Source of the DNA: a phage
Strand: one strand, 5' to 3'
Sequence record: NC_100372.1
DNA length: 64,000 nucleotides
This document shows, piece by piece, positions 1-64,000 of this stretch. The translations under genes were made by a program, and so were the position numbers. A model generated the notes under the pieces. That model had not been told where the DNA came from and did no database searches. It worked only from the letters and a program-made list of their open reading frames with translations. How positions within the stretch are numbered: the stretch's first letter is position 1; each line of letters opens with the position of its first letter.

Positions 1-32
1 AATACAAAGAGACGATCTGCACACCTAAGAAC

Positions 33-1163
33 GTGGGTCGTGCCAATGAAACTACAGCTGAGCAACAGGCTGAGCTGGAAGCGATCAGTAAGTGGGAAAA
101 ACAAGTCCGTCTGGGGTATGTTGAAAATATGGAAGATTGCGAGCAGGGTGTTGACCTTTTACCCATGCTGGTGCATGACTACCTGAAGCGTGGAAAGGCA
201 CTTAAATTACCTTGCTGGATCTTGCGTAAGTTAGATGGCCTTCGTCTACTGGTTGTTTTCCAAAACGGTGAGCCTAAATTTATTTCCCGTGGTAATAAGT
301 CCTACCCTATTCAAGGAAAGCTTCTGGAGCAACTTCGTTCTTTCCACTTCACCACCGGGATTAAACAGCTCGACGGAGAGATCTATATTCATGGTCTGCC
401 TCTGCAGAAAATAGTGTCTCTTGCTAAACGTTGGCGCACACAGGAAGAGATTCAGGCCGAGATCGATAAAGACTACGAGGCAGATAAAAAACGCCGTCAT
501 GCCGCAATTAAGGCAGGCTTATCAACATACAAAAACTTCAATAAGGTAGATATTCCTGTTGATGTTGAGCCTGTTCGTGATGATTTGCGTTACGGAGGGT
601 ACTGTAGCTATGACTTAGAGTATCATATTTTCGACATCCCTAGTGACAAGGTATGGTGGGATCCGGAAACAGAATCTGGACGATGCAAGGATCTTATGGA
701 TGCAGAAGATACCATTACCACTCTGATGCTTGACCATATCAAGGTTGTTGACGCAGAGCTTGCGTACACAGTTGATCATTGCGAAGAATCTGTTGGTGTA
801 TTCATGTCCGAAGGATATGAAGGTACTATCATGCGTAACTTCTGTGGTAAATACGAATACGGTCAGCGAACATCTGAAGCATTGAAATGGAAAAAGTTCA
901 ACGATGCTGAGGTGAAAGTTATTGACGTTGAGAAAGATAAGAATGATGAAGGTGTTCTTATCTGTGTTGACAAGGAAGGTATCGTTGTTAAAATGAAGAT
1001 GAAAGGTACGCACGAGGAGCGTAGCTATGACAGGATGCAGGAAATGATCGGCAAGTTTGTCACCTTCAAATATCAAGCAAGGACAGAAGACAACAACTAC
1101 CAATTCCCTGTCGGCATCTGCGTCCGAAATGTTAACCCAGACACTTGGGAGGTTCTGGAATGA
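33..1163 (+). CDS. ATP-dependent DNA ligase (start uncertain; frame is open back to the window edge)
   Basis: Adenylation motif I K-L-D-G-L-R (RKLDGLRLL), motif IV-like EGTIMRN, motif V-like LKWKKF. No stop in frame between nt 3 and 33, so the N-terminus may lie upstream of the window. Confidence 0.85.
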   Translation: MGRANETTAEQQAELEAISKWEKQVRLGYVENMEDCEQGVDLLPMLVHDYLKRGKALKLPCWILRKLDGLRLLVVFQNGEPKFISRGNKSYPIQGKLLEQLRSFHFTTGIKQLDGEIYIHGLPLQKIVSLAKRWRTQEEIQAEIDKDYEADKKRRHAAIKAGLSTYKNFNKVDIPVDVEPVRDDLRYGGYCSYDLEYHIFDIPSDKVWWDPETESGRCKDLMDAEDTITTLMLDHIKVVDAELAYTVDHCEESVGVFMSEGYEGTIMRNFCGKYEYGQRTSEALKWKKFNDAEVKVIDVEKDKNDEGVLICVDKEGIVVKMKMKGTHEERSYDRMQEMIGKFVTFKYQARTEDNNYQFPVGICVRNVNPDTWEVLE

Positions 1164-1190
1164 TGTAGGAAGGTTTAGTAGGTAACGGTA

Positions 1191-1250
1191 GCCAATTGAA
1201 TGATGGTTTTTCAATTGGCACCTGCATAACCACATTATGCAGTGTTGTTG
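1191..1250 (+). terminator. Tandem hairpins downstream of the ligase gene
   Basis: GCCAATTGA(1191-1199)/TCAATTGGC(1211-1219), then CTGCATAA(1222-1229)/TTATGCAG(1235-1242), followed by TGTTGTTG. Confidence 0.45.
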
Positions 1251-1287
1251 ATCGGGTTAGTTATGAGTAAATTGGAGAGTATGAAAA

Positions 1288-1758
1288 ATGAAACTTGATA
1301 AAAATGTTCAACGAAAAGCTTTCTTGGATATGATCGCATATTCAGAAGGTACAGATAACGGTAGACAACCTACCAAGGATCGGGGCTATGATGTCATAGT
1401 CGGTGGCAAGCTGTTTAGCGATTACAGCAAGCATCCGGGTGTGTACGTTAAGCTAAATGCTAAACTTACCTCCTCTGCTGCGGGGCGCTACCAAGTTTTG
1501 GAGAAGTTTGCTAAACACTATATGAAACAGTTAGGATTACCAGATTTTGGCCCTGCCAGTCAGGATAAGATCGCACTACAATTGATCCGTGAGTGCAAGG
1601 CGCTCGATGATATTGATGAAGGTCGTATTCATCAGGCCATCCATCTTTGCAGATCCCGATGGGCAAGCCTTCCTGGTGCAGGGTACGGTCAGCATGAACA
1701 GAAGATTGAGAAGTTGATCGAGGTGTTTAAAAAGGCAGGCGGCATTGTCCTAGATTAA
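1288..1758 (+). CDS. Endolysin, phage lambda R-type lytic transglycosylase (GH24-like fold)
   Basis: Nearly collinear with my recollection of lambda R: QRKAFLDMIAYSEGTDNGRQ, GYDVIVGG, AAGRYQ, WASLPGAGYGQ, catalytic E in AYSEGT. Confidence 0.92.
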   Translation: MKLDKNVQRKAFLDMIAYSEGTDNGRQPTKDRGYDVIVGGKLFSDYSKHPGVYVKLNAKLTSSAAGRYQVLEKFAKHYMKQLGLPDFGPASQDKIALQLIRECKALDDIDEGRIHQAIHLCRSRWASLPGAGYGQHEQKIEKLIEVFKKAGGIVLD

Positions 1759-1761
1759 TCA

Positions 1762-1790
1762 TTGACATGACCACATGGACGTGGTATTGT
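1762..1790 (+). promoter_or_regulatory. sigma70-type promoter with palindrome in the spacer
   Basis: TTGACA(1762-1767), 17 nt spacer, TATTGT(1785-1790). Spacer holds ACCAC-ATGGAC-GTGGT. Confidence 0.6.
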
Positions 1791-1821
1791 TACCTAGTAA
1801 AATGTTAAGAAGGGTTTAACC

Positions 1822-2028
1822 ATGAAAGATTTTCTGTTGGCAATTTTGTTCATGGCAGCATGTCTGGCCTGTGGTGTCGTGTTTGCAGGTGAAACAGCGT
1901 ATCTTGTCGATGTATATCGGGACAATGGTAAACGTATTTGCCTTTATGAAACAAGCCAAGGTGAGCTCTACGAGCTTGTTAAACAAGGCGAGGCTGGATC
2001 TTGTCCTCGGACTCACTTCTTCGAATAA
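1822..2028 (+). CDS. Small secreted protein (signal peptide; possible lipoprotein)
   Basis: N-terminal h-region LLAILFMAACLACGVVFA followed by a charged mature part with 2 Cys. SD-like AAGAAGGG 8 nt upstream. Lies just after the endolysin. Confidence 0.55.
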   Translation: MKDFLLAILFMAACLACGVVFAGETAYLVDVYRDNGKRICLYETSQGELYELVKQGEAGSCPRTHFFE

Positions 2029-2038
2029 GGTTGGTAGT

Positions 2039-2257
2039 ATGGCTTTAGAAGGCACTGATTATATTCACGATTACCGTGGGAGTGCAGTGTATGTGGGCGA
2101 TACTGTTGCAGTATACTACGGTTATGGTTCCCTAGAAACAGCGAAGGTCATACAGATCAAGAATGACCGTGCTAAGCTTGAAGTTTATTACTCTAATGGT
2201 GAAAGATCGATTTCTAAGTGGAAAGATGGTCATTGTATGGTCAAATTGGAGGGCTGA
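2039..2257 (+). CDS. Hypothetical protein (72 aa)
   Basis: ATG at 2039 inside track ORF 1871..2257. The upstream part of that ORF overlaps the 1822..2028 gene. Stop overlaps the next start (TGATG). Confidence 0.55.
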   Translation: MALEGTDYIHDYRGSAVYVGDTVAVYYGYGSLETAKVIQIKNDRAKLEVYYSNGERSISKWKDGHCMVKLEG

Positions 2258-2721
2258 TGGAAGACGGACGTTTAATGAAGTCTGAACGCAGGCTTATTGT
2301 GCAGCTGATCCCAGAAACAGCTTGGTATAATAATCTCCGAAACGCTGTGAAGAAGAGTGAGTGGGATAAGATCCGTAAGAAGTGCTACAGAGAAGCCAAC
2401 TATACTTGTGAGGTGTGCGGCGGTAAAGGCAGCAAACATCCGGTGGAGTGTCATGAACTTTACACTTTCGAAGAGGGAGTGATCCGGCTTGTCGGACTGA
2501 TAGCGTTGTGCCCAGATTGTCACACATCGGTGCATCCTGGGTTAGCAAATATCCGTGGAAAGTATGCTCAGGCAGTTAATCAGTTGGCTAAGGTGAATAA
2601 GATCACCAAGGGTATGGCAGAGGCCTATTACCGAGACTGCTTTGCAGAATGGCGGGAGCTTAGCAAAGTTCCTGAATGGAGAACTGACTTTTCGTGGATA
2701 GAGGGTTACCTTGATGGCTAA
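2257..2721 (+). CDS. HNH-type zinc-finger nuclease
   Basis: CEVCGG...HPVECHELY...CPDCHTSVH (CxxC / H / CxxCH arrangement). ATG 2257 overlaps the upstream TGA. Confidence 0.65.
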   Translation: MEDGRLMKSERRLIVQLIPETAWYNNLRNAVKKSEWDKIRKKCYREANYTCEVCGGKGSKHPVECHELYTFEEGVIRLVGLIALCPDCHTSVHPGLANIRGKYAQAVNQLAKVNKITKGMAEAYYRDCFAEWRELSKVPEWRTDFSWIEGYLDG

Positions 2722-3004
2722 GAAACCTGTAAAAGAGAAATTTGATAAGACAGCTTTTGTATTCGATACACCTCTGGACGACATTATTAGAGGTATGCAA
2801 GCACTGTATCGAAAGGCTGAATCTGAGCAGTTGTCTGAATCAGAACTTTACTGGCTTGGTTGGTGGGAGTTAAACCTGCCTAAAGCTGAAAGTTCTTGTC
2901 TGAGAACTGTTAAAACGTGCGCCCAAGAAAACGCCGCACTTGGAATCTACCACAAAAGGAAAAGATCAACAAAAAGCTCTCCAAGAAAGACTAAAAAGTC
3001 TTGA
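2711..3004 (+). CDS. Hypothetical protein with basic C-terminus
   Basis: ORF overlaps the previous stop. C-terminal HKRKRSTKSSPRKTKKS. Confidence 0.55.
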   Translation: MMAKKPVKEKFDKTAFVFDTPLDDIIRGMQALYRKAESEQLSESELYWLGWWELNLPKAESSCLRTVKTCAQENAALGIYHKRKRSTKSSPRKTKKS

Positions 3005-3030
3005 CAAAAGTGCTATTAATCTGATATTAT
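3001..3030 (+). promoter_or_regulatory. sigma70-type promoter
   Basis: TTGACA(3001-3006), 18 nt spacer, TATTAT(3025-3030). Confidence 0.6.
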
Positions 3031-3063
3031 CAGTCAGATATTTATAAACTAGGAGAACTAGAC

Positions 3064-3372
3064 ATGCTTAAAATTTTTATTGTTGAAGATAAAGATATTG
3101 TCCAGTTGTATGCAAACGAGAATCATAAAGGTATGATCCTGAAGAAGGCAAGCAACCTTCATGAAAACACCATTCAACCTGGCGATGTAATTAAGATCTG
3201 TGGCTATCTGATACCAGACTCCTTGATGAAAATAACCCACCACTGGGGGTCTAATCCGTTCCTTTTTGAAAAATATTGGGATGTTGAGTCGCTTATTGCA
3301 GAGAGTGATGATGCATTCCATTACAGCATCCAACCATCTTGCAGAGTAACTAACAGGAGGGTCTTTGAGTAG
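3064..3372 (+). CDS. Hypothetical protein
   Basis: AGGAG SD upstream of ATG 3064. Follows the promoter at 3001. Confidence 0.65.
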   Translation: MLKIFIVEDKDIVQLYANENHKGMILKKASNLHENTIQPGDVIKICGYLIPDSLMKITHHWGSNPFLFEKYWDVESLIAESDDAFHYSIQPSCRVTNRRVFE

Positions 3373-4504
3373 AGAATATCCGCTTATTGAGTCCATAGAT
3401 TGTCTAGCTGATCTTCTTGAACCTGACGCTATAGTTTATTATGACTTCGATCAGGTTGCATACCAAGCTGCAGCAAGCTGTGAAAAAAGGACAATTGAGG
3501 TAACACATAAAGCCTCCGGACGTAAGAAGGTGTTTAAAACACGAACAGAGTTTTGGGGGAGGCAGAAGAACGCAGTTGGCGGCTGGTTAAAGGCTGAGAA
3601 CACCAACCGTGAAGCTGCATGTAAAAAAGCTGGCAAGGAGTTTATTCCGTGGACACGAGAAGATTTCGATGTCTTGGATATCCAAACCCCTGATCCTGTA
3701 GAGAACTGCTTGCACACAATTAAGTGTAAAGCTAATGCAGTCCTTAACTATCTCGGTATTCCTGAAGATCGGTGCGTAGGGGTGCTTGGAGGAACAGGCA
3801 ATTTCAGACTAGATCTTCCCATGCCGGAACGATATAAAGCCAACCGTAACAATACTCTTCGACCACTGTTGCTTGAAGATGCAAGACAGTATCTACAAAA
3901 GCAATATAACGCTCAAGTGATCAACGGTATTGAAGCTGACGACTGGTTAGCTATCCAGCAATTTGAAGGTTGGAACCACTACCAGAAAACAGGAAAGTTC
4001 AACAAGTTTATTATCTCTATAGATAAGGACCAGCGAACACTTCCTGGGCTTGTATTCGATCCGATGAGGAACGATAAAGGTGATTTTGTAAGAGAGACAC
4101 CTATGCTCATTGATAACGGTATGGGTAACATATTCATGAAACCAAACGGCGATGTTGGTGGGTATGGAATGTTGTTCTTCGGTTATCAAATGCTGTGTGG
4201 TGACTCGGCTGACAATATTAAGCCTTACCAAGGGCTTATTGGTAAAGGAAAGTTTGGAGATGCATCTGCATTCTCCTTACTGTCTCAGTGCAGCACACCG
4301 AAAGAGATGTGGTTAGCAATTATTGATCAGTATAAAAAATGGTTTCCGAAAGGTGCCGTTAAGTATACTGATTTCAATGGTATCGACCGTAGGATTTCCG
4401 TAGGCCAGTGGATGAGTATAATTTTTGACTGTTTGTATATGAAGCGAACATTCAATGATCAAACAAAACTTGTTAACGTTCTTAGAAATGTTGGAGCAAT
4501 TTGA
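3365..4504 (+). CDS. 5'-3' exonuclease / flap endonuclease (FEN, PIN-like)
   Basis: GIEADDWLA, ISIDKDQRTL and CGDSADNIKP acidic-cluster motifs typical of T5 D15 / T7 gp6 / Pol I 5' nuclease family. TTG start preceded by AGGAGGG. Confidence 0.8.
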   Translation: MSREYPLIESIDCLADLLEPDAIVYYDFDQVAYQAAASCEKRTIEVTHKASGRKKVFKTRTEFWGRQKNAVGGWLKAENTNREAACKKAGKEFIPWTREDFDVLDIQTPDPVENCLHTIKCKANAVLNYLGIPEDRCVGVLGGTGNFRLDLPMPERYKANRNNTLRPLLLEDARQYLQKQYNAQVINGIEADDWLAIQQFEGWNHYQKTGKFNKFIISIDKDQRTLPGLVFDPMRNDKGDFVRETPMLIDNGMGNIFMKPNGDVGGYGMLFFGYQMLCGDSADNIKPYQGLIGKGKFGDASAFSLLSQCSTPKEMWLAIIDQYKKWFPKGAVKYTDFNGIDRRISVGQWMSIIFDCLYMKRTFNDQTKLVNVLRNVGAI

Positions 4505-4827
4505 TGACTAAAAATTCTGTAGATAATGCAATTATGGAAGCTGTTTTTGAGGATGATCATACAACAGGGACCCTTAAAACAAAAAATACATTTATTGTTG
4601 CTACAGGTATGTGGCGGTTGTATGAAGATGACACTATTGCATACATCCTGTATACTGATGATTACGCAGATGATCGTGTATGGTCTGCTGTTTTAAAAGA
4701 AGATTGCGAGCTGATTGAGGGCGAGCGGTTATGCATGTTTACCAGCGTGGAAACAGACGTTAAGCTTTGCTCTCTTGTGCTATTCAAAGACAAAGCTTAT
4801 TCTCCAGATGAAGAGGAAACAGCATGA
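4504..4827 (+). CDS. Hypothetical acidic protein
   Basis: ATG 4504 overlaps the upstream TGA. No motif recognised. Confidence 0.6.
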   Translation: MTKNSVDNAIMEAVFEDDHTTGTLKTKNTFIVATGMWRLYEDDTIAYILYTDDYADDRVWSAVLKEDCELIEGERLCMFTSVETDVKLCSLVLFKDKAYSPDEEETA

Positions 4828-5453
4828 GAGAAAGACTGCTGTCTATAGACCAGTCTCTTACCCACACAGCCTGTGTTGTATGGGACGATGGTAAGCCTGT
4901 TCATAAGATTGTGTTACGCACACAAAGCTCATCTGCAAAAGAGAAGAAACCAGGGACGGTTTCTTTTGCAACAGCTGCTGAGCGTATTGACTGGATCTGC
5001 AAACAGGTTAGATATTATATCCACACGCACGGAGTCGATACTGTGGTTATGGAAGGGCTTTCCTTTGGATCGCGAGGTGATGCCACACGTGAGCTGGCTG
5101 GGTTGTTTTACGGTCTTGAAGTTATGCTTTGGGATGCTTTAGCAGATTGTGAAAATGACGGCCTGTTTAAGGTTCACACAGTGACACCAACAACTGCCAA
5201 AAAGTTTGCTCGTAGTCATCTTCCTGAAGAACTTGCTTTTGAGGAGAAGAAAAAGCTTGACAAAAGGACAGGTAAAGAGCATACTGTGAAGAAACCTGTT
5301 ACGATGGATAAAAAGTTGATGGTTAAGGCCTGCGAAGTATCTGAACCCGGGTTCCTGGATGGGATCAACTTGGTACAAGGTAAGGCCGATCTCGCAGATG
5401 CTTATTGGATAGGCAGGGCGCATCTGGAGGGATTATCGCAAAGCGTAAAATAA
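4824..5453 (+). CDS. RuvC-like Holliday junction resolvase
   Basis: LSIDQSLTHTACVV (first catalytic D), VVMEGLSFG (E), ADLADAYWIG (C-terminal D). Arrangement matches the RuvC/RNase H fold. Confidence 0.7.
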   Translation: MRERLLSIDQSLTHTACVVWDDGKPVHKIVLRTQSSSAKEKKPGTVSFATAAERIDWICKQVRYYIHTHGVDTVVMEGLSFGSRGDATRELAGLFYGLEVMLWDALADCENDGLFKVHTVTPTTAKKFARSHLPEELAFEEKKKLDKRTGKEHTVKKPVTMDKKLMVKACEVSEPGFLDGINLVQGKADLADAYWIGRAHLEGLSQSVK

Positions 5454-6010
5454 GAAAGAAAGCTGTCAAAGCCCCCGTTCATAGCGGGTGGCTAAAAGAT
5501 TCTAAGGACATAGCTAACTTTCGGAAAGAATTGTCAGAAGAGCAGGATGGTCTTGATCCGATCTTGTGCGAACCACTTCGTAAGCCTTGTTTAGATCATG
5601 ATCATCTGACTGGTCGTTGCAGGGGTGTTTTGTCCCAATGCACTAATACCTTTGAGGGGTATGTGCTTAAATACTGGATGAAATACTGTAACGAGTATAC
5701 AGATTGCAGTTTATCAGAGGCGTTACGCCGGATGGCTGACTATCTGGAGAAAGACTACAGCGACTTCCCGCTCCACAAAAACTACAGAGATGATATGACA
5801 AAGTTCTTGAGGAGATGCTCTAAAGCTACGATTATTGCACGTGCAGAATCAGATCTCGGTCTTGTCATTAATTCAGAGTATACCAAGCATGAGGCTATTG
5901 AGGCCTACATGCAGGAGTTTATAAAGAAAACTGAGGAGAGAGATTTCTATGGGGACGAAAAAGGTATTCAATCCTTGCGATTCAGTTCTGATCAGGATGA
6001 AATACCGTAA
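5405..6010 (+). CDS. Endonuclease VII-family (Endonuclease_7) protein; start codon uncertain
   Basis: CLDHDHLTGRCRGVLSQCTN matches the LDHDHxTGxxRGxLCxxCN core. No in-frame ATG before the domain. Only TTG 5405 or non-canonical codons after GGAGGG(5425-5430). Confidence 0.7.
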   Translation: MDRQGASGGIIAKRKIRKKAVKAPVHSGWLKDSKDIANFRKELSEEQDGLDPILCEPLRKPCLDHDHLTGRCRGVLSQCTNTFEGYVLKYWMKYCNEYTDCSLSEALRRMADYLEKDYSDFPLHKNYRDDMTKFLRRCSKATIIARAESDLGLVINSEYTKHEAIEAYMQEFIKKTEERDFYGDEKGIQSLRFSSDQDEIP

Positions 6011-6170
6011 CTGGAAAGGTGTTGTTGCAGATCGCTGCGTTACTGAGCCTAATTTATGGTTTGGCTCTACAGAGTATCATAAAGAAGAGCAGTGGTTGAT
6101 GCATGCATTTGACGTAGATAAGGGCGAATACCGTGACTTCGCTTTAAAAGACATTCTTCAGTTTTACTAA
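5997..6170 (+). CDS. Hypothetical protein (57 aa)
   Basis: ATG 5997 within track ORF 5949..6170. Confidence 0.5.
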   Translation: MKYRNWKGVVADRCVTEPNLWFGSTEYHKEEQWLMHAFDVDKGEYRDFALKDILQFY

Positions 6171-6182
6171 GGAATCTTAACG

Positions 6183-7166
6183 ATGATGACAAAGTTAACT
6201 CTTGAGCAAATTTTAACACTAAAGCAACAGGGATACACTAATAGACAAATTGCTCGTGAATTTTTAGGGCGTGAGTCGCGTGAGAGCTGGATCCGACTAC
6301 AGCTTAAACGTGCACAAGAGAATATGTCAGAGATTGTAGGAGAGGCAACGGAGCGCTTCCTTGAAGAACACAAAGGCGCTAAAGTTTGGGTGTATGATAC
6401 AGAGACATCCCCAACAAACGGCTGGTTCTTTGGGCACTATAAGACCAACATTCAAACCTGCGGTATTGAAATTATGCCTTATATGCTAACTTTCGCAGGT
6501 AAATGGTTAGACAGCCCTAGTGTGGTCGACTGTGCTCTTCCTGATTACAAAATGTGGGGCGAGGATATCCACAACGATCTTGAACTGATTCAAGATTTGT
6601 GGTATTATCTGGATAAATGTGATGTTGCAGTAGCGCACAACTCTGGTTTTGACTGTGGATGGGCCAACCAACGATTTGCATTTCACGGTTTACCACCAAC
6701 AAGTCCATACAAAGAGGTTGACACCCTCAAGATGATTAAAAAGGCATTCCGTTTGAATGCAAACACGTTAGAGTATGCATGTAAATACTTCCAACTGGCC
6801 CGACAGAAGCTGATTGACCACACATTTGAAATGTGGATCAAGTGTGTTCATGGTGATCTTGAGGCGTTTAAACAGATGCGGGAGTATAATGTTGGGGACA
6901 TCTTGTCTCTTGAAGGCCTGTATTTGCTGGCGCGTCCGTTTGCTAAGCAGCACCCTAACATGTCGTTGTACTACCAAGATGAGGAGTCAAAAGTTCGTTG
7001 CCCACGTTGTGGTGGAGAACACCTTCACGAGGAAGAAGCTTTGGCGTATACTCAGCTGAGTGCATTTAAAACATACCGCTGCGAAGGTTGTGGATCTGTT
7101 GTTCGTGATCGTAACAACATCCGTACTAGGGAAGAGATGAAAAACACCCTTATTCAGATAATCTAA
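6183..7166 (+). CDS. DnaQ-like 3'-5' exonuclease with N-terminal HTH and C-terminal zinc ribbon
   Basis: DEDD motifs VYDTET, AHNSGFD, YNVGDI. N-terminal GYTNRQIAREF helix-turn-helix. C-terminal CPRCGG...CEGCG. Confidence 0.75.
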   Translation: MMTKLTLEQILTLKQQGYTNRQIAREFLGRESRESWIRLQLKRAQENMSEIVGEATERFLEEHKGAKVWVYDTETSPTNGWFFGHYKTNIQTCGIEIMPYMLTFAGKWLDSPSVVDCALPDYKMWGEDIHNDLELIQDLWYYLDKCDVAVAHNSGFDCGWANQRFAFHGLPPTSPYKEVDTLKMIKKAFRLNANTLEYACKYFQLARQKLIDHTFEMWIKCVHGDLEAFKQMREYNVGDILSLEGLYLLARPFAKQHPNMSLYYQDEESKVRCPRCGGEHLHEEEALAYTQLSAFKTYRCEGCGSVVRDRNNIRTREEMKNTLIQII

Positions 7167-7172
7167 CAAATA

Positions 7173-7200
7173 GAGGGAGGCTTGCGCCTCCCTTTTCCTT
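7173..7200 (+). terminator. Rho-independent terminator
   Basis: GGGAGGC(7175-7181)-TTGC-GCCTCCC(7186-7192) followed by TTTTCCTTTT. Confidence 0.8.
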
Positions 7201-7211
7201 TTGGAGGCACT

Positions 7212-8018
7212 TTGAGCAAGAAAGAGTCCAACGACAAATATTACACAGACCCCGAGTATGCAGAATATCTTGTTGGTAAAGTAAAAGGTAAGTATGGGAA
7301 TTGTGCATACGTTGAGCCTTCTGCTGGAAAGGGTTCTTTTTCAAAACTATTTTCAGAGATACTGTCGTATGATTTGGTACCAGATCCTGAATTTGAAGGC
7401 CCAACCCCGTGTATTAAGGCAAACTTCTTAGAGGTGTACCCCAAGGCCGATGTATTCATAGGTAATCCTCCATTCGGCAAAAATTCGTCTTTAGCTTGCA
7501 AGTTCTTTAACCACTGTGCATCATTGCTAGAGCCTGGTGGAGCTATAGCCTTCATCTTGCCACGGACTTTTGAAAAAATATTTTTTGCAAACAAACTGGA
7601 CATGTCGATGCACCTTATTTACAGCGAAAGGTGCCCCAAGAACTCGTTTTTACTTAACGGCAAACCTTATGACGTGCCATGTGTTTTCCAAATTTGGGAG
7701 AAAAAGGTGTGCAATAGGGACCCTGTAGAGATCGGGGAGAATAAGTTATTTTCTTTTAGCACACCGGACGATTACGACTTCTGTATAAGACGTGTTGGGT
7801 ATAATGCTGGGAAAGTATTGGGAGAGGATGACCCAAAATCTGAAGAATCAACATATTTCATAAAATCTTTAGTTGATGGTGTTGACAGAGTGTTTGCTGA
7901 GTGCTATTCTTCTTTTCAAGAAGAAGCAGGTAAGACTGCTGGAATGAAGAGTATAGGCAAGAAAGAACTACAATACATTTTGGAGACCAGGTATGATCAA
8001 AAGTATAGACTTGACTAA
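7212..8018 (+). CDS. DNA N6-adenine (or N4-cytosine) methyltransferase, NPPF type
   Basis: AdoMet motif VEPSAGKGSF followed by catalytic IGNPPFG. TTG 7212 after GGAGG is preferred because the track start 7182 lies inside the terminator hairpin. Confidence 0.8.
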   Translation: MSKKESNDKYYTDPEYAEYLVGKVKGKYGNCAYVEPSAGKGSFSKLFSEILSYDLVPDPEFEGPTPCIKANFLEVYPKADVFIGNPPFGKNSSLACKFFNHCASLLEPGGAIAFILPRTFEKIFFANKLDMSMHLIYSERCPKNSFLLNGKPYDVPCVFQIWEKKVCNRDPVEIGENKLFSFSTPDDYDFCIRRVGYNAGKVLGEDDPKSEESTYFIKSLVDGVDRVFAECYSSFQEEAGKTAGMKSIGKKELQYILETRYDQKYRLD

Positions 8019-8451
8019 AGAGCTTACTGATGCAAAAGCTTTTGGTGAGACAGCTGTGCAAAGGGGGCAGGCTATGGGGCTGGCACTACCTTTTGTCTTA
8101 AAAGAGCATTTTACAGATTTTCAGCTTATCCGTGGTGAAAAGGGGATGCTTATTCTGGAGCATAAGCTGAGTAAGAAACGTTATAAAGTTGTTTTTAATT
8201 CTAAAGCTCCAACAAAACTTGGATTCAGAACTTACAATCTCAACCCTTCTTATACTAAGGGTGTTGGAAGAGTGGAACAGCAACATCTCAGTGCTAGAGC
8301 TTCTTTAGCCCCTTTGATGCTAAATTTCTCAGGTGTTGCTTTGGGATACCTGGATAAGAAAAGAGTTCTTCATGTTCGTTTTACAGACTTCGTAACGCTT
8401 TTAGCTAACAACGAAGTAGATGAAAAGGGACGTGTAAAAACAAACTTCTAA
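7993..8451 (+). CDS. Hypothetical protein
   Basis: ORF overlapping the upstream gene end. No motif recognised. Confidence 0.6.
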   Translation: MIKSIDLTKELTDAKAFGETAVQRGQAMGLALPFVLKEHFTDFQLIRGEKGMLILEHKLSKKRYKVVFNSKAPTKLGFRTYNLNPSYTKGVGRVEQQHLSARASLAPLMLNFSGVALGYLDKKRVLHVRFTDFVTLLANNEVDEKGRVKTNF

Positions 8452-8478
8452 TAACGTGCAGTATGATTGGAGACCGCA

Positions 8479-8670
8479 ATGACACCAGAGTTAACAATTC
8501 CAGACAGCTTTTCAGAAAGCTTTATCCCAGAAATGATGAAGAAGATGCAATCACTGCTTGATCAGATTGAGGAGGCTGTTTGGGAAGACGATGCTGTAGT
8601 AGCTAACGAGCTGGTAGATAAGTGTAAAAGTATTATTGATGCAATTGAAGAATACCACGGAGGTTTTTAA
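8479..8670 (+). CDS. Hypothetical acidic protein (63 aa)
   Basis: ATG 8479 five nt after GGAG. Stop overlaps the next start. Confidence 0.55.
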   Translation: MTPELTIPDSFSESFIPEMMKKMQSLLDQIEEAVWEDDAVVANELVDKCKSIIDAIEEYHGGF

Positions 8671-9272
8671 TGGATATTATTGTTCTTAATGCTCCACCAA
8701 GTTCTGGAAAAGACCATATCGCAGATCTTTTGTTGGAAGCCATTCCAAACTCGCATCACCGCGAGGTAAAGGAAATGCTATTCAGTGTGGCAATTAAGGC
8801 AGCGGGTATTTCACCACAGTTGTGGAATGCACTCTATGATCGCCGCTACAAAGAAGAACCGTGCCCGTTCTTAATGATAGACGGCAAGCATGTTTCTCCG
8901 CGAGAATGGATGATCCATTGTAGTGAAAATCTGATTAAACCTATCTTTGGTGAAGACGCTTTCGGTAAGGCCGCAGTCGCATCCTTGAAGAAAGATTTCC
9001 CTGAAGGTAAAGGGGTTGTTGTTTACTCCGATGGTGGCTTCAAAGAGGAGCTGGCATGCCTTGGCGAGTACGCATACAGCACAGGTGGCGATCTTCTACT
9101 GTTCCGTATCCACCGTGCAGGATATGATTGGGGAAATGATTCCAGAACTTACCTTAGCCTAGAGAAGAACGGGATAAAAGGTATCGAGTTTGATGTTGTT
9201 AACCCTGAGGGGTCTCCTTGGGAGTGCGCATCTGAGATTGTGTGCAAGTATATTGATGCTAAAGAGGTCTGA
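8670..9272 (+). CDS. Deoxynucleoside monophosphate kinase-like P-loop protein
   Basis: N-terminal P-loop LNAPPSSGKDHIADL resembling T4 gp1 (SGVKRSGKDT). Size and context (nucleotide metabolism) fit. Confidence 0.6.
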   Translation: MDIIVLNAPPSSGKDHIADLLLEAIPNSHHREVKEMLFSVAIKAAGISPQLWNALYDRRYKEEPCPFLMIDGKHVSPREWMIHCSENLIKPIFGEDAFGKAAVASLKKDFPEGKGVVVYSDGGFKEELACLGEYAYSTGGDLLLFRIHRAGYDWGNDSRTYLSLEKNGIKGIEFDVVNPEGSPWECASEIVCKYIDAKEV

Positions 9273-9277
9273 GAACA

Positions 9278-9871
9278 ATGCTGATCGGAATTGATGTAGA
9301 TTTAACACTGGTAGACTCAGGAACAGCATGGTGGGAGTGGCTAGAGCGTTTATATGGTCCAGCCAGCAAGACAGTCGCTAAACCTTCTAACGGACTGATG
9401 TATTACGATCTGTCAAAGTATTGGCCTGATCGCCCCAAAGAAAACATCATAGGGCCTTTTGATTTCTGGAGTGACCCGTTCCTCTACGACTTTCTTAAGC
9501 CTGAAGAGGGGGCTATTGAGGTTATGAAAGATTTGGTGGCTCGTGGTCACAAGCTTGCATTTATCTCTGTATGCAAGAAAGGTCACCTTGCATCTAAATC
9601 AAGGTTCTTAAAGCGTTGGACCAGCGATTTTATGGATCTGGACGATCACACCCAGGGTCACGGCTTCTACGCCACACATTTCAAAGGTAATGTGGCTGTA
9701 GATGTTATAATTGACGACAGACATGAATACCTGAACCAATTCGCTTCACGCCCTGAAGTTATTAAAATCTTAAAAGACACTCCTTATGAGCAATTCGAGG
9801 AGTTGAAGGTCAGTGTTGACTATACCACCAATAGTTGGTATAAAATAGGAAAGTTTTTAGAAGGTATTTGA
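9278..9871 (+). CDS. HAD-superfamily 5'(3')-deoxyribonucleotidase-like phosphatase
   Basis: Motif I IDVDLT (DxDxT). C-terminal acidic motif DVIIDDRHE. Confidence 0.7.
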   Translation: MLIGIDVDLTLVDSGTAWWEWLERLYGPASKTVAKPSNGLMYYDLSKYWPDRPKENIIGPFDFWSDPFLYDFLKPEEGAIEVMKDLVARGHKLAFISVCKKGHLASKSRFLKRWTSDFMDLDDHTQGHGFYATHFKGNVAVDVIIDDRHEYLNQFASRPEVIKILKDTPYEQFEELKVSVDYTTNSWYKIGKFLEGI

Positions 9872-9872
9872 A

Positions 9873-10073
9873 ATGGGCAGATGTTCTAAAGGTGGCGATC
9901 CTGTAGTCAGATACGGTGACTGGCTAGAGGTATATGATCTTGGAGGTAAGCTAGTGTATGCCTCCAGGATCACCCAAGACATGTGCTCTGATATGTTTAA
10001 CAGATACCTTGCATTTAAGGCCAACATAAACCCAGACGAAATTTCCAAAATTAAAACAAGGAGAGCTAAATAA
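9873..10073 (+). CDS. Hypothetical protein (66 aa)
   Basis: Tightly packed between the HAD gene and thyX. Confidence 0.5.
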   Translation: MGRCSKGGDPVVRYGDWLEVYDLGGKLVYASRITQDMCSDMFNRYLAFKANINPDEISKIKTRRAK

Positions 10074-11056
10074 TGCTAAAACTGTGCACTGCAAAGATTA
10101 TTGCCGACAGCATTTCCGAGAAAGGTAAGCGTATCACCACTTTTGAGCTAGAGTATCCTCGAATTATTCACTCAGAGCTTATGACACATCGAGTGTTCAG
10201 CCGAAACGCCATGTCTTCTCGTGCAGTTCCTGTCGGTAAGATGCTACAGCAGATCGTGGAGAATCCGGCAATGCCAGTTCGCTTCGGTGTAAATAAGCGA
10301 GGGATGGAAGATGGTGGGGAACACGATCAAAAGATCCGTGTAGAGTATACCGACATGGAGTTAACTCCTGAAGAGTTTTGGAAAGAAGCTGCAAAAAACG
10401 CCGCGTGGCATGCAGAGAAGTTCGCCCTTGCTGGTTACCATAAGCAAGTATGTAATCGCTTAGTGGAGCCGTTTCAGCGCATGAAAACAGTTGTAACAAG
10501 CACCGAGTGGAATAATTTTTTCCATCTGCGTTGCTGGCACGATGCTGATCCTACGATTCAGATGCTGGCTAATTGTATGTGGGATGCTCTTATGAATAGC
10601 ACTCCTGAAACCCTTAAACCAGGCCAATGGCACACCCCATATGTAGAGCACGTTTATTTGGACGGTGAGTTTAACTATGCCGTGCGTGACACAGAAGGGA
10701 AGCTATGCATTCTCGATACTGGAGAAGCTCTATCTATTAGTGCGAGCTGCTGTGCACAAGTATCTTATCGCAATATTGACAGCACGTTTGAAAAAGCAGA
10801 TAGTGTGGCTAAAAAATTGATTGGTGGGGATCGTATTCATGCAAGCCCTTACGAGCACCAGGCGACACCTATGGATCACGATAATGCAATGGAACGTTTA
10901 AACTACTACCTGTCTTCATGTGAAATCACACAAGATAGTTGTGTTTGGCAGGAAGGTGTAACCCATCAAGACCGTGATGGTAAATTCTGGTCTGCCAACT
11001 TTTGTGGGTGGGTTCAGCACAGACAGTTGCTTAATAACCACTTCATGAAAGGGTAA
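10073..11056 (+). CDS. thyX: FAD-dependent thymidylate synthase ThyX
   Basis: ThyX signature THRVFSRNAMSSRA (RHRxxSxxxxS-type). Length about 330 aa. Confidence 0.9.
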   Translation: MLKLCTAKIIADSISEKGKRITTFELEYPRIIHSELMTHRVFSRNAMSSRAVPVGKMLQQIVENPAMPVRFGVNKRGMEDGGEHDQKIRVEYTDMELTPEEFWKEAAKNAAWHAEKFALAGYHKQVCNRLVEPFQRMKTVVTSTEWNNFFHLRCWHDADPTIQMLANCMWDALMNSTPETLKPGQWHTPYVEHVYLDGEFNYAVRDTEGKLCILDTGEALSISASCCAQVSYRNIDSTFEKADSVAKKLIGGDRIHASPYEHQATPMDHDNAMERLNYYLSSCEITQDSCVWQEGVTHQDRDGKFWSANFCGWVQHRQLLNNHFMKG

Positions 11057-11085
11057 GCCTATCACAGCGATAGGTAACTTTTGTG

Positions 11086-11114
11086 TTGACTAATAGCATT
11101 AGATAATCTATAAT
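11086..11114 (+). promoter_or_regulatory. sigma70-type promoter (near consensus)
   Basis: TTGACT(11086-11091), 17 nt spacer, TATAAT(11109-11114). Confidence 0.75.
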
Positions 11115-11154
11115 AGTGGCTCACTTTGTTGGTGAGCCAGAAAGGGAGACAGAT

Positions 11155-11616
11155 ATGAGTGATGTTATGATTCCTAAAAAGACATTTATTTCAGTTACTT
11201 TAGATTTCCTATCTACCGTTCCTGGGTTTAACGTTCGCACACGAAACGGTCTTCGAGCTGCACTCTTTGCCGTAGGGTTTGATTTAAAAAATATTGATGT
11301 TCTTCGTGGAAAAAACGTTAGATGCAAAAATAAACCAACTCATTATCGAAAGGCCGATGTATTTGCTGGTGTCATGCGTGCAGACTTTAGATACCCACAA
11401 ATGTATAATGGTGTAGATATTCTAGATGTAGATAAAGCACCCGGTGAGACAATGCTTGTTCAAGATCTTCCGTATGATATCCCCGTAGAGGATCGTGTCA
11501 ATGTAAGAAAGTATACAAAACAATCTGAAAAGGCTGAAGATATTCATATTGTTGATGAACCTTTCAATTTTGAAGATCTGCATCGCCTGGAAAAATTATT
11601 CGGTATTGAAAGCTAA
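11155..11616 (+). CDS. Hypothetical protein
   Basis: ATG 11155 after GGGAG. The track start 11116 would precede the predicted transcript start. Confidence 0.6.
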   Translation: MSDVMIPKKTFISVTLDFLSTVPGFNVRTRNGLRAALFAVGFDLKNIDVLRGKNVRCKNKPTHYRKADVFAGVMRADFRYPQMYNGVDILDVDKAPGETMLVQDLPYDIPVEDRVNVRKYTKQSEKAEDIHIVDEPFNFEDLHRLEKLFGIES

Positions 11617-11626
11617 GGTGGTGAAG

Positions 11627-11857
11627 ATGAGTCATAACTCCAAGTGGAAGGATCTTGGTTTTGCAAGTCGGGCAGAATATGTTGGTTGGCTTTGGTTCAA
11701 TGGCCTGACAAACGATATTAAAATGTATGATGATGTTTATTATGACGAGTATACAGGTAAAATTATAAATATCTCTGTAGAAGAGGATACCTTTACCCAA
11801 CAAGATACTGATACCTGCCTTGATAAATACGTTGATGAAGTGGAGGAAGCAAATTGA
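11627..11857 (+). CDS. Hypothetical acidic protein (76 aa)
   Basis: ATG 11627 after AAGGTGG. Stop overlaps the nrdA start. Confidence 0.55.
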   Translation: MSHNSKWKDLGFASRAEYVGWLWFNGLTNDIKMYDDVYYDEYTGKIINISVEEDTFTQQDTDTCLDKYVDEVEEAN

Positions 11858-14169
11858 TCACCAAGGTAATTAAAAGCAACGGATGTGAAGTAGCATTCGA
11901 TCCGGAACGTTTAAATAAGGCAGCTATTTTCGGTGACGACGGTAACGGCAATTGGTCACATATTGCACTTGATGCATACAAACGGCTGTATGATGGATGC
12001 ACAACCAAAGAAGTTAACCAAGCTATTATAGACTCCTGTGTTAGCCGTAAGGACGAAGCACATTCTCGTATGGCTGGTCGTGTTCTTATCGGTCAGATTT
12101 ATAAAGAGGCTTTTGGAGGATTCACAAAGATCCCTTCCTTACCATCATTTTACAATACCATGGTTGATAAAGGGTATTGGGAGGATATGGGCTATAGCTT
12201 TACCGAGTTAAACACTTTAGACACTGTTATTGATCACAGTAAAGACCTTGGTTATGGCTATGCAGTCCTTAAACAGTTTCGAGACAAATACGGGATCAAG
12301 GATACTCTTAAAGACACCCTGTTCGAATCTCCACAGATGATGTTTATGGGGATAGCGATGGCTGTCATGAAAAATATGCCGAAAGAACGCCGTATTGACG
12401 ATGTTGTAAAATTATACACTTATCTGTCAGACTTAAAGATCAATGCCCCGACACCGTACTTAAACGGTCTACGCACAGGCAAGACAGGGTATGCATCTTG
12501 TTGTGTAATAAAAGCTGACGATACAGCAAAATCTATTGGTGTGGCACGTGAAGTTGCATACACAATGACGGTTAACCAAGCAGGTATTGGCTACTATTTA
12601 TCATCAAGATCTGCAGGTGATGGTGTTCGTGGTAACACTATTAAACATATGGGCAAGATTCCATATTATCGAGGTATTGATGCTGGAGTTAAGGAGAACA
12701 GACAACAATCACGTGGCGGTTCTGCAACAGTATCATTCCTTGCACTGGACCCGCAGATTGATGAGCTAATCCGTTTGAGAAACCCTATGACTGTTGCTTC
12801 AAAAAGAATCAACACCATGGACTACTCTATAGGTATTAATAGGTCGTTTATCAACCGTGTGGCTAAGAATTTAGATTGGATGCTTGTTTCTTATAAGCAC
12901 GCTCCTCAACTGCATGAGGGTATCTTCACCATGTCTATGGAGGAGTTTGATGCAGAGGTTGATCGTATCGCTAAAGATGACAGTATTCCTAAAACATGGA
13001 TCCGAGCTAGAGATCTTGCTGTTGAGCTGATCACTCAGCGTACCGAGGTTGGAAGGCTGTACGTATACTGGACAGATGAGATGAATAGACATACACCTTT
13101 TAAAGATGTAATCTATTCAAGTAACCTGTGTGCAGAAATAGCCCTCCCGACAAAAGGCTATTCAGATATGCGTAATATCTTCAAGTACGATGTTGATGAT
13201 GGCGAAGTTGCATTGTGCTTCCTGTCATCTCTTGTAGCCGGAAGGGTTACCCCAGAGGAGTATGAGGATGTTGCATACTACACGGTGCTTATGATTGACA
13301 ATGTTATGGAAATCATGACATATCCGTATGAAAATATGGAGAGCACTGTTAAAAAACGCAGATCCATTGGGGTTGGCCTTACTAATGTTGCACATTTTAT
13401 TGCCAGCCACAAGGTTACTTACGGATCTCCTGAAAGTAAACAGCTTGTTCACGATCTTGCAGAACTTCACAGCTACAGCTTGCATAAGGCAAGTTTACGA
13501 TTGGCAAAAGAGCGTGGTGTCTGTGAGTGGATGCATAAAACAAAATACCCGGAGGGTTGGTTACCAATCGACACCTATAACAAAGAGGTCGATAGTGTGG
13601 TGAAAGATCCTTCTCTTAAGCAGGATTGGGAAGGGTTACGTAAAGAAATCATTGAAAATGGTGGGCTACGTAATAGCGTTCTTGAAGCATATATGCCTAA
13701 TGAAAGCTCTTCGCTGGCAACAAACACCACTAACGGGGTTTATCCTGTCCGTGAACACATTATCTTTAAAAAGTCACCACAAGGGCAGGTGCTGTTTATC
13801 GTTCCTGAATATGATGAACTGAAAGAGTATTATACCTCGGCTTGGGACGTTGATACTAGCGACATGATTGATATGTATGCTGTGATTCAAAAATTCACAG
13901 GACAGGCAATCAGTGCTGACCTATATATTGATTACACCAAGTTGAAAGATGGTAAAATTTCAATGAAAGAGCAGCTGGGGTATCTTATCCGTGCTACTAA
14001 ATTCGGGATGAAGACATGGTATTACTTAAACTCTCGGGTTGGTGCTGGTGACTCTTTGACAGAGGAGCTTCACGCGAAGAAACAGGCTGAAGATGAAACC
14101 AGAAAGAACTATCCTTTGATTGCAGATAGTTCAGTTGAAGATCCGTATTGCGAAAGTTGTGCACTGTAA
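11854..14169 (+). CDS. nrdA: Ribonucleotide reductase class Ia, alpha subunit
   Basis: N-terminal ATP-cone (VIKSNGCEVAFDPERL), active-site NLCAEI, C-terminal CESCAL redox pair. TTG start after GGAGGA. Confidence 0.95.
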   Translation: MITKVIKSNGCEVAFDPERLNKAAIFGDDGNGNWSHIALDAYKRLYDGCTTKEVNQAIIDSCVSRKDEAHSRMAGRVLIGQIYKEAFGGFTKIPSLPSFYNTMVDKGYWEDMGYSFTELNTLDTVIDHSKDLGYGYAVLKQFRDKYGIKDTLKDTLFESPQMMFMGIAMAVMKNMPKERRIDDVVKLYTYLSDLKINAPTPYLNGLRTGKTGYASCCVIKADDTAKSIGVAREVAYTMTVNQAGIGYYLSSRSAGDGVRGNTIKHMGKIPYYRGIDAGVKENRQQSRGGSATVSFLALDPQIDELIRLRNPMTVASKRINTMDYSIGINRSFINRVAKNLDWMLVSYKHAPQLHEGIFTMSMEEFDAEVDRIAKDDSIPKTWIRARDLAVELITQRTEVGRLYVYWTDEMNRHTPFKDVIYSSNLCAEIALPTKGYSDMRNIFKYDVDDGEVALCFLSSLVAGRVTPEEYEDVAYYTVLMIDNVMEIMTYPYENMESTVKKRRSIGVGLTNVAHFIASHKVTYGSPESKQLVHDLAELHSYSLHKASLRLAKERGVCEWMHKTKYPEGWLPIDTYNKEVDSVVKDPSLKQDWEGLRKEIIENGGLRNSVLEAYMPNESSSLATNTTNGVYPVREHIIFKKSPQGQVLFIVPEYDELKEYYTSAWDVDTSDMIDMYAVIQKFTGQAISADLYIDYTKLKDGKISMKEQLGYLIRATKFGMKTWYYLNSRVGAGDSLTEELHAKKQAEDETRKNYPLIADSSVEDPYCESCAL

Positions 14170-14174
14170 TTTAA

Positions 14175-14197
14175 AAAGGGGCTTCGGCCCCATTTTA
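14175..14197 (+). terminator. Rho-independent terminator / attenuating hairpin
   Basis: GGGGC-TTCG-GCCCC followed by ATTTT. Confidence 0.7.
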
Positions 14198-14208
14198 GAG
14201 GTAGAATA

Positions 14209-15297
14209 ATGGCTGTATTTAATACTGAGAACACTGCTCATAAAACTGGTGATTATCCGCTGTTTTTAGGACAGCAGATGGGGATGTACGACTCTATTAA
14301 CAAAAAGTACCCACAGCTGTTTGAACTATACAAAAAACAAAAAGAACAAGATTGGGCAGAGGACGAAGTAGATTTGTCACAGTCTATTTCGGATTTCGTA
14401 ACATGCTCAAAGTCAACTTACGATGTAATGGTGCAGACACTGATGTGGCAATGGGAGGCAGACAGTGTTGCAGCAAGATCTATCATTTGTCTGTTTTCAC
14501 CATTTATCACTAATAGTGAACTTTTCACCTTGTTGATGAAGCAGTCTGAGATCGAGGTTCTTCATGCACTAACTTACTCAGAGATTGTTAGACAATGCCT
14601 TCCTAATGCTCGTGAGATTATAGAAGAGATTCAGGAAAACCAGAACGTGCTAAGCAGGTCTGGAGTTATTGTCAAATATATGCAAGAGCTTGAGGTTATT
14701 GGTGCAAAATACCGACTGGATCCTTCCAGTGTTGAAGAAGATGTTGTACGGAAATGTATCCTTAGAGCACTTTTTGCACTTTTAGCTCTAGAGAGTATTG
14801 AGTTTATTGCAAGTTTTGCATGTACGTTCGCAGTAGCTGAGCAAGGTATTTTTGTTCAAGTTGCACAACTCGTTCAAAAAATTATGCTTGATGAGATGCT
14901 GCATTCGAAAGGTGATTTTGCTATCATCGATATCCTGCTTGATGATCCTACATGGGAGCAAAGCTTTCTTGAGATTAAGGGAGAGTTAAAAGAGATTCTT
15001 GACGAAGTACGGATCAAGGAGTACGGTTGGAGTGACTATATTTTCAGCGAAGGAAGGGCGATTATAGGGCTTAACTCACCATTACTTAAAGAATGGGTTG
15101 ACTATAACTGTTCACCGATTTATGATTACTATAACATCGACAAAGACTTTGTGCCGCCAACAAAAGACCCGTTACCGTTTATGCAGGTGTGGATGAAACC
15201 TTCACTGCAACAGACGGCTAACCAGGAAATGTCTAACACCGACTATCGCGTCAACACAACTGTTAATGACGCTGAAGAAGAAATTTGGGAGTTTTAA
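14209..15297 (+). CDS. nrdB: Ribonucleotide reductase class Ia, beta subunit
   Basis: Di-iron ligand motifs EIEVLHALTYSE and DEMLHSKG. Acidic C-terminal tail ...EEEIWEF. Confidence 0.93.
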   Translation: MAVFNTENTAHKTGDYPLFLGQQMGMYDSINKKYPQLFELYKKQKEQDWAEDEVDLSQSISDFVTCSKSTYDVMVQTLMWQWEADSVAARSIICLFSPFITNSELFTLLMKQSEIEVLHALTYSEIVRQCLPNAREIIEEIQENQNVLSRSGVIVKYMQELEVIGAKYRLDPSSVEEDVVRKCILRALFALLALESIEFIASFACTFAVAEQGIFVQVAQLVQKIMLDEMLHSKGDFAIIDILLDDPTWEQSFLEIKGELKEILDEVRIKEYGWSDYIFSEGRAIIGLNSPLLKEWVDYNCSPIYDYYNIDKDFVPPTKDPLPFMQVWMKPSLQQTANQEMSNTDYRVNTTVNDAEEEIWEF

Positions 15298-15300
15298 TAT

Positions 15301-15579
15301 ATGAGCTGTGAAAAATCTTTTTTCATTATCATCTACGGTAAGGATAACTGCCCACATTGTGTAAGAGCAAAAGAATTTGCAGCAAGCAAAGGTATACCTT
15401 TCGTATACAAGACGCTCGGTGAAGGATACACAAAAGAAGAGCTTATTGAGAAGTGTAGTCCATTTGTTCCCAGAACGTTGCCTCAGATCTTCTTGGAAAG
15501 CAACCTTGATAGTGTCCACATAGGTGGTGCTGACGATTTCATCTCTTTTGTTAAGAATGGTTTTGGAGAGAAAAAGTGA
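15301..15579 (+). CDS. Glutaredoxin/thioredoxin-like redoxin
   Basis: Active site CPHC near the N-terminus (YGKDNCPHCVRAKE). Located between nrdB and nrdD. Confidence 0.85.
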   Translation: MSCEKSFFIIIYGKDNCPHCVRAKEFAASKGIPFVYKTLGEGYTKEELIEKCSPFVPRTLPQIFLESNLDSVHIGGADDFISFVKNGFGEKK

Positions 15580-17699
15580 AAGTTGTAAAACGGGACGGTA
15601 GAGAAGAGGTCTATAACGGAGTTAAGGTAATCAAGGCGGCAGAGTCCGCCTTACTTGAGTCTGGGCATACTGAAGAAGAAGCTTACCGGATCGCTTGTGC
15701 GATTAATGAAGTTGTTGCCAACAATCTACCAACCGACCAGTGCACGATCTCTGTAAAAAATATCCATATCCTTGTTGAAGATGCTCTTATGGATATGGGT
15801 TTAAAATGTGCAGCCAGAGAATATATCCAGTATAGACAGACAAGAGATAATAACAGAGAGGCAGGTGGAAAACTGCTTGCAGATATTAGTGGCTTCTTGG
15901 ATCGAACTTGTGATGAATTTACAAAAGAAAACGCAAATAAGCCCACTAATCATGTACATACTCATCGTGACCTGCTTGCAGGTATCCTTAGCAAACACCT
16001 TGCATCAACACAGATACTGCCAGATCGTGTCTCCGAAGAGCACAACAAGGGATTCATCCATGTGCATGATCTTGACTATCTGATCAGTCCGTTAACAAAC
16101 TGCTGTTTGGTGAATTATCCGGATATGCTGGAAAACGGATTCAACATTGGCAACGCCCATGTCAGTAAGCCGAAGTCAATAGGGGTTGCAACAACAATCC
16201 TCAGCCAAATCTCTAGTGCAGTAGCTAGTGCTCAATATGGTGGTCAGACCATGAGCCATATTGATCATTATCTGGCGCAGTATGCTGAAGCAACCTATGA
16301 GAAGAATCTTAAATTTTGTCAGGAACATTGGTTGCCGGATGCTGAGACTGTTGCAATGCAAATGACGGATAAAGACGTGTTTGATAGTATGCAAACTTTG
16401 CTATACCAAATCAATACGTTAACTTCTGTCAACGGGCAAACCCCATTCATCACATTAAGTTTAGGACTGGATACCTCAATCTTTGGTAGAATGATTACCA
16501 AAAACTACCTGAAAGTCCACAAAATGGGTCTTGGTGAAGAACGTATCACACCTGTGTTCCCTAAGGTGCTGTTCTTCCTGGAGGAGGGTATCAACATGAA
16601 CCCCGGGGATCCTAACTATGATTTGAAACGATTAGCTCTGGAATGCTCTGCAGAGCGGATTTATCCTGACTTCGTATCTGTACCACTAAATAGAAAAGTG
16701 ACAGGTTCAACAGAAGGTAATGTCACAAGCATGGGTTGCCGGAGTTTTCTTAGCAAATACAATGACTTGGAAACAGGAGAGGAGAAATACCTTGGCAGAT
16801 TTAACTTAGGTGTTGTTAGCCTTAACCTACCAATGATTGCGGCAAAAGCTAAAACGGAAGGTGTTGATTTCTTTGCAGTTCTTGACGAGTACTTGGATCT
16901 GGCATACGAGGCTCATCTTGTAAGGGTTAACCGTCTAAAAGGAACAAAGGCAGGGCAGAACCCCATCATGTGGTGTGAAGGAGCTCTTGCTCGCCTGGAT
17001 CCTGAAGAGAGTATTGATAAACTCTTCTATGACGGGTATGCTTCCATAAGTATTGGATATATTGGTGTGTATGAAACCTGCCAGATTTTAGGCAGAGAGG
17101 GAGACAAGTCCTTAGCTCTTGGGATCCTTCAGCACATGAAAGACGCTTGTGATCGGTACAAAAAAGAAAGTGGTCTGGCATTCAGCTTGTACGGCACTCC
17201 TTCAGAGAGCTTGTGCTATAAGGCTGCAACATGTCTAGATCGTGAATATCCTGAAGTGTTGAAGCACGAGCACGAATACCTTACCAACAGTTTCCACCAG
17301 CCCGTGTGGATCAATAGCTCACCTTTTGACAAGTGGAAGTATGAGGAAGGTTTTGCTATGATCTCTTCTGGCGGTAACATTGGATACATAGAAACACCTA
17401 ACCTGAAAAACAACCTGGATGCTTTGGAATCCCTTGTCGATTTCGGGTATAAACACATTATGTATTTTGGTATTAACCAACCTGTGGATAAATGTCTTAA
17501 GTGCGGATTCTCTGGTGAGTTCAGTGCAACAGCTAAAGGCTTTGTATGCCCAGAGTGCGGAAACCATGAAGAGGGAACGATCAGTGTGATTAGACGTGTA
17601 TCTGGGTATCTGTCCAGTCCAAACTCCCGACCTTACAACAAAGGTAAGCAAGCGGAAGTTATAGAACGGGTTAAGCACTACGGCAGCTGTGGTTGCTGA
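15576..17699 (+). CDS. nrdD: Anaerobic ribonucleoside-triphosphate reductase (class III)
   Basis: N-terminal ATP-cone, C-terminal zinc site CLKCG...CPECG and glycyl-radical motif RRVSGYL. Confidence 0.95.
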   Translation: MKVVKRDGREEVYNGVKVIKAAESALLESGHTEEEAYRIACAINEVVANNLPTDQCTISVKNIHILVEDALMDMGLKCAAREYIQYRQTRDNNREAGGKLLADISGFLDRTCDEFTKENANKPTNHVHTHRDLLAGILSKHLASTQILPDRVSEEHNKGFIHVHDLDYLISPLTNCCLVNYPDMLENGFNIGNAHVSKPKSIGVATTILSQISSAVASAQYGGQTMSHIDHYLAQYAEATYEKNLKFCQEHWLPDAETVAMQMTDKDVFDSMQTLLYQINTLTSVNGQTPFITLSLGLDTSIFGRMITKNYLKVHKMGLGEERITPVFPKVLFFLEEGINMNPGDPNYDLKRLALECSAERIYPDFVSVPLNRKVTGSTEGNVTSMGCRSFLSKYNDLETGEEKYLGRFNLGVVSLNLPMIAAKAKTEGVDFFAVLDEYLDLAYEAHLVRVNRLKGTKAGQNPIMWCEGALARLDPEESIDKLFYDGYASISIGYIGVYETCQILGREGDKSLALGILQHMKDACDRYKKESGLAFSLYGTPSESLCYKAATCLDREYPEVLKHEHEYLTNSFHQPVWINSSPFDKWKYEEGFAMISSGGNIGYIETPNLKNNLDALESLVDFGYKHIMYFGINQPVDKCLKCGFSGEFSATAKGFVCPECGNHEEGTISVIRRVSGYLSSPNSRPYNKGKQAEVIERVKHYGSCGC

Positions 17700-17702
17700 T
17701 AC

Positions 17703-17732
17703 TTGACAAAAGCCACAAGGATGTGGCATATT
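17703..17732 (+). promoter_or_regulatory. sigma70-type promoter with palindrome in the spacer
   Basis: TTGACA(17703-17708), 18 nt spacer, CATATT(17727-17732). Spacer holds GCCACA-AGGA-TGTGGC. Confidence 0.55.
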
Positions 17733-17762
17733 GTTGTTACACAGTAAACTAGGAGGTGCAGT

Positions 17763-17879
17763 ATGTCGTCAGGTATTTATAAAATTTGCAAGTGTGGTTG
17801 TCATTGCAATCTTCGTTGGTGCAAGGCACTGGATGATTTTATTTGGCATTGTCCTAAATGTGATGCGGAGTACTTATGA
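17763..17879 (+). CDS. Cys-rich mini-protein (38 aa, zinc-ribbon-like), translationally coupled to nrdG
   Basis: MSSGIYKICKCGCHCNLRWCKALDDFIWHCPKCDAEYL. AGGAGG SD. Its TGA overlaps the nrdG ATG (ATGA). Below the ORF-track size cut-off. Confidence 0.55.
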   Translation: MSSGIYKICKCGCHCNLRWCKALDDFIWHCPKCDAEYL

Positions 17880-18349
17880 ATATTGTCGGATACACAGAAA
17901 TATCCTACACCGAAGGGCCAGGTCTCAGGACGGCCTTGTGGGTATCTGGGTGCCCACACGCTTGTCCTGGTTGCTTTAATCAAGCATTTTGGTCCAAAGA
18001 TAAGGGAAGAGAATTCACCGAAGAAGATTTGCAGAGAATTTTGTCAGATTTGGACAATGAATCTATATGCGGTATTTCTTTGCTTGGTGGAGAGCCTTTG
18101 GCTACGTATAATGAGCCCGGTATTATTAAACTTATGAGGAGAATTAAGGAAAAGTTTGGTGACAAGAAAACTATTCTTGTGTATACTGGGTTCACATTTG
18201 AGCATATCTCTAGTGATGTTCTTGAGCTGGCTGATATCATCATTGATGGCAAGTATGTAAAAGATTTACCAACAAAGAAACCATTCCGAGGCAGCGATAA
18301 CCAAAGAATGTTTAAAAAGGTAGCAGGCGGTTGGGTTCAGGTTGACTAA
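17876..18349 (+). CDS. nrdG: Anaerobic RNR activating enzyme (radical SAM)
   Basis: CPHACPGC radical-SAM cluster motif (CxxxCxxC). Size about 157 aa. Confidence 0.92.
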   Translation: MNIVGYTEISYTEGPGLRTALWVSGCPHACPGCFNQAFWSKDKGREFTEEDLQRILSDLDNESICGISLLGGEPLATYNEPGIIKLMRRIKEKFGDKKTILVYTGFTFEHISSDVLELADIIIDGKYVKDLPTKKPFRGSDNQRMFKKVAGGWVQVD

Positions 18350-18352
18350 TCG

Positions 18353-18382
18353 TTGACAAAGCTTTGGTAAGTTGGTTATAAT
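18353..18382 (+). promoter_or_regulatory. sigma70-type promoter
   Basis: TTGACA(18353-18358), 18 nt spacer, TATAAT(18377-18382). Confidence 0.7.
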
Positions 18383-18411
18383 TATCGTAATGAAAGCAGA
18401 GGAGGTGCCAA

Positions 18412-18525
18412 ATGGCTAAAAAAGCCTTGAAGAAGGCGTACAAGAAAGAGATTGCGCTTGAGCTTAAGAAAAAACACAAGCGTGAAAAGAAATATCATGA
18501 AGATGAAGAGGGGGTGCAGCAGTGA
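18412..18525 (+). CDS. Lys-rich mini-protein (37 aa)
   Basis: MAKKALKKAYKKEIALELKKKHKREKKYHEDEEGVQQ. GGAGG SD. Stop overlaps the GTG of the next ORF. Confidence 0.45.
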   Translation: MAKKALKKAYKKEIALELKKKHKREKKYHEDEEGVQQ

Positions 18526-18872
18526 CACAAGAGCGTATTGATTTAGCCAGTAAGTTTGTAGATCTCATTTTGCCACGGTTGGTTACTCAACATGCAGACG
18601 CTATTTCTACCAATCTTGATGGCTTACGCCTAATGCTGAACCGAACAGATGACCCACGTATTCGGGCCGATTTAGAGGCCTCTGCCAACAAACTGGAAAA
18701 GTTCTTGCAAGTAGACACGCAAGAAGCCTTGCACAAGATTATGGTGGAAGGTTTCTCTAAAGAATTCACCGTTAAAGAGCTTAAGGAGCTGATCCGCCAA
18801 GAAGAGATGAATATCCGAGTTCAGGCTGTTGCAAGCAGCATGGAAGCGGCTATTGAAAAACTGTTGCAGTAA
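18522..18872 (+). CDS. Hypothetical protein
   Basis: GTG start overlapping the upstream stop. Helical-looking sequence. Confidence 0.6.
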   Translation: MTQERIDLASKFVDLILPRLVTQHADAISTNLDGLRLMLNRTDDPRIRADLEASANKLEKFLQVDTQEALHKIMVEGFSKEFTVKELKELIRQEEMNIRVQAVASSMEAAIEKLLQ

Positions 18873-18910
18873 AAGTCCTTGACACATCTCAATCTGAAAG
18901 GAGTCCCAAC

Positions 18911-19699
18911 ATGGGTCGAGCTAAAGAAACAAAACGCATGCGTGATGAAGCCAGAGAGGCTCGCAAATCTGATCGCCTGCGTAAGGCTGCTGAGAAATTT
19001 GCTGACGAACGAGAGCACACAGCTCCAGCTCTCCGACCAATGAACAAAAAGCAGCAAAAGTATCTTGATTATCTAGGATCGCGTAAGATTATTATTGTAA
19101 ACGGTGTGTTTGGATCCGGTAAGACATTCATGGCATCCGCATATGCAGGTGATCTTTTGCGTAAGAACGAGATTGATAAGATCATTGTTGCACGCCCTTA
19201 CGTTCAGACAGGAAAGACTTCAGGGTTTAAACCTGGAAACGCAATGCAGAAACTGTGGCCCTATCTCCGAAGCATGATGGACACGATTTGTCGTCGTGTT
19301 GGCAAAGGTGCTTTTGCCGCAATGCTGGGAGATGGTCAGAACAGTCGTATCGAGATCTGTGAAGTTGAAAGCATTCGTGGTCGTAGTTTCGATGAGCGAT
19401 GCTTTGTCCTAATTGACGAGGCACAGCAAACTAACCCTGAAGAGATGTTGTCAATTATCACAAGGATCTCTGATCAGGCCACACTTGTAATCATGGGTGA
19501 TAATAGCCAACGTGACATCCCTGGTAAGTCTGGGCTTGCATGGGTAACGGATTTCTTTACTCGTCATCCAGATCCTGAGGTTGGGATGATTAGCTTTGAT
19601 AGCCCAGATGATGTTGTTCGTTCTGGATTGGGCCGTCAGATTGCACTCAATCTTATTAAGGATCGTGCAAATCATATTTGGACACCTGTTTCCGAGTAA
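18911..19699 (+). CDS. phoH: PhoH-like ATPase
   Basis: Walker A GVFGSGKTF, Walker B VLIDEAQ, PhoH-like C-terminal region. Confidence 0.9.
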   Translation: MGRAKETKRMRDEAREARKSDRLRKAAEKFADEREHTAPALRPMNKKQQKYLDYLGSRKIIIVNGVFGSGKTFMASAYAGDLLRKNEIDKIIVARPYVQTGKTSGFKPGNAMQKLWPYLRSMMDTICRRVGKGAFAAMLGDGQNSRIEICEVESIRGRSFDERCFVLIDEAQQTNPEEMLSIITRISDQATLVIMGDNSQRDIPGKSGLAWVTDFFTRHPDPEVGMISFDSPDDVVRSGLGRQIALNLIKDRANHIWTPVSE

Positions 19700-19743
19700 T
19701 ACAAAAGGGTGGTTATTCCACCCTTAAATATCTAAAACAATTA

Positions 19744-19772
19744 TTGACAAACAGATAAGTTTTAGGTATTAT
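19744..19772 (+). promoter_or_regulatory. sigma70-type promoter
   Basis: TTGACA(19744-19749), 17 nt spacer, TATTAT(19767-19772). Preceded by hairpin AAGGGTGG/CCACCCTT (19705-19725). Confidence 0.7.
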
Positions 19773-19797
19773 CGAACAAAACAAGGAGAATGACAGT

Positions 19798-20109
19798 ATG
19801 GCTACAATACAAGAGAGACTGAATAAGATATACTGCCTATTTGTCTATAACGGTGAGACAATTTTGGCAAACAAAGGATACAAGAATGTGTGGATTAAGG
19901 ACAGCGGTGGTAACATAATCAACTTGGCGCTACTACGTGAGCGAAGACACCGATTCTTCACTGAGTCCCGTGTTATTGAAAGCAACACATTTTACAGAAC
20001 AGGGGATAAAGTAATTGTTGACAATGACACGTGGTATGTGGTAGACTGGCAATCGTTGACCTGTGATGCTTCTGACAATTGTAAGTATTCCATGGTAATT
20101 GCTAAATAA
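19798..20109 (+). CDS. Hypothetical protein
   Basis: AAGGAG SD upstream. No motif recognised. Confidence 0.65.
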   Translation: MATIQERLNKIYCLFVYNGETILANKGYKNVWIKDSGGNIINLALLRERRHRFFTESRVIESNTFYRTGDKVIVDNDTWYVVDWQSLTCDASDNCKYSMVIAK

Positions 20110-20170
20110 AGGCAAATGAGAATCAGGTTTAAATAGATCGCTTTTAACTTTCCAACATTAAGGACCTCAC

Positions 20171-21220
20171 ATGAATTTAACACCTCGCAGCACCATGGTA
20201 CACGGCATGAAAGAAAAACAGAACGGCTTCGAACCGATGAGTAATAAAATGTTTGGTATGCCTGGTGGTATTATGGAAACATACAGCTACCCAACGCCAG
20301 TTGTTGACCACGTGCTTTATATTGACGATCTTGATGATTTGCAGGATCATATGTCCCGTTTGCAAACAATTCGTATGGCACGGCCGGAAGAAAGTATCCG
20401 TGTAATTGTTAACAGCCCTGGTGGTTGCGTCCACATTGCTATGGCGTATTTGCAGGCATTCCGCGAGTCTCAGGCAAGCGTTGTTGTACACGCTGAAGGG
20501 ATGTGCTGCTCAGCAGGAACAATCTTATGGCTGGGTTGCAAAGAACGAACTGTGGCTCCGGACACAGAGTTTATGTTCCACTACTATCAAGGTGGCACCT
20601 ATGGCAACGGTGTGAACATGAATACTCAGGTCAACTACTGGAAGAAACGTTTTGAACGCCTGATCGAAAAATACTACGGTGGGGTTCTGACAGAAGATGA
20701 GATCGCATCCATCACGGCTGGTGGAGAAGTGTGGTTGGATGGAGAAGAGCTGGCAGCTCGAACTGGTGCTATCATTCTGGACGATGAAAACATTCAGCGC
20801 ATTCAGAATGGGCAGAAACCGAAAAAGCTTTTGGCAAAAAGTGATGAAGAAGGTGTGCTAGGCGAAGCAGGCCTGCCAGAGATTCACCAATGCACATCTC
20901 TGGACGAGCTGGTCCATGCTGTTGAGTCTGCAAAAGTAAATGGTATGAAAGGTGATGTTCACACTGTGTTCCTGAATCTGCAGATGGAGAGTGGTGAGAC
21001 CGTTAAGATTGCACTGGGTGAGATTACCTCGGAAGATCTGCAGCGATTCTCTGTGGTAGAGCTTCAGGACATTTTGTCCCAATTGAAAACCACCCTGAAC
21101 GGAGGTGAAGAAGTTCAGGTTAAAGATAAGACCCGCAAGCGTCTGGTGGACAATATTATTAAAACAGCAAAAGAGCTCAATGAAAAAATCCTGGGCGCAG
21201 GAATTGTCGAAGAAGCTTAA
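20171..21220 (+). CDS. ClpP/S14-like serine protease with about 150 aa C-terminal extension
   Basis: VNSPGGCVHIAMAYLQAF, nucleophile region GMCCSAGTILWLG, His region EFMFHYY. Collinear with ClpP INSPGG...AAS.G...MIHQP. Confidence 0.75.
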   Translation: MNLTPRSTMVHGMKEKQNGFEPMSNKMFGMPGGIMETYSYPTPVVDHVLYIDDLDDLQDHMSRLQTIRMARPEESIRVIVNSPGGCVHIAMAYLQAFRESQASVVVHAEGMCCSAGTILWLGCKERTVAPDTEFMFHYYQGGTYGNGVNMNTQVNYWKKRFERLIEKYYGGVLTEDEIASITAGGEVWLDGEELAARTGAIILDDENIQRIQNGQKPKKLLAKSDEEGVLGEAGLPEIHQCTSLDELVHAVESAKVNGMKGDVHTVFLNLQMESGETVKIALGEITSEDLQRFSVVELQDILSQLKTTLNGGEEVQVKDKTRKRLVDNIIKTAKELNEKILGAGIVEEA

Positions 21221-21232
21221 ACATTAATCTTA

Positions 21233-21256
21233 AAGCCCTCTTCGGAGGGCTTTTAT
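21233..21256 (+). terminator. Rho-independent terminator
   Basis: AAGCCCTC-TTCG-GAGGGCTT followed by TTTAT. Confidence 0.85.
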
Positions 21257-21271
21257 GATCTGGAGATTTGC

Positions 21272-21805
21272 ATGACTTGTGCTAGAAAACCTGACGAACA
21301 ACGTAACGCCTATGATGAATATGTGACACCAGAGTGGTGTGCAGAAGGGTTGTATGACCTCATTCCGTTCCCAGAAGATTGGACCTATTTGGAGCCTTGC
21401 AGGAATAGCGCCTCAGGTGTGTTCTACTCCCGTATGCCGTTAGGATCTGCATGGGGAGAAATCCAAGAAGGTGTTGACTATCTGAATACGGAATACAACC
21501 ATGTTGACTGTATTATCACCAACCCGCCGTACAGCCTGGCTCGTGAGTTTGTGGACAAGGCGTTGAAAGATGCCGACGTAGTTATTATGCTTTTGCGTCT
21601 TAATTTTCTGGAAAGCAAGGCCAGATTTGAATGGTGGCTTGATAATGCCCCTACCACTGTGATCACAATATCTAAGCGTCCATCATTCCAATCGAATGGC
21701 AGAACTGACGGGCAAGCATATGCATATTTTGTGTGGGACAAGAAGAACCGTTTAGACCTACCACCATTTATGTGGTTGGCACCTCCGGAGGCAGACTTGA
21801 AATGA
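21272..21805 (+). CDS. DNA methyltransferase, NPPY type (N6-adenine/N4-cytosine)
   Basis: Catalytic motif IITNPPYSLAREF. Small single-domain phage-type MTase. Confidence 0.8.
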   Translation: MTCARKPDEQRNAYDEYVTPEWCAEGLYDLIPFPEDWTYLEPCRNSASGVFYSRMPLGSAWGEIQEGVDYLNTEYNHVDCIITNPPYSLAREFVDKALKDADVVIMLLRLNFLESKARFEWWLDNAPTTVITISKRPSFQSNGRTDGQAYAYFVWDKKNRLDLPPFMWLAPPEADLK

Positions 21806-22086
21806 AAATGAGTGCTAAGGACAAGTTGCACCAGTTAGCGCTAAAACGTCCTGTAACTCTCCCTGACGAGCTTAACTCCATTTATGATGCGATTGTAGGG
21901 GAGATACAAAATAAGGCGTTAGCAGGCTTTCTGGGATGCGGATTTTCGATAAATCTTCCATCACACCTCTCAGACTACTTCCCACACATCGTTGGGGATT
22001 TGAGGGCAGGAGGTCTGCAGGTGGATGTTGTTGGCATCTCCCCGGAGAAAAATAACACAGTTGCCTACTTGACAGTGACCTGGTAG
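21802..22086 (+). CDS. Hypothetical protein
   Basis: ATG 21802 overlaps the upstream TGA (ATGA). Confidence 0.6.
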   Translation: MKMSAKDKLHQLALKRPVTLPDELNSIYDAIVGEIQNKALAGFLGCGFSINLPSHLSDYFPHIVGDLRAGGLQVDVVGISPEKNNTVAYLTVTW

Positions 22087-22122
22087 TAGTGTATTTTGTT
22101 TTCAACAAGAGGGGGGTCATCT

Positions 22123-22362
22123 ATGTATAAGTCATTTTCAATTTACTCAAGACAGGCAAAACACTACACAGAGATTCTGATCACTCAGAAAAAATCTGTG
22201 GAAGGTGAGTGGGAATATCATCATAAAATGTTGCGTCCAGACTGGGTTTTTGATAGGCTTATTGCTATGATCCCTCTTGGAGAAGTATACCCTCTGACAG
22301 GTCATAGGGATGCTTGGGATTTAATTGACTATATAGATTCATTTAAGGAGCCTAGATTATGA
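22123..22362 (+). CDS. Hypothetical protein
   Basis: ATG 22123 after AGAGGGGGG. Confidence 0.55.
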   Translation: MYKSFSIYSRQAKHYTEILITQKKSVEGEWEYHHKMLRPDWVFDRLIAMIPLGEVYPLTGHRDAWDLIDYIDSFKEPRL

Positions 22363-22757
22363 AGATTGAGATTACTGAAGAAGGTAAGAAAGTCTCTGGT
22401 AACTATGCAACAGTTATCCGTGATGTAATGTTCGAAGTCACTAAGATTGGCACATCCAAGGTTGGTCAAACGGTGAGTGTGCAAGGTAATATCACCGCAG
22501 GAGAGAAGATATTCATCGTGATAAAAGGCCAGGATCCTGTAGAAGGGACAGTTGGACGTGGTGGATACTTGTGTATCTCTGAAGAGCCTCGCATGCTAGT
22601 TGCTGATAACTCCACAGGTAAAAAGCGAGTATGTAACACGGACGAGGTGATGATTATCTATCCAGTCAACCCGGATGATCCGGCAACATGGATTGTGGGA
22701 AATGAAATCTTCTCTTTAGAAGAGCTATCCTTCCCAGCTCCGCGATCTGTTCAGTAA
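22359..22757 (+). CDS. Hypothetical protein (MKIEIT... family-like N-terminus)
   Basis: ATGA overlap with the upstream gene. Confidence 0.6.
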   Translation: MKIEITEEGKKVSGNYATVIRDVMFEVTKIGTSKVGQTVSVQGNITAGEKIFIVIKGQDPVEGTVGRGGYLCISEEPRMLVADNSTGKKRVCNTDEVMIIYPVNPDDPATWIVGNEIFSLEELSFPAPRSVQ

Positions 22758-22796
22758 TAATTTATCTTGCCAGGGACGGCAAAAGCAGGAGGTAGC

Positions 22797-23030
22797 ATGA
22801 AAGTTAAATTTCTTACAGATTTAGGGTACCCTTCCTTGGTTGACTGCGTTGGTAAAATTGTGGAAGCAAAACGGCTATCTGCAAACGATAATGTTGTCAT
22901 GGTTAAGGGAAAAGATTTACTAGCTGCAGGTGCAGAGTCTGGCAGGATCTCTCCTGACTATACGTATTACCTGTCTTTAAGTAATCTACCAGAACGAGGC
23001 GGCAAAGGCCTTGAAGTTGTGGAGGAGTGA
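22797..23030 (+). CDS. Small acidic protein, KGxDLxAAGA paralogue family
   Basis: MKVKFL...VMVKGKDLLAAGAE...VVEE. AGGAGG SD. Confidence 0.65.
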   Translation: MKVKFLTDLGYPSLVDCVGKIVEAKRLSANDNVVMVKGKDLLAAGAESGRISPDYTYYLSLSNLPERGGKGLEVVEE

Positions 23031-23035
23031 CAGGT

Positions 23036-23572
23036 ATGCTTCTGATTAACTGGGAAGACCTCTATGGGGACAAAGACCCTGTTGCGTTTGTTGATCGTAG
23101 GTGGAGGTACACTGAAGAACAACTGGCTGCAAAAAATTTAACTGCAAAACGCAGAAAGATCATCCAGTGCAAGTACAAATACGCACAGTTTGCTGCAAAA
23201 GTGTCTCCACAAATCGAGAGTTTTGTACTTAAATTGTATGACGAGTACCTCAAATTCAAATTGGATTTTGTACAGGTATACCGTGCACAGGTACGTCCAG
23301 ATACCAACATCTGTAGATGGAAGGTTGTTTGTGATGGTAAAGATTTGCCGCTCAGTTTGACAATTGAGTGGCGTTGGGGGTATCATGAGTGCGGTTTGTA
23401 TGATATTTGGGATGTCATTGTAGATCCTGCTAAGTACCTGAACACAGAGGAGCTGGAATATATCAATAAGGTTATTCTAGATATGTTTTTCAGCTACACC
23501 CATGAAAACTCTGAGAAAGAACGGGATAATTTTCTTGACACCCTCGGCAACCACCTGCAGTGTACAATTTAA
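23036..23572 (+). CDS. Hypothetical protein
   Basis: ATG 23036, 10 nt after GGAGG (GTG 23027 is too close to the SD). Confidence 0.6.
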   Translation: MLLINWEDLYGDKDPVAFVDRRWRYTEEQLAAKNLTAKRRKIIQCKYKYAQFAAKVSPQIESFVLKLYDEYLKFKLDFVQVYRAQVRPDTNICRWKVVCDGKDLPLSLTIEWRWGYHECGLYDIWDVIVDPAKYLNTEELEYINKVILDMFFSYTHENSEKERDNFLDTLGNHLQCTI

Positions 23573-23590
23573 CCTACAAAGGAGGAGCCA

Positions 23591-23827
23591 ATGAGTATAG
23601 ATGCTGTGCTGATAGGTTACCTGGTAGTAGCTGTTATAACAGCAGTAATCTTGGCAGGTATATGCATCGTGTCTACACGAAGGGTGAAGTTTGATGATTT
23701 TATCACCATCATCACTGCTGCGCCCTTTTGGCCTGTTGTTATCTTCATCGTAATAATGTGCCTAGTTGATTACCACAAGAATATCCGTAAGGAGAAAAAG
23801 GAGAGTAGGGATGGATACCGCACCTAA
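23591..23827 (+). CDS. Membrane protein (2 TM)
   Basis: Two hydrophobic spans VLIGYLVVAVITAVILAGICIV and ITAAPFWPVVIFIVIMCLV. AAGGAGGAG SD. Confidence 0.65.
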   Translation: MSIDAVLIGYLVVAVITAVILAGICIVSTRRVKFDDFITIITAAPFWPVVIFIVIMCLVDYHKNIRKEKKESRDGYRT

Positions 23828-23963
23828 AACTGTTTATACTGTTCTTAAAGAGATTGCGTTCTACGCAGATCTTAGCCGGGCACCTTTATGGGAAAAGAAT
23901 ATGTATTTAAAATGGTGCGTGAAATTAGGGGGGCCTTCTAATGTTTCAAGCCATGTTTATTGA
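23811..23963 (+). CDS. Hypothetical protein (50 aa)
   Basis: ATG 23811 within track ORF 23766..23963. Confidence 0.4.
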   Translation: MDTAPKTVYTVLKEIAFYADLSRAPLWEKNMYLKWCVKLGGPSNVSSHVY

Positions 23964-24069
23964 AATGCTCTCTGGGGTATTACTGCTGGTAGCCATTTTG
24001 GGTGGCGCGGCACTGATGTATAATTATCTTGAAAAAGGGGACAGTAATGACAAAAAAATAAATCCTTAG
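23941..24069 (+). CDS. Single-TM mini-protein (42 aa) ending at an A7 run
   Basis: MFQAMFIEMLSGVLLLVAILGGAALMYNYLEKGDSNDKKINP. See the frameshift finding. Confidence 0.45.
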   Translation: MFQAMFIEMLSGVLLLVAILGGAALMYNYLEKGDSNDKKINP

Positions 24070-24235
24070 AACAGGCTGAAAACCTTCTCCACGAGCTGGT
24101 AAAGGAGTGGAAAGTTGAATACTCAGATTTTAATGCAAGAGAGGGGGAAGATTATTGGCCTACAGAGCGCTCAGAGGGAGAGTGGTATCAAGATTTCATA
24201 GAATGGCTATATCAGACGTGCGATGAGGGGTGACG

Positions 24236-24691
24236 ATGTTTGTTAAATATGTAAAAACGTGCCTCAACAACCTTGGTAGAGAGCATTGGTACACACTGCT
24301 TGAAAAAGGAGAAATTTTAACAAAATCTGGAAAGATAACTTTGATACCTTTGGACGATAAAGACCCGTCACTACTTGTCATAGATGATTACGTTACAGGT
24401 GTGTCGTACGAGGTATCTGTGGAGAGGTTAATACGCAGATCTGGAGGTCCTTATGACCGAAGAGAGTATGTTTTCGATTCCGTTACAGAGAAGGAAGATC
24501 CGTCCCTAATGTTTAGAATGGTAATCAGGGATATGAAATCATCTATAAATAGGATCGTAAAGGACATTAAGGAGCCTTTTAGGGTAAAAGTTAATAAGTT
24601 TTTTGATTCTAAGATCAACATACTCACCGTTGTGCTAGGCGTAATTCAACTTCTGTTAATTTTGCACTATTTTGAACTGTTGTTTAAGTAA
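24236..24691 (+). CDS. Hypothetical protein with C-terminal TM helix
   Basis: ATG 24236 after GAGGGG. C-terminal ILTVVLGVIQLLLILHYF. Confidence 0.6.
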   Translation: MFVKYVKTCLNNLGREHWYTLLEKGEILTKSGKITLIPLDDKDPSLLVIDDYVTGVSYEVSVERLIRRSGGPYDRREYVFDSVTEKEDPSLMFRMVIRDMKSSINRIVKDIKEPFRVKVNKFFDSKINILTVVLGVIQLLLILHYFELLFK

Positions 24692-24751
24692 TGTGCATTA
24701 TGGCACAAAGGATGTGCCATAATTAAATAAACTAAGAAAGAGGTAGAGAGA

Positions 24752-25099
24752 ATGTCAAAGATTAAATCGATATTAATGTGGGTGGCTGTTGTAGCTTTTG
24801 TAGGATACTGGACTTGGGAAACTGAATTAAAAGATATTGGGTATACCAGCCTTGAGAGCAAGGCGTGCATTGGCATAACCGATGCATTCAGGCAGAATGC
24901 TATGGATCACGAATGTGTCGATGCAGATATAGATGAGAAACTGTCTAAGGACAAAGATTTTTACCATGGTCATGCCTTGCTTGATAGTGGTGACACTGTG
25001 GAATTCTGGTCGTGGTTCCGTGAAGATGGGACAATAAAGACAGCAGTAAAGATTTCCAACAAAGAGTTGATGCTGTTGCAGCAGAAGGAGGTGCAATGA
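24752..25099 (+). CDS. Membrane-anchored/secreted hypothetical protein
   Basis: N-terminal hydrophobic ILMWVAVVAFVGYWTW. AGAGG SD. Confidence 0.6.
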   Translation: MSKIKSILMWVAVVAFVGYWTWETELKDIGYTSLESKACIGITDAFRQNAMDHECVDADIDEKLSKDKDFYHGHALLDSGDTVEFWSWFREDGTIKTAVKISNKELMLLQQKEVQ

Positions 25100-25383
25100 T
25101 CTGGATATCCTACGCTGATGGCACCATGCTGTATACTGCAGGTACTAGATATGAAGTTAAGGAGGACGATAAAAAATTTATCGTAAAAACATTTGACAAG
25201 GACGACAACCTTTTGCTAGAATTGACTTACAAGGTTGGGGATGTATCTAGCATCCAATTAGATTGCGGTCATAAAGATAACCCGCTCAAGAAACCTGGGG
25301 TAGGTAAAGCTTCAGAAGAACGCCTGTCTCGTATTGCAGAAAGCGTTTCTGCACAAAAATCTAAAAAGGGGACTAGAAAATGA
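25096..25383 (+). CDS. Hypothetical protein
   Basis: ATGA overlap with the upstream gene. Confidence 0.6.
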   Translation: MIWISYADGTMLYTAGTRYEVKEDDKKFIVKTFDKDDNLLLELTYKVGDVSSIQLDCGHKDNPLKKPGVGKASEERLSRIAESVSAQKSKKGTRK

Positions 25384-25574
25384 AAAACTTACATTTTAAC
25401 ACTTATTACTACAACACTTTGAATGATTTGTATTATATTGTTCGAAGTAAAAATCCTGAAACAGTCCTATTCTGCCGCGAACCTTTCAAAGGAGAGGAAG
25501 TGGAGTCTGAGATGAATGTTAGCCAGATTACCTCTTTGTTGCTCTCAGGTGCAATGGAAGAAGCAATATTCTAA
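25380..25574 (+). CDS. Hypothetical protein
   Basis: ATGA overlap with the upstream gene. Confidence 0.55.
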   Translation: MKNLHFNTYYYNTLNDLYYIVRSKNPETVLFCREPFKGEEVESEMNVSQITSLLLSGAMEEAIF

Positions 25575-25592
25575 ACCAGGCGGGAGGGTTTT

Positions 25593-25778
25593 ATGAAGCA
25601 CTATTGTCTGTCTGGTAGGATGGGGGTGGATTGTGATTGGGTTTTCTTAAAACTTGTCAGCGTTCGAGAGTCCATCCCAGAGGAAGAGCAAGAAAGTGAG
25701 CTGATGTCATGGATCAACTATTACGGCAACACTTTCCGGCATGTCAAAATGGAAGAGCTGCCAAACGAGGCTGATTGA
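25593..25778 (+). CDS. Hypothetical protein
   Basis: GGGAGGG SD upstream. Confidence 0.55.
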   Translation: MKHYCLSGRMGVDCDWVFLKLVSVRESIPEEEQESELMSWINYYGNTFRHVKMEELPNEAD

Positions 25779-25780
25779 TT

Positions 25781-25870
25781 ATGGTCGCATCAATATTAAC
25801 GTTTATGGGTGGCGTGGCATTCGGATTCATTCTTTGTCTGTTTATAGTTATCATGGCTATGCGAGGCTGA
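25781..25870 (+). CDS. Single-TM mini-peptide (29 aa)
   Basis: MVASILTFMGGVAFGFILCLFIVIMAMRG. Fills the gap between neighbouring genes exactly. Confidence 0.4.
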   Translation: MVASILTFMGGVAFGFILCLFIVIMAMRG

Positions 25871-25873
25871 ATT

Positions 25874-26158
25874 ATGAAACTGTTCGAGTGGTTTAAAAAG
25901 TTTAAATACCAGGCTGTTGCTGTATCGAAATGGACCGTCCGCTGGGTGGACGATGATGGAACACAAATTCCCGGTGATCAGGATACCGGATACTGGGTTA
26001 TGATGGAGAACGGATTTGGGAAAAGGAAGTTTAAATGTGTTGGTGCTCCTACTCTTTTAAATGTTAGAAGTGTGCCAGGGTACAGCACTATGGTTGTTTG
26101 GGAGCTATCCGGTGTTCCTCCTGCTAATGTGCAATATCTGCCAAACCCAGAAAAATAA
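25874..26158 (+). CDS. Hypothetical protein
   Basis: GAGG SD. Start as in the ORF track. Confidence 0.6.
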   Translation: MKLFEWFKKFKYQAVAVSKWTVRWVDDDGTQIPGDQDTGYWVMMENGFGKRKFKCVGAPTLLNVRSVPGYSTMVVWELSGVPPANVQYLPNPEK

Positions 26159-26170
26159 AAGGAGAAGATA

Positions 26171-26455
26171 ATGAGCAATGGTGTTAGCAATAGTGCTGCA
26201 GAGTTTAAAGTGATCTGTAAAGGAACTTATTGGATAGTGAAACAGAAAGTGTACCTATTCGGTTTCATACCGTTTTGGCAGAGATTTTGCTGGGGAGCTA
26301 ACGAGCTTAAGAGATACGCAACCAAGGCTATGGCACTTATTGGTATAGCTGAATACATTGCTGCCAGGGACAGAGAGGGTAAAACTTGTTACTACACTGC
26401 TGACGAGATTCGTAACAGTGTTTACGTTCCACAACCGCCCGATGGAGACCGCTGA
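26171..26455 (+). CDS. Hypothetical protein
   Basis: AAGGAG SD upstream. Confidence 0.6.
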   Translation: MSNGVSNSAAEFKVICKGTYWIVKQKVYLFGFIPFWQRFCWGANELKRYATKAMALIGIAEYIAARDREGKTCYYTADEIRNSVYVPQPPDGDR

Positions 26456-26679
26456 TGAAAGTTAAAGTTTTAGATTCAAGCTTCTATATTGGTCAGGAGC
26501 CCTTAGTGGGGAAAGTGTTTACCGCTATCCCTAACGAAGATTATCCTGACCTTCTAAAAATAAAAGGTGCAGATCTTATTGCCGCTGGTGCATCCCAGGA
26601 ATGCTTTGACAGTCAGTGGACCTACAACTTTGCCCTAGGAGAGGATGTGGAGATAGTGGAGGACGATCATGAAGGTTAA
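26455..26679 (+). CDS. Small acidic protein, KGxDLxAAGA family
   Basis: MKVKVLD...LKIKGADLIAAGASQE...VEIVEDD. Confidence 0.65.
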   Translation: MKVKVLDSSFYIGQEPLVGKVFTAIPNEDYPDLLKIKGADLIAAGASQECFDSQWTYNFALGEDVEIVEDDHEG

Positions 26680-26923
26680 AATTCTTGACTCTAACGTCTA
26701 CTTGGGACAATCCTTCCTGAAAGGAAAGGTAGTACCTGCTGTATACTTCGAAGGGTTGCCGTGGGACGATCCTGTGCGGCAAAATCACAGCCATGTAGGC
26801 CACAATGTGGTGTTCATCTTGGGATCAGACCTGATCGCGGCTGGTGCCCCGGAATATTATTTCGGAGAGGACTCGTATTATGCCTTTGGGGCAGGGTCAG
26901 ATGCAGATATTTTAGAGCTGTGA
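26669..26923 (+). CDS. Small acidic protein, KGxDLxAAGA family
   Basis: MKVKILD...ILGSDLIAAGAPE...ADILEL. Confidence 0.65.
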   Translation: MKVKILDSNVYLGQSFLKGKVVPAVYFEGLPWDDPVRQNHSHVGHNVVFILGSDLIAAGAPEYYFGEDSYYAFGAGSDADILEL

Positions 26924-26935
26924 TGGGGAACTGTT

Positions 26936-27334
26936 GTGAAAAATAAACTGTTCAAAGTTACAATGAAAATTCGCGGAGCTTGGAGCGTAAAGCAAGGGCG
27001 TATCCCCGAATTTGAGAAAGACTTCTACGTAGTCTCCACCTCGGAGGAGGCTGCATGCTGGCAGGCTGGCTATGCCTATGCAAGAACCTGGTACGAAGGA
27101 TACCAGACTGGAGGCTATGACGGAGAAATTGTCAGTAAGGGTGTGGAAGAAATTAATGTGTTGACAAGTGAAAAAGTTTTTGTTATAGTGCATCCAGATT
27201 CCAGAGTGAAGCATTACTGGAATGCCAGAACAAAAACCTGGACACCGTTTGCAGATTCTGCTACACCACTTTTAAACCAGAAAGCTCTTGACTCTGCCCC
27301 AAGCTATGGGGTTGTTGAAGAAAAGATAAGCTGA
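26936..27334 (+). CDS. Hypothetical protein, paralogue of 29141..29536
   Basis: Shares FVIVHPDSRVKHYWNARTKTWTPFADSATPL with FVMRHPHSNIAYYWDVLNNEWTPDLQKATVL. GTG start. Confidence 0.6.
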   Translation: MKNKLFKVTMKIRGAWSVKQGRIPEFEKDFYVVSTSEEAACWQAGYAYARTWYEGYQTGGYDGEIVSKGVEEINVLTSEKVFVIVHPDSRVKHYWNARTKTWTPFADSATPLLNQKALDSAPSYGVVEEKIS

Positions 27335-27351
27335 AATAGTGGGGTGCTTAC

Positions 27352-27642
27352 ATGATGGATTTAGTTTTGGACGCTGATAACACCGGATCGTTTAAAAAAG
27401 ATGGTGTAATAAGCATGGACCAATCCTGCGATGTCAAGATTGACTCAAAATGGACCTACAAGTTTGACGGTGAGATCTTCGCAAATGATGAGAAGGTCGT
27501 GGATGCTGTAGCCATTTTAAACGCTTTAGGGTATGACCCTGTGAACTCATTGATCAAGGATCCTGTTGAGTTTGCAGAGTATGTTCGTAAAATGGCAGAT
27601 CTTGCAGTAGATATTTTAAAAACTATCGACAACAAGTTGTAA
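27352..27642 (+). CDS. Hypothetical acidic protein
   Basis: Start as in the ORF track. Confidence 0.6.
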   Translation: MMDLVLDADNTGSFKKDGVISMDQSCDVKIDSKWTYKFDGEIFANDEKVVDAVAILNALGYDPVNSLIKDPVEFAEYVRKMADLAVDILKTIDNKL

Positions 27643-27648
27643 AAACTG

Positions 27649-27677
27649 TTGACACAACGCTTCAGATTTAGTATCAT
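27649..27677 (+). promoter_or_regulatory. sigma70-type promoter upstream of the HPF homologue
   Basis: TTGACA(27649-27654), 17 nt spacer, TATCAT(27672-27677). A 5' leader hairpin AAGAGGG-GTTGGT-CCCTCTT at about 27687-27709. Confidence 0.7.
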
Positions 27678-27723
27678 TGTTTTCAAAGAGGGGTTGGTCC
27701 CTCTTCTTTAAAAGGAACACATT

Positions 27724-28041
27724 ATGCAAATTGAAATCACTGGCAACGTAGAGATCACTGAAGGTATGGTGTCTTTCATTTCCAACAAAATGTCCAAGCT
27801 GGAGCGTTTGCACCCCTCTGCCAACTATGCACGTGTGAGTGTAAAAGTTGAAAATGATCACCAGGAAGTTATGGCTTTCATTTTTGACACTTCTGGAAAA
27901 GAAGTTATCGCCAAAGCTAAAGGTAGTGATGCTTACGAGGCAACTGACCGTATGGTAGATGTTGCAGCACGCCAGTTGGCTAAGTGTGGTGGAAAGAAAG
28001 GTAAGGGAAAAGGCAAAGTAAAGATTGACTTTTTAGATTAA
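27724..28041 (+). CDS. hpf: Ribosome hibernation promoting factor / RaiA (YfiA) family homologue
   Basis: MQIEITGN-VEITEGMVSFISNKMSKLERL...VKVEN...AKAKGSDAYEATDRMVDVAARQLAK aligns along its length with E. coli HPF as I recall it (MQLNITGNNVEITEALREFVTAKFAKLEQY...LKVEK...ASAEGQDMYAAIDGLIDKLARQLTK). It has an extra Gly/Lys-rich tail. Confidence 0.85.
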   Translation: MQIEITGNVEITEGMVSFISNKMSKLERLHPSANYARVSVKVENDHQEVMAFIFDTSGKEVIAKAKGSDAYEATDRMVDVAARQLAKCGGKKGKGKGKVKIDFLD

Positions 28042-28050
28042 GGTGCTACA

Positions 28051-28152
28051 ATGGGCACGATTAAGAAATTAATCCCAAATGTAGAGATTGCATGCTTTGA
28101 AATTATGTTTGCAATCGCAGTTGTAGTTAATGTGTTAGGTTACGGCTATTAA
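28051..28152 (+). CDS. Single-TM mini-peptide (33 aa)
   Basis: MGTIKKLIPNVEIACFEIMFAIAVVVNVLGYGY. AAGGTG upstream. Confidence 0.4.
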   Translation: MGTIKKLIPNVEIACFEIMFAIAVVVNVLGYGY

Positions 28153-28178
28153 TATCAAATAATTGAGGAGACCTCTAA

Positions 28179-28448
28179 ATGAAAATTAAATTATTCCAAA
28201 CTGAGCTGGCAGACAAAAACTGTGGACTGGTTGAAGGCATGATCGTTGAAGCACAACCAGTTGACTACATGAAGGTGGTTCGTGATGCCCTGGGTGAAGG
28301 TTTTGATCTGATGGAGCCAGCTCTGCGAGAAGATGTCATCGAAATGGCTAAAAAGCACACACCGGAAGGTTTGGTAGTGTTTGTTGCTCCAGGTAATGGA
28401 GAGGAGTTGATTGTAACTCCGGATGTGTATGAGGTTGTAGAAGAGTAA
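28179..28448 (+). CDS. Small acidic protein, ...YEVVEE paralogue family
   Basis: MKIKLF...GLVVFVAPGNGEELIVTPDVYEVVEE. GAGGAG SD. Confidence 0.65.
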   Translation: MKIKLFQTELADKNCGLVEGMIVEAQPVDYMKVVRDALGEGFDLMEPALREDVIEMAKKHTPEGLVVFVAPGNGEELIVTPDVYEVVEE

Positions 28449-28540
28449 TCCTGCTTGGGTTGGAATACTTTCCTCGACAAGAAAGGTTTATAATTATTTG
28501 TGGGAAAGGAATCCCCATCTCTTACCAGAGGTGATACTAT

Positions 28541-28804
28541 ATGATTGTTTATTTTAAAACTTCAGGTGGATACCCTGATTCTCAAAGCTTGATTGGAAAA
28601 ACGTGCACAGCATACTCACCTCTTGATGAGGAGGTAAGTGGTATCCTACGAGATATGTATCGGATTGATCCACAAGAAGCTTTTGATCAAAACCTTGTAT
28701 TTGTCAAGGGATCAGACATAAAGTCTTTGGGGGCATTCCCTGAAGCAGATGATGATGCTGTTTATTCGTTTATGACACCTTTTGAAGCTATGGTTGTGGG
28801 GTAA
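28541..28804 (+). CDS. Small acidic protein, KGxDLxAAGA family (divergent)
   Basis: LVFVKGSDIKSLGAFPEADDDAVYSF. Confidence 0.6.
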   Translation: MIVYFKTSGGYPDSQSLIGKTCTAYSPLDEEVSGILRDMYRIDPQEAFDQNLVFVKGSDIKSLGAFPEADDDAVYSFMTPFEAMVVG

Positions 28805-28808
28805 GAAT

Positions 28809-29141
28809 ATGAAAGTACGCTTTATTGGTGAAACAATTCCTGTGCATCTCCGGTCTCCTGAAGACTCTGCAGATCTTGCATCTCAAAAGGCGAGAGGGTA
28901 TGATAAGAAAGTGATCTCAAGCAATGTAGAGCTTGAGGCCACCAGTCTGCCTGACCCAGCTGCATTCTTCAATCATTATGGCTACTATTTTAGCAATCTG
29001 ATGAATATTGGTGAGCTTGTGTTTATTAGTGGTGGAGAGATAGTTAGCAAGCTTGGTGGAGATCCGGATATCTTTCATGAAACCTGTCCTTTTGCATTTG
29101 TGGTGGGTTCAGATGTGGAAGTTATTGAGGAGGTTCGGTAA
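28809..29141 (+). CDS. Small acidic protein, KGxD family (divergent)
   Basis: MKVRFIG...LVFISGGEIVSKLGGDPD...VEVIEEVR. ATG 28809 inside track ORF 28782. Confidence 0.6.
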   Translation: MKVRFIGETIPVHLRSPEDSADLASQKARGYDKKVISSNVELEATSLPDPAAFFNHYGYYFSNLMNIGELVFISGGEIVSKLGGDPDIFHETCPFAFVVGSDVEVIEEVR

Positions 29142-29536
29142 TGGTAAGTCTATACCGTGTTGAGTATAGCTCGGATACTGTATACAACGTAAGAAGCAAA
29201 GATCGCAGTGATAGAGTGCAAGAAATGTATGTTCTTGCAGATAGTCCGTTATCTGCAGCGTTCAAGGCAGGAGCTCTTGCATCTCGTTGGAAATTTGAGG
29301 GTGGATCTTTCTATGAAGAAACCCTCGAAGATTCTGTTGTTATTTCTTCTGTAGAGGTTTCAACCGACTACGAAGGGAAAAAGTTCGTAATGCGGCACCC
29401 ACACAGCAACATTGCGTACTACTGGGATGTTCTGAACAATGAGTGGACCCCTGATCTTCAGAAGGCCACTGTTCTAACCCCATTCCTGGCAGATAAGTTC
29501 CCACCAGAAGGTAATTTATCTGCACTGTTTCAGTAA
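29141..29536 (+). CDS. Hypothetical protein, paralogue of 26936..27334
   Basis: See 26936..27334. ATG overlaps the upstream TAA. Confidence 0.6.
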   Translation: MVSLYRVEYSSDTVYNVRSKDRSDRVQEMYVLADSPLSAAFKAGALASRWKFEGGSFYEETLEDSVVISSVEVSTDYEGKKFVMRHPHSNIAYYWDVLNNEWTPDLQKATVLTPFLADKFPPEGNLSALFQ

Positions 29537-29554
29537 TTTTATGCCACACAGGTG

Positions 29555-29583
29555 TTGACAACACCAACCCTGTGTGCAATAAT
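29555..29583 (+). promoter_or_regulatory. sigma70-type promoter embedded in nested palindromes
   Basis: TTGACA(29555-29560), 17 nt spacer, AATAAT(29578-29583). GGTGTTGACAACACC palindrome sits inside CACACAGG...CCTGTGTG. Confidence 0.6.
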
Positions 29584-29615
29584 ACCTTCATCTTAACAAG
29601 ATAGGAGACCGACTG

Positions 29616-29873
29616 ATGAAGATTAAATTGAAAAACCTTGAAACGGCAGAGATTCAGGAAGGTGTTGATTTCCGTTCTAAAGATGGAGACATCCTAGAGG
29701 CGAATGTCCCGACATATAAGTTGATTAAAGGTTTTGGCAACGTTCCGGAGGAGGATATTACAGACATTCTTATGATGTTGATCCTTGACGGGACTGTGTT
29801 TGTAGGTGAAGGTGAGAACGCTATTGCAATCCCGAGCCATTTTTATGAAGTAGTTGACGAAGAGGTGCTGTAA
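29616..29873 (+). CDS. Small acidic protein, ...YEVVDEE family
   Basis: MKIKLKNL...GTVFVGEGENAIAIPSHFYEVVDEEVL. Confidence 0.65.
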   Translation: MKIKLKNLETAEIQEGVDFRSKDGDILEANVPTYKLIKGFGNVPEEDITDILMMLILDGTVFVGEGENAIAIPSHFYEVVDEEVL

Positions 29874-30224
29874 ATGAAAGTAGAGATCACAGGTTTTGAT
29901 ATGAATGCGGTTCCGGAAGATATTTTAGCTAAACTCCCGGAAGGTTTTAGTAACGGTGTTGTGGTGGATGCTGTCCCTCCTACCAAAGACATTCTGCTGC
30001 AGTATGGTGTAGCAGAGGAGGATGTCGATAAAGTTCTTACAATGATGGCAATCGACCGTGTTGTCGTTGTTAAAGGTCTTGAAGGTTTTGATGACGATCC
30101 TCTGATTATTCGTGGTGATGACTATCGCATCATCGACAACGAAGGCCAAGAGTTCTACGAACCTTCTGCTGAAGATGTTCTTAACTTACTACTGGAAGCA
30201 GGCACCGAAGAGGAGGAAGAATAA
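29874..30224 (+). CDS. Small acidic protein, same family
   Basis: MKVEITGF...RVVVVKGLEGFDDDPLIIRGDDYRIIDNEG. Poly-E tail. Confidence 0.65.
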   Translation: MKVEITGFDMNAVPEDILAKLPEGFSNGVVVDAVPPTKDILLQYGVAEEDVDKVLTMMAIDRVVVVKGLEGFDDDPLIIRGDDYRIIDNEGQEFYEPSAEDVLNLLLEAGTEEEEE

Positions 30225-30553
30225 TGAAAATTGATCCGTTACTGAAGGCTCGTGCAGAAAAAGCATACACTATCAAGCTGACCTCTCTGGTCCCTACTTG
30301 TCATCCGGATGTAGGTTGGCCTGAAGGCCTGGTAGAGGGGACTGTAACAGCTGCATACCTTCCTAACATCAAATACCTCATGGAGATCTTGGAGATGGAT
30401 GAGGAAACTGCAGAACAGTTCCAGTTAGACATGAAACAAAGTGGGACTCTGGTTATTCACGGGTGGTATAATACTAAAGATGCAGAAGATCCTCTGGTAA
30501 CTTCTAATCTGGCATATGAAATCTTAGGACCTTTGAACTTGGGGGAAGATTAA
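30224..30553 (+). CDS. Small acidic protein, same family (divergent)
   Basis: GTLVIHGWYNTKDAEDPLVTSNLAYEILGP. Confidence 0.6.
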   Translation: MKIDPLLKARAEKAYTIKLTSLVPTCHPDVGWPEGLVEGTVTAAYLPNIKYLMEILEMDEETAEQFQLDMKQSGTLVIHGWYNTKDAEDPLVTSNLAYEILGPLNLGED

Positions 30554-30840
30554 TGAAAGATTTGGTCAAGATCAAGATTAAAGATACCAATGGAGAACTC
30601 AGCCATTTTGGAATTAACGATGGTGACGAGCTGGTCGCCCACCTGCCTACCAAGGAAGTTGTAAGCAAGGCTGTTGCCGGAGAAGAAGATGCAATGCAGG
30701 CTGCTGGTGTGGATGAAAACTATGTAGCCATGTGCATGTGCCGAGATCAGGTTGTTCTGTATAAAGCGTATCGACCAAATGGAGCACCTGAGTGGCTTGT
30801 TTTCCGACCCGAAGGGTATGAAATTTTAGAGACACTATGA
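30553..30840 (+). CDS. Small acidic protein, same family (divergent)
   Basis: VKIKIKD...QVVLYKAYRPNGAPEWLVFRPEGYEILETL. Confidence 0.6.
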   Translation: MKDLVKIKIKDTNGELSHFGINDGDELVAHLPTKEVVSKAVAGEEDAMQAAGVDENYVAMCMCRDQVVLYKAYRPNGAPEWLVFRPEGYEILETL

Positions 30841-30920
30841 TAAATCTTGCCAAGGTTGCAATGGCACTGCTAATTATTTGCTGGATAGTGACCTTGGCAC
30901 TATGTCTTGTATTTCATTAA
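30837..30920 (+). CDS. Single-TM mini-peptide (27 aa)
   Basis: MINLAKVAMALLIICWIVTLALCLVFH. ATGA overlap with the upstream gene. Confidence 0.4.
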   Translation: MINLAKVAMALLIICWIVTLALCLVFH

Positions 30921-30929
30921 GGGGGCTGT

Positions 30930-31193
30930 ATGAACATCTTGGTGTGGGTTGTGGCAGTGGCGTTTGTTGCGTGCCTCTCTTGTTGGGTTGCTGTGAGGAT
31001 TTCTATAGCCACTCTTCGGAAATTAGGGTTCTCAGAGTGGGATATTAATATCCTTTCTTTTCGCAATGAGACAATCTCAGCCGCCCTGCTGTGCAAGAGG
31101 TTTAAGTGGGAACCTTGTGAGGTCATGAACTATCTAAGAACAGGGGATATTCCTGAGAGATTTAAAAAAGTTCTTGACGGCAAAGACAAATGA
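30930..31193 (+). CDS. Membrane-anchored hypothetical protein
   Basis: N-terminal TM ILVWVVAVAFVACLSCWVAV. AAGGGGG SD. Confidence 0.6.
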   Translation: MNILVWVVAVAFVACLSCWVAVRISIATLRKLGFSEWDINILSFRNETISAALLCKRFKWEPCEVMNYLRTGDIPERFKKVLDGKDK

Positions 31194-31202
31194 TAGTATA
31201 GT
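31174..31202 (+). promoter_or_regulatory. sigma70-type promoter
   Basis: TTGACG(31174-31179), 17 nt spacer, TATAGT(31197-31202). Confidence 0.6.
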
Positions 31203-31221
31203 GACTAACAAGAGGTGAGGA

Positions 31222-31362
31222 ATGACTGATTTTACTGAAGCTTTAATGATGGCCTTATCTGTTTTAGCGCTATCGGTGTGTTTTGGAGCGTTATTCACAT
31301 CTCTGGTTAGAGTTTTACATACCATATTATCACCCAAGGAGCACAGTAATGACGAAGATTGA
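31222..31362 (+). CDS. Single-TM mini-protein (46 aa) ending in UGA-C
   Basis: MTDFTEALMMALSVLALSVCFGALFTSLVRVLHTILSPKEHSNDED. GAGGTGAGG SD. Confidence 0.45.
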   Translation: MTDFTEALMMALSVLALSVCFGALFTSLVRVLHTILSPKEHSNDED

Positions 31363-31443
31363 CTTAAATGCTGGCGACCATTTGTTGTCAAATGCATCGG
31401 GGATTATCTTGGATTCACAATCGGCAACACTTACGAGGCGGTA

Positions 31444-31599
31444 GTGGCGAAGGTTTATCATGATAAAGTCCTCAGCCTTGTGTTTGACTGTGATGATGAC
31501 GGAGATGACCGTTACGTCTGTGAGGTGCTGGCACGTGACGATAGTGAAGACCAGAAATTCCTGGTTATTGAACTGAACGGTATTTTTGTAGAACGTTAA
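31444..31599 (+). CDS. Small acidic protein (51 aa from GTG; the open frame extends upstream to 31363 without a start)
   Basis: GTG 31444 five nt after GAGG. The frame is continuous with the 31222 ORF across its TGA. Confidence 0.35.
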   Translation: MAKVYHDKVLSLVFDCDDDGDDRYVCEVLARDDSEDQKFLVIELNGIFVER

Positions 31600-31627
31600 T
31601 TTAAAACAATATAAGGAGACTCTTACT

Positions 31628-31933
31628 ATGGCTAAATCTAAAGTTGAACTGTTCACCTCTCTGCCTTCTGACACTGCAGAGCGTGATCGCCTCCGTAAAA
31701 CAATTGAAGAGCTGGTGGAACTTCAGCTTCAGATTAAAGATCTGAAAGACGCTATCAAGGATATTATTCTTGTCGAGAAACAGGATCATCTGTATTCTCC
31801 TAAGTTTATCAAGTCATTGGTGGCTACCGAATTCGATATCCGCTACGAAGCTGAAAAACGTCGAGCTAAAATCGAAGAAGAGGTTGAGCACATGTCTGAA
31901 GCAGACATTCTGTTCAAACGCTCTGCAGAATAA
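31628..31933 (+). CDS. Hypothetical coiled-coil protein
   Basis: AAGGAG SD. Heptad-like RKTIEELVELQLQIKDLKDAIKD. Confidence 0.65.
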   Translation: MAKSKVELFTSLPSDTAERDRLRKTIEELVELQLQIKDLKDAIKDIILVEKQDHLYSPKFIKSLVATEFDIRYEAEKRRAKIEEEVEHMSEADILFKRSAE

Positions 31934-31941
31934 CAACGAGG

Positions 31942-31965
31942 AGGGGTCTTGGCCCCTATTTTTAC
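31942..31965 (+). terminator. Rho-independent terminator
   Basis: AGGGG-TCTTGG-CCCCT followed by ATTTTTAC. Confidence 0.7.
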
Positions 31966-31986
31966 TATCTATGGAGAAGATCAGAA

Positions 31987-32313
31987 ATGCTAATGCCGAT
32001 TACTGTAAAAGAGCTAAATGAACGTGATGCAGGGGGCCTGTGGCCTGCACGGAAAATACGCTGCGTTTATATGAAAGAGAATCTTGAGCACCTTGATCAG
32101 CAGATTGCGGTTGGTGATATTTTCGAAGTTCTCTATTCTAATCGTCGCAACTGGGAAACCATTCAACCTTCCGGTTTTGTTCTTGCCAGACTTGATACTG
32201 GAGAAGTGATTATCCCCGGGCTGGATATTGTCTTCGAAATTATCCAGGAGTGGGATCCTGATAAGATTAAATATGAAGAGTTATTCGGTGAAGGTATTAT
32301 CAAGCCTGTGTGA
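31987..32313 (+). CDS. Hypothetical protein
   Basis: Start as in the ORF track. Confidence 0.6.
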   Translation: MLMPITVKELNERDAGGLWPARKIRCVYMKENLEHLDQQIAVGDIFEVLYSNRRNWETIQPSGFVLARLDTGEVIIPGLDIVFEIIQEWDPDKIKYEELFGEGIIKPV

Positions 32314-32321
32314 GGTGGATT

Positions 32322-32621
32322 ATGTCTACAACGACAGCTAAATACTCCTATATGCCAGCAACCTCAGCAGAAATAGACTTCAGTTTCGATGTGTTTCCAT
32401 TGTTTGAGATAGTCCTGGCATACCCAACAATTCTATCTACTCCTGAATCACTTGTACCTGTTAAGTTGCAGAACGCTATGCATTCCATGCACTACAACAA
32501 TAAATGTAGGCACAGATGGTGTCAAGACGAGGAAAAAGATCTGGAGAGTTTGAAAGATTTTGACAGTCACCTTTTGACACCTTTTAGTTACTCAAACCTA
32601 GACAAACCCTCATGGGTATAG
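32322..32621 (+). CDS. Hypothetical protein
   Basis: ATG 32322 (the track start 32310 is GTG). Confidence 0.55.
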   Translation: MSTTTAKYSYMPATSAEIDFSFDVFPLFEIVLAYPTILSTPESLVPVKLQNAMHSMHYNNKCRHRWCQDEEKDLESLKDFDSHLLTPFSYSNLDKPSWV

Positions 32622-32645
32622 CAAAATATCAAATTTAAGGCACCT

Positions 32646-32672
32646 AGGACGCTCTGTGGCGTCCTTTTCTTT
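32646..32672 (+). terminator. Rho-independent terminator
   Basis: AGGACGC-TCTGTG-GCGTCCT followed by TTTCTTT. Confidence 0.85.
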
Positions 32673-32834
32673 ATCTGGTGCACGATTCCATACCTTAGAC
32701 AATTAATCTCCTTACAGAGCGTTTAAAGGCATCCTACAAACAACTCTCTATTTCGAGCGTAGCGAGAACGCACGCCCGTTTTGACCCAAATCACCATACG
32801 CTCGGATTTTAACCAAACCCTCGCGGTGTTTCTG

Positions 32835-32863
32835 TTGACACATTACCGCTCCTGTGATAATAT
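32835..32863 (+). promoter_or_regulatory. sigma70-type promoter
   Basis: TTGACA(32835-32840), 17 nt spacer, TAATAT(32858-32863). Confidence 0.65.
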
Positions 32864-32895
32864 CCACACATCGTTTGAAGAATATGGGATACACA

Positions 32896-32976
32896 ATGAA
32901 AACATTGTCAGAGGTTTTAGTGGTGATCCTGATGATCATTGCGTCCATAGCGGCTGTTGCCGGAATATGCTTATAG
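32896..32976 (+). CDS. Single-TM mini-peptide (26 aa)
   Basis: MKTLSEVLVVILMIIASIAAVAGICL. First ATG after the 32835 promoter. Weak SD. Confidence 0.35.
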   Translation: MKTLSEVLVVILMIIASIAAVAGICL

Positions 32977-33051
32977 CATCGACACGTTCCAGCCATATGT
33001 CGATAAAGTCTTATTTTTTAAACATGTTGCCGGAATACTCACGGGTGGAAC

Positions 33052-33237
33052 ATGACCAACACACATGCATCTACAGAAACATCTGAAGGAGTGACAGAGG
33101 AAAACTTCAATTCTGAGGATTCTCTATCTCCGTCCCAGGTGGACCCTGAGGCTGATGACCTAACGTGGGAGGATATCATAGCCATCTGGTTCTCTATTAT
33201 GCCTGAGCACGAAGAGTTCAGAGGTGGGAGACTATGA
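33052..33237 (+). CDS. Hypothetical highly acidic protein
   Basis: GGGTGGA upstream. D/E/S-rich. Confidence 0.5.
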   Translation: MTNTHASTETSEGVTEENFNSEDSLSPSQVDPEADDLTWEDIIAIWFSIMPEHEEFRGGRL

Positions 33238-33357
33238 AGCACCGAGCCCACATAAGTTTATCATGCTAAAGCATGGCCTGAAGGGGCAAACGTGCATAAT
33301 TCCATCGTATTGGAACGTATAAACCCCGTTCACACTCTCATTTCCAGAGGAGATTTC

Positions 33358-33573
33358 ATGAAAATAGAAATATTTGGTGGGGCTGACAACACTCGTGGCC
33401 TGATTTACCTTGAATTCGATGAATCTTACCTGCCAGAGGTGTTAAATATAGATGCTGTTGCGGAAGCCCTTGATGTAGACCCTAAAGATCTCTACTCCCG
33501 TGCTGAGATTGATGGTTGGGAAGAGACTCTGAACATTGATTTCAGTGAAGTAGTAGATGAACCTTTGGACTGA
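33358..33573 (+). CDS. Small acidic protein (MKIEIFGG..., family-like)
   Basis: ATG 33358 after AGAGGAG. Last gene of the + strand arm. Confidence 0.6.
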   Translation: MKIEIFGGADNTRGLIYLEFDESYLPEVLNIDAVAEALDVDPKDLYSRAEIDGWEETLNIDFSEVVDEPLD

Positions 33574-33713
33574 CACACAAGTCTGCTTTGCAGGTTTAGC
33601 TGCTCAGCTAAGGTTCTGGAGTCACCTATAACATCTTCCAACTAAATTTCCTACCAACACAGTTACTTACCCACCACACATGACTGTTTGCTTGTTTAGT
33701 GAGCAGTCATCCC

Positions 33714-33741
33714 TTGACATTCTTGCCTATCTTGATAAAAT
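33714..33741 (+). promoter_or_regulatory. sigma70-type promoter firing into ORF-free DNA
   Basis: TTGACA(33714-33719), 16 nt spacer, TAAAAT(33736-33741). No ORF with an SD downstream. Confidence 0.5.
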
Positions 33742-33936
33742 TAAGTTCTTCTCTTTTCTTTTACCGAGTAATTCGGGTTTTCTGTTCTCTTCGGTTTGAA
33801 GGGGTATGGAGATACACCTGAGTGAACAGGGTGAACAACCGAACCTTTAGCTATGGCATTAGCATGGCGAAGCGGACGGGTGACGAAAGAGGGGCCGGAG
33901 GACACCAGTCACTGCCATATAGTATATGGGTGATAA

Positions 33937-34476
33937 CCTGAAGAGTCTGAATAAGTGTTTAAGTACCAGTCAGAGGAAAAGGTGAATGGTAGCCGAAGGG
34001 GGAGGGGGGTTTCTTATATCTTTAATTTGTATACTTTATATACACTTGTAAACCAATTCAATTAGGATCTGTTTACCACACAAAGTGGATGGAGACAAAT
34101 ATCACCTATTAAACTTGAATTATTTATAGAAAATACCACAACACCGCTTAAGTCTTTGATTTTACACACAAATCTTACAAATATCCTACCTCCATATTTA
34201 ACATACTTGTAACATATTCCATATCCTACCTGCCTGATCAATTTACTCCCACCACATTCCCACATTTTCCCTGTCTGTACTACCCCACCCCCGCCGGGAG
34301 TCCCGTCATATCTGGCTTTCCAGCAAATATCACACCCACAAATATCATCACCTGAAGAGGGTTTCATCCCATAATACCTGCCTTACCTGAAGAGCGCTTC
34401 ATACACCACCTAAATTTTTTAATTGACCCCTCCCCGCCGCCGGAGAGGTTGGCTTTTCCCACACAGGCCTGAAGAG
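33937..34476 (+). repeat. CCTGAAGAG 9-mer, 4 direct copies
   Basis: Copies at 33937-33945, 34351-34359, 34386-34394 and 34468-34476. Confidence 0.8.
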
Positions 34477-34706
34477 TCAGCCAGAAATATCTGAACAGGT
34501 CCAGTTATGCCCCGATTTTGTGCTTGTCCTACAGGAGTGCTGCCCTGTCAGGAGCCGGTAGCGACTGGAGTGCTGCCAGGCGGACGGAATGGGAATACTT
34601 CTCATTTTTATAATAATTCTCAAATATCGAGGCAGTGAGGCAAATTAATAGGCCAGGCCGTTCACACAGTGGCACAACATTTGCAATCTATCTTGTGGGA
34701 GTGAAT

Positions 34707-34740
34707 GAGAATACCTATCATTGTGAGAATGGTTATCATT
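34707..34740. promoter_or_regulatory. Two adjacent Fur-box-like sites (GAGAATNNNTATCATT)
   Basis: GAGAATACCTATCATT (34707-34722) and GAGAATGGTTATCATT (34725-34740). The second matches 13/19 of GATAATGATAATCATTATC. Confidence 0.4.
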
Positions 34741-35038
34741 ACGGGCAATTTAACATAATACCTATTATGCGCACCACTGGCGATACATACAGGGATTGAT
34801 AACATGGGTTACTGTTTACGCACATAACAATTATATTTATTACTATTTGTGTGGGATATAGTTAGCAACCAATAGATTAGATATTGACCTGCAGACTTCT
34901 GACCGTCCAGACGTCTAAACGCCCACACAACAAGGATTATACATACATTCCTGAATGTAAACAGGGCCGCAAAAAATGCTACCATACCAGTTTGTAAATT
35001 TTTCATGCAGCACTTGACAAAGAGGAGAAAAACTTGTC

Positions 35039-35100
35039 TGACACAATGTGACAAAATTGCCACTTTTGACACTTTTACCTTTGACACAATATGACACAAT
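35039..35100 (+). repeat. TGACACAAT iteron cluster (5 copies, 3 perfect)
   Basis: Perfect copies at 35039-35047, 35082-35090 and 35092-35100. Variants at 35049 (TGACAAAAT) and 35067 (TGACACTTT). Confidence 0.8.
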
Positions 35101-35193
35101 AACGGCTGTTACTATTCCATATCTCACTGTTTACGTATAGACTGTTTACGCCTGAATAGTTTACGCCCAAACTGTTTACACAGAGATGATAAG

Positions 35194-35432
35194 CCATGAC
35201 ATTCGTTTGCATGAAAACAATTAACAAGTTAATAATATATGACATAATATAAAAGCAGGGCAACTATTAGAAGATCTATAGTTGCCTTGCTTGTTATGTC
35301 ATGATTAACTAAATACAAGGCAACTATGATCTGAATAATAGATTGCAGAAAAACTATCACGGGGGTGATTGTTACTGCTTTTATATTATGTCGCGACTCC
35401 GTCGCGCCATGCCATTCGTTTGCATAGTTGCC
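35194..35432. repeat. Nested direct-repeat / inverted-repeat / palindrome structure
   Basis: 19-nt DR CCATGaCATTCGTTTGCAT (35194-35212 and 35407-35425, 1 mismatch). 18-bp perfect IR GACATAATATAAAAGCAG (35241-35258) / CTGCTTTTATATTATGTC (35375-35392). GGCAACTAT/ATAGTTGCC at 35259, 35278, 35319 and 35424. Confidence 0.85.
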
Positions 35433-36040
35433 TTATTGTTACAGGTAAAACAATTACATTATTAATTATTTCTTATCTTTCTCTTAGTCATCTAATGATT
35501 CCAGTCAGTATAGTAATGTACAGTAAACATTAGACGACTAAAGATTTCTCTGTGTATAATAACTTATCGTGACAATTTCGAACTGTTTACGAAAAATGTT
35601 GACACCTGAGCTGATTTATGTTATGCAGTTTACACGAATAATTATTTTATGCAGGTATTGACTATTCCGTTATTCTGTGGTTGGAATAAATACTTTGCAG
35701 ACTATAGAATGGCGTGCGTACGTGAATTCTGAGATCTGGCGGCTATAGTTATACTCGATTTTTCGCGTAGAACACGCTTTCGATGCTGTGTAAGTGTATG
35801 ACTTATAAAGATTTTTAGTTGTTGACAAGATATTGGAGATGTGCATCAGGTTAAAATTTGTGCAATAGCGGCATTACGTGCACTTTTGGGAGAGAAAACG
35901 GGTAAAAATGGCCCTGCTACCACACAATGAAAGATTATGCAATGGTTATTTTCCATGTATATTTGTACAGTATGTGGGATTGATGGCTAGTCAATTATTC
36001 CACTTGCCAGGTAGGGCCGTTTATGGTAGGAGAAGAGCAG

Positions 36041-36069
36041 ACAAAAAGAAAGGGGCCTTTAAGCCCCTT
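36041..36069 (-). terminator. Rho-independent terminator ending the - strand arm
   Basis: On the - strand: AAGGGGC-TTAAAG-GCCCCTT followed by TCTTTTTGT. Confidence 0.8.
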
Positions 36070-36087
36070 GATAATTCAGTTAAGAAA

Positions 36088-36507
36088 TTATAATGATTCG
36101 TATATTTCAAAAATCCGATTTGCCAGGTCGTTACGGTAGCGGAATTTTTCATCGCGCTTGATCATTAAATCCTTATAGCCGTACTCTTTAAGCACTTCAT
36201 TAACTTTATAGCGGCATACCTGCATATTATCTTGAGCGTCACCAATAAACTTGTTGCTGTGGTGCATTGCTTTAATTTCTTCTTCCAGGACCAGGGCAAC
36301 TACCCGGACCGGATCAAGCTGGTAGGCGGTAACATCTATGCGGCATTGTAGACGGCTTTTAACGTCTGCCACCGGATATACTGCAACCTCTTCCCCGTCA
36401 ACATTGACAATAATTAGTTTACCATCGATTTCGAATCCTTTCGCCGCCGGACCGTGACAAAAAGCGTTATCAAAGCTATATGCCGGATTATCAGATTTAA
36501 TGTTCAT
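36088..36507 (-). CDS. Hypothetical protein
   Basis: AGAGG SD. Own promoter at 36557-36585. Confidence 0.65.
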   Translation of the reverse strand: MNIKSDNPAYSFDNAFCHGPAAKGFEIDGKLIIVNVDGEEVAVYPVADVKSRLQCRIDVTAYQLDPVRVVALVLEEEIKAMHHSNKFIGDAQDNMQVCRYKVNEVLKEYGYKDLMIKRDEKFRYRNDLANRIFEIYESL

Positions 36508-36556
36508 GGTGTTTTTACCTCTTAGTTAATTTTCTTACAACTTCCCTTCAAAAAAG

Positions 36557-36585
36557 AATATAGCAAAACTGCCGATCCCTGTCAA
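36557..36585 (-). promoter_or_regulatory. sigma70-type promoter (-35 inside a palindrome)
   Basis: On the - strand: TTGACA(36585-36580), 17 nt spacer, TATATT(36562-36557). ATCCCT-TGTTGAC-AGGGAT palindrome brackets the -35. Confidence 0.7.
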
Positions 36586-36651
36586 CAAGGGATAGCATAA
36601 TTTTTATGTGATCAAGGGGCTTTATCGCCCCTGACCATGCAACCTGTTGTA

Positions 36652-36915
36652 TTATTTGTTGCTCATCCAGTTTTCCCAAGCTGCCTGATAATCTGCCTCA
36701 CTACGGCGGATCTCTTCTTGTTCTTCAAGCCGGATCTCTTCTTCCAGGTACCCCAAGATATCGGCTTTTTTGGTCTGGCGTAACATCCAATCGTCTTTTT
36801 TGCGAGTAAAGATCTTGTACGCTTTCTCGCAAACTTCTTTTTTGCTACCTTTTTGGACTTCAAGAATTCTGTAAGCCATGTACTGAACTAGTTTGAGCTG
36901 GTCAAGACGTTTCAT
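36652..36915 (-). CDS. Hypothetical protein
   Basis: AAGAGGAAA SD. The overlapping track ORF 36663..36863 is rejected. Confidence 0.65.
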   Translation of the reverse strand: MKRLDQLKLVQYMAYRILEVQKGSKKEVCEKAYKIFTRKKDDWMLRQTKKADILGYLEEEIRLEEQEEIRRSEADYQAAWENWMSNK

Positions 36916-36971
36916 GATGTTTTCCTCTTTATGTGGTTCGTTTCGATTAGTTGATAATATAGCATGAATTG

Positions 36972-37190
36972 CTATTTACTCACAACAATATCGAAAACAA
37001 ATTTTTCTTTGTTGTCAAAACTCACGTATCCGATTCGACCACGCAATCCCCGAGTAGTGCCGTATTCGTAACCATCAAGGCCTTTAACCTTCCAATCCGT
37101 ACCCATTAAAACCGCATTATATTTCTGACCAACTACAAAAGCGCTACCAGTTGATTCAATGCAAACAACTTTAATTTTACGGGTTGCCAT
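36972..37190 (-). CDS. Hypothetical protein
   Basis: AGAGAGAAAG upstream. No motif recognised. Confidence 0.6.
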   Translation of the reverse strand: MATRKIKVVCIESTGSAFVVGQKYNAVLMGTDWKVKGLDGYEYGTTRGLRGRIGYVSFDNKEKFVFDIVVSK

Positions 37191-37252
37191 TTTCTTTCTC
37201 TCTTTTTGTGCGGTTCTGATTAGTGGGCCTTTTGGCCCGTGTCATTATCTTA

Positions 37253-37525
37253 TTACTTACGGCGGCAGAATTCAAGCGTTTTTAATTGATAATCTTCCTC
37301 AGCCTGAAGTACAACCGCCTCGATCATTTCGTTGGCATTGTTGAAGCCATACCCTTTAGCGAACTCGTCCGCACCACCTTCGTGATCATGTTCTGCGTTC
37401 ATCGCTTCCACGAAATGGAATTCAAGATTATTGAGATAAGGGCTTGATGTTCCGTCCTCTTTTTCGATGAGATCCCAAATAGTATTAAAACGTGATTCGA
37501 CTTCTTGGTTAATCCAGCTTAACAT
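37253..37525 (-). CDS. Hypothetical acidic protein
   Basis: AGAGAGGAAAA SD. Promoter at 37580-37608. Confidence 0.65.
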   Translation of the reverse strand: MLSWINQEVESRFNTIWDLIEKEDGTSSPYLNNLEFHFVEAMNAEHDHEGGADEFAKGYGFNNANEMIEAVVLQAEEDYQLKTLEFCRRK

Positions 37526-37579
37526 GGCGTTTTCCTCTCTTCTGGTTGTTGTGTGGGCACTTTTGCCCCTTCAAGATAA

Positions 37580-37608
37580 ATGTTACCCCACCGCCTGGCA
37601 GGTGTCAA
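37580..37608 (-). promoter_or_regulatory. sigma70-type promoter
   Basis: On the - strand: TTGACA(37608-37603), 17 nt spacer, TAACAT(37585-37580). Confidence 0.6.
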
Positions 37609-37630
37609 CGGTTTTTATAGTTTTTTATAT

Positions 37631-37677
37631 GACAGGCACCCCCGGTGATTGTCTCCCCCCGTCGCCAGGTGCCTGCC
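37631..37677 (-). repeat. GC-rich hairpin element, copy C (candidate ncRNA / protein-binding hairpin)
   Basis: On the - strand: GGCAGGCACC-UGGCGACGGGGGGAGACAAUCACCGGG-GGUGCCUGUC. The 23-nt core (37635-37657) is the exact reverse complement of 45480-45502. Confidence 0.7.
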
Positions 37678-37692
37678 GTGAAACAAGTATAA

Positions 37693-37720
37693 CAAAAAAC
37701 AGGACCATTACAAGCCCTGT
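37693..37720 (-). terminator. Rho-independent terminator
   Basis: On the - strand: ACAGG-GCTTGTAATGGT-CCTGT followed by TTTTTTG. Confidence 0.7.
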
Positions 37721-37737
37721 TTTATGGTTTATAAAGA

Positions 37738-37929
37738 TTATATTTTTTCGCCTATATAGTCCGGTCGGTTTTTCTCTGTCATACGCTTAAGCAATTCTTG
37801 CATGTTGCTTATGGCTTGCAGTGTATCCTCTTCAAGGGATGAATCGAGATAATCAGGATCATTCTTCACCTTGCAATGGTTATGGTAACGTAGTACTGCC
37901 AGTACTTTTTTAACTTCTTCTGCTGTCAT
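37738..37929 (-). CDS. Hypothetical protein
   Basis: AGGTGG SD. Third gene of a 3-gene unit. Confidence 0.6.
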   Translation of the reverse strand: MTAEEVKKVLAVLRYHNHCKVKNDPDYLDSSLEEDTLQAISNMQELLKRMTEKNRPDYIGEKI

Positions 37930-37937
37930 TATTCCAC

Positions 37938-38072
37938 CTAAAACAATGAGTTAATATATAACATTAGATCGCTGACTACCAGGACAACACTGATCAGCAC
38001 ATACCTAACCATAAGGGGAAAGATCGCCAACATTGCCACCACGATCCCCATGGTAATAATTATCTTTCTCAT
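37938..38072 (-). CDS. Membrane mini-protein (44 aa, 2 hydrophobic spans)
   Basis: MRKIIITMGIVVAMLAIFPLMVRYVLISVVLVVSDLMLYINSLF. ATG 2 nt after the upstream stop. Below the track cut-off. Confidence 0.5.
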   Translation of the reverse strand: MRKIIITMGIVVAMLAIFPLMVRYVLISVVLVVSDLMLYINSLF

Positions 38073-38074
38073 GG

Positions 38075-38359
38075 TTAACGGTTCACGTAAGTTTTCCCGT
38101 TTACGGTTATCGGCAGATCCTCCAGGTCTGGATCTTCTTTAAGGTCGCGAGCAAGTTCACCGCACCGGACGCCCTCGAATCCGTAGTACTCTGTAGTGCC
38201 GTCCTTAAAAGTTTTTGCGGCAAGGCATAGGCGATAAGTAACCCCGATTTGATTGACGGCATGGATATCAGTTAGATCTACCTCTTTTGCCAACTCTTTA
38301 GCCATTACAGGCGCATTAAGTCCAACAACCAGGGCAACCACTGCGATCATCTTTTTCAT
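38075..38359 (-). CDS. Secreted (periplasmic) protein with Sec signal peptide
   Basis: MKKMIAVVALVVGLNAPVMA|KE, a typical n-h-c signal with an AxA-like VMA site. AGAGGA SD. Confidence 0.7.
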   Translation of the reverse strand: MKKMIAVVALVVGLNAPVMAKELAKEVDLTDIHAVNQIGVTYRLCLAAKTFKDGTTEYYGFEGVRCGELARDLKEDPDLEDLPITVNGKTYVNR

Positions 38360-38450
38360 TGTGTCTATCCTCTTTCTGCTACGTTTAAGGCGGCAGTAAC
38401 CGCCTGTTTATGCTTTGTTGGTTAATTTTCGGGTATCTGTATAAATTAAA

Positions 38451-38666
38451 CTATGCTGTACGCTCAACTATAACAACGGCTTGAGGGATCTCACCTTCAA
38501 CCACTATCAAGGCTTTTTTCTGCGTGATAGATATCTTTACCCGCTTCAGCGTGGCGGTAAAATCTTTCATTTCGTCACGTGGTGTTTTAGTGCAATACCA
38601 GATCTCAGGCTTGCCGATCTGCAAGTTGCGTAAAAATTCTGTTTTGCCTGTTTTGTTGGTGATCAT
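38451..38666 (-). CDS. Hypothetical protein
   Basis: AGAGGGG SD. Confidence 0.6.
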   Translation of the reverse strand: MITNKTGKTEFLRNLQIGKPEIWYCTKTPRDEMKDFTATLKRVKISITQKKALIVVEGEIPQAVVIVERTA

Positions 38667-38722
38667 TTGCCCCTCTTTATTTTTTCATAATTTCAGGAGG
38701 GGCCTTTTCGGCCCCGCCAGGC

Positions 38723-39007
38723 TTATTTATTGATGGCGTGCAACGGGAAAGGTACGCCAGGTTGATAGATAACTTTTACAACCTCATCAGGGCAAAAGAA
38801 GTTGCAAAATTCACCGCAATAGGCTTCGTCTTCTTTTAGCTCTTCATCAACATACTCAAAAAAGTAGTCGATGCTTGGATAATCCTGGCCGGGATTATAG
38901 TCGACCATTGTCAGGACTAGCTCAAGATCGTTGCGTAGGATATGCATACCAGCTTTTAAGTATTTGGCTTCCATTTCTACTACATCGCCAACGGTAACAA
39001 TAGCCAT
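38723..39007 (-). CDS. Hypothetical acidic protein
   Basis: TAGGAG SD. TTGCAT/GATAAT promoter about 39070-39100. Confidence 0.65.
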   Translation of the reverse strand: MAIVTVGDVVEMEAKYLKAGMHILRNDLELVLTMVDYNPGQDYPSIDYFFEYVDEELKEDEAYCGEFCNFFCPDEVVKVIYQPGVPFPLHAINK

Positions 39008-39215
39008 GGTTTTAACTCCTATCTATCCGGTTAATGATTGGAGGCCTCACCGCCCCCCCCGACACCCTTTATTATCCATATTGTAGGACTTGATGCAAGT
39101 ACTTCTTTAAAAAATTTTTAAGCGCCTTGGGGCCGCTGTAACGCCAAAATAATAAAGGCCATGCGGGTTGCATAGCCTTTAGATGATTATATCGCTGTAG
39201 GCCCTGCTGGGGGCC

Positions 39216-39566
39216 TTATTTTGCATTATTTCCTATATTGCCGCTACGGTACCAGCGTTTACGGTGAAAATGGTAATAATCGCCATCGGCATTGAACATC
39301 AGATGGTTTTCAATAACCAGCTTACGAAGGTGGGCCGGATCTTGTTCCATTCTTGCCAGACTCTGGCGGCTGTTACGTAAGCGGATAAATTCCATATTCA
39401 GGCCGTTGATTGCAGCATGGATGTCAAAGTAACCACCTTTGAGACGTTCACGCATGGCGTTAATCTCAACACAATATACAGATTTCTCACAAATCAAGGT
39501 ATTAGCCAGGGCGCGGACCTGGGCAAGGGGGTTAAGCTCATTAAGGTAATATAGTTTTACTTTCAT
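39216..39566 (-). CDS. Hypothetical protein
   Basis: Start as in the ORF track. Weak SD. Confidence 0.55.
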   Translation of the reverse strand: MKVKLYYLNELNPLAQVRALANTLICEKSVYCVEINAMRERLKGGYFDIHAAINGLNMEFIRLRNSRQSLARMEQDPAHLRKLVIENHLMFNADGDYYHFHRKRWYRSGNIGNNAK

Positions 39567-39583
39567 AAAATAACCTGCTGAAA

Positions 39584-39883
39584 CTAGTTTGAGAAAACAT
39601 CGTTCACAATAGCGATCACAATGCCGTTCACCTTGTCACGGTCAACAATGCACAAATCGCCATAGATCATGTGGTAGTCTGGATGATCTTTCACGGAATA
39701 ATCAATGAGTGTTTTCTTATCGTCCAGCTTACTAACTTCCATTCTCATAACGATATGAGAATCATCAAAGGCATTATTCCGAAAAGTCATAACCTGACCG
39801 CCAGGGCACCCGGTGATCTCTACTTCCACGCCGTCTACGATCTGACCATCAAAGAAATAAAGATTATTAGCCTGGATAAACAT
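39584..39883 (-). CDS. Hypothetical protein
   Basis: ATG 39883, 8 nt after GGAG (the track start 39904 is GTG). Confidence 0.6.
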   Translation of the reverse strand: MFIQANNLYFFDGQIVDGVEVEITGCPGGQVMTFRNNAFDDSHIVMRMEVSKLDDKKTLIDYSVKDHPDYHMIYGDLCIVDRDKVNGIVIAIVNDVFSN

Positions 39884-39927
39884 GATCATTACTCCTTTTT
39901 GCACTGATTATTTTAACAGGGTTTAAA

Positions 39928-39972
39928 TTTACTTTATTGATGGCCCTGGAGTCAAGGCCATCTAAAAATAAA
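39928..39972 (-). repeat. 45-bp perfect repeat, copy 1: hairpin with the -35 hexamer in its loop
   Basis: Identical to 43671-43715. On the - strand: GATGGCC-TTGACTCCAG-GGCCATC, then about 18 nt to TAAATT. Confidence 0.85.
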
Positions 39973-39974
39973 TT

Positions 39975-40175
39975 TTACAGGCCTACAATCTCTTTAATTC
40001 GTTTTACTGCTGCCTCAGCGCCTTGAGGGTAAAAATTATGGTAACCAATCACGCGGGTAATACTGATCGCCACTTGATGATCTTCATAATCGCCTTTGAA
40101 GATTTCTTGACCGTCAATCAGCACGGCAATTTTTTCTTCTTTTTTGAAGTTAATAACGCGGATATTGTTGCTCAT
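39975..40175 (-). CDS. Hypothetical protein (66 aa)
   Basis: ATG 40175 after AAAGGAGAAA. Confidence 0.6.
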   Translation of the reverse strand: MSNNIRVINFKKEEKIAVLIDGQEIFKGDYEDHQVAISITRVIGYHNFYPQGAEAAVKRIKEIVGL

Positions 40176-40280
40176 TTTGTTTCTCCTTTCTGGTCTTTGT
40201 GTTGGTGGGGATTGCTCCCCGTTGATTGTTATTATCCATATTTCCGGACCGGATTGCAACACCCTAGAAGAAAAATTTTT

Positions 40281-40310
40281 GAAAAAGTTAAGCCCCCAGG
40301 GATTGGGGGC
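40281..40310 (-). terminator. Rho-independent terminator
   Basis: On the - strand: GCCCCCA-ATCCC-TGGGGGC followed by TTAACTTTTTC. Confidence 0.7.
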
Positions 40311-40315
40311 CGTTA

Positions 40316-40435
40316 TCAGTTACTTACAGCGATAAAGTACATCCCTACGCCTAACAATATTTCAAGGGCGATGATCTCAAGCCATACCGTAACACGGCGC
40401 ACCTTATCGGTGCGGGGCTTATCCTTGGGTGTCAT
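40316..40435 (-). CDS. Single-TM mini-protein (39 aa)
   Basis: MTPKDKPRTDKVRRVTVWLEIIALEILLGVGMYFIAVSN. GGAGG/GGGGGAG upstream. Confidence 0.45.
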   Translation of the reverse strand: MTPKDKPRTDKVRRVTVWLEIIALEILLGVGMYFIAVSN

Positions 40436-40455
40436 CGTCTCCCCCTTTCCTCCTG

Positions 40456-40677
40456 TTAGCAGTGACGTGGTTTGCAATGGCCCCCAGGAGTATTATCACC
40501 ACGCACATTACAAGAAAAATTATCTCTGTCGTTGTTCGATCCATTGTTATAAAATTCCTTAAGATCAGGCCTGAAAATAAAGCTTTCGTTATTGAATCCA
40601 TCCCGCCAGGCGGCTGGCTTCAAATCTTCACTAAATGGATTAATTAACGTGGTATTATTTAAACGGCTGGCCCACAT
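40456..40677 (-). CDS. Hypothetical N/D-rich protein (73 aa)
   Basis: Preferred over the overlapping TM-like track ORF 40419..40601. It has fewer rare codons and a clean stop-SD-ATG junction to the next ORF. Confidence 0.45.
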   Translation of the reverse strand: MWASRLNNTTLINPFSEDLKPAAWRDGFNNESFIFRPDLKEFYNNGSNNDRDNFSCNVRGDNTPGGHCKPRHC

Positions 40678-41026
40678 ATTTTCTATTCCTCTCAAATAAG
40701 CGATCCGCCTCAGTTAAACAAATCTCATGGGCGTGATCTCTGGTTTTAGCTTCATCGAAAACCTGTTGTGCAAGGCTGCAACGTAGGGAGACTGGAAGAT
40801 CACTATAATAGGCGTTGACAAACGTTTGAGCGTCGTACAGGTCTGAAAATACTTTACCCTTTCTATTATTCCCCTTGTCAACAATTGCAAGGATAACCAA
40901 TACAATAGTTGCAACCACTCCCAGGAAGATAGATATAATAAACCATAAAAAGGCGGATCTACCCATCTTGCCAGCGATCCAGGCGTTAAACAAGGCAACT
41001 AATATAGCCAAAATAATAAATTCCAT
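40655..41026 (-). CDS. Membrane protein (2 TM) with cytoplasmic C-terminal domain
   Basis: MEFIILAILVALFNAWIAGK...FLWFIISIFLGVVATIVLVILAIV. AAAGAGG SD at ATG 41026. Confidence 0.65.
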   Translation of the reverse strand: MEFIILAILVALFNAWIAGKMGRSAFLWFIISIFLGVVATIVLVILAIVDKGNNRKGKVFSDLYDAQTFVNAYYSDLPVSLRCSLAQQVFDEAKTRDHAHEICLTEADRLFERNRKYVGQPFK

Positions 41027-41093
41027 TCTATGTACCTCTTTTACAGTTCTGATTAACAATAAGGCGGCAAATATGCCGCCGCCTGTTACCTGA

Positions 41094-41474
41094 TTAAAAA
41101 TTATCGCCGTAAATCTTTCCGCTTTCTACCCATACCACCACGCGGGGCATACTATCCCACACATCTTGTTTTAGATTGAGCGAGTGCAGTTCTTCGGTGG
41201 TGCTCATACCGGGCACGGGCTGATTGTATACTGCAAAACGACCGCCTGCATAATCATAGGCCAGGGTTAAATCACACTGGATCATCTTTTTGATCATGGC
41301 ATTAAGCATAGCGTTAGCCGCGTACTGATCTCGTTTTAATGGCAACTCTTTAATCAGTTTGCGATAGTTTTCGATATGGTCGCACACTGTTTCACGCGGA
41401 AGATCTTTCATATCTTCACGGAATGTAACCAGGTTAAACATAACGGTGTCAATAGCTTTAGTAGTGTTTTTCAT
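41094..41474 (-). CDS. Hypothetical protein
   Basis: ATG 41474 after AAGAGGAAA. Confidence 0.65.
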   Translation of the reverse strand: MKNTTKAIDTVMFNLVTFREDMKDLPRETVCDHIENYRKLIKELPLKRDQYAANAMLNAMIKKMIQCDLTLAYDYAGGRFAVYNQPVPGMSTTEELHSLNLKQDVWDSMPRVVVWVESGKIYGDNF

Positions 41475-41529
41475 GATGTTTTCCTCTTTGTTTTGTGGGA
41501 GGCAAGTCATCTCGCCCCCTTGAGTTTTA

Positions 41530-41557
41530 AATATAGCAGGTTTTTAGATTATTGCAA
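41530..41557 (-). promoter_or_regulatory. sigma70-type promoter
   Basis: On the - strand: TTGCAA(41557-41552), 16 nt spacer, TATATT(41535-41530). Confidence 0.6.
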
Positions 41558-41565
41558 CACTTTAT

Positions 41566-42189
41566 TTATGAAAAACTCATCTCACCATATTCATCCACAT
41601 CAAACCGCCAATCATTGGCTTCAATAAGGCCGATCAGGTTTTCGGTAGTAAACTGTTCAAGATAGGCCTCCTCCAGGTCTACATAAACCTTGCGGGATAG
41701 CTCCCGTACCGTCTCGGTGATCAGCTCTTCCAGGTCTTCCACTTTGTTTTCTTGTTTGGCGGTCAGATCTAGCCAGGTGGTATCAATGTATCCGCTTACA
41801 GTGTTTTCATGGCTGTAATGGCTGTACTTGTCGCGTTCAACACTGGCTGATAACTCGCCATCGTGCATTGTGCCGAACAAGTGACGAATTGATCGGAACT
41901 TGGTCAGGGCCTTTACTTTACGCAAGAATTTTTCTAAATCCACGTTTTCAGCACTGATTGACGCGCCGTCACCCTGGCACCAAAAGCCGGACCAATGTAC
42001 TTCGGTATCTTCAAGGCCGTACTCTGGAAAAACTTGTTCTTTATAATATTCAATTACACTTTCTGCGAAAAAATCCTCTCCGCTGTGTTCTTCTCTTTCG
42101 CGGACCATTTCAATAGCTTTTTCTTTTTGTTCGTCGGTCAGCACGTCGAAAGATAAATTGCAACCTGTGGTAATGTTAACGGTGGTCAT
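41566..42189 (-). CDS. Hypothetical acidic protein (207 aa)
   Basis: AGGAGAAAA SD. Contains HWSGFWCQGDGA. No family assigned from memory. Confidence 0.7.
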   Translation of the reverse strand: MTTVNITTGCNLSFDVLTDEQKEKAIEMVREREEHSGEDFFAESVIEYYKEQVFPEYGLEDTEVHWSGFWCQGDGASISAENVDLEKFLRKVKALTKFRSIRHLFGTMHDGELSASVERDKYSHYSHENTVSGYIDTTWLDLTAKQENKVEDLEELITETVRELSRKVYVDLEEAYLEQFTTENLIGLIEANDWRFDVDEYGEMSFS

Positions 42190-42246
42190 GATATTTTCTC
42201 CTGTTTTCTTTATTAGTGGCGGGAAGTTTTCCCGCCTGTGTGTTTA

Positions 42247-42274
42247 ATTATACTTATTGAGATTTACTTGTCAA
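42247..42274 (-). promoter_or_regulatory. sigma70-type promoter (consensus hexamers)
   Basis: On the - strand: TTGACA(42274-42269), 16 nt spacer, TATAAT(42252-42247). Confidence 0.7.
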
Positions 42275-42524
42275 CACTATTTTTTAAATTATTGTGGCGT
42301 AAAATGTTCAAGATCTCTTCAACGTCATCAACACGGCGGTAATTTTTAAACGCTACCAATTGCCCCATGATTTTAATCACTGGGCGGCCTTGCCAGTGCC
42401 CCTGGAGAAAGCGCGCCTTGACTTTATCGGTGGAGCTATCACGCCACCAAATGGCCTTGTTGTTGCAGTAGTAAAAATTATTCAGGACAACATCAACCTT
42501 ATCAAAATTTTTTAATTTACGCAT
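42264..42524 (-). CDS. Hypothetical protein
   Basis: AAAGGAG SD. Confidence 0.65.
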   Translation of the reverse strand: MRKLKNFDKVDVVLNNFYYCNNKAIWWRDSSTDKVKARFLQGHWQGRPVIKIMGQLVAFKNYRRVDDVEEILNILRHNNLKNSVDK

Positions 42525-42556
42525 GGCGTTTACTCCTTTCTCTCTTTGATGTGGTT

Positions 42557-42584
42557 AGTATAGCTAACCTGTTTAAGATGTCAA
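42557..42584 (-). promoter_or_regulatory. sigma70-type promoter
   Basis: On the - strand: TTGACA(42584-42579), 16 nt spacer, TATACT(42562-42557). Confidence 0.7.
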
Positions 42585-42765
42585 GCTTTAAATAAAATCA
42601 CTGTCAATAATATTTTTAACGCCATAAAACGGCCCTGGGCGATGTTTTCAGGTTAAGAAAGGCGATTGCATAGGTGGGGGCCTTTTCGGCGCTTACAGGG
42701 CCAACCAGGGGCGCTATTCGTAGGATAGAAATAAAAAGCCCCGCACAATGGCGGGGCGTTGGTTG

Positions 42766-42963
42766 TTATTTGTCTTTATGGCGGTATCGTTCTGCCTGTC
42801 GTTCACGTTCCAAAAGTAGGCCAGGCAATTTACGATCATAATGATTTCGCCAGATCTTTCCAAATCTTTTTGGCTTATTTAGTTTATTGTTACGCTGGCG
42901 GCGTTCCGGCAGCTCTTCGGAATCATGAGATCGCTTTACAATCTTCTCAAAATTAATCTTCAT
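42766..42963 (-). CDS. Hypothetical basic protein (65 aa)
   Basis: ATG 42963 after GGGGGG. R/K-rich. Confidence 0.5.
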   Translation of the reverse strand: MKINFEKIVKRSHDSEELPERRQRNNKLNKPKRFGKIWRNHYDRKLPGLLLERERQAERYRHKDK

Positions 42964-43306
42964 ATATTCCCCCCTTGCTAACTTCAATATTTGCCTGAAT
43001 AGCCCGGATACGGCGCTTTATAACTTCCTGGTCTGTGTGATCGTATCCCCAAAAGTCTACAATTTTTGCGCCCCCCGCCTCCAGGCGGTATAGTGTTTCC
43101 TGCATCTTGTAAGCCGGGACCGGTCGCGGTGTTACTTGGTCACCTTCTTTATTTTTATACTTTATAATATAATCTTCGTTATCGTTGAATGCCCAAAATG
43201 GATATTTTGCAAGGGCGTTGCTTTCTTTTTCGTTCTTAGATTGGATCTTGTTTACAATTAAAGCCGTAGCAATAGCGCCGATAATAAAACTTGCACCGCT
43301 GATCAT
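42953..43306 (-). CDS. Membrane-anchored hypothetical protein
   Basis: ATG 43306 after AAAGGAGAAAG. N-terminal TM ISGASFIIGAIATALIV. Confidence 0.65.
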   Translation of the reverse strand: MISGASFIIGAIATALIVNKIQSKNEKESNALAKYPFWAFNDNEDYIIKYKNKEGDQVTPRPVPAYKMQETLYRLEAGGAKIVDFWGYDHTDQEVIKRRIRAIQANIEVSKGGIYED

Positions 43307-43381
43307 GTTACTTTCTCCTTTCATGGTGTTAATAAATTATCTTTATAGATGGCCCTGCAGCCAGGACCACCGAAAAAATAA

Positions 43382-43627
43382 CTATTTCACAATGCCCACA
43401 AAACAGATCCCGCCTTCCCCGACGTAGGCAATATCGGTCACTTTGTAGTCGGTTAAGATCTGTTTATTCAGATCATTAATAAAATCGGTCATTGCGTTGG
43501 TGTAGTTGTCTTCCATGTCTAGGGAATAATCCCAGGTGTAAACCTTTTTACGTCCGAAGCCTTTAACAACAACACGGGCACCTTTGGTGTTGGTTGGTGC
43601 ATAGTATTTAGTGATTAGTGCTGCCAT
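43382..43627 (-). CDS. Hypothetical protein
   Basis: GAGGAG SD. Confidence 0.65.
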   Translation of the reverse strand: MAALITKYYAPTNTKGARVVVKGFGRKKVYTWDYSLDMEDNYTNAMTDFINDLNKQILTDYKVTDIAYVGEGGICFVGIVK

Positions 43628-43670
43628 GGTTTTAACTCCTCTGTATTAGTTCAGTGTTAACAGTGTAAAG

Positions 43671-43715
43671 TTTACTTTATTGATGGCCCTGGAGTCAAGG
43701 CCATCTAAAAATAAA
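43671..43715 (-). repeat. 45-bp perfect repeat, copy 2
   Basis: Identical to 39928-39972. Sits between the stop of 43717..44121 and the start of 43382..43627. Confidence 0.85.
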
Positions 43716-43716
43716 C

Positions 43717-44121
43717 TTAGTAAGTTTTCAGTACTTTACCGTCCAACCTGTCAAGCTGGATCTCGATAGCTGCAGAAAACCTATTGTACACCACGTCGCC
43801 CATGGAATCCAACCAGTCTATGACGTTATACACCTGCTCTTTGTTCTTGCAGGTCCGGATCCGTTTCATGATGTAAGCCGGATCAATATTGGTACTTTCG
43901 TTGGTGTTCCCCTGTACCTGATTTGCCGTATTAGTTACATCTTTAATGGCCTTTACCACCACCTGGAAGGGCTTTAAGGTGCCTTTTGCGTTCATCTCAC
44001 GCGCTTTTGCGGCGCGGTTGTTATATGTTACACAACGGCGGCAAATGTTCACCAAATGCATGTCAATAATTTTTTCATCGTTTGCCAGTTCGTTCATGAT
44101 GCGGCGTACGTTCTTATTCAT
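43717..44121 (-). CDS. Hypothetical protein
   Basis: AAAGGAAAAAG upstream. Confidence 0.65.
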   Translation of the reverse strand: MNKNVRRIMNELANDEKIIDMHLVNICRRCVTYNNRAAKAREMNAKGTLKPFQVVVKAIKDVTNTANQVQGNTNESTNIDPAYIMKRIRTCKNKEQVYNVIDWLDSMGDVVYNRFSAAIEIQLDRLDGKVLKTY

Positions 44122-44203
44122 GATCTTTTTCCTTTGTGTTGGCGGGAAACATTCCCGCCTTTTGTGACTAGTTTACTTGAATTTTGCAGCGTGTCAACAA
44201 TTT

Positions 44204-44602
44204 TTATTCGTGGGCGCATGTTACAATGTGCTTTTTATAGCCCAGGTGGTTAGCAAGTGCCGACAAAAACTCTTCTTCATAGATCCAGCCGTTGGCAGTG
44301 ATCCCCATAGCATTTAATGCGCTCTCAAGTGCTGCATTAGCTTTATCGTAACCGTGACCGCTCGCCTTCCCGCCAGTATAACCGTACTTATTGTTCTTGT
44401 TGTCGTGAATCCAAAAAACGCAGTATTGAGTGTTCCCGCTGGCGGCGGCATAATACCGGATCTCAGCTACTTCGTGCAAATTATTGTCATCGTCCAGGCC
44501 CACCAGATTATAAGCCTTGTAAAATCCACGATCACGGCGGCAGTTCTTGACATCAGAAAAAGAAAAGTCCGCATTATCAAAATTAAAGGTAGTGGTTTTC
44601 AT
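44204..44602 (-). CDS. Hypothetical protein
   Basis: AAGAGGA SD. Confidence 0.65.
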   Translation of the reverse strand: MKTTTFNFDNADFSFSDVKNCRRDRGFYKAYNLVGLDDDNNLHEVAEIRYYAAASGNTQYCVFWIHDNKNNKYGYTGGKASGHGYDKANAALESALNAMGITANGWIYEEEFLSALANHLGYKKHIVTCAHE

Positions 44603-44666
44603 GATTTTATCCTCTTAGTGTCTTTTGTGCTTTTAGTGTATTTGGTGTCGGACTGTATGTCAATAC

Positions 44667-44864
44667 TTATTTTTTATTAAACCAGTGGTTGATCTGGCCT
44701 TTTGTCAGGGCGCAACGATTAAGCTGTTGCCGGGTATAGCTCTGACCGCGACGGAATTTATAAAGGCCTTGCCCGTTGTTGATGGTTACGTCCACCTGGC
44801 AAATCATTTGATCGGTGACGGCCTGGCGAGTGTTGCGACGTACTTTAATTCCGTAGGCGTTCAT
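44667..44864 (-). CDS. Hypothetical protein
   Basis: AGAGAGGA SD. Confidence 0.6.
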   Translation of the reverse strand: MNAYGIKVRRNTRQAVTDQMICQVDVTINNGQGLYKFRRGQSYTRQQLNRCALTKGQINHWFNKK

Positions 44865-44947
44865 GATTTTTATCCTCTCTGTTAATTAGTGTGGTGTTGT
44901 TCACCTTGCGAGGATAAGAATAACAGAACTATCCGAGCTGTCAACCA

Positions 44948-45121
44948 TTAGTTAGAATTATTTTTTGGGCAGAATTCTCCAGCCGCCGCCCCTGCCAGGT
45001 TAACCATCATTTTTTCGTACTCTTCTTTATGTTCCAACGCTCCCGCCATAGCCTTTTCAACCAGGGCGATAGCCTCAGCGTCATTAATCGCTACATTTCC
45101 AGGGATCCTATTACCTTTCAT
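44948..45121 (-). CDS. Hypothetical protein (57 aa, below the track cut-off)
   Basis: MKGNRIPGNVAINDAEAIALVEKAMAGALEHKEEYEKMMVNLAGAAAGEFCPKNNSN. GAGGAGG SD. Confidence 0.5.
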   Translation of the reverse strand: MKGNRIPGNVAINDAEAIALVEKAMAGALEHKEEYEKMMVNLAGAAAGEFCPKNNSN

Positions 45122-45281
45122 TTTTGTACCTCCTCTTCAATTGTTACCTGCCCTGTAGCATAGGCCTACCAGGTTTGCAAGCTTTCACTCTCTCCTACCT
45201 GGTCAGTCAGGTCCTGCCAGGCTGGCCCCGCCAGGTTGCAGCGGTTGGTGTATTATGTTAGAAAAAATTTTTGAAGAAGTG

Positions 45282-45312
45282 TTGACAGCGGCCCCGCCAG
45301 GTGGCACAATAT
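45282..45312 (+). promoter_or_regulatory. Candidate + strand promoter upstream of hairpin element A
   Basis: TTGACA(45282-45287) then CACAAT/CAATAT at 17-19 nt. Antisense to all neighbouring genes. Confidence 0.4.
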
Positions 45313-45327
45313 ACCTATCGAAAGGAC

Positions 45328-45374
45328 GGCAGGCACCGGTGACGGGGGAGACAACCACCGGGGATGGGCGCTGC
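45328..45374 (+). repeat. GC-rich hairpin element, copy A (candidate ncRNA)
   Basis: GGCAGGCACCGGTGACGGGGGAGACAACCACCGGGGATGGGCGCTGC. Inner stem CCGGUG/CACCGG. Followed by the Fur-box-like GAGAACGGTTATCATTATC (45382-45400). Confidence 0.65.
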
Positions 45375-45461
45375 ATAAAATGAGAACGGTTATCATTATC
45401 ATTTAAAAATTTATGCAAAAAATCCTTGCTTTCTTTGTCCTGTGTGATACTATAATAACAA

Positions 45462-45504
45462 GCCGGGGCAACAGGGGCCGGGAGACAATCACCGGGGGTG
45501 CCCG
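45462..45504 (+). repeat. GC-rich hairpin element, copy B (candidate ncRNA)
   Basis: GCCGGGGCAACAGGGGCCGGGAGACAATCACCGGGGGTGCCCG. Starts 6 nt after a consensus TATAAT (45451-45456). Followed by the Fur-box-like GAGAATGATTATCATT (45518-45533). Confidence 0.65.
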
Positions 45505-45639
45505 TTATTCTGCAAACGAGAATGATTATCATTCAAAATTCTAAATGAGAACTTTTCGCATTTCATAAATTTAGTTAGCATGCTAATTACCTACCGTGAC
45601 AATTCTATATAAAATAATACCTCCTTAAATATTTCCATA

Positions 45640-46110
45640 TACAAATTTTAAAAATCCATTTCCGAAAACGAAAAATCGATTTCGTCCCCAAAAATTTCAG
45701 GTCGAGCTCCGGAACGATTTCCAGAAAATCTGATTCAGAAAACGAAAAACAGATCGAGTACTAAGAAATTTATCGAGAAAAATTTTCAGAAAATTCAATC
45801 TTTGAAACGAAAAACAGATCGAGTACTGAGAGAGATGTATCAAAACCTGCTGAGAATAATGGGTTTATTGTTATAAAGGGTCAAAGGTAAGCTGGGAAAG
45901 TTCCGGTAGAAGGGTGAGAGTATGTGCGGAAAATCTGGAATAGTAACTTAAAGTACGGTGCGAACGATAGAATGAGCAGCACATCTTATCGCGCCTGTCT
46001 TGAAAAATCCATTTTAGTTTTCGATCCATTTTCTGATTTTCTAAGAATTTTAAAATATCCGGCTAGGTAAAATATCAAAAGGAGGAAATCCATTTTAGAA
46101 ATCCTCCTTA
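45640..46110. repeat. AT-rich degenerate tandem repeats / iterons (origin-like)
   Basis: 22-nt perfect DR AACGAAAAACAGATCGAGTACT at 45741-45762 and 45806-45827, with a degenerate copy at 45667. AAATCCATTTTAG at 46005 and 46086, with variants at 45652 and 46023. Confidence 0.75.
46071..46109 (-). terminator. Rho-independent terminator
   Basis: On the - strand: AAGGAGGA-(15 nt loop)-TCCTCCTT followed by TTGATATTTT. Confidence 0.6.
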
Positions 46111-46138
46111 TACTTGATGTGCCAGGGATTTTCAAGTA

Positions 46139-46468
46139 TCAACTGTCTTTGTTTTTAGGCTTGTGCATACGTAGAGGTATGGTCTTTATAACATTCCATC
46201 TGCCCAACCCCTCCCAGTTCCAATTGTGAGCGTGATACCCAGTTATGCATGCACTGCTGGCGTGATCATAAGCATAAGAGAACGCTATGCGAACCAGGTG
46301 GGGCCAGTCCCTCCACGGCTGTGGACCGTAAGCCTTTCTCCAACACCGACACAAACTAATTGTCTCAAGAATAGGTAGAATAACAAATCCATATACCGCC
46401 ACCAAAATGGTAAGAGCAATGATTGTCAGGAATACATACCCTGCAGTTGAAATAATGATCTCTGTCAT
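46139..46468 (-). CDS. Membrane protein (N-terminal TM hairpin)
   Basis: IIISTAGYVFLTIIALTILVAVYGFVILPIL. ATGA overlap with the upstream gene. Confidence 0.65.
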   Translation of the reverse strand: MTEIIISTAGYVFLTIIALTILVAVYGFVILPILETISLCRCWRKAYGPQPWRDWPHLVRIAFSYAYDHASSACITGYHAHNWNWEGLGRWNVIKTIPLRMHKPKNKDS

Positions 46469-46668
46469 TTGTCATCCCCTTTCTTACGGATATAGATGTG
46501 AGAGCCTGCTTGTACATAAATTTCCCGACCATCTTCTGCAAAGATGTGGAATACACGGTCGCCTTCGTATTCAATACGGGATATCTTCATAACGGTCTTC
46601 CCACCCGGAATGCGGATCTCATCACCCACAGCAATGTTCCATGCAGATTTAAGCTTAAACATCTGCAC
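46465..46668 (-). CDS. Hypothetical protein
   Basis: Overlapping starts and stops within an operon-like run. Confidence 0.6.
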   Translation of the reverse strand: MQMFKLKSAWNIAVGDEIRIPGGKTVMKISRIEYEGDRVFHIFAEDGREIYVQAGSHIYIRKKGDDK

Positions 46669-46900
46669 CCCCCTTTGGGAGCTCTAACTCTGGCATAGCC
46701 ATATACGCCACGACAGGGTTGTAATCAAAGTAGAAATGACCGTTAATTATCCCAGTTTTGTGGGCATAGTCACCAGATCCTGCAAGAACAATCTCGCAAA
46801 CTCCGAAATCCACCTCGCCATTCTCATCTGCCATGGCTACAATATACTTTCCTAGAGGCATGTTTTTAACGCCGTCTACAAATGTCCACCCTTTGTTCAT
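46655..46900 (-). CDS. Hypothetical protein
   Basis: CAGGAG SD. Confidence 0.6.
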   Translation of the reverse strand: MNKGWTFVDGVKNMPLGKYIVAMADENGEVDFGVCEIVLAGSGDYAHKTGIINGHFYFDYNPVVAYMAMPELELPKGGADV

Positions 46901-46920
46901 ACTTTATCTCCTGCACTTTC

Positions 46921-47253
46921 TTAAGGTAACCAGTAAACAATTTCGCCTTTCAGTTCCATGTCGTTACCGACATAGATTTTCCAGCCATCCATTTTAGCCA
47001 CTGCAGGAGTGAAGCCCGTAGAACCACTAACCTCTTTCCAAGTCCCGTAGTCAGGTTGCCAGATATAGAATCCACCTCCCTTGTCCCATGCTCCATATAC
47101 CACATCGAGCAGGTTGCCCATTGCAACAATAGTAGGCCGTGGGAATAATACATCTACAGATGCGCCACAATTTCGGGTAGATTTTAAATTACAATCCCAA
47201 AAGATGTCTGCCAGTGTGGCGGCGATAGCTTTACGTCTTTCTAATGTTACCAT
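46921..47253 (-). CDS. Hypothetical protein
   Basis: Start as in the ORF track. Confidence 0.6.
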   Translation of the reverse strand: MVTLERRKAIAATLADIFWDCNLKSTRNCGASVDVLFPRPTIVAMGNLLDVVYGAWDKGGGFYIWQPDYGTWKEVSGSTGFTPAVAKMDGWKIYVGNDMELKGEIVYWLP

Positions 47254-47263
47254 GGCACGATAC

Positions 47264-47455
47264 TCACTTGTTGTTAAGAAGTTCTAAAACTTTCTGTTTT
47301 ACTTTATCAAGGTCTGTTGATTCAAAAATTGTGCGATATCCCCAACTTTGCCCATAGGAATAACTGCAATCCCCGTAACACCATTGCTCAACTTGATAGT
47401 ATTCAAGGAATGGGTGCTGTCTGACTATGATACCGTCTCGATTAAAAATTACCAT
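47264..47455 (-). CDS. Hypothetical protein
   Basis: AGAGAGGGA SD. Confidence 0.55.
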   Translation of the reverse strand: MVIFNRDGIIVRQHPFLEYYQVEQWCYGDCSYSYGQSWGYRTIFESTDLDKVKQKVLELLNNK

Positions 47456-47518
47456 AATTTATCCCTCTCTGCTAGTCTATGTTTGTATTATATACTGCAG
47501 TTTTCAGATGTCAACCTT

Positions 47519-47713
47519 TTACAGGTTACTCCAGTATAATCGGCATTTACACTTCGGGCAATGAGGTTCTTTTATGTAATAACCATCAGTCTTTGGAACA
47601 CTTTTTGGTGCAGTTTTAAGATTGTACCGAGTAAAGCACCGGAAGCAGGTTACCTCTCCTACCTGTTGATCGTTTATCCACTCACCAGAGTAAAGCTCTT
47701 TCTTGTTTCTCAT
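47519..47713 (-). CDS. Zinc-ribbon protein (64 aa)
   Basis: CFRCF...CPKCKC (CxxC x2). ATG 47713 after GGGGAGAG. Confidence 0.55.
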   Translation of the reverse strand: MRNKKELYSGEWINDQQVGEVTCFRCFTRYNLKTAPKSVPKTDGYYIKEPHCPKCKCRLYWSNL

Positions 47714-47739
47714 AATTCTCTCCCCAATCCTCTGCAATC

Positions 47740-47910
47740 TTATACCAGAATCTCCAGCCAGAAAGCACACGGGAACACTTTGAGGATTGAATCTTTACTA
47801 GGCTCGGAAGTTCTTTTTCCGTAGGGCAGGTAGAAATACCCTCCTGCAGATTCAAACATGGCTCCTTCTGTTGTATCTATCACAGCTAGAATTAAGATTT
47901 TAGTCTCCAT
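47740..47910 (-). CDS. Hypothetical protein (56 aa, below the track cut-off)
   Basis: METKILILAVIDTTEGAMFESAGGYFYLPYGKRTSEPSKDSILKVFPCAFWLEILV. GGGGAG SD. Confidence 0.45.
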   Translation of the reverse strand: METKILILAVIDTTEGAMFESAGGYFYLPYGKRTSEPSKDSILKVFPCAFWLEILV

Positions 47911-47964
47911 AGTGCTCCCCTGTCTTAATCGTTGTGGTGACTATACCACCTTAAAATATAGCTG

Positions 47965-48423
47965 TCAACACTCTTTGTACTCCACCACGATAATATCTAT
48001 ATCAAAAGTGGCAAGGTTAATAATGTCCTCTACATGTTCCCACTTCAAACCGCCTATGCCGCACCCGATCTTAGGGATGTAGAATGGTAAAATCGACCCC
48101 TCAAATACTTCATTGACTCGCTCAAAGCCTTTCAGTATTGAGAAATATTCAGCATTAGGCCCTGGGTAGAACTGAGTATACAGATTTATTCCGTAGACAA
48201 TACCTCTCGGAGATAAGTGCTCCCAGCGGGAGAACGCGCCCAGTTTACTTAGGCAACCGTGCATAGTCATTTTATCAGCTTCCAATGCTTGAGGGAACTC
48301 ACGGGCAATCTGTTTTGCTACACCCTTACCCATTGTGTGGAAGCAGTTACAACCGTGGATCAGGTGACCATCACCGCTCTTAAAAAGGGAGATTAAATCT
48401 CCCTCTACAGTATCAATAATCAC
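47965..48423 (-). CDS. Macrodomain protein, TARG1/DarG-like (ADP-ribose hydrolase family)
   Basis: HGCNCFHTMGKGVAKQIA and IPKIGCGIGGLKWEHVEDII match the TARG1-type NC..MG.G(I/V)A and P.IGCG..GL.W motifs. GTG 48423 overlaps the upstream stop. Confidence 0.8.
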   Translation of the reverse strand: MIIDTVEGDLISLFKSGDGHLIHGCNCFHTMGKGVAKQIAREFPQALEADKMTMHGCLSKLGAFSRWEHLSPRGIVYGINLYTQFYPGPNAEYFSILKGFERVNEVFEGSILPFYIPKIGCGIGGLKWEHVEDIINLATFDIDIIVVEYKEC

Positions 48424-48838
48424 GATATTCCAGCTCCTCTTCCACAATTTCAAAAAACTCAGTCCAGCACTGTGGCATATTGGAGTTACCGAAGTGGCTT
48501 TCATAGTAAAGGTTTTTACCGCTCGGAAGATAGAAATCTGTTACCTCATAAAATCCACAATCGTCGCACTCTCCCTCTTCAAACTTGGCCTTAACCTTAA
48601 TGCCGAGGAAGGTGAAAAGTTTATGGATATCTTCGGTCTCGAACTCCCAATTAATGTTGTTTTCCGCATCGGTGTAAAACTGGATCAGTAGGCCATCATC
48701 CATTTTTCCAAAATATTCTGTGAAGTAGCTTCCTTCCCAGAAGTCTTTGTGACAAATAATATCCATGCGCTTGCCCATAATAAAGGTGTGGGCGTTTCGT
48801 GCATCGTCACGAATCAGTTTTGGCATTTCATAAATCAT
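48413..48838 (-). CDS. Hypothetical protein, translationally coupled to the macrodomain gene
   Basis: Start as in the ORF track. No motif recognised. Confidence 0.65.
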   Translation of the reverse strand: MIYEMPKLIRDDARNAHTFIMGKRMDIICHKDFWEGSYFTEYFGKMDDGLLIQFYTDAENNINWEFETEDIHKLFTFLGIKVKAKFEEGECDDCGFYEVTDFYLPSGKNLYYESHFGNSNMPQCWTEFFEIVEEELEYRDY

Positions 48839-48903
48839 CGTAGTTCTCCAGGATCAATAGGTGGTGCTACAGGAAGATCATAAAACATGGCGATCACATT
48901 CTC

Positions 48904-49101
48904 TTACGCAGGAATTGCTTCAAACAGGCCGTTATCGATACCATCCTTCAAGTAAAGATTATACTCTATGTCAGTATCTGTGTAAAGGGCAGCATCTAGC
49001 ATTCTATCTGTGAGTCCATCCATTGGGTGGAGAAACCACCACCCACGCCAGTCAAAGTAACAACCTGGTGCATCTTCTCTCACACGGATTCGATAAATCA
49101 T
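48904..49101 (-). CDS. Hypothetical protein
   Basis: CAGGAGG SD. Confidence 0.6.
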   Translation of the reverse strand: MIYRIRVREDAPGCYFDWRGWWFLHPMDGLTDRMLDAALYTDTDIEYNLYLKDGIDNGLFEAIPA

Positions 49102-49197
49102 GGGCAGTGGCCTCCTGTTAGTTACACATCCCAGTTTTCTTCGTTCATCACATCCTCCAGCTCAACAAGGTTATAATTGCACACCTTACAACCCGTG

Positions 49198-49614
49198 TCA
49201 ACAGAAAACTTCAACAAATTCTTCCACAGTTTTAATGTCATGGGAAAAAGGTTTGCGGCTATAACGGGCAATAGCACTGTCAACCACCGCCCGGTACTCC
49301 AAATCTTCAGAATATTTCATGAAGCATTGCAACGTCTCTGGACAGATAGCCAGATAGCTCCACCACCCCTCTTCAGATTGGTAGTCAAATCCCATACTCT
49401 CTAGCCACGAAGCGTATACACCTGCACCTTCCAGCCAGTGAGTATTTTCATCAAGAAACTTGTTCACAGTCATGTGAGCTTCTAAGCATTTATCCAGCTC
49501 TTTTCCGTTAACCAGCCACGCACTGACAGTGGCGCATCCAAGATCCACAGATTGAGCTGATAGATTGTATTGGTCATAGTTCTCAGGTTTAACAATGATA
49601 TCTTCTAATGTCAT
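49198..49614 (-). CDS. Hypothetical protein
   Basis: AGAGGA SD. Confidence 0.65.
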   Translation of the reverse strand: MTLEDIIVKPENYDQYNLSAQSVDLGCATVSAWLVNGKELDKCLEAHMTVNKFLDENTHWLEGAGVYASWLESMGFDYQSEEGWWSYLAICPETLQCFMKYSEDLEYRAVVDSAIARYSRKPFSHDIKTVEEFVEVFC

Positions 49615-49676
49615 TTTTCAGTCCTCTATATACAAAAATGCCCCACCCTTTCGGGTAGGGCTATGTTAACTAGATG

Positions 49677-50903
49677 TTAAAAAGGTATGTCATCATCAAA
49701 GGCGTACTGTGCCGGATTCTGATCCATCGGGTCGTCTTCCGCATCATCTACAGGAGGAGCGTCTACAGTGTTTTGCTGTGGGGCGGCTTCCTGTTTGGCA
49801 GCTTGAGGCTCTTGATGGTCAGTGGCTCCAGCACCGTTCTTGATCCAATCATACAACGGTTCAGCAAGATTAGTCAAGACATCTTTTGCCTCTGCAGTAA
49901 TTGCTACTGCAAAATCATCAACTTTCGTTTTCTTGTCAATACGGCGACAAGCGTTCAATACCGCATTACCAACACTGGCACCTACTTCATCTTCAGTTCG
50001 GTTAGTGGCTTGAGCGTACTCTTTCTTAAGCTCGATGGTGACCACGTGCAGTGTTTTAGCCACATCTAAAGGGCTGTCAATCTTAAACCCGCGATCCAGG
50101 ATGATCTGCAATGCATTGATACTGTGCCCTGTCTCTACACCGATGGGGTCGTAAGAGGATTTACGCTTACCACCAGAACCTTGTGTACCGTTCTCTGCTT
50201 TAGGCGGGTAGGCCTTGAAGCCGCTGATAATATTCCCGGTGTCTTTGTCAACAATAGCTGCAACACGACCACCTACCACCAGGTCTTTAAGCTGCTCATC
50301 AGAGACAACCATAGCACCTTCACCAATCTTGTGATCATTGACAGTAACCACGTTGCCAACAATCTGAGTCACATCGCCATAGATGCGTAAAACGTCCTGA
50401 TTGGCATTCTGCTGAGGTTTCTGCTTCTGGCCTTGTGATTGTGCACCTTGTTGCTGTTTTTGCTGCTGAGTCGCTGCTGGAGCCTCTCCTGCACCCAGCT
50501 TGACCATCTTAGCCAGGGAGCCTTTGTAATAGGTCTTACCGTTATGCTCGTTTGCCTTCAAAGGGATATTTACGATCCATCCTGGCGTTACAGTTTCCCA
50601 CTTGTCATCAATTTTAACAGAGACAGAGTCTTGATGACCCGGTTTAAGCAGCTTATCACCCATACTGATCCAAACTTCTTCACCACCTTGAAGCAGGTTA
50701 TCAGAGGAATCCAGTTCAGAAATCAGTAAAGAGATGGTGTGGCTGGATTCAATTTTCTTACCTTGCCACACAGTGGTTTTAATACCTGTTGTAGGATCAG
50801 CACCTTTGATAGGCTTGATGCTGACACGTTTAATCATGCCGTGAGCCAGTAAAACAGTTTCACGCGGATTCATCGGGTTAGCGAATTGTTGAATAACGCT
50901 CAT
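49677..50903 (-). CDS. SSB-like protein carrying the bacterial SSB C-terminal tip (...FDDDIPF)
   Basis: Last 7 residues FDDDIPF equal the E. coli SSB acidic tip. Q/G-rich low-complexity linker. Placed in the replication module. The OB fold was not verified. Confidence 0.65.
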   Translation of the reverse strand: MSVIQQFANPMNPRETVLLAHGMIKRVSIKPIKGADPTTGIKTTVWQGKKIESSHTISLLISELDSSDNLLQGGEEVWISMGDKLLKPGHQDSVSVKIDDKWETVTPGWIVNIPLKANEHNGKTYYKGSLAKMVKLGAGEAPAATQQQKQQQGAQSQGQKQKPQQNANQDVLRIYGDVTQIVGNVVTVNDHKIGEGAMVVSDEQLKDLVVGGRVAAIVDKDTGNIISGFKAYPPKAENGTQGSGGKRKSSYDPIGVETGHSINALQIILDRGFKIDSPLDVAKTLHVVTIELKKEYAQATNRTEDEVGASVGNAVLNACRRIDKKTKVDDFAVAITAEAKDVLTNLAEPLYDWIKNGAGATDHQEPQAAKQEAAPQQNTVDAPPVDDAEDDPMDQNPAQYAFDDDIPF

Positions 50904-51268
50904 TATTTATCTCCTTGTTCTTCGTTAGTGTTTGCCGTGTGTGCAAACCCTGCTTGAATTAATTTGTCCTGAACTTGAGCCAACAGGCCCATTGCAAAAC
51001 TTGTGGTCCCAGAGAGGGCCATCAGCATATCTCGTTGTTGAGCTACCCAACCTAAGGCATAGTCCAAACGACGATATTTTTCTTCTTCACGCAGAGCCTG
51101 GAATAATTGTTCAGCCTCTGGCTGTTGTGTAAGCTCCTGAAGTCTTCCCATGAAAGAAGAAAGCACTAGCAGAAGAGACACTTGATCTTTACTTAACCCT
51201 AAGAAAAATTCTTGAGGTTGTTCTTGCTCGTTCATCGCAACCGACGCTTGATCGTTCATTTGTTCCAT
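50903..51268 (-). CDS. Hypothetical protein
   Basis: ATG 51268 after CGGAGA. Confidence 0.55.
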   Translation of the reverse strand: MEQMNDQASVAMNEQEQPQEFFLGLSKDQVSLLLVLSSFMGRLQELTQQPEAEQLFQALREEEKYRRLDYALGWVAQQRDMLMALSGTTSFAMGLLAQVQDKLIQAGFAHTANTNEEQGDK

Positions 51269-51351
51269 TATGGAATCTCCGATTTTATTTGAACAACATA
51301 GAAGGAGACACCATTTTAGCATCTCCTTCTGCAAATTACAACAGGTATTTG

Positions 51352-51597
51352 TTAGCCAATTACTTCGAAAGTACCCCAACTCCCGTTCAGCAGGCAGGTG
51401 ATCGGATCACCATCATCGTCAATTATTTCAAAGTTTTCAACATCCAGAATATGGTCATCGAACACAATGCTCTTATCGCCACCACCAGAAATAACAGCGT
51501 ATTCCTTACCTTGTGTTAGGTTCTGGCAACCTTTGCCGCCGAAACCAACTTCAACACAACGTACTTTCTGTCCTGCGCGAGCAACTACTCCAGCCAT
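51352..51597 (-). CDS. Small protein, G(K/E)xY...DD.G paralogue family
   Basis: LTQGKEYAVISGGGDKSIVFDDHILD...DDDGDPITC. Confidence 0.6.
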   Translation of the reverse strand: MAGVVARAGQKVRCVEVGFGGKGCQNLTQGKEYAVISGGGDKSIVFDDHILDVENFEIIDDDGDPITCLLNGSWGTFEVIG

Positions 51598-51614
51598 CTT
51601 AAGGTCTCCTGATA

Positions 51615-51917
51615 TTAATCGTCAAGTTCAAAATAGATTTTAACAGCTTCATCAAAGATTGGAATCCCGATGTTGTTGATAAGCTGCCAAACTACCATAT
51701 CTTTTCCTGGATCTGGGAGAATGTCAACCTTTCTCCATGCGCTGTATATCCAGTTCGGACCGCCTTCTGCACTAACTGGTAGATTTTCACCAGCTTCTTG
51801 TAAATACTTATACAGCAAAAGGTATTCTGGGTACTCTAGAACACTGTCCTCTGTAGTATATAGCAGTTCACGGTATACTTTCAAGAATCCTGTTGGGTTG
51901 ATGTTTTCAGTCTTCAT
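51615..51917 (-). CDS. Hypothetical protein
   Basis: ATG 51917, 9 nt after GGAG (alternative start 51935). Confidence 0.55.
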   Translation of the reverse strand: MKTENINPTGFLKVYRELLYTTEDSVLEYPEYLLLYKYLQEAGENLPVSAEGGPNWIYSAWRKVDILPDPGKDMVVWQLINNIGIPIFDEAVKIYFELDD

Positions 51918-52311
51918 TTGCTGCTTCTCCTGCATTCATCAGATCTGCCATAGCGTCACCAACGAAGAGGACAACCACGTCGTTGACAGCGTCAGCATCA
52001 TCTTTATTGATGTTGCTGAATTTGGGGCACACTGCAATGACCATATAGACCCCGTTGCCCAACTGAACAGTGCGTGTAGTGCACATTAGTGTGGTGCTTG
52101 TGCCTTCTTTAAAGGCAAATCCTTGCAGACGTTCTTCCAGAGAGTCACCTGTGGATTTCAACAAGGCAAGATCGCCCAATGCGTAGGTAGTGTCCTCATA
52201 GGTCAGTCCAGAGGTCAATGTTGCCTTTCCATCAGAAACTATAATAACCCCATCGGCACCGTCAAGCTCAGAGGCTTCAAAGATATTAATATCCCAAATG
52301 TTTTTCATCAC
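51907..52311 (-). CDS. Hypothetical protein
   Basis: ATGA overlap with the upstream gene. Confidence 0.6.
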   Translation of the reverse strand: MMKNIWDINIFEASELDGADGVIIVSDGKATLTSGLTYEDTTYALGDLALLKSTGDSLEERLQGFAFKEGTSTTLMCTTRTVQLGNGVYMVIAVCPKFSNINKDDADAVNDVVVLFVGDAMADLMNAGEAANED

Positions 52312-52568
52312 GCTTCCTCGTCATCTAATGAGTTGAAGATTTCACCGAAGTATTCTAAGACTTCCAGCTCACGGGTGGTGCAGAAAACACAGTCCCCGTT
52401 GTCATCTTCGATAACGGCCTCTTTACCAAGAACATCCACTTCAAATTCGTCGTTTAACAGAACGGAACCTGTGTAAACTTTATCTGCCGTGCAGTCCCGA
52501 AAAGCAGAGTCCTTCTCCAAGTAGTCTGGCTTAACCTTGGCTTTAATTCGTTGATATTGTTTGGTCAT
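52308..52568 (-). CDS. Small acidic protein, paralogue of 52632..52886
   Basis: KVKPDYLEKDSAFRDCTADKVY...EDDNGDCVFCT vs LKPECVANDRAFKDCTIGTVY...KDDEGDSVWCT. ATG 52568 lies downstream of the promoter at 52600-52628. Confidence 0.6.
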   Translation of the reverse strand: MTKQYQRIKAKVKPDYLEKDSAFRDCTADKVYTGSVLLNDEFEVDVLGKEAVIEDDNGDCVFCTTRELEVLEYFGEIFNSLDDEEA

Positions 52569-52599
52569 TGCTGTGGTCCCCTTTCGTTTTGATAGGGCC

Positions 52600-52628
52600 A
52601 TTATATTAGGCCCTATCGCTATTGTCAA
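52600..52628 (-). promoter_or_regulatory. Consensus sigma70 promoter with a palindrome across the -10
   Basis: On the - strand: TTGACA(52628-52623), 17 nt spacer, TATAAT(52605-52600). ATAGGGCC-TAATATAA-TGGCCCTAT. Confidence 0.8.
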
Positions 52629-52631
52629 GTA

Positions 52632-52886
52632 TTAATGCTCAGGTTTTACAAAAACTACTTCGTTAACAGTGCACCAGACAGAATCTCCTTCATCATCTTT
52701 AAAGGTAAGACACTGGGCTGAGTTTTCCAACTCATCGAGCTCTTCTTGTGATAAATAGGTCCCTTCTTCCAGAAGAGCTTTTACCAGAGGGTTCTCACAA
52801 AACTCTGCTTCATAAACTGTACCGATTGTGCAATCTTTAAAAGCTCGGTCATTTGCAACGCACTCTGGCTTCAAAGTGATTTTCAT
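52632..52886 (-). CDS. Small acidic protein, paralogue of 52308..52568
   Basis: GAGGAG SD. See the paralogue motif. Confidence 0.65.
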   Translation of the reverse strand: MKITLKPECVANDRAFKDCTIGTVYEAEFCENPLVKALLEEGTYLSQEELDELENSAQCLTFKDDEGDSVWCTVNEVVFVKPEH

Positions 52887-52962
52887 TTTAGCAGTCTCCT
52901 CAATTATTTAAAAATCAACTCTCTGTTTGTGTGGAGCATCTTATATCCAATCTTACTTCTTG

Positions 52963-53334
52963 TCAATGACTATTTTCAATCATCCACACAGGGTCGAGGT
53001 AAATTTGTTGGCGTTTTGCCCAATGACAAACTTCATTGTACATCTGAATCTCTTTGTCTGTCAATTCACGAATAGGCTCATCTATACCCTCATTTTTGTG
53101 GTAATCCCAGTCGGCATCGATTTCCCACAACCATGACTTACGATCTTCACGCTTACGCACACAAAAGTCCCCAGGACGGCCTGCCAGTGCATTTAAGAAC
53201 TCGTTCTCCGCTCGCTCCTGAAGAATACTAAGGAGCAAAACGTTGGAGCATGACCGTAAAATATGCTTCAGCTCACAATCATCAATCTCAACTTCAATAC
53301 GTTGCTTGACTGTGTGGGTACCTTTTACTAACAT
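52963..53334 (-). CDS. Hypothetical protein
   Basis: ATG 53334 after GAGGAGG. Confidence 0.6.
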   Translation of the reverse strand: MLVKGTHTVKQRIEVEIDDCELKHILRSCSNVLLLSILQERAENEFLNALAGRPGDFCVRKREDRKSWLWEIDADWDYHKNEGIDEPIRELTDKEIQMYNEVCHWAKRQQIYLDPVWMIENSH

Positions 53335-53344
53335 TCTACCTCCT

Positions 53345-53539
53345 CTATACAAACTCTGCAAGGGTTGTGTTGTTCACCGCACCACAGTAGATGGAATATC
53401 CCAACCCATTATGGTGCAGAAACCACGGCACACCTTGGTCATCCTTCACGTATACATCTCCATTTTCCGTGAAGGGCCAATACTCTTCCCCAAGGGTAAA
53501 ATACCTACTCATACCTTCAGCCAGATACTTTACTTTCAT
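53345..53539 (-). CDS. Small protein, G(K/E)xY...DD.G..W(F/Y)(L/I) family
   Basis: FTLGEEYWPFTENGDVYVKDDQGVPWFLHH. Confidence 0.6.
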   Translation of the reverse strand: MKVKYLAEGMSRYFTLGEEYWPFTENGDVYVKDDQGVPWFLHHNGLGYSIYCGAVNNTTLAEFV

Positions 53540-53763
53540 AGATCCTCTTCAACAACTACAAACTTGGCAAGTAGGGTGGTCCCATAGATATGATACTCAC
53601 CATTTGCCAGATGGGAGATATACCAGGAGATACCGTCCTCGTCTTCGATCATATTGTTCCTGCGATCCTTATCGTAATAAACCTTGTAGACCTTACCTTC
53701 TTCAAAGAATGACAGGTCTGTCATCTTTTCTTCTACAAATGTAGCTTTAACCAAAGTTGTCAT
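53536..53763 (-). CDS. Small protein, same family
   Basis: FEEGKVYKVYYDKDRRNNMIEDEDGISWYISH. Confidence 0.6.
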   Translation of the reverse strand: MTTLVKATFVEEKMTDLSFFEEGKVYKVYYDKDRRNNMIEDEDGISWYISHLANGEYHIYGTTLLAKFVVVEEDL

Positions 53764-54044
53764 TGATCTGTCTCCTTCTTGTTGAGCCGGAACACTGCAA
53801 TAATAGCATTTCCAAGATGCAGTGTCAAATCATTCCCCAGATACCATAACATTCCACGGTCATCTTTGATGAAAGGATAACAATCCGGTGCTTTCCAGAC
53901 ATTATACACTTTGCCGACCTGAAAGAAATCAGGCCCTGTTGGAATTTTAGTACCGGGCCACACTTGAGACACCTGAACGCACTCTACCTGCATAATGACA
54001 GGGATAGTCATAGAAGTAAATGTTTTTGTTGGTTCTACTACCAT
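53760..54044 (-). CDS. Small protein, same family
   Basis: FQVGKVYNVWKAPDCYPFIKDDRGMLWYLGN. ATG 54044 after GAGAGGAG (the track start 54134 would overlap the polymerase gene). Confidence 0.6.
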   Translation of the reverse strand: MVVEPTKTFTSMTIPVIMQVECVQVSQVWPGTKIPTGPDFFQVGKVYNVWKAPDCYPFIKDDRGMLWYLGNDLTLHLGNAIIAVFRLNKKETDQ

Positions 54045-54093
54045 AAAAGTCTCCTCTCTGTCTAACAACACTTCCGTGTGTTGATAGTTTACA

Positions 54094-56871
54094 TTAGTGA
54101 CAATCGCCCCAGTTACGACCGCACAAGTATTCACCTGTGATCTGGAACGGAACGCCCATCATTTTAGAAGCCTGCCAGAAGCAATGCACCACCATTTCGC
54201 CCACAGGGCTCCAGATAAGTTCAAGCTTTCCGTCATCGTTCAAGATAGGATCGTATACCGTATTTCCGTCCTTGTCAACCACTTCGTTTCCGTCCTCATT
54301 TTTGCGTGCCTTTTTGTACTTATGACCGTCGAACACATGAAGTTTAGCCTCTTGTTGGGCTTTAAATGTTTCCAGCTCTTCAATTGTGTCGAAGGTGTAT
54401 ACAGTTTTATACTTAGGGGTGTCAGGCACTTGAAGCTGATATTCGTCATGGTAATAAATAATACGACGAACACCTTCATCATACCATCCACGCTTCACCA
54501 TTTGGTGGTGCATGAGGATTCCGACCAAGTCGCACAACGATGCACCGCCATTTTGCTGATATGCATTAAGCAAAGAGTGTTTAGAGCGGGTCCAAATGGC
54601 ATGCCCGTCAAAAGAGTAGATAAATTTCTTACCTGTTGCTTCCCAGAATTTCTCCAGATCCTCTTTGCGCCCCTTAAGACCTGGGTTGGCATCCCAGAGA
54701 GCATCAATTACTCTCTGCCCCAGTTCTGGAGAGATATCCAGCATATCTGCAACTTTATCTTTTTGTGCCCCATACATAACCCCATACGTGATAGGTTTAC
54801 CATCGTTACGAGACACCTCTCTACCTGCTACTTTTGTATATGCCTCAGCATTGTTTTGGTGCGCGTCCCCGTTACTTACAACATCATAATACAGACCGTT
54901 GTCAAACTCAAAGGCACCCCAGGCCCCGATGAGCTGCTCTAAGTTGGACCCGTCAATACCGATCTCAAAGTATCCAGGAGGAACACCCCACAGACTACGC
55001 ATCTCTTTACCCATAACCACTTTAGGAGATGGTTTAGGCATGTTTGCACAAATACTATGTTTCTGTCTGGAAGTGTTTGTTAATCCAGAACTTTTAGCAG
55101 GAAGCTTGTGGTCAATCTTCAAACGTGGATGATTAAGAAGACCAGTATCTACCTTATCTTCCTTGATTGGATCAAGGACCGATCTGCGGTTTCGCAATGA
55201 TAACCACAAAACGATATCTTTAGCCATCTCTCCGTTCAATTTTTCAAGATTCGGGCACAGGTGTCCAAACGTATCTTTCAGTTGCGGAGAAGTAATAAGC
55301 GCTCTGGCTTTTCTACGTATCTTCCCAAACACTTCCTTTTTAATCCTTTCTGAGTTAGGGAAGCTTCGGAACTTGTGCACGGTTGTCTGGAACTTAGCAT
55401 CGGTTTTGTTCCAGAAGTTGATAATCAGGTCACAATACTCTGACTCTAAAAGCTCGTCCATATATGCATATACTCGTGCATCAACATCTGCATCAGGTAG
55501 AGCTTTCTTCTTGCTGTCTTTAGTTACATCCTTAGTTCTCCACATTGTCGGAAGCCAACCAGCACTGATCAGGTATCGCTTAATGTCGTCCTGGTTGCTG
55601 ATTTTCATAGGTATCTTGCAGTCCGGCATTCGCTTCTGCTGTAGATCACTTATTGCCTGATCCATTAGCTCTTTAGGTAAAGGTTGTGGTGTGGAGGTGC
55701 CCTTAATATAGCCTCTCAAGAAATCAGCCATCTTATCGGGGTCTTTGCAGCCCATCTCTTCACACCATTTTATCCCCATCTTGCTGACATCTCCTGTGGA
55801 GGTAAATGCTCGCTTAGGCGGGGCTTTGAACTCTAAAGCGCTCATGTCCACAGGATAGCCAAGCTTATCTTTTAACCATTTCCAACCATTATTGGAGATT
55901 GTCCCATCTTGGTTAAACGGCTTTTCAGGGAACTTGGGCCGCTGAGACATTGACAACTCTTTTAAAGGAAGTTGAGGTTCAACACGATCAGCGATCTCTT
56001 TCATCCACGCATCGCAACGGTCCCGTAAAGCAATAGCCCCATCTATGTCGAAATACACCCCCTGTCGAGCCTGCAGCTCCATCAGAAAGTGCTGTAACAT
56101 GCCTCGGCGTAATGCGTTCTTCCAGGTGATTTTCTTGAAGCCTTTCGGCTTCTCTTTGGCAGGATCGTACATAAAGTTCTGCATGTCAGATTTGCCGTAG
56201 AATACACCTTTTGATTCCGCTACCAACTCCTTCCAGAGCAACTCCTGGATGATAACGTCCTCGAACACACGATCCACATACTTCCACAGAGGAAGCTCAC
56301 GCCAGTCATCGATTTGAACTTTCTGGTTACCAAGGGCATAGCCCCATGCCATAAGGCCATGAGGTCCAACAGGTTGCATTTTCTTGGTAACTGGATTAAA
56401 TACTGCGTCCGGACAACCTTTTGGCAAAGGGCGGTCAGGCCACAAGATTCGACTCATTGCTAACGTATCGAACAGATTAACCTGGTGGTCGTTGATAGTC
56501 CCCATGCATTTAGGATCACGGAACATATCAAAATGAATACCGGATAATCTCTCCATCAGCATAAAGTCGTAGCTGTAGCAGTTATGACAGTTCAAAGCTG
56601 TAGGTGACCAGTCTGAGTTGCCTGTAAGCCAGCCTTCCAACTCTGAAAAATCTGCTATGCGAGCCTCAAAATCTGTATAAAGGGTCTTCTTTGCCAGAAT
56701 GAAGTTCTTAGCTTTCTCCACATCCTCTTCAGAGTAGTGTGTGCGGTCATTTAGAGGAAGGAACAGCATAAAACGGTTCTTATTCAGCTCTTTAAACAAA
56801 CCGCAGTGATAATAAAGATCTGGGTCTTCCAGCAGGCCAGAGGCCTCAAAATCGAACGACCACATGCTCAT
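54094..56871 (-). CDS. DNA polymerase, family A (with 3'-5' exonuclease domain)
   Basis: Exo I FDFEASG, Exo II NCYSYDFMLM. Pol motif A IGIDGSNLEQLI, motif B RNDGKPITYGVMYGAQ, motif C YYHDEYQLQV. Confidence 0.93.
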   Translation of the reverse strand: MSMWSFDFEASGLLEDPDLYYHCGLFKELNKNRFMLFLPLNDRTHYSEEDVEKAKNFILAKKTLYTDFEARIADFSELEGWLTGNSDWSPTALNCHNCYSYDFMLMERLSGIHFDMFRDPKCMGTINDHQVNLFDTLAMSRILWPDRPLPKGCPDAVFNPVTKKMQPVGPHGLMAWGYALGNQKVQIDDWRELPLWKYVDRVFEDVIIQELLWKELVAESKGVFYGKSDMQNFMYDPAKEKPKGFKKITWKNALRRGMLQHFLMELQARQGVYFDIDGAIALRDRCDAWMKEIADRVEPQLPLKELSMSQRPKFPEKPFNQDGTISNNGWKWLKDKLGYPVDMSALEFKAPPKRAFTSTGDVSKMGIKWCEEMGCKDPDKMADFLRGYIKGTSTPQPLPKELMDQAISDLQQKRMPDCKIPMKISNQDDIKRYLISAGWLPTMWRTKDVTKDSKKKALPDADVDARVYAYMDELLESEYCDLIINFWNKTDAKFQTTVHKFRSFPNSERIKKEVFGKIRRKARALITSPQLKDTFGHLCPNLEKLNGEMAKDIVLWLSLRNRRSVLDPIKEDKVDTGLLNHPRLKIDHKLPAKSSGLTNTSRQKHSICANMPKPSPKVVMGKEMRSLWGVPPGYFEIGIDGSNLEQLIGAWGAFEFDNGLYYDVVSNGDAHQNNAEAYTKVAGREVSRNDGKPITYGVMYGAQKDKVADMLDISPELGQRVIDALWDANPGLKGRKEDLEKFWEATGKKFIYSFDGHAIWTRSKHSLLNAYQQNGGASLCDLVGILMHHQMVKRGWYDEGVRRIIYYHDEYQLQVPDTPKYKTVYTFDTIEELETFKAQQEAKLHVFDGHKYKKARKNEDGNEVVDKDGNTVYDPILNDDGKLELIWSPVGEMVVHCFWQASKMMGVPFQITGEYLCGRNWGDCH

Positions 56872-56929
56872 ATACAGTTCTCCTTAAAGGGGAGGCGGTT
56901 GTACTACCCCTCCCACTCTTGGTTAAACA

Positions 56930-59008
56930 TTAAAAAGGTGTTTCGTCGTCTTCAAAACCAGGAACGTGGTTAGAGGACGGATCATCATACTGAAGATCTT
57001 CCTGTGTGTCAACAGGGTTAACAGCAGGGGTTATAACCTTATCAGCCACAACCTTGCCCACAGGTGTTTCTACAACTGCATGCTCCTGATCCTCAAACAT
57101 AGCCTGAGGTCTCCAAACAACCTCCCCACCTTCCCCATCTGTAAACATCTGCATTTCTTTGTCCCAGTACCAGTTGCTGGCATCATGGAACTTGCCTGTG
57201 TGGGGATCCATAACTAGAGTGTCTGCAATACCTAAGGTTTTTGCTGGGCGGTTTTTAAGACCTACCAGTCGGACACGTCCACGGGAACGATCCACCATCT
57301 CCTCTGCCTCTACCCCGACAACCACCCAGCTAAGTTGCTCCAATCCGGCACTACCGCGAAGGTTCTCTTTTCGTACAGGGTACCAGAAAGGTAACGGATT
57401 TCCATCCTTATCCTTCGGAGGTACAATCTCTGTGCGCTTCAGGTGAGCAATCACCAAGATAAACACATTAAACTGCTTACAGAACGCGGCTAGTTGAGTC
57501 ATAGCCATGTCAAGTTCTTTGCGCTCATCCTTAACATTAAGCCCTGAAATCACCATAGACAAGTGATCCAGCACAATGTAACGGCAGTGATACAGGCACA
57601 CCATTTGTTTAAGCTTAGTGATCAGCTCATCTACAGGAATGGAGCCGAAATGCTTGAACACTTTGATTTTTCCGGCCTTGGCCCAAGATTGATGAATCTC
57701 AGCGTGCTCCTGATCGGTCAGGAACTGACTGGGGTCTTCAACAAACTCTTTAACATCAAACCCCAGCTGGTTAGCGTACAGAGAGTTGATTGCTTCCTCA
57801 GGATCCTCTTCAAGGTGAATCAGGCACAGGCGATCATCCTCTTCATAATCATCAGCTTTAGGGCATGTTGGATCCATCAAGTATCTTGCAATGCAATGTT
57901 CCAGCTTCTTGGCTACAGTTGTTTTACCACCGCCAGACGGGCCTGTCAGCATCATCAAGGTGCCTTTGTGGAGTCCTTTCAGCATCTTCTGCAGTTTAGG
58001 GAACTCTGCACTAATATCCACGCCATTGGAAGTCTTCTTACGAAGAGATTCAATGGAGAAGTCTTCTAAATCAGATACAGCATCAGGCACATATTTGACT
58101 GGGTGACGGAACATGTTGACAATATCTTCCAGCTTTTTAGCCTTCAGCATGTCACGAATATCTTTTACACCATCAGGGTCGTTTACCTCACCTGGGTATT
58201 CCACGTGGTAAACGTTGTCAGCCATCAAAAATGCTGCGATATTATGCGTAGCTTCAACACCTTTGATAACGTGTTTTTGCTTCTCTACCTCGTTAGCTGC
58301 ATCGTTGTCCATTGCAAGGACTACTGTTCCGTAGCTACGGATAAATTTCTCATTGTTCGCAAAAGTGTCTACGGCGTTTGCACACCCGCAGTTAATTCCG
58401 ACAAAAGGCAGGCATGGTTTTCCTGCCAGATCACCGCCGTTGATAACTGCATCAATCCCATCCTGGACTTCTTTAGCCCACTGCTTCACCTTCGCCGGGG
58501 CTTTAGCATTGGTGAGAATTCCTTTTACTTGTACCTGATATGCAGCCTGCCACGCTGCAATAACATCTCCTTCCCCCTCACAAACGTTAATCTGCTTGCG
58601 GTTGTTGGAGGATGCACACAGCTTTTGACCAAACATCTGGGAGTTGGCCTTTACTATGCCGACAACCGAGAAATGGCCCCTTTGCTCTTTAGGGATTGTC
58701 CAGTCACGCTTTTTAAAGCCAGATAGATTACCGTAGCGGTCATAATACGGAAAGTAGGTGGCAGTAACAGTTACGCCATCCTCTTGGGATAGCGATGATC
58801 GTACACCAAAATATTGTGCAGCCATCAGTCCAATATTTTGTTGTGGAACAGGGACAATTTTAGTGTTTTCTAAAACAGTCTCCACAGTTTCAACTTCTTT
58901 TTCATCACGATAGTCTCGTTTCACACTTCCCCCACTTTTATACTTAGTTGCTTTCGGGTTTGGCTCACCGAAACGGTTGTATGCAGATGCCATGAATTTA
59001 CTGCCCAT
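56930..59008 (-). CDS. Bifunctional primase-helicase (T7 gp4-like: TOPRIM + DnaB/RecA-type helicase)
   Basis: TOPRIM CEGEGDVIAA and AMDNDAANE. Walker A LTGPSGGGKTT, Walker B-like YIVLDHLS. Acidic C-terminal tail ...GFEDDETPF. ATG 59008, 8 nt after AGGAG. Confidence 0.9.
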   Translation of the reverse strand: MGSKFMASAYNRFGEPNPKATKYKSGGSVKRDYRDEKEVETVETVLENTKIVPVPQQNIGLMAAQYFGVRSSLSQEDGVTVTATYFPYYDRYGNLSGFKKRDWTIPKEQRGHFSVVGIVKANSQMFGQKLCASSNNRKQINVCEGEGDVIAAWQAAYQVQVKGILTNAKAPAKVKQWAKEVQDGIDAVINGGDLAGKPCLPFVGINCGCANAVDTFANNEKFIRSYGTVVLAMDNDAANEVEKQKHVIKGVEATHNIAAFLMADNVYHVEYPGEVNDPDGVKDIRDMLKAKKLEDIVNMFRHPVKYVPDAVSDLEDFSIESLRKKTSNGVDISAEFPKLQKMLKGLHKGTLMMLTGPSGGGKTTVAKKLEHCIARYLMDPTCPKADDYEEDDRLCLIHLEEDPEEAINSLYANQLGFDVKEFVEDPSQFLTDQEHAEIHQSWAKAGKIKVFKHFGSIPVDELITKLKQMVCLYHCRYIVLDHLSMVISGLNVKDERKELDMAMTQLAAFCKQFNVFILVIAHLKRTEIVPPKDKDGNPLPFWYPVRKENLRGSAGLEQLSWVVVGVEAEEMVDRSRGRVRLVGLKNRPAKTLGIADTLVMDPHTGKFHDASNWYWDKEMQMFTDGEGGEVVWRPQAMFEDQEHAVVETPVGKVVADKVITPAVNPVDTQEDLQYDDPSSNHVPGFEDDETPF

Positions 59009-59792
59009 CAATTCTTCTCCTTACTACAGGCTCGTTTGCTAAGAATACAGCTCTTGCCCAGCCACGTGGTGTAAGGCTTCGAATCATCTTCGTCCTTGCA
59101 CTCTTTCCACCTAGCTTAGCGTGTTGCATGGAATAACCACTAACCACATCAACTATTTGCGGGACAGGTTTTGTGGCGGGGATTATAAATCCATTTCCTA
59201 TCCAACCGCAAGTTATTTTTGGGTAGGCATCACGTGGAGCTATAAATTCAGGAAACCATGGGTTTACATCATCCTCTGGTAAATACCCACCATAATCCGA
59301 AGGATGAAAACGGTAATCAGGTTTTCGCCACAGTGTTGACATAACTCCTACAGGGTTCTCTACATGCCACGGGCAATCGTAAATCTCTCCCAACTCTTCT
59401 GCAACCCGAGCATCTTTCACAGCATTAATTTGGATCAGAGGATCCTTAGCCAGCTTTTTCTTAAAGTGTGCAGCTCCGGATACTGCTAAATGCGTGCACG
59501 GAGGAAATGCAAGAATAAAGTCTGGAGCTGGATACATGCAAAAAGTTTCTTGAGGGAACCATGGATCAATCCAATAATCCACATAGTGAATGTTAGGATG
59601 ATCTGTTATCACCTCTGCATAACTACCGTGGTCAGCACCTTCTGCATTAAAGCACAGGCACAGGTACCCAGCTTTTGCCCAGTCAATAACTGCACCACCA
59701 GACCCGTCAAATAGACTCCACACAACACCTTTGTGGTAGTGTTCTTTGTAGATAAATTTCAATTTGCTGTCTCCTAATGCAAAAAGCCCCAC
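58998..59792 (-). CDS. DNA (cytosine-5) methyltransferase-like protein (compact)
   Basis: Motif I LFDGSGG, motif IV AFPPCTHLAVSG (catalytic PC), motif VI HVENPVG. Only 264 aa, so the target-recognition region is short. Confidence 0.75.
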   Translation of the reverse strand: MGLFALGDSKLKFIYKEHYHKGVVWSLFDGSGGAVIDWAKAGYLCLCFNAEGADHGSYAEVITDHPNIHYVDYWIDPWFPQETFCMYPAPDFILAFPPCTHLAVSGAAHFKKKLAKDPLIQINAVKDARVAEELGEIYDCPWHVENPVGVMSTLWRKPDYRFHPSDYGGYLPEDDVNPWFPEFIAPRDAYPKITCGWIGNGFIIPATKPVPQIVDVVSGYSMQHAKLGGKSARTKMIRSLTPRGWARAVFLANEPVVRRRIDGQ

Positions 59793-59813
59793 CCTTTCGG
59801 GCAGGGCCTAGTG

Positions 59814-60296
59814 TTAAACCCGGATACCTATTGTATACTCGGTGGATACCAATGTCAAATCTAAATTTAAAATTTCTTGCATCTCATAGTATGCATCCAG
59901 AGTGAGATACATTTCCCCATCCTCTTCTACATACTTGTCGAGATGTTTGAGGCACTTTGGATAACTATCAAGGGCAGCTTTTAAGCACTCAAACTCCGTG
60001 CTGTTGATGAATCCTTCCATCTTAGCTACCCGTTCTGGAGTAACAATAGCACTGTAGTGAGATTTAGCTTCCTGAATGCAATGGGTCCAAGCATCAACTT
60101 TCTCTTCAAAAAGCCCGAAGAATTTCTTTTTGGTGAGTTTCAGATTTTTTAAGTGCTTAAGCACTCGGTTGCCGATTACAGCCACATCACGAAACTTAAA
60201 GATAACTTTGTCGATATCCTCGCGGCCTATTTTCACAAAGCAGGCCTTGCACATCTCGGGAGCAGCGTAGCCTACCTTCCACATAAAATCTGACAT
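59814..60296 (-). CDS. Hypothetical protein
   Basis: AAGGAGAGAG SD. Confidence 0.65.
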   Translation of the reverse strand: MSDFMWKVGYAAPEMCKACFVKIGREDIDKVIFKFRDVAVIGNRVLKHLKNLKLTKKKFFGLFEEKVDAWTHCIQEAKSHYSAIVTPERVAKMEGFINSTEFECLKAALDSYPKCLKHLDKYVEEDGEMYLTLDAYYEMQEILNLDLTLVSTEYTIGIRV

Positions 60297-60308
60297 AACA
60301 CTCTCTCC

Positions 60309-60704
60309 TTATTCCTGAAAAGCAACAATATCATATGCACTTGCAGATGATCCTGGTGAAGAGTGACTCCAGTCTAGGTCATCAGAGTAGTCAGCATACT
60401 GTGCACCGCTACGTAGTTTGTATTTTACCCACTTACCTGGTGCAGGGTTTTCACCACCTTCCCATGCTTCCCAGCCTTCTGGTAGGCCATCCTGAGAGTA
60501 GTCGTCCACCTCACTAATAATCTTAGGGTTTGGCACCAAGATTCCGGCTGGTTCTTCCTTCTTAGCAAGTGTCCACACAATGTATGTGTCTGAACAGGAG
60601 CATGTCAGTAAAGTATACCCACTGTTCAGAACTTCTGAAAGCTCTTTTTCAGCATCTTCTAATTTGGTTAGGTGGTATTGGATAATCTTCACATCTGTAA
60701 TCAT
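60309..60704 (-). CDS. Hypothetical protein
   Basis: Start overlaps the upstream stop. Confidence 0.65.
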   Translation of the reverse strand: MITDVKIIQYHLTKLEDAEKELSEVLNSGYTLLTCSCSDTYIVWTLAKKEEPAGILVPNPKIISEVDDYSQDGLPEGWEAWEGGENPAPGKWVKYKLRSGAQYADYSDDLDWSHSSPGSSASAYDIVAFQE

Positions 60705-61006
60705 TAGAAACCTCCTGTCTCTTCAGCAAATGCAGCCGCTGTCGTCGCTGCATCCAGATAGGACTCTAGTTCACGTGCTGCACGTTTGTAAATCGAGTGG
60801 CGCAGATCATTTGGTAACTGGTGAAAATCAACCTCTTCTCCGTTGTGGTAAACATGCACATCAGTAATCTGTCTAAATCCATAATAATCAACATCAGAAT
60901 CACGGCACTCCGGATCTGGCAACTGGACAACTGCCTGAGCTTCTACAGTGAGCATATCGTCAAGTTCGAAATCGATTTCAAAAGTGTATGGTTTATAACG
61001 CTTCAT
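60704..61006 (-). CDS. Hypothetical acidic protein
   Basis: GAGGAGAG SD. Confidence 0.65.
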   Translation of the reverse strand: MKRYKPYTFEIDFELDDMLTVEAQAVVQLPDPECRDSDVDYYGFRQITDVHVYHNGEEVDFHQLPNDLRHSIYKRAARELESYLDAATTAAAFAEETGGF

Positions 61007-61076
61007 CGTTTGGTGCTCTCCTCAGTTTTGTGGGGAGGAGTTCCTCCCCCTTTTTTTTTTTTATACTCACATCTTA

Positions 61077-61418
61077 CTACTCAAGGTCTTCAGAGTCAAG
61101 CTCAAAAAGAATCAAACTGTGCATGCCTGCAGAGAGATCAACACACCCTGCAACAATAAGGGTTTGATAGTAAGGTTCAGCACCCTCAATATCTTCGTTA
61201 AAATCCACAACAAGGTAGTCACCTTTGTTAAAGGTGTATTTGTCCGATGTAAACGCAAAACCTGCCCAGTCCCCTACTGCAGGATCTTTATCAGTCACCT
61301 TTGTTAGCAGTAGATCTTTTTCACGGGATCTTTTAGTAAAATCGTGAATCACAACATCCTTCTCTTCAGGAGTCGGATTGCCACACACGTAGTTAACGAT
61401 ATTTCTCCACAAACTCAT
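61077..61418 (-). CDS. Hypothetical protein
   Basis: ATGA-type overlap with the helicase gene. Confidence 0.65.
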   Translation of the reverse strand: MSLWRNIVNYVCGNPTPEEKDVVIHDFTKRSREKDLLLTKVTDKDPAVGDWAGFAFTSDKYTFNKGDYLVVDFNEDIEGAEPYYQTLIVAGCVDLSAGMHSLILFELDSEDLE

Positions 61419-62785
61419 ACGTCCCCCTTTTCTGCTCTAGTTTCAAAATCTTTCCTGACTTTCTCGTCTAAGCCAGGGAAAGTTGTATTATAAAACTCTA
61501 CGACTCTCGGGTCAACAATAATATCCACCTCTCTTAATGGACGCAACAAGTTTATTCCTTGTATCGTCTTAACCCGACTCAAGGCAACATACGTCATTCC
61601 GGGAGAGAAAGCTCCGTTCTTTCCGAGGTCTAGGTTGTAACAATCTAACGTAAGTCCTTGACTTTTGTGCGATGTTACTGCGTACCCAGATTTCAAAGGA
61701 AGTTGCTCATAAGACCCGATCACAACCCTCTCTATGAACTTCTCCATCTTCCTTTCGGCAATATTGTACCTCTGGGAAGGTTTGTACTCGTTATTCTCCC
61801 ACAATCTCGGCTCAATTTCAACCTGTGTCCCGTCTTCCAGCTCAACCACCACAGACTTGGTCTTGAATTTTACCACTGTGGCGCGTGTCCCGTTGACATA
61901 GTACGGAACTTTGTGTGTCGGGTCAACATCGTTTGAGGTTATCATAACCTTCATCCCTATCTTCAGCCTCATTTCCTGCTCCACAGGCAGTGTGGAGGGG
62001 AACTTACCTTTCATTTTACCAATGTAGGTCTTCTCTGGGGCCTTGATGGCATCATAGAAACGTCTGTTCACCTCCTCTGCTTGCTTATTGGTGGCACAGA
62101 TGGTCAAGGCATCTGTTGGGACACCACCATGATAGCAACGAGTGTTAAGCTCTGCTACAACCTCTTTTATGCGACGACCTTCACGAACACAGTTCAACAT
62201 TGTGGCGAAGCGAACAGATTCCTGACGGAACTGGTCTACTAATGCTATATTGTGAAGATTAAGATCCTCCCAAGATTTTGTATAGCAACACAGGTCTGTG
62301 TGGTAGAAGTTGAAGTAGGCTTCTTTCTCCATAGAAGAGACAACTGGGGGTGCTTGGTAGAAATCTCCAAACAATAACACCTGAATGCCTCCGAAAGGTT
62401 TGTCATTTTTCCGAAGAAAGCGGAGTTTTCTATCCATCTCTATGAACTTGTCAGCACGGATCATAGAGATTTCATCGATAATTAGGATGGTAAATGCCTT
62501 GCTTTTCAGAGGCTTTGCTGTTTTTGCCCTTATTGCTGTCCAGTCTGACTCCATGCTCACACCTGCGGCAAGATCGAAAGTTCGGTGCGCTGTTGCTCCA
62601 TTAACGTTTAAAGCGGCTACCCCTGTCGGGGCAACCGTTATGCAAGAGTCTCCATACATGGACTGGATCATGTTGATAAGATATGTCTTCCCGGTTCCAC
62701 CAGGTCCACTTACGAAGACATTCTCACCGCTCATGATTGCAACAAGGGCAGCATCTGTGCCTACATCGTACTGCCCTTTTTCCAT
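61415..62785 (-). CDS. SF1B helicase, Pif1/RecD/Dda-like
   Basis: Walker A VSGPGGTGKTYL, Walker B LIIDEISMI, GDFYQAPPV, TSHKSQGLTLD, YVALSRV. Confidence 0.9.
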   Translation of the reverse strand: MEKGQYDVGTDAALVAIMSGENVFVSGPGGTGKTYLINMIQSMYGDSCITVAPTGVAALNVNGATAHRTFDLAAGVSMESDWTAIRAKTAKPLKSKAFTILIIDEISMIRADKFIEMDRKLRFLRKNDKPFGGIQVLLFGDFYQAPPVVSSMEKEAYFNFYHTDLCCYTKSWEDLNLHNIALVDQFRQESVRFATMLNCVREGRRIKEVVAELNTRCYHGGVPTDALTICATNKQAEEVNRRFYDAIKAPEKTYIGKMKGKFPSTLPVEQEMRLKIGMKVMITSNDVDPTHKVPYYVNGTRATVVKFKTKSVVVELEDGTQVEIEPRLWENNEYKPSQRYNIAERKMEKFIERVVIGSYEQLPLKSGYAVTSHKSQGLTLDCYNLDLGKNGAFSPGMTYVALSRVKTIQGINLLRPLREVDIIVDPRVVEFYNTTFPGLDEKVRKDFETRAEKGDV

Positions 62786-63990
62786 TACGCCTCCTCGTAG
62801 ATAATGTCGATAGTATTACCGTCGCGGTCAACCACGTACTCAATTGGGTCGCCATCTTTGCGCGATTCTGGAGCTACTACGATTTCGTAGCGGCATGCAC
62901 GGCACTTGGCGCTGTTGTGTTGGTAAGGTACACTAACTACATCGGCAGGGTCAACCATAACCGTCATCACAGTTCCGTAGCTCTTTGCATACTCTTTGCT
63001 GGCACAGTGCAGGCCATAAGAGCATGCAGCTTCCGGATCATCCTCTACAAAGTTACGAGGCATGGATACAAAAGCCCCCTGGTATTGTGGGACTTTACCA
63101 CTGTGCCAATCCACCCACTTGTCGCCGTTAAACTGAACCCCTTTGTAGCAAATGATTCGACCATCTTCTGCAATCTGAATGTCGTTTGCCTGCATAAAAT
63201 CGTAGAGCATGTTTACAGATTTTGCAGAAGGATTGCGTAGCAGGCGAACGAGGAATTTCACATAGCGGTCATCCAGTGTTCCGTCTGCATAATCTTTCTC
63301 AATTTTCTTTGCAATGGTGGATCGCATCTCTACACCGTAGTAGTAGAGCTTACCGTCTTTCATGATCAGGTTGTCTGCAAGTGTGGTGAACTCATTCTTG
63401 CGTTCCAGCCAGACAAGGATTTCACCAATTGCCTCGTCATATTCCTGAACAGAGATATGGTCGAAAACTTTCTGGTAAACTTCCTCACTTTCACTGCGGC
63501 GAATTTCAAAAATACCTTCGTTGCAGGTGATCTGGAGGAGTTCCCCGCAAATAACCACCAAAGGCTCGATGCTTCGGGTCTGTTGCTGAGACACACTGCT
63601 CACCACCTCCAGCACCGGGTCTTTTACTTCTACTAAAGGTTCTTCTGACTTGATTGCTACCCCAGTGAACCCTACACCGTGAACAACACACAGTGGATAT
63701 ACCACACCCCAACGTTTAACGGAACCTTCTCCTAAATCTAAGATCATGGCGTACTTACCGTTATCTTCCAGCCCATATCGAAATAAACGGGCCTCTTCAC
63801 GGGTTTCAAAATCCTCACGGGTGTAGCAGACGCTGTCACGGTCAGGATCGAACAACTCTGGGGCACCTACTGCCAGTGTCCAGGTTGTGTTACCTTTCTC
63901 AATAGCGCATGTGAAACCCTTCTTCTCAAGCTCTGCACGGCGGTCACGTGCTTCTTTACGAGTTTTGAAATGTTCGTAGATGAAAATCAT
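62785..63990 (-). CDS. Hypothetical protein (401 aa) with duplicated N-terminal F.TR(K/E)EAR..R..LE..G motif
   Basis: GGAGACC SD at the window edge. HFKTRKEARDRRAELEKKG and DFETREEARLFRYGLEDNG repeats. No family assigned. Confidence 0.7.
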   Translation of the reverse strand: MIFIYEHFKTRKEARDRRAELEKKGFTCAIEKGNTTWTLAVGAPELFDPDRDSVCYTREDFETREEARLFRYGLEDNGKYAMILDLGEGSVKRWGVVYPLCVVHGVGFTGVAIKSEEPLVEVKDPVLEVVSSVSQQQTRSIEPLVVICGELLQITCNEGIFEIRRSESEEVYQKVFDHISVQEYDEAIGEILVWLERKNEFTTLADNLIMKDGKLYYYGVEMRSTIAKKIEKDYADGTLDDRYVKFLVRLLRNPSAKSVNMLYDFMQANDIQIAEDGRIICYKGVQFNGDKWVDWHSGKVPQYQGAFVSMPRNFVEDDPEAACSYGLHCASKEYAKSYGTVMTVMVDPADVVSVPYQHNSAKCRACRYEIVVAPESRKDGDPIEYVVDRDGNTIDIIYEEA

Positions 63991-64000
63991 CTTGGTCTCC

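What the first reader, a model, noticed from the sequence alone, without database searches (positions are those of the whole stretch)
47965..48838. TARG1/DarG-type macrodomain in the early region, coupled to an unknown 141-aa protein: candidate counter-defence against ADP-ribosylation
The ORF carries the TARG1-class signatures (H)GCNCxxxMGKG(V)A and P(K)IGCG(I)GGL(K)W. This is the same macrodomain class as the DarG antitoxin, which removes the ADP-ribose that DarT places on ssDNA thymidines.

Its GTG start overlaps the stop of the upstream 141-aa ORF (48413..48838), so the two are probably co-translated. In a lytic phage replication and early module, this is a plausible antidote to DarT-like or other ADP-ribosylating abortive-infection toxins, or to ADP-ribose-derived signals. 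The function of the partner protein is unknown.
Basis: partly seen in the sequence, partly recalled or inferred. Interest (0 to 1): 0.6.

Follow-up and report, generated by a model that had tools for sequence, protein, structure and literature searches.

The report
Phage macrodomain, orthologue of T4 AdfM
This rV5-like E. coli phage carries a small ADP-ribose-removing enzyme related to phage T4's Tk.4/AdfM, which T4 needs to resist the bacterial DarTG2 defence; it is an ordinary member of a very common phage family, and its link to the neighbouring gene looks like genome packing, not a partnership.

Summary
A 152-aa macrodomain ORF (47965..48423, minus strand, GTG start) overlaps the stop of a 141-aa ORF (48413..48838) by 11 nt, and both quoted motifs are present. 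The window is a Vequintavirus (rV5-like) genome.

The macrodomain is 41% identical over its full length (E 7e-43) to T4 Tk.4, named AdfM in a 2025 preprint. A tk.4 knockout makes T4 sensitive to DarTG2. Homologues occur in about 2,800 phage records. The AlphaFold model (pLDDT 96.7) matches TARG1, Poa1p and DarG best.

The TARG1/DarG catalytic lysine is an invariant Gln (Q84) in this family, T4 Tk.4 included, and TARG1 Asp125 is a Gly. The DarG Asn22 equivalent (N26) is kept. So the counter-DarT reading is supported by orthology, but the enzyme cannot use TARG1-style lysine chemistry.

A functional partnership with the 141-aa protein is not supported. That protein is an acidic orphan with no known fold. 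It is found only in Vequintavirus and Krischvirus and lies 9 kb from tk.4 in RB49. The sister genus Seunavirus shows no copy beside its macrodomain and gave no search hit.

The Bas54 orthologues of both genes are dispensable on E. coli K-12.

Verdict: new member of a known kind, of modest interest.

The parts
47965..48423 (-). Macrodomain gene (152 aa, GTG start), orthologue of T4 tk.4/adfM
   Evidence: ORF and sequence. Pfam Macro E 1.3e-7. PHROG 335 E 3e-61. 41% identity, E 7e-43 to T4 Tk.4. 70% to RB49 Tk.4. 80% to Bas54 bas54_0092. AF2 model pLDDT 96.7. Foldseek best hits are TARG1, Poa1p and DarG.
48316..48357 (-). Codons for residues 23-36 (HGCNCFHTMGKGVA): ADP-ribose-binding loop 1, with H23, N26 and T30
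   Evidence: N26, G34 and A36 are invariant, and H23, G24 and M31 nearly invariant, in 60 homologues. N26 aligns to DarG N22. H23 and T30 align to Poa1p H23 and S30 (alignment; PDB entry titles).
48172..48174 (-). Codon CAG for Gln84, at the position of the catalytic Lys of TARG1 (K84), DarG (K80) and PhiKZ AdfM (K78)
   Evidence: Q84 is invariant in alignments A1 and A2. HMMER alignments place it on TARG1 K84 and M. tuberculosis DarG K80. MAFFT places it on the PhiKZ gp104 PTK lysine.
48049..48075 (-). Codons for residues 117-125 (PKIGCGIGG): glycine-rich loop 2; Gly124 sits where TARG1 has Asp125
   Evidence: P117 and G120 are invariant; I119, G122 and G125 nearly invariant. Alignment to TARG1 IGCGLDRLQW.
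48413..48838 (-). Upstream 141-aa gene (PHROG 8157), an acidic protein of unknown function
48413..48423 (-). 11-nt overlap between the stop of the 141-aa gene and the GTG start of the macrodomain gene
   Evidence: Sequence. The same overlap is annotated in ECP26, slur16 and Bas54. 4 of 20 neighbouring pairs also overlap.
48434..48439 (-). GAGGAG Shine-Dalgarno-like site, 10 nt upstream of the GTG start
   Evidence: Read directly from the sequence.
48958..48986 (-). Sigma-70-like promoter match (TTTACA-17-TATAAT, 11/12) upstream of the 141-aa gene; possible start of a two-gene transcript
   Evidence: Consensus scan only. Function not shown. The total count in the region (9) is not clearly above shuffles (5.8 +/- 2.6).
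47940..47968 (-). Sigma-70-like promoter match (TTGACA-17-TATAGT with TG, 11/12) at the macrodomain stop codon; would drive the next downstream gene
   Evidence: Consensus scan only.

Best explanation
The ORF encodes a free-standing macrodomain of the phage Tk.4/AdfM(T4) family. It most likely works as an orphan antitoxin. It would be made during infection from this block of small genes (early expression is inferred). It binds ADP-ribose in the cleft formed by loop 1 (H23-G-C-N26...M31-G-K-G34-V-A36) and loop 2 (P117-K-I-G120-C-G122-I-G-G125). It then cleaves ADP-ribose off thymidines that a host DarT2 toxin has placed on single-stranded phage DNA, so replication can continue.

It has no DarT-binding C-terminal domain, so it would act by erasing the lesion rather than blocking the toxin. 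The catalytic lysine of TARG1, DarG and PhiKZ AdfM is replaced by an invariant glutamine (NLYTQ). The chemistry therefore cannot go through a lysine-ribose intermediate. It presumably relies on N26, H23 and Q84 positioning a water molecule or the distal ribose.

The overlap with the upstream 141-aa gene reflects compact phage gene packing in genus Vequintavirus, and possibly co-translation. It does not indicate a conserved two-protein system.

What is shown here: fold, family membership, conserved residues, gene layout and distribution. What is shown in the literature: T4 tk.4 is needed for DarTG2 resistance, and the Bas54 orthologues are dispensable on K-12. What is inferred: this orthologue has the same role, it is a hydrolase on T-ADPr DNA, and it is expressed early.
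For: - Orthology: 41% identity over full length, E 7e-43, to T4 Tk.4. 70% to RB49 Tk.4, which sits in the syntenic tk.4 slot.
- Family: PHROG 335 E 3e-61. The nearest NCBIfam and PADLOC models are both DarG (E 1.5e-11 and 1e-13).
- Genetics of the T4 orthologue: tk.4 was the only significant hit in a T4 transposon library on a DarTG2 host, a clean knockout became sensitive, and the gene was named adfM.
- Precedent for the chemistry: an independent orphan macrodomain, PhiKZ gp104, removes ADP-ribose from T-ADPr oligonucleotides in vitro, and N23A reduces activity. The equivalent Asn (N26) is invariant here.
- Structure: model pLDDT 96.7. Best matches are TARG1 (TM 0.78/0.85) and DarG macrodomains (TM 0.75).
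- Accessory, condition-specific role: Bas54 orthologues bas54_0092 (80% identity) and bas54_0091 (93%) are non-essential on K-12, which lacks DarTG; 31/31 and 21/23 TA sites were hit. A natural 135.5-kb Vequintavirus contig carries an in-frame deletion that destroys both genes.
- Divergence between this phage and slur16 is concentrated in the macrodomain gene: 63-84% per 100 nt against 89-98% in the flanks. This fits allele exchange or arms-race pressure.
Against: - No experiment exists on any Vequintavirus copy.
- The T4 evidence is genetic only and comes from a preprint. No biochemistry has been done on a Gln-type member.
- The residue that is essential in TARG1 and DarG is missing.
- The loop 1 motif HGCNCFHTMG resembles Poa1p (HSCNCNGSWG), an ADP-ribose-1''-phosphate phosphatase, at least as closely as it resembles DarG.
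- 41% identity leaves room for a change of substrate.
- The Bas54 library was not tested on a DarTG2 host. In the clinical-isolate table held, neither gene is depleted (log2FC +0.42 and +0.52, adjusted p 1).
- Early expression rests only on consensus promoter matches.
Confidence: 0.65

Rival explanations
1. The enzyme's main substrate is a soluble ADP-ribose derivative rather than DNA. Candidates are ADP-ribose-1''-phosphate, O-acetyl-ADP-ribose, or an ADP-ribose-based immune signal. It would then be a Poa1p-like phosphatase or deacylase that clears RNA-repair or sirtuin by-products, or degrades signalling molecules.
For: - Phage H23, N26 and T30 coincide with Poa1p H23, N26 and S30, and the depositors made H23A and S30A mutants (alignment; PDB titles).
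- Poa1p is among the top structural hits (E 3e-9).
- The PHROG name and several GenBank annotations say 'phosphatase' or 'O-acetyl-ADP-ribose deacetylase'.
- The catalytic Lys used for macromolecular de-ADP-ribosylation is absent.
- Vequintaviruses encode a sirtuin, an RNA ligase and a polynucleotide kinase (Bas54 table). In Seunavirus the macrodomain lies about 1 kb from an RNA ligase gene.
- A survey of viral NAD/ADPr systems argues that viral ADPr-processing domains may prefer soluble derivatives (PMC9503650).
Against: - The T4 orthologue with the same motifs gives a specific DarTG2 phenotype.
- The 'phosphatase' annotations are transferred names, not tests.
- The sirtuin/RNA-ligase module in Bas54 is about 50 kb away.
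Confidence: 0.15
2. It reverses ADP-ribosylation of protein or RNA targets, for example marks placed by other host ADP-ribosyltransferase defences such as mRNA-modifying CmdT-like toxins, rather than DarT2 marks on DNA.
For: - TARG1 and SCO6735, which are structural relatives, act on protein-linked ADP-ribose (my own knowledge of those enzymes, not tested here).
- ADP-ribosylating defences beyond DarTG exist, such as CmdTAC (PMC11618068, listed).
Against: - In the T4 screen the gene's phenotype was specific to DarTG2.
- The CmdTAC abstract states that the system defends robustly against T-even phages. Homologues of this macrodomain sit beside the vs gene in many T4-like genomes.
- No ADP-ribosyltransferase gene is listed in the part of the Bas54 gene table read (bas54_0065 onward) that the enzyme might regulate.
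Confidence: 0.1
3. The 141-aa protein and the macrodomain form a functional two-protein unit. One version is a 'split DarG', in which the very acidic partner binds or blocks DarT as a DNA mimic while the macrodomain erases the marks.
For: - The 11-nt overlap allows translational coupling.
- The pair is conserved across about 118 Vequintavirus records.
- The partner is strongly acidic (net charge -17, pI 4.4), like the DNA-mimicking C-terminal domain of DarG described in PMC11481870.
- There is precedent for an Adf enzyme needing an unidentified phage co-factor: AdfN of T4 (PMC11825919).
Against: - The partner occurs in 176 phage records and the macrodomain in 2,802.
- In RB49 both genes exist but lie 9 kb apart, and the partner sits next to dam.
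- More distant partner homologues sit between Mom-like and QueC-like/Dam genes.
- In Seunavirus no gene of the partner's size flanks the macrodomain, and the partner search found no hit in that genus. T4 tk.4 is instead coupled to vs, which is unrelated to the partner.
- Conservation within one genus at >90% nucleotide identity says little.
- Overlaps are common in this gene block.
Confidence: 0.1
4. It is a non-catalytic ADP-ribose binder (a reader or sponge), because the catalytic lysine is lost.
For: Lys to Gln at the catalytic position and Asp to Gly at the TARG1 D125 position.
Against: - Invariance of Q84, N26, N80 and G88, and near-invariance of H23, across 60 sequences down to about 30% identity points to a preserved active site rather than decay.
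- Binding alone would not repair modified DNA, yet T4 tk.4 is required against DarTG2.
Confidence: 0.04

Closest known systems
T4 Tk.4 = AdfM(T4), orphan macrodomain anti-DarTG2 factor (preprint 10.1101/2025.11.20.689424)
   Same: Full-length homologue: 41% identity, E 7e-43. Same size. Same motifs: HGCNCFHTMG, NLYTQ and I-G-x-G-I-G. Same Gln at the lysine position. A stand-alone gene among small non-essential genes. Its start overlaps the stop of the gene upstream.
   Different: The upstream neighbour differs: vs in T4, the 141-aa orphan here, and the two are unrelated. The phage family differs (Straboviridae against Vequintavirinae). No functional test exists for the Vequintavirus copy.
PhiKZ gp104 = AdfM of chimalliviruses (Cell Rep 2026, PMC13309987)
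   Same: An orphan phage macrodomain with the same proposed job. The conserved Asn is kept (N23 there, N26 here). PhiKZ AdfM removes T-linked ADP-ribose from DNA in vitro.
   Different: Only 26% identical. PhiKZ keeps the DarG-type catalytic lysine (PTK, K78) where this family has YTQ. PhiKZ AdfM is imported into the phage nucleus and expressed late.
DarG antitoxin macrodomain (DarTG2; PDB 5m3i, 5m3e, 7omu)
   Same: Best sequence match in the PDB for the single protein (E 4.9e-7). It is the nearest model in both NCBIfam and PADLOC. TM about 0.75. Asn22 is conserved.
   Different: The score of 44 bits is far below the equivalog cut-off of 250. There is no C-terminal DarT-binding domain and no adjacent darT gene. 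K80 is replaced by Gln.
Human TARG1/OARD1 (PDB 4j5r, 4j5s)
   Same: Best structural match (Foldseek E 5e-10, TM 0.78/0.85) and best profile match (E 2e-17). The His of loop 1 and the IGCG loop are shared.
   Different: Both catalytic residues are missing: K84 is Gln and D125 is Gly.
Yeast Poa1p, ADP-ribose-1''-phosphate phosphatase (PDB 6lfq-6lfu)
   Same: Loop 1 is nearly superimposable in sequence (HSCNCNGSWGGG against HGCNCFHTMGKG). H23, N26 and S/T30 have identical numbering. Foldseek E 3e-9.
   Different: Lower TM (0.70-0.74), with insertions in Poa1p. Poa1p has no Gln at the position after the conserved Thr (from my memory of its sequence, not checked here). No evidence that the phage enzyme is a phosphatase.

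Membership tests
Macro domain (Pfam PF01661) | Profile score above the curated gathering threshold | tested here: met
   32 bits against a cut-off of 22, E 1.3e-7, covering profile positions 1-118 of 118.
Macro domain (Pfam PF01661) | Three-layer alpha/beta/alpha macro fold with glycine-rich ADP-ribose-binding loops | tested here: met
   AF2 model pLDDT 96.7, pTM 0.91. 188 PDB matches at E<=1e-3; of the 50 listed, all but about ten designed hydrolases are macrodomains. Loops MGKGVA and IGCGIGG are conserved.
TARG1-type (Lys/Asp dyad) ADP-ribosyl hydrolase | Catalytic lysine (TARG1 K84) | tested here: not met
   The position aligns to Gln84, which is invariant in 60 family members.
TARG1-type (Lys/Asp dyad) ADP-ribosyl hydrolase | Catalytic aspartate (TARG1 D125) | tested here: not met
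   The position aligns to Gly124 in IGCGIGGLKW.
DarG antitoxin (NCBIfam NF048014 equivalog; PADLOC DarG) | Whole-protein score above the equivalog cut-off, including the C-terminal DarT-binding domain | tested here: not met
   44.1 bits against a cut-off of 250. Only profile positions 3-143 of 338 are matched. The protein ends after the macrodomain.
DarG antitoxin (NCBIfam NF048014 equivalog; PADLOC DarG) | Active-site Asn22 and Lys80 | tested here: inconclusive
   Asn is present (N26, invariant). Lys is absent (Q84). One of the two residues is met.
DarG antitoxin (NCBIfam NF048014 equivalog; PADLOC DarG) | Encoded next to a darT toxin gene | tested here: not met
   The neighbours are small phage ORFs. 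The upstream 141-aa protein has no PADLOC, NCBIfam or Pfam hit.
Tk.4 / AdfM(T4) family of orphan phage macrodomains | Full-length homology to T4 Tk.4 with shared family motifs (HGCNC, NLYTQ, IGxGIG) | tested here: met
   41% identity, E 7e-43. 70% to RB49 Tk.4. PHROG 335 E 3e-61. Motifs are invariant or nearly so.
Tk.4 / AdfM(T4) family of orphan phage macrodomains | Dispensable in a host without DarTG | tested here: met
   From the literature, for the 80%-identical Bas54 orthologue: 31/31 TA sites disrupted, classed non-essential. A natural deletion variant also exists.
Tk.4 / AdfM(T4) family of orphan phage macrodomains | Required for, or sufficient for, resistance to DarTG2 | not testable with these tools
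   Shown only for T4 tk.4. Needs plaque assays with a knockout or with ectopic expression.
Tk.4 / AdfM(T4) family of orphan phage macrodomains | Hydrolysis of thymidine-linked ADP-ribose on ssDNA | not testable with these tools
   Shown in vitro only for the Lys-type PhiKZ AdfM. No biochemistry exists for any Gln-type member.
Poa1p-like ADP-ribose-1''-phosphate phosphatase | Loop 1 His23 and Ser30 equivalents | tested here: inconclusive
   H23 is present and nearly invariant. Position 30 is Thr here and usually Thr in the family, but variable. The functional meaning of these residues is taken only from PDB mutant titles.

The most novel reading that the evidence does not exclude
The Gln-type Tk.4/AdfM macrodomains (NLYTQ in place of PTK) may be a mechanistically distinct, lysine-independent class of DNA de-ADP-ribosylases, possibly with a broader or different substrate range than DarG. 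In Vequintavirus the translationally coupled, highly acidic 141-aa orphan protein may act as an accessory, for example a DarT-binding DNA mimic. Together the two would then re-create a 'split DarG'.
Probability: 0.1. Interest if true: 0.6.

Novelty: new member of a known kind. Interest (0 to 1): 0.3.

Why it matters
It adds the rV5-like phages, which are candidates for phage therapy, to the groups that probably carry an enzymatic antidote to DarTG2. That would help predict host range on DarTG-bearing E. coli.

The more useful by-product is mechanistic. The very large T4-type AdfM family (about 2,800 phage records) has an invariant glutamine where TARG1, DarG and PhiKZ AdfM have their essential lysine. 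Either the family uses a different chemistry on the same lesion, or its true substrate is not yet known. Simple enzymology could settle this.

The gene is also a local hot-spot of divergence among otherwise near-identical phages, as expected for a counter-defence gene.

Tried and rejected
- Partner compared with T4 Vs, the gene coupled to tk.4 in T4: unrelated, E 37.
- Longer ATG start (179 aa, as annotated in NHEP1): rejected, because every homologue starts at the GTG-equivalent position.
- Bas54 identity. I first guessed Bas54 was phage DrSchubert from matching coordinates. The supplement gives MZ501093 (MaxBurger), and I then confirmed orthology directly.
- Conditional essentiality of the Bas54 orthologues on clinical isolates. 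The two resampling sheets held as text carry identical numbers, so I can only say that neither gene is depleted in the table held, and I cannot say for which isolate.
Rerun without it.
- No tRNA genes in the window.
Full report
**What the window is.** The 2.2 kb around the finding is 98-99% identical to Escherichia phages NHEP1, B9-1 and ECP26. It matches 118 phage records, nearly all Vequintavirus (rV5-like myophages). The region is a long minus-strand block of small genes. It lies downstream of rIIB, helicase, primase/helicase and the DNA polymerase gene (54094..56871), which is about 5.7 kb upstream of the finding.

**Checking the observation.**
- The macrodomain ORF runs 48423..47965 on the minus strand (GTG start, 152 aa).
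- The upstream ORF runs 48838..48413 (141 aa).
- They overlap by 11 nt. Curated records annotate the same pair with the same overlap.
- Both quoted motifs are present.
- The GTG start is confirmed because T4 Tk.4, RB49 Tk.4 and about 60 other homologues all begin at the equivalent residue. GAGGAG lies 10 nt upstream.
- The overlap itself is unremarkable. 4 of 20 adjacent gene pairs in this block overlap by 4-11 nt, and T4 tk.4 likewise overlaps its own, unrelated, upstream gene vs.

**What the macrodomain is.**
- Pfam Macro scores above threshold.
- The nearest NCBIfam and PADLOC models are both DarG, but only over the macrodomain part: 44 bits against a cut-off of 250.
- The AlphaFold2 model is excellent (pLDDT 96.7, pTM 0.91).
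- Its best solved-structure matches are TARG1 (E 5e-10, TM 0.78/0.85), Poa1p, and the T. aquaticus and M. tuberculosis DarG macrodomains (TM about 0.75).
- A 60-sequence family profile hits TARG1 and M. tuberculosis DarG at about E 2e-17.

**The decisive link.** A translated search of 50,697 phage records finds homologues in 2,802 of them. These include the T4-like phages, where the gene sits beside vs. The T4 gene at that position is tk.4, and the window protein is 41% identical to it over its full length (E 7e-43). It is 70% identical to RB49 Tk.4, which occupies the syntenic slot.

A 2025 preprint (HIDEN-SEQ, 10.1101/2025.11.20.689424) reports the following:
- tk.4 was the single significant hit when a T4 transposon library was grown on a DarTG2 host.
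- A clean tk.4 knockout becomes DarTG2-sensitive.
- The authors name the gene adfM and infer, without testing, that it removes ADP-ribose from DNA.

Independently, a 2026 Cell Reports paper (PMC13309987) shows that a different orphan macrodomain, PhiKZ gp104, also named AdfM, removes thymidine-linked ADP-ribose from DNA in vitro and protects chimalliviruses from DarTG2.

- In single-sequence and profile alignments, TARG1 K84 and DarG K80 both align to Gln84 (motif NLYTQ).
- TARG1 D125 aligns to Gly124.
- DarG N22 aligns to Asn26.
- In alignments of 40 and 60 family members reaching down to about 30% identity, N26, N80, Q84, G88, P117 and G120 are invariant, and H23 is nearly so.
- T4 Tk.4 and RB49 Tk.4 carry the same Gln.
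- PhiKZ gp104, only 26% identical, keeps the DarG-type lysine (PTK) at that column. The paper names that residue K78.

There are therefore two unrelated-looking 'AdfM' types, a Lys-type and a Gln-type, and this gene belongs to the Gln-type. Loop 1 (HGCNCFHTMGKG) also mirrors yeast Poa1p (HSCNCNGSWGGG). H23 and T30 fall on Poa1p H23 and S30, residues the Poa1p depositors mutated. This keeps a small-molecule substrate alive as a rival explanation. An invariant Gln argues for a preserved active site with different chemistry, not for a dead enzyme.

**Evidence that the gene is accessory.** Bas54 (phage MaxBurger, MZ501093) carries the same pair. bas54_0092 is 80% identical to the macrodomain, and bas54_0091 is 93% identical to the partner. 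Both are classed non-essential on E. coli K-12, with 31/31 and 21/23 TA sites disrupted. Neither is depleted in the clinical-isolate table held. The library was not tested on DarTG2.

A 135.5-kb Vequintavirus contig carries a natural in-frame deletion. It fuses partner residues 1-55 to macrodomain residues 85-152 at a shared QFY microhomology, and it removes H23, N26 and Q84.

Between this phage and slur16, nucleotide identity is 89-98% per 100 nt in the flanks but falls to 63-84% across the macrodomain gene. The same pattern shows in the 80% against 93% protein identities with Bas54. That is the pattern expected for a gene under arms-race pressure or allele exchange. The 70% identity to Krischvirus Tk.4 points to exchange between co-infecting E. 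coli phages.

**The 141-aa partner.**
- It is a real gene: it is conserved down to 23-40% identity, and its model has pLDDT 86.6.
- It has no family annotation, no structural match, and a very narrow distribution. It occurs in 176 phage records, all Vequintavirus or Krischvirus, with a handful of metagenomic relatives.
- It is very acidic (pI 4.4, net charge -17).
- It has a conserved C-terminal motif, E-G-x-C-D-x-C-G-x-Y...L-P-S-G...H-F-G-N.

Comparative genomics argues against a functional pairing:
- In RB49 the homologue (ORF064c) lies immediately upstream of dam, 9 kb from tk.4.
- More distant homologues sit in a Mom-like / partner / QueC-like / Dam / glutaredoxin arrangement.
- In the sister genus Seunavirus no gene of the partner's size flanks the macrodomain, and the partner search found no hit in that genus.

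Adjacency is thus confined to one genus whose members are more than 90% identical. The pair may still be co-transcribed. An 11/12 sigma-70-like match lies upstream of the partner at 48986..48958, and another lies at the macrodomain stop. These are consensus matches only.

**Mechanism proposed.** The protein is an orphan antitoxin-like eraser. It binds ADP-ribose through the two glycine-rich loops and hydrolyses the thymidine-ADP-ribose bond made by DarT2 on single-stranded phage DNA, which restores a replicable template. It lacks DarG's toxin-binding domain, so it would act on the lesion and not on the toxin. The Lys-to-Gln change excludes a TARG1-style lysine adduct. N26, H23 and Q84 probably position water or the distal ribose.
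- Shown here: fold, orthology, residue conservation and gene layout.
- Shown in the literature for T4 and Bas54: the DarTG2 phenotype and dispensability.
- Inferred: the enzymatic step, the substrate, the timing of expression, and transfer of the function to this orthologue.

**Verdict.** This is a new member of a known kind. Interest is modest. The two points worth following are the invariant Gln in a family of about 2,800 phage genes and the orphan acidic neighbour.

Noticed in passing
window 47865..48464 (compared with slur16 locus L013): Nucleotide divergence between this phage and slur16 is confined to the macrodomain gene: 63-84% identity per 100 nt, against 89-98% in both flanks. The partner protein is 93% identical to its Bas54 orthologue, while the macrodomain is only 80%. 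This suggests allele replacement or diversifying selection at this one gene.
   Followed up: partly
L015:1501-1866 (Logan ERR11560567 contig, 135,506 bp); corresponds to window 47965..48838: A natural Vequintavirus assembly carries a 121-aa in-frame fusion of partner residues 1-55 to macrodomain residues 85-152, joined at a shared 'QFY' microhomology. This is a roughly 508-nt deletion that removes the macrodomain active-site residues.
   Followed up: partly
L009:2918-5752, L010:184-2434, L007:514-1627; RB49 locus L004:3001-4244: Distant homologues of the 141-aa protein sit in a conserved neighbourhood of DNA-modification genes in T4-like phages: Mom-like, then the partner homologue, then a QueC-like PP-loop protein, then Dam methyltransferase, then glutaredoxin. 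In RB49 the homologue lies directly upstream of dam. In L007 and L008 its stop overlaps the start of the QueC-like gene by 17 nt.
   Followed up: partly
window 49677..50903 (-): A 408-aa acidic, Gln-rich ORF ends in ...FDDDIPF, the same C-terminal tip as E. coli SSB (from my own knowledge). It may be the phage single-strand DNA-binding protein, or a mimic of the SSB interaction tail. The syntenic Bas54 gene bas54_0087 is 'hypothetical' and is classed Essential in HIDEN-SEQ (8 of 57 TA sites hit).
   Followed up: no
window 47487..47514 (-): A perfect 12/12 sigma-70 consensus (TTGACA-16-TATAAT) lies on the minus strand just upstream of the small gene 47264..47455. Several other 10-11/12 matches precede small genes in this block, which fits a string of host-RNA-polymerase promoters.
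   Followed up: no
Supplementary file 9 of 10.1101/2025.11.20.689424 (Bas54 resampling sheets): As stored, the two sheets said to compare K-12 with CFE303 and with CFE311 hold identical numbers: the same 27 significant genes and the same values. The isolate behind the values therefore cannot be told from the held text.
   Followed up: partly
L012:2480-2974 (Salmonella phage KE23, Seunavirus): In the sister genus the macrodomain homologue (164 aa, about 35% identical) lies about 1 kb upstream of a methyltransferase and an RNA ligase gene. This is a different context, and it keeps an RNA-repair or by-product role conceivable.
   Followed up: no

What the first reader, a model, noticed from the sequence alone, without database searches (positions are those of the whole stretch)
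49677..50903. 408-aa replication-module protein ends in the exact host SSB tip (FDDDIPF), and the primase-helicase ends in a similar acidic ...EDDETPF tail
The last residues of 49677..50903 reproduce the E. coli SSB C-terminal peptide (DFDDDIPF) that recruits the SSB interactome. They are preceded by Q/G-rich low-complexity linkers, like SSB's own linker. At 408 aa the protein is more than twice the host SSB size.

The gp4-like primase-helicase (56930..59008) ends GFEDDETPF, also acidic with a terminal aromatic residue. In T7, the acidic Phe-terminated tails of gp2.5 and gp4 compete for the same basic patch on the polymerase. The parallel suggests a tail-switching replisome here, plus possible hijacking of, or competition with, host SSB partners.
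Basis: partly seen in the sequence, partly recalled or inferred. Interest (0 to 1): 0.5.

Follow-up and report, generated by a model that had tools for sequence, protein, structure and literature searches.

The report
Phage SSB with host-type tail
An unannotated 408-residue protein of an rV5-like E. coli phage is most likely the phage's own single-stranded-DNA-binding protein, from a sequence family with no named function, and it ends in the same docking peptide that the host SSB uses to recruit its partner proteins.

Summary
The protein from 49677..50903 ends ...AFDDDIPF*, and the gp4-like primase-helicase (56930..59008) ends ...GFEDDETPF*. Neither tail is a chance match. Pro-Phe is the most conserved feature of the 408-aa family (about 250 clusters), and 114 of 120 primase-helicase homologues also end in PF.

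- an N-terminal OB fold resembling SSB/RPA/PriB
- an optional IF1-like mini-OB
- a conserved four-helix domain
- a disordered acidic tail

No Pfam, NCBIfam or PDB sequence match exists, PHROG 4477 is "unknown function", and no other SSB was detected in the genome. The best reading is the phage's replicative SSB, a new structural variant carrying a canonical bacterial SSB tip.

The T7-like "shared pocket" idea is plausible but untested. The two tails differ consistently three residues from the end: I/L/V in the SSB, E/T/S in the helicase.

Unexpectedly, 52 of 115 Vequintavirus genomes carry a homing-endonuclease cassette inserted exactly after the Phe codon. It caps the tip with 15 residues (APVGLQYGKSRIHAL). 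The same cap follows the PF tip of canonical phage SSBs and of primase-helicases elsewhere, and it appears to be under purifying selection.

The parts
49677..50903 (-). Gene for the 408-aa SSB-like protein (rV5 gp214 family, PHROG 4477), stop codon included
   Evidence: ORF list and translation. PHROG 4477 E=1.4e-172, labelled 'unknown function'. 99.5% identical to phage YN3, and 277 phage records hold homologues.
50490..50903 (-). Residues 1-138: predicted OB fold (OB1), the putative ssDNA-binding domain
50394..50489 (-). Residues 139-170: Q-rich disordered linker
   Evidence: pLDDT 25-34. Sequence GAGEAPAATQQQKQQQGAQSQGQKQKPQQNANQ.
50208..50393 (-). Residues 171-232: optional mini-OB (b1-b2-b3-short helix-b4-b5), IF1/S1-like
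   Evidence: Secondary-structure order in the AF2 model. Foldseek IF1 hits with target TM 0.58-0.61 over 67-71 columns. Present in only 60 of 163 family members and absent from the 275-315 aa forms.
49839..50147 (-). Residues 253-355: four-helix domain, the most conserved folded part; function unknown (oligomerisation or partner binding are guesses)
49701..49838 (-). Residues 356-401: disordered acidic linker
   Evidence: pLDDT below 50. Residues 356-408 have net charge -12.
49680..49700 (-). Residues 402-408, FDDDIPF: canonical bacterial SSB C-terminal tip
   Evidence: Translation. Identical to the end of E. coli SSB. P and F 95% conserved across 163 members.
49640..49661 (-). Intrinsic terminator hairpin directly after the stop codon. 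This is the 'naive' allele, with no 15-aa extension and no homing endonuclease.
   Evidence: The alignment with rV5 shows the 643-nt cassette is absent here.
56930..59008 (-). gp4-like primase-helicase (692 aa) ending GFEDDETPF
   Evidence: Translation. Pfam DnaB_C/AAA_25 and PHROG 239 'DNA primase/helicase', E=2.4e-158. 114 of 120 homologues end acidic-x-PF.
56933..56950 (-). Last six residues DDETPF of the primase-helicase
   Evidence: Family logo: -1 F and -2 P in 100%, -3 E/T/S, -4 to -8 mostly D/E.
54094..56871 (-). Family A DNA polymerase (925 aa), the candidate receptor for the tails by analogy with T7 gp5
   Evidence: PHROG 8888/17 'DNA polymerase' and a sub-threshold Pfam DNA_pol_A hit. 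The receptor role is inference only.

Best explanation
The 408-aa protein is the phage's own replicative single-stranded-DNA-binding protein. It belongs to a sequence family with no detectable homology to bacterial SSB, T7 gp2.5 or T4 gp32, but it has the same functional layout.

Proposed mechanism:
1. A basic OB domain, with a second mini-OB in this subfamily, coats ssDNA at the fork.
2. The conserved four-helix domain mediates self-association or partner contact.
3. A long disordered acidic linker ends in the canonical bacterial SSB tip DDDIPF, which acts as a tether for proteins that must work on SSB-coated DNA.
4. The whole hexapeptide, including the hydrophobic residue three from the end, is kept across the family. 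T7 gp2.5, whose partners are phage proteins, keeps only 'acidic plus Phe'. So the receptors most likely include the host's SSB-interacting proteins, or phage proteins using the same type of pocket. The phage SSB would thus replace host SSB on phage DNA without losing the host toolkit.
5. The primase-helicase carries a related but distinct acidic ...D-x-PF tail. By analogy with T7 gp4, this tail most likely docks on the phage family A polymerase to couple helicase and polymerase.

Shown here: the sequences, the family-wide conservation of both tails, the predicted folds, the conserved gene order, and the absence of another detectable SSB.

Inferred: ssDNA binding, every protein-protein contact, and the role of the helical domain.
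For: Tails read directly from the sequence.

Family-wide tip conservation. The profile search found 259 representative clusters.

Primase-helicase tail conservation down to 42% identity.

Fold evidence:
- AF2 domain models, pLDDT 80-95 in the folded parts, reproduced twice.
- Foldseek's best hits are RPA, DUF2815, D. radiodurans SSB, phage p2 SSB and IF1, none statistically significant.
- BFVD gives weak SSB/DUF2815 hits.

Electrostatics: OB1 pI 9.1, tail net charge -12.

No other SSB: tblastn with E. coli SSB, T7 gp2.5 and T4 gp32 over the window plus the rest of a 99.5%-identical genome finds only this protein's tail. The rV5 genome paper names ligase, polymerase and helicases but no SSB (PMC3606486).

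Gene order primase-helicase, then polymerase, then this gene is kept in a 29%-identical relative.

Precedents: T7 tails binding the polymerase front basic patch (PMC12339929); HK620 phage SSB needing its last six residues for its phage partner (PMC5928155); the architecture of SSB-tip pockets (PMC10164576).
Against: - No sequence homology to any known SSB: hhalign probability below 1%, and no Pfam, NCBIfam or PDB sequence match outside the tail.
- ssDNA binding is untested.
- In 52 of 115 Vequintavirus genomes, and in whole related genera such as phi92-like phages, the tip is followed by 15 more residues. Canonical SSB-tip pockets bind the free alpha-carboxylate (PMC10164576), so the tip may be dispensable, may work as an internal motif, or the cap may be removed.
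- The consistent difference three residues from the end between the SSB and helicase tails weakens the 'same pocket' part of the model.
Confidence: 0.7

Rival explanations
1. Decoy. The protein's main job is not to coat ssDNA but to present many copies of the host SSB tip. These would soak up or redirect host SSB-interacting enzymes (nucleases, helicases, restart proteins) away from host DNA or away from phage DNA. The OB-like domains would serve some other binding role.
For: Exact host-type hexapeptide kept across the family. No sequence homology to known SSBs. Structural similarity is only moderate.
Against: A T7-type replisome (primase-helicase plus PolA) needs an SSB, and none other was found. 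The basic OB domain, long acidic linker and tip form the full SSB layout. Gene order with the replication genes is conserved.
Confidence: 0.1
2. Replisome adaptor or recombination mediator. An OB plus helical-bundle protein would load or couple the primase-helicase, or promote annealing on ssDNA, as T4 gp59, lambda Orf or RecO do. Its SSB-like tail would compete with or imitate SSB rather than the protein being the bulk SSB.
For: The four-helix domain is the best-conserved folded part, and no SSB family is known to carry it. RecO and RuvA appear among the OB matches. The primase-helicase family lacks the Zn ribbon that T7 gp4 uses, so an accessory factor is conceivable.
Against: No match to any mediator or loader family. 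Under this reading the phage would have no SSB of its own.
Confidence: 0.12
3. The tip is a passenger. It would be maintained, and spread between unrelated genes, by homing-endonuclease-driven gene conversion that uses the tip-coding DNA as its landing site, rather than by selection for a protein function.
For: The same endonuclease cassette sits exactly after the PF codon in this family, in canonical ssb genes and in primase-helicase genes. N-terminal types and tail types reassort within the family.
Against: Most family members, this window included, have the tip without any endonuclease. PF is the most conserved position over about 250 clusters, far more than a selfish element present in a minority could maintain. 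SSB tips are essential wherever they have been tested (PMC10164576, PMC5928155).
Confidence: 0.05

Closest known systems
Bacterial-type SSB (E. coli SSB, Pfam PF00436, and its phage and plasmid homologues)
   Same: OB-fold DNA-binding domain (predicted here), a disordered low-complexity linker, and an identical C-terminal tip FDDDIPF. Distant family members match 11 residues, PPMDFDDDIPF.
   Different: No detectable sequence homology outside the tail. More than twice the size. An extra mini-OB in a subset and a conserved four-helix domain. Oligomeric state unknown.
T7 gp2.5 (and the DUF2815 phage SSB family)
   Same: The SSB of a replisome built from a gp4-type primase-helicase and a family A polymerase. 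Acidic disordered tail ending in Phe, which in T7 docks on the polymerase front basic patch and is essential (PMC12339929).
   Different: The T7 tail is acidic and ends in Phe without the IPF motif (from my memory of the sequence). Here the full host hexapeptide is kept. Fold similarity is weak only (4klk E=0.066) and hhalign probability is below 1%.
T7 gp4 primase-helicase C-terminal tail (...DTDF)
   Same: The window's 692-aa protein belongs to the gp4-like family (PHROG 239, DnaB_C). Its homologues end in a conserved acidic tail with a terminal Phe.
   Different: The ending is -PF, not -DF. No N-terminal Cys4 zinc ribbon anywhere in this subfamily. Binding to the polymerase is untested.
HK620 SSB / Sak4 pair
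   Same: A divergent phage SSB whose last six residues (NDYPPF, similar to DDDIPF) are needed to engage a phage-encoded partner on ssDNA (PMC5928155).
   Different: HK620 SSB is a distant homologue of bacterial SSB and works in recombination. The present family is a different fold variant sitting in a replication module.
Free-standing phage homing endonucleases (for example T4 seg/mob genes, HNH and EndoVII-like)
   Same: A presence/absence polymorphism between near-identical genomes, inserted precisely next to a highly conserved coding sequence.
   Different: Here the cassette replaces the stop codon and adds a conserved 15-aa peptide to the target protein. The same peptide persists in endonuclease-free genes.

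Membership tests
Bacterial-type SSB (Pfam PF00436 / TIGR00621) | Match to the family's sequence model over the OB domain | tested here: not met
   No Pfam hit for the query or for 34 homologues. NCBIfam hits cover only the last ~37-70 model positions (the tail) of two homologues, far below the cut-offs. hhalign against a small SSB alignment gives probability below 1%.
Bacterial-type SSB (Pfam PF00436 / TIGR00621) | OB-fold DNA-binding domain | tested here: met
Bacterial-type SSB (Pfam PF00436 / TIGR00621) | Disordered linker followed by an acidic C-terminal tip D-D-D-[IL]-P-F | tested here: met
Bacterial-type SSB (Pfam PF00436 / TIGR00621) | High-affinity, sequence-independent ssDNA binding; homotetramer | not testable with these tools
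   Needs purified protein (EMSA or fluorescence titration, SEC-MALS).
T7 gp2.5-like SSB (DUF2815) | Sequence or fold match to gp2.5/DUF2815 | tested here: inconclusive
   No Pfam hit. Foldseek 4klk E=0.066 and a BFVD DUF2815 hit at E=0.011.
T7 gp2.5-like SSB (DUF2815) | Acidic C-terminal tail with an essential terminal Phe | tested here: met
   The sequence feature is present and conserved. Essentiality was not tested.
T7 gp4-like primase-helicase | DnaB/RecA-type hexameric helicase domain | tested here: met
   Pfam DnaB_C E=3.3e-13 and AAA_25 E=1.6e-15; PHROG 239 E=2.4e-158.
T7 gp4-like primase-helicase | TOPRIM primase core | tested here: inconclusive
   EGEGD and DNDxA motifs are visible in the translation, and a distant relative hits Pfam Toprim_2. 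No Pfam Toprim hit for the window protein itself.
T7 gp4-like primase-helicase | N-terminal Cys4 zinc-binding domain | tested here: not met
   No CxxC pair in the first 130 residues of the window protein's homologue or of 13 further homologues.
T7 gp4-like primase-helicase | Acidic C-terminal tail ending in Phe that binds the polymerase | tested here: inconclusive
   The tail is present and conserved. Binding was not tested.
Free-standing homing endonuclease cassette (side finding, not in this window) | Presence/absence between near-identical genomes with precise boundaries next to a conserved target | tested here: met
   52 of 115 records carry it. The boundaries are the Phe codon and the stop/terminator. 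The endonucleases belong to PHROG 1035 and 2340. Cleavage of the naive allele was not tested.

The most novel reading that the evidence does not exclude
The DNA encoding the PF tip would be a shared landing pad for a family of homing endonucleases. The 15-residue peptide that travels with them (AP[IV]GLQY..[IL][HY]x[LIF]) would be a selected, transferable C-terminal module, not just a scar.

By turning the free SSB tip into an internal motif on SSBs and primase-helicases of many unrelated phages, the peptide would act as a natural switch. It would either disconnect these proteins from host SSB partners or retarget them to another partner.

Separately, the rV5-type replisome would use a two-tier tail code: a host-type IPF tip on the SSB and a polar-x-PF tip on the helicase.
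Probability: 0.2. Interest if true: 0.65.

Novelty: new variant of a known kind. Interest (0 to 1): 0.42.

Why it matters
- It assigns a function to a protein labelled 'hypothetical' in most of the several hundred phage records that hold it, spanning rV5-, phi92-, PVP-SE1- and CR3-like therapeutic and model phages, BASEL collection members included. That fills the missing-SSB gap in their replication module.
- It defines an SSB architecture (OB, optional mini-OB, four-helix domain, host-type tip) that sequence-based annotation cannot see.
- It offers a tractable system to ask whether a lytic phage with its own replisome still depends on the host's SSB partner proteins.
- The naturally capped alleles are a ready-made test of how strictly an SSB tip needs its free carboxylate.

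Tried and rejected
- Plus-strand reading of the given coordinates: only stops.
- Pfam, NCBIfam and PDB sequence or profile searches: nothing outside the tail.
- Local hhalign of each domain against a small canonical SSB alignment and T7 gp2.5: probability below 1%.
- Foldseek against PDB: no hit with E <= 0.001, only OB folds near E 0.03-0.1.
- BFVD: only uncharacterised relatives and weak SSB/DUF2815 hits.
- The afdb50 library was not available.
- Search for a second SSB in the genome: none.
- Recent capture of the tail from host ssb: rejected. The tip is conserved through the whole family, and similarity to E. coli SSB beyond it is only 36% over 56 aligned positions.
- Does the 15-aa cap dock on the protein? 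AF2 leaves it disordered, pLDDT 30-36.
- Is the cap always next to an endonuclease? No: mEp235, V039C, KpS8, KpS11 and phi92 have it without one.
- Literature searches for a described ssb-tip homing endonuclease or a characterised rV5 SSB found nothing.
- Clamp-binding or PIP-box readings of the cap were considered by eye and do not fit the consensus.
- A resemblance of the cap's basic-then-hydrophobic C-terminus to ClpX degrons is only an impression from memory.

Full report
**Observation.** The coordinates are right, but the genes are on the minus strand; the plus-strand frames are full of stops. The minus-strand ORF 49677..50903 encodes 408 aa and ends ...DDPMDQNPAQYAFDDDIPF, followed by TAA. 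A 9-bp GC-rich hairpin plus T-run terminator follows immediately. The ORF 56930..59008 encodes a 692-aa protein ending ...HVPGFEDDETPF. E. coli SSB ends ...NEPPMDFDDDIPF (PDB 1eqq sequence), so seven terminal residues are identical. Among 477 ORFs of at least 40 aa in the window, four end acidic plus aromatic. They are these two, an unknown 141-aa protein, and NrdB, whose acidic aromatic tail is a well-known type, from my knowledge of ribonucleotide reductases.

**Where the window comes from.** The protein is 95-99.5% identical to proteins of 114 phage records of the genus Vequintavirus: rV5, FV3, FFH2, V18 and several BASEL phages. It is 27-40% identical to proteins of Mydovirus, Seunavirus, Certrevirus, phi92-like and Phapecoctavirus phages. 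In the BASEL phage JohannBauhin the gene lies downstream of 'DNA primase/helicase' and 'DNA polymerase' on the same strand and is annotated 'hypothetical protein'. The rV5 genome paper lists ligase, polymerase, two helicases and nucleases but no SSB (PMC3606486).

**What the protein is.**
- No Pfam, NCBIfam or PDB sequence match exists outside the last ~40 residues.
- PHROGs places it in family 4477, 'unknown function'.
- A few GenBank records call relatives '(putative) single-stranded DNA-binding protein'. Because the NCBIfam SSB models touch only the tail, those labels probably rest on the tail alone.

AlphaFold2 was run on a 30-sequence alignment and repeated on a second alignment. Both give the same domain structure:

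| Residues | Prediction | pLDDT |
|---|---|---|
| 1-138 | all-beta domain (OB1) | 80-92 |
| 139-170 | disordered, Q-rich | 25-34 |
| 171-232 | b1-b2-b3-short helix-b4-b5 (mini-OB) | about 80 |
| 233-252 | short, largely disordered linker | 237-250 below 50 |
| 253-355 | four long helices | 86-95 |
| 356-402 | disordered acidic segment | below 50 |
| 403-408 | tip DDDIPF | not confidently modelled |

Further points consistent with an SSB:
- OB1 is basic (pI 9.1), and residues 356-408 carry a net charge of -12.
- Across 163 diverse members, the conserved positions in OB1 include three aromatic ones (W78, W102, Y126), K97 and H55. These are the kinds of residues that contact ssDNA in other SSBs; that role is an inference.
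- Local profile-profile comparison with canonical SSB and with T7 gp2.5 finds nothing, probability below 1%. The resemblance is therefore at fold and architecture level only.
- tblastn with E. coli SSB, T7 gp2.5 and T4 gp32 over the window plus the remaining 73 kb of the 99.5%-identical phage YN3 finds no other SSB. The only hit is this protein's own tail.

**The family and its tip.** A profile search of 1.84 billion representative proteins finds 259 clusters. Most are 260-300 aa, made of OB1, the helical domain and the tail. Only 60 of 163 aligned members contain the middle mini-OB. Of 206 sequences, 151 end [ILVM]PF, 7 end in another xPF, 11 end acidic plus aromatic, 6 end PF plus 1-2 residues, 16 end PF plus a 15-residue extension, and 15 are mostly truncated fragments. 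Pro and Phe are 95% conserved, among the most conserved positions in the whole protein. Distant members even read PPMDFDDDIPF, 11 residues identical to E. coli SSB. N-terminal types and tail types reassort between close relatives, for example P0033/P0034 against P0040/P0041. The tail therefore behaves as an exchangeable module.

**The primase-helicase.** It has a DnaB-type helicase domain and belongs to PHROG 239, 'DNA primase/helicase'. Of 120 homologues down to 42% identity, 114 end in an acidic run plus PF: DDETPF, DNDTPF, DGSPF, DEDCPF, and in Vibrio-phage relatives DEPF. The two tail families differ systematically. Three residues from the end, the SSB-like family has I/L/V in 99 of 106 unique tips, while the helicase family has E/T/S/C in 28 of 31 and a hydrophobic residue in 1 of 31. 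In a 29%-identical relative of the SSB-like protein the gene order is kept: primase-helicase, polymerase, a gp5.9-like gene, then the SSB-like gene. There the helicase ends ...DPNKDF.

**Mechanism.** I conclude, with confidence about 0.7, that this is the phage's replicative SSB. In T7, the acidic Phe-terminated tails of gp2.5 and gp4 dock on the polymerase front basic patch (PMC12339929). In HK620, a divergent phage SSB needs its last six residues to engage its phage partner (PMC5928155). Host SSB partners bind the tip through a hydrophobic pocket for the Phe side chain, a basic lip for the alpha-carboxylate and a basic ridge for the Asp residues (PMC10164576).

Strict retention of the complete host hexapeptide, including the hydrophobic residue three from the end, contrasts with the looser 'acidic plus PF' of the helicase tail and with T7 gp2.5. 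This suggests that the SSB tip is held to the same pocket type as host SSB. It would let the phage SSB replace host SSB on phage DNA while still recruiting host SSB-interacting enzymes. The helicase tail would serve a phage-internal contact, most likely with the polymerase. All contacts are inferred, and none could be tested here.

**Unexpected complication.** In rV5 itself the ORF does not stop after Phe. It continues ...DFCDDIPF-APVGLQYGKSRIHAL* and overlaps the start of an 'endonuclease VII' gene.
- Aligning the window with rV5 shows a precise 643-nt insertion between the Phe codon and the stop/terminator. It consists of the 45-nt extension plus the endonuclease ORF.
- 52 of 115 Vequintavirus records carry the insertion; the window does not.
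- The codons for GLQY contain the endonuclease's Shine-Dalgarno sequence and its ATG.
- The same arrangement follows the PF codon of a canonical ssb (phage morffagbaw), of a phi92-like SSB-like gene (Pseudomonas phage PsgM04F) and of a primase-helicase (Salmonella phage KE23). The endonucleases belong to PHROG 1035 or 2340 and share an N-terminal CxxC...CxxC module.
- The 15-residue cap also occurs with no endonuclease behind it, followed directly by a terminator or an unrelated gene. Examples are the canonical SSBs of mEp235, V039C and mEp013, the primase-helicase of KpS8, and the SSB-like proteins of KpS11 and phi92.
- tblastn finds the tip plus cap in 233 phage records.

In ten cap sequences, pN/pS is 0.36 in the SSB frame but 0.93 in the overlapping endonuclease frame. 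phi92 and PsgM04F differ by four synonymous changes and no non-synonymous change. This suggests selection on the peptide itself. The sample is tiny (45 nt) and the pairs are not independent. AF2 leaves the cap disordered. All 16 capped family members retain the [DE]x[ILV]PF motif.

A cap that removes the free carboxylate should block canonical tip binding (PMC10164576). So one of three things must hold: the tip works as an internal motif for a phage partner, the cap is removed, or tip function is dispensable in these phages. This is the main evidence against a simple host-hijack model, and it is unexplained.

**Comparison with known families.** The protein works like an SSB, and its tail is that of bacterial SSB. 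It fails the sequence-model test for PF00436/TIGR00621 and for DUF2815, so I do not file it as a member of either. It is a distinct family (PHROG 4477) with an SSB-type layout plus a conserved four-helix domain. The primase-helicase is a member of the gp4-like family by its helicase domain and PHROG assignment, but this subfamily lacks the N-terminal zinc ribbon.

**Verdict.**
- The SSB interpretation is supported by predicted structure and genomic context.
- The T7-like tail-switching and host-hijack ideas remain plausible but untested, and are qualified by the difference three residues from the end and by the natural caps.
- Novelty: a new structural variant of a known kind.
- Interest is moderate. 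It is raised somewhat by the capped alleles and the endonuclease that targets the tip-coding DNA.

Noticed in passing
Absent from the window (naive allele at 49640-49700); rV5 locus L003 2525-3167: A homing-endonuclease cassette (45-nt ORF extension plus a 207-aa EndoVII-like gene) is inserted exactly between the Phe codon and the stop of the SSB-like gene in 52 of 115 Vequintavirus genomes. It turns ...DDIPF* into ...DDIPFAPVGLQYGKSRIHAL*.
   Followed up: partly
L004 2066-2572 (mEp235 ssb), L010 577-1125 (V039C ssb), L014 1111-1575 (mEp013 ssb), L005 1003-3066 (KpS8 primase-helicase), L002 6001-7218, L013 1125-2072 (phi92 gp156): The same 15-aa cap (AP[IV]GLQY..[IL][HY]x[LIF]) follows the PF tip of canonical phage SSBs, gp4-like primase-helicases and SSB-like proteins that have no endonuclease next to them. 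pN/pS is 0.36 in the SSB frame against 0.93 in the endonuclease frame. The cap's function is unknown.
   Followed up: partly
L003 2544-3167, L008 1544-1984, L009 1553-2005, L011 1544-2038: The endonucleases at this site belong to two PHROGs (1035 EndoVII-like, 2340 HNH). They share an N-terminal CFKCG..KPL.EFYKH..MADGHLNKCKEC module, possibly the DNA-recognition part that targets the tip-coding sequence.
   Followed up: partly
window 56930-59008 (minus strand): The gp4-like primase-helicase and 13 homologues checked have no CxxC pair in the first 130 residues, so they lack the zinc-binding domain that T7 gp4 needs for priming. A more distant relative on L012 does start with a CPSC motif.
   Followed up: partly
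Homologues P0066-P0068 and P0107-P0154 of the primase-helicase: Many homologues are 975-1025 aa instead of about 670-690 aa, with the query covered in two parts. This suggests a ~300-aa insertion, possibly an intein or a mobile element.
   Followed up: no
window 14209-15297 (+): The ribonucleotide reductase small subunit (PHROG 86) ends ...NDAEEEIWEF. This is the other acidic, aromatic-terminated tail in the window. It is the known type of tail that binds the large subunit (from my knowledge) and is unrelated to the SSB tip.
   Followed up: yes
window 47965-48504 (-) and 48413-48838 (-): A Macro-domain protein (Pfam Macro; PHROG 335, labelled 'phosphatase') lies about 1.2 kb downstream of the SSB-like gene. 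It overlaps a 141-aa protein of unknown function (PHROG 8157) that ends in an acidic, aromatic tail ...VEEELEYRDY.
   Followed up: no
Family members P0033/P0034/P0040/P0041 (alignment A1): N-terminal sequence types and C-terminal tail types of the SSB-like protein reassort between close relatives. This indicates recombination inside the gene at the linker.
   Followed up: no
L012 9837-10001: In a distant relative, the gene immediately upstream of the SSB-like gene hits Pfam Phage_T7_Gp5_9, the T7 RecBCD inhibitor family.
   Followed up: no
Phage records MG0656xx: About 20 records named 'Campylobacter phage' are 96-98% identical to E. coli Vequintavirus genomes in this region. The host labels look doubtful.
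   Followed up: no
window 62785-63990 (-): A 401-aa protein next to the Dda-like helicase matches RIIB-family PHROGs, labelled 'lysis inhibitor'.
   Followed up: no
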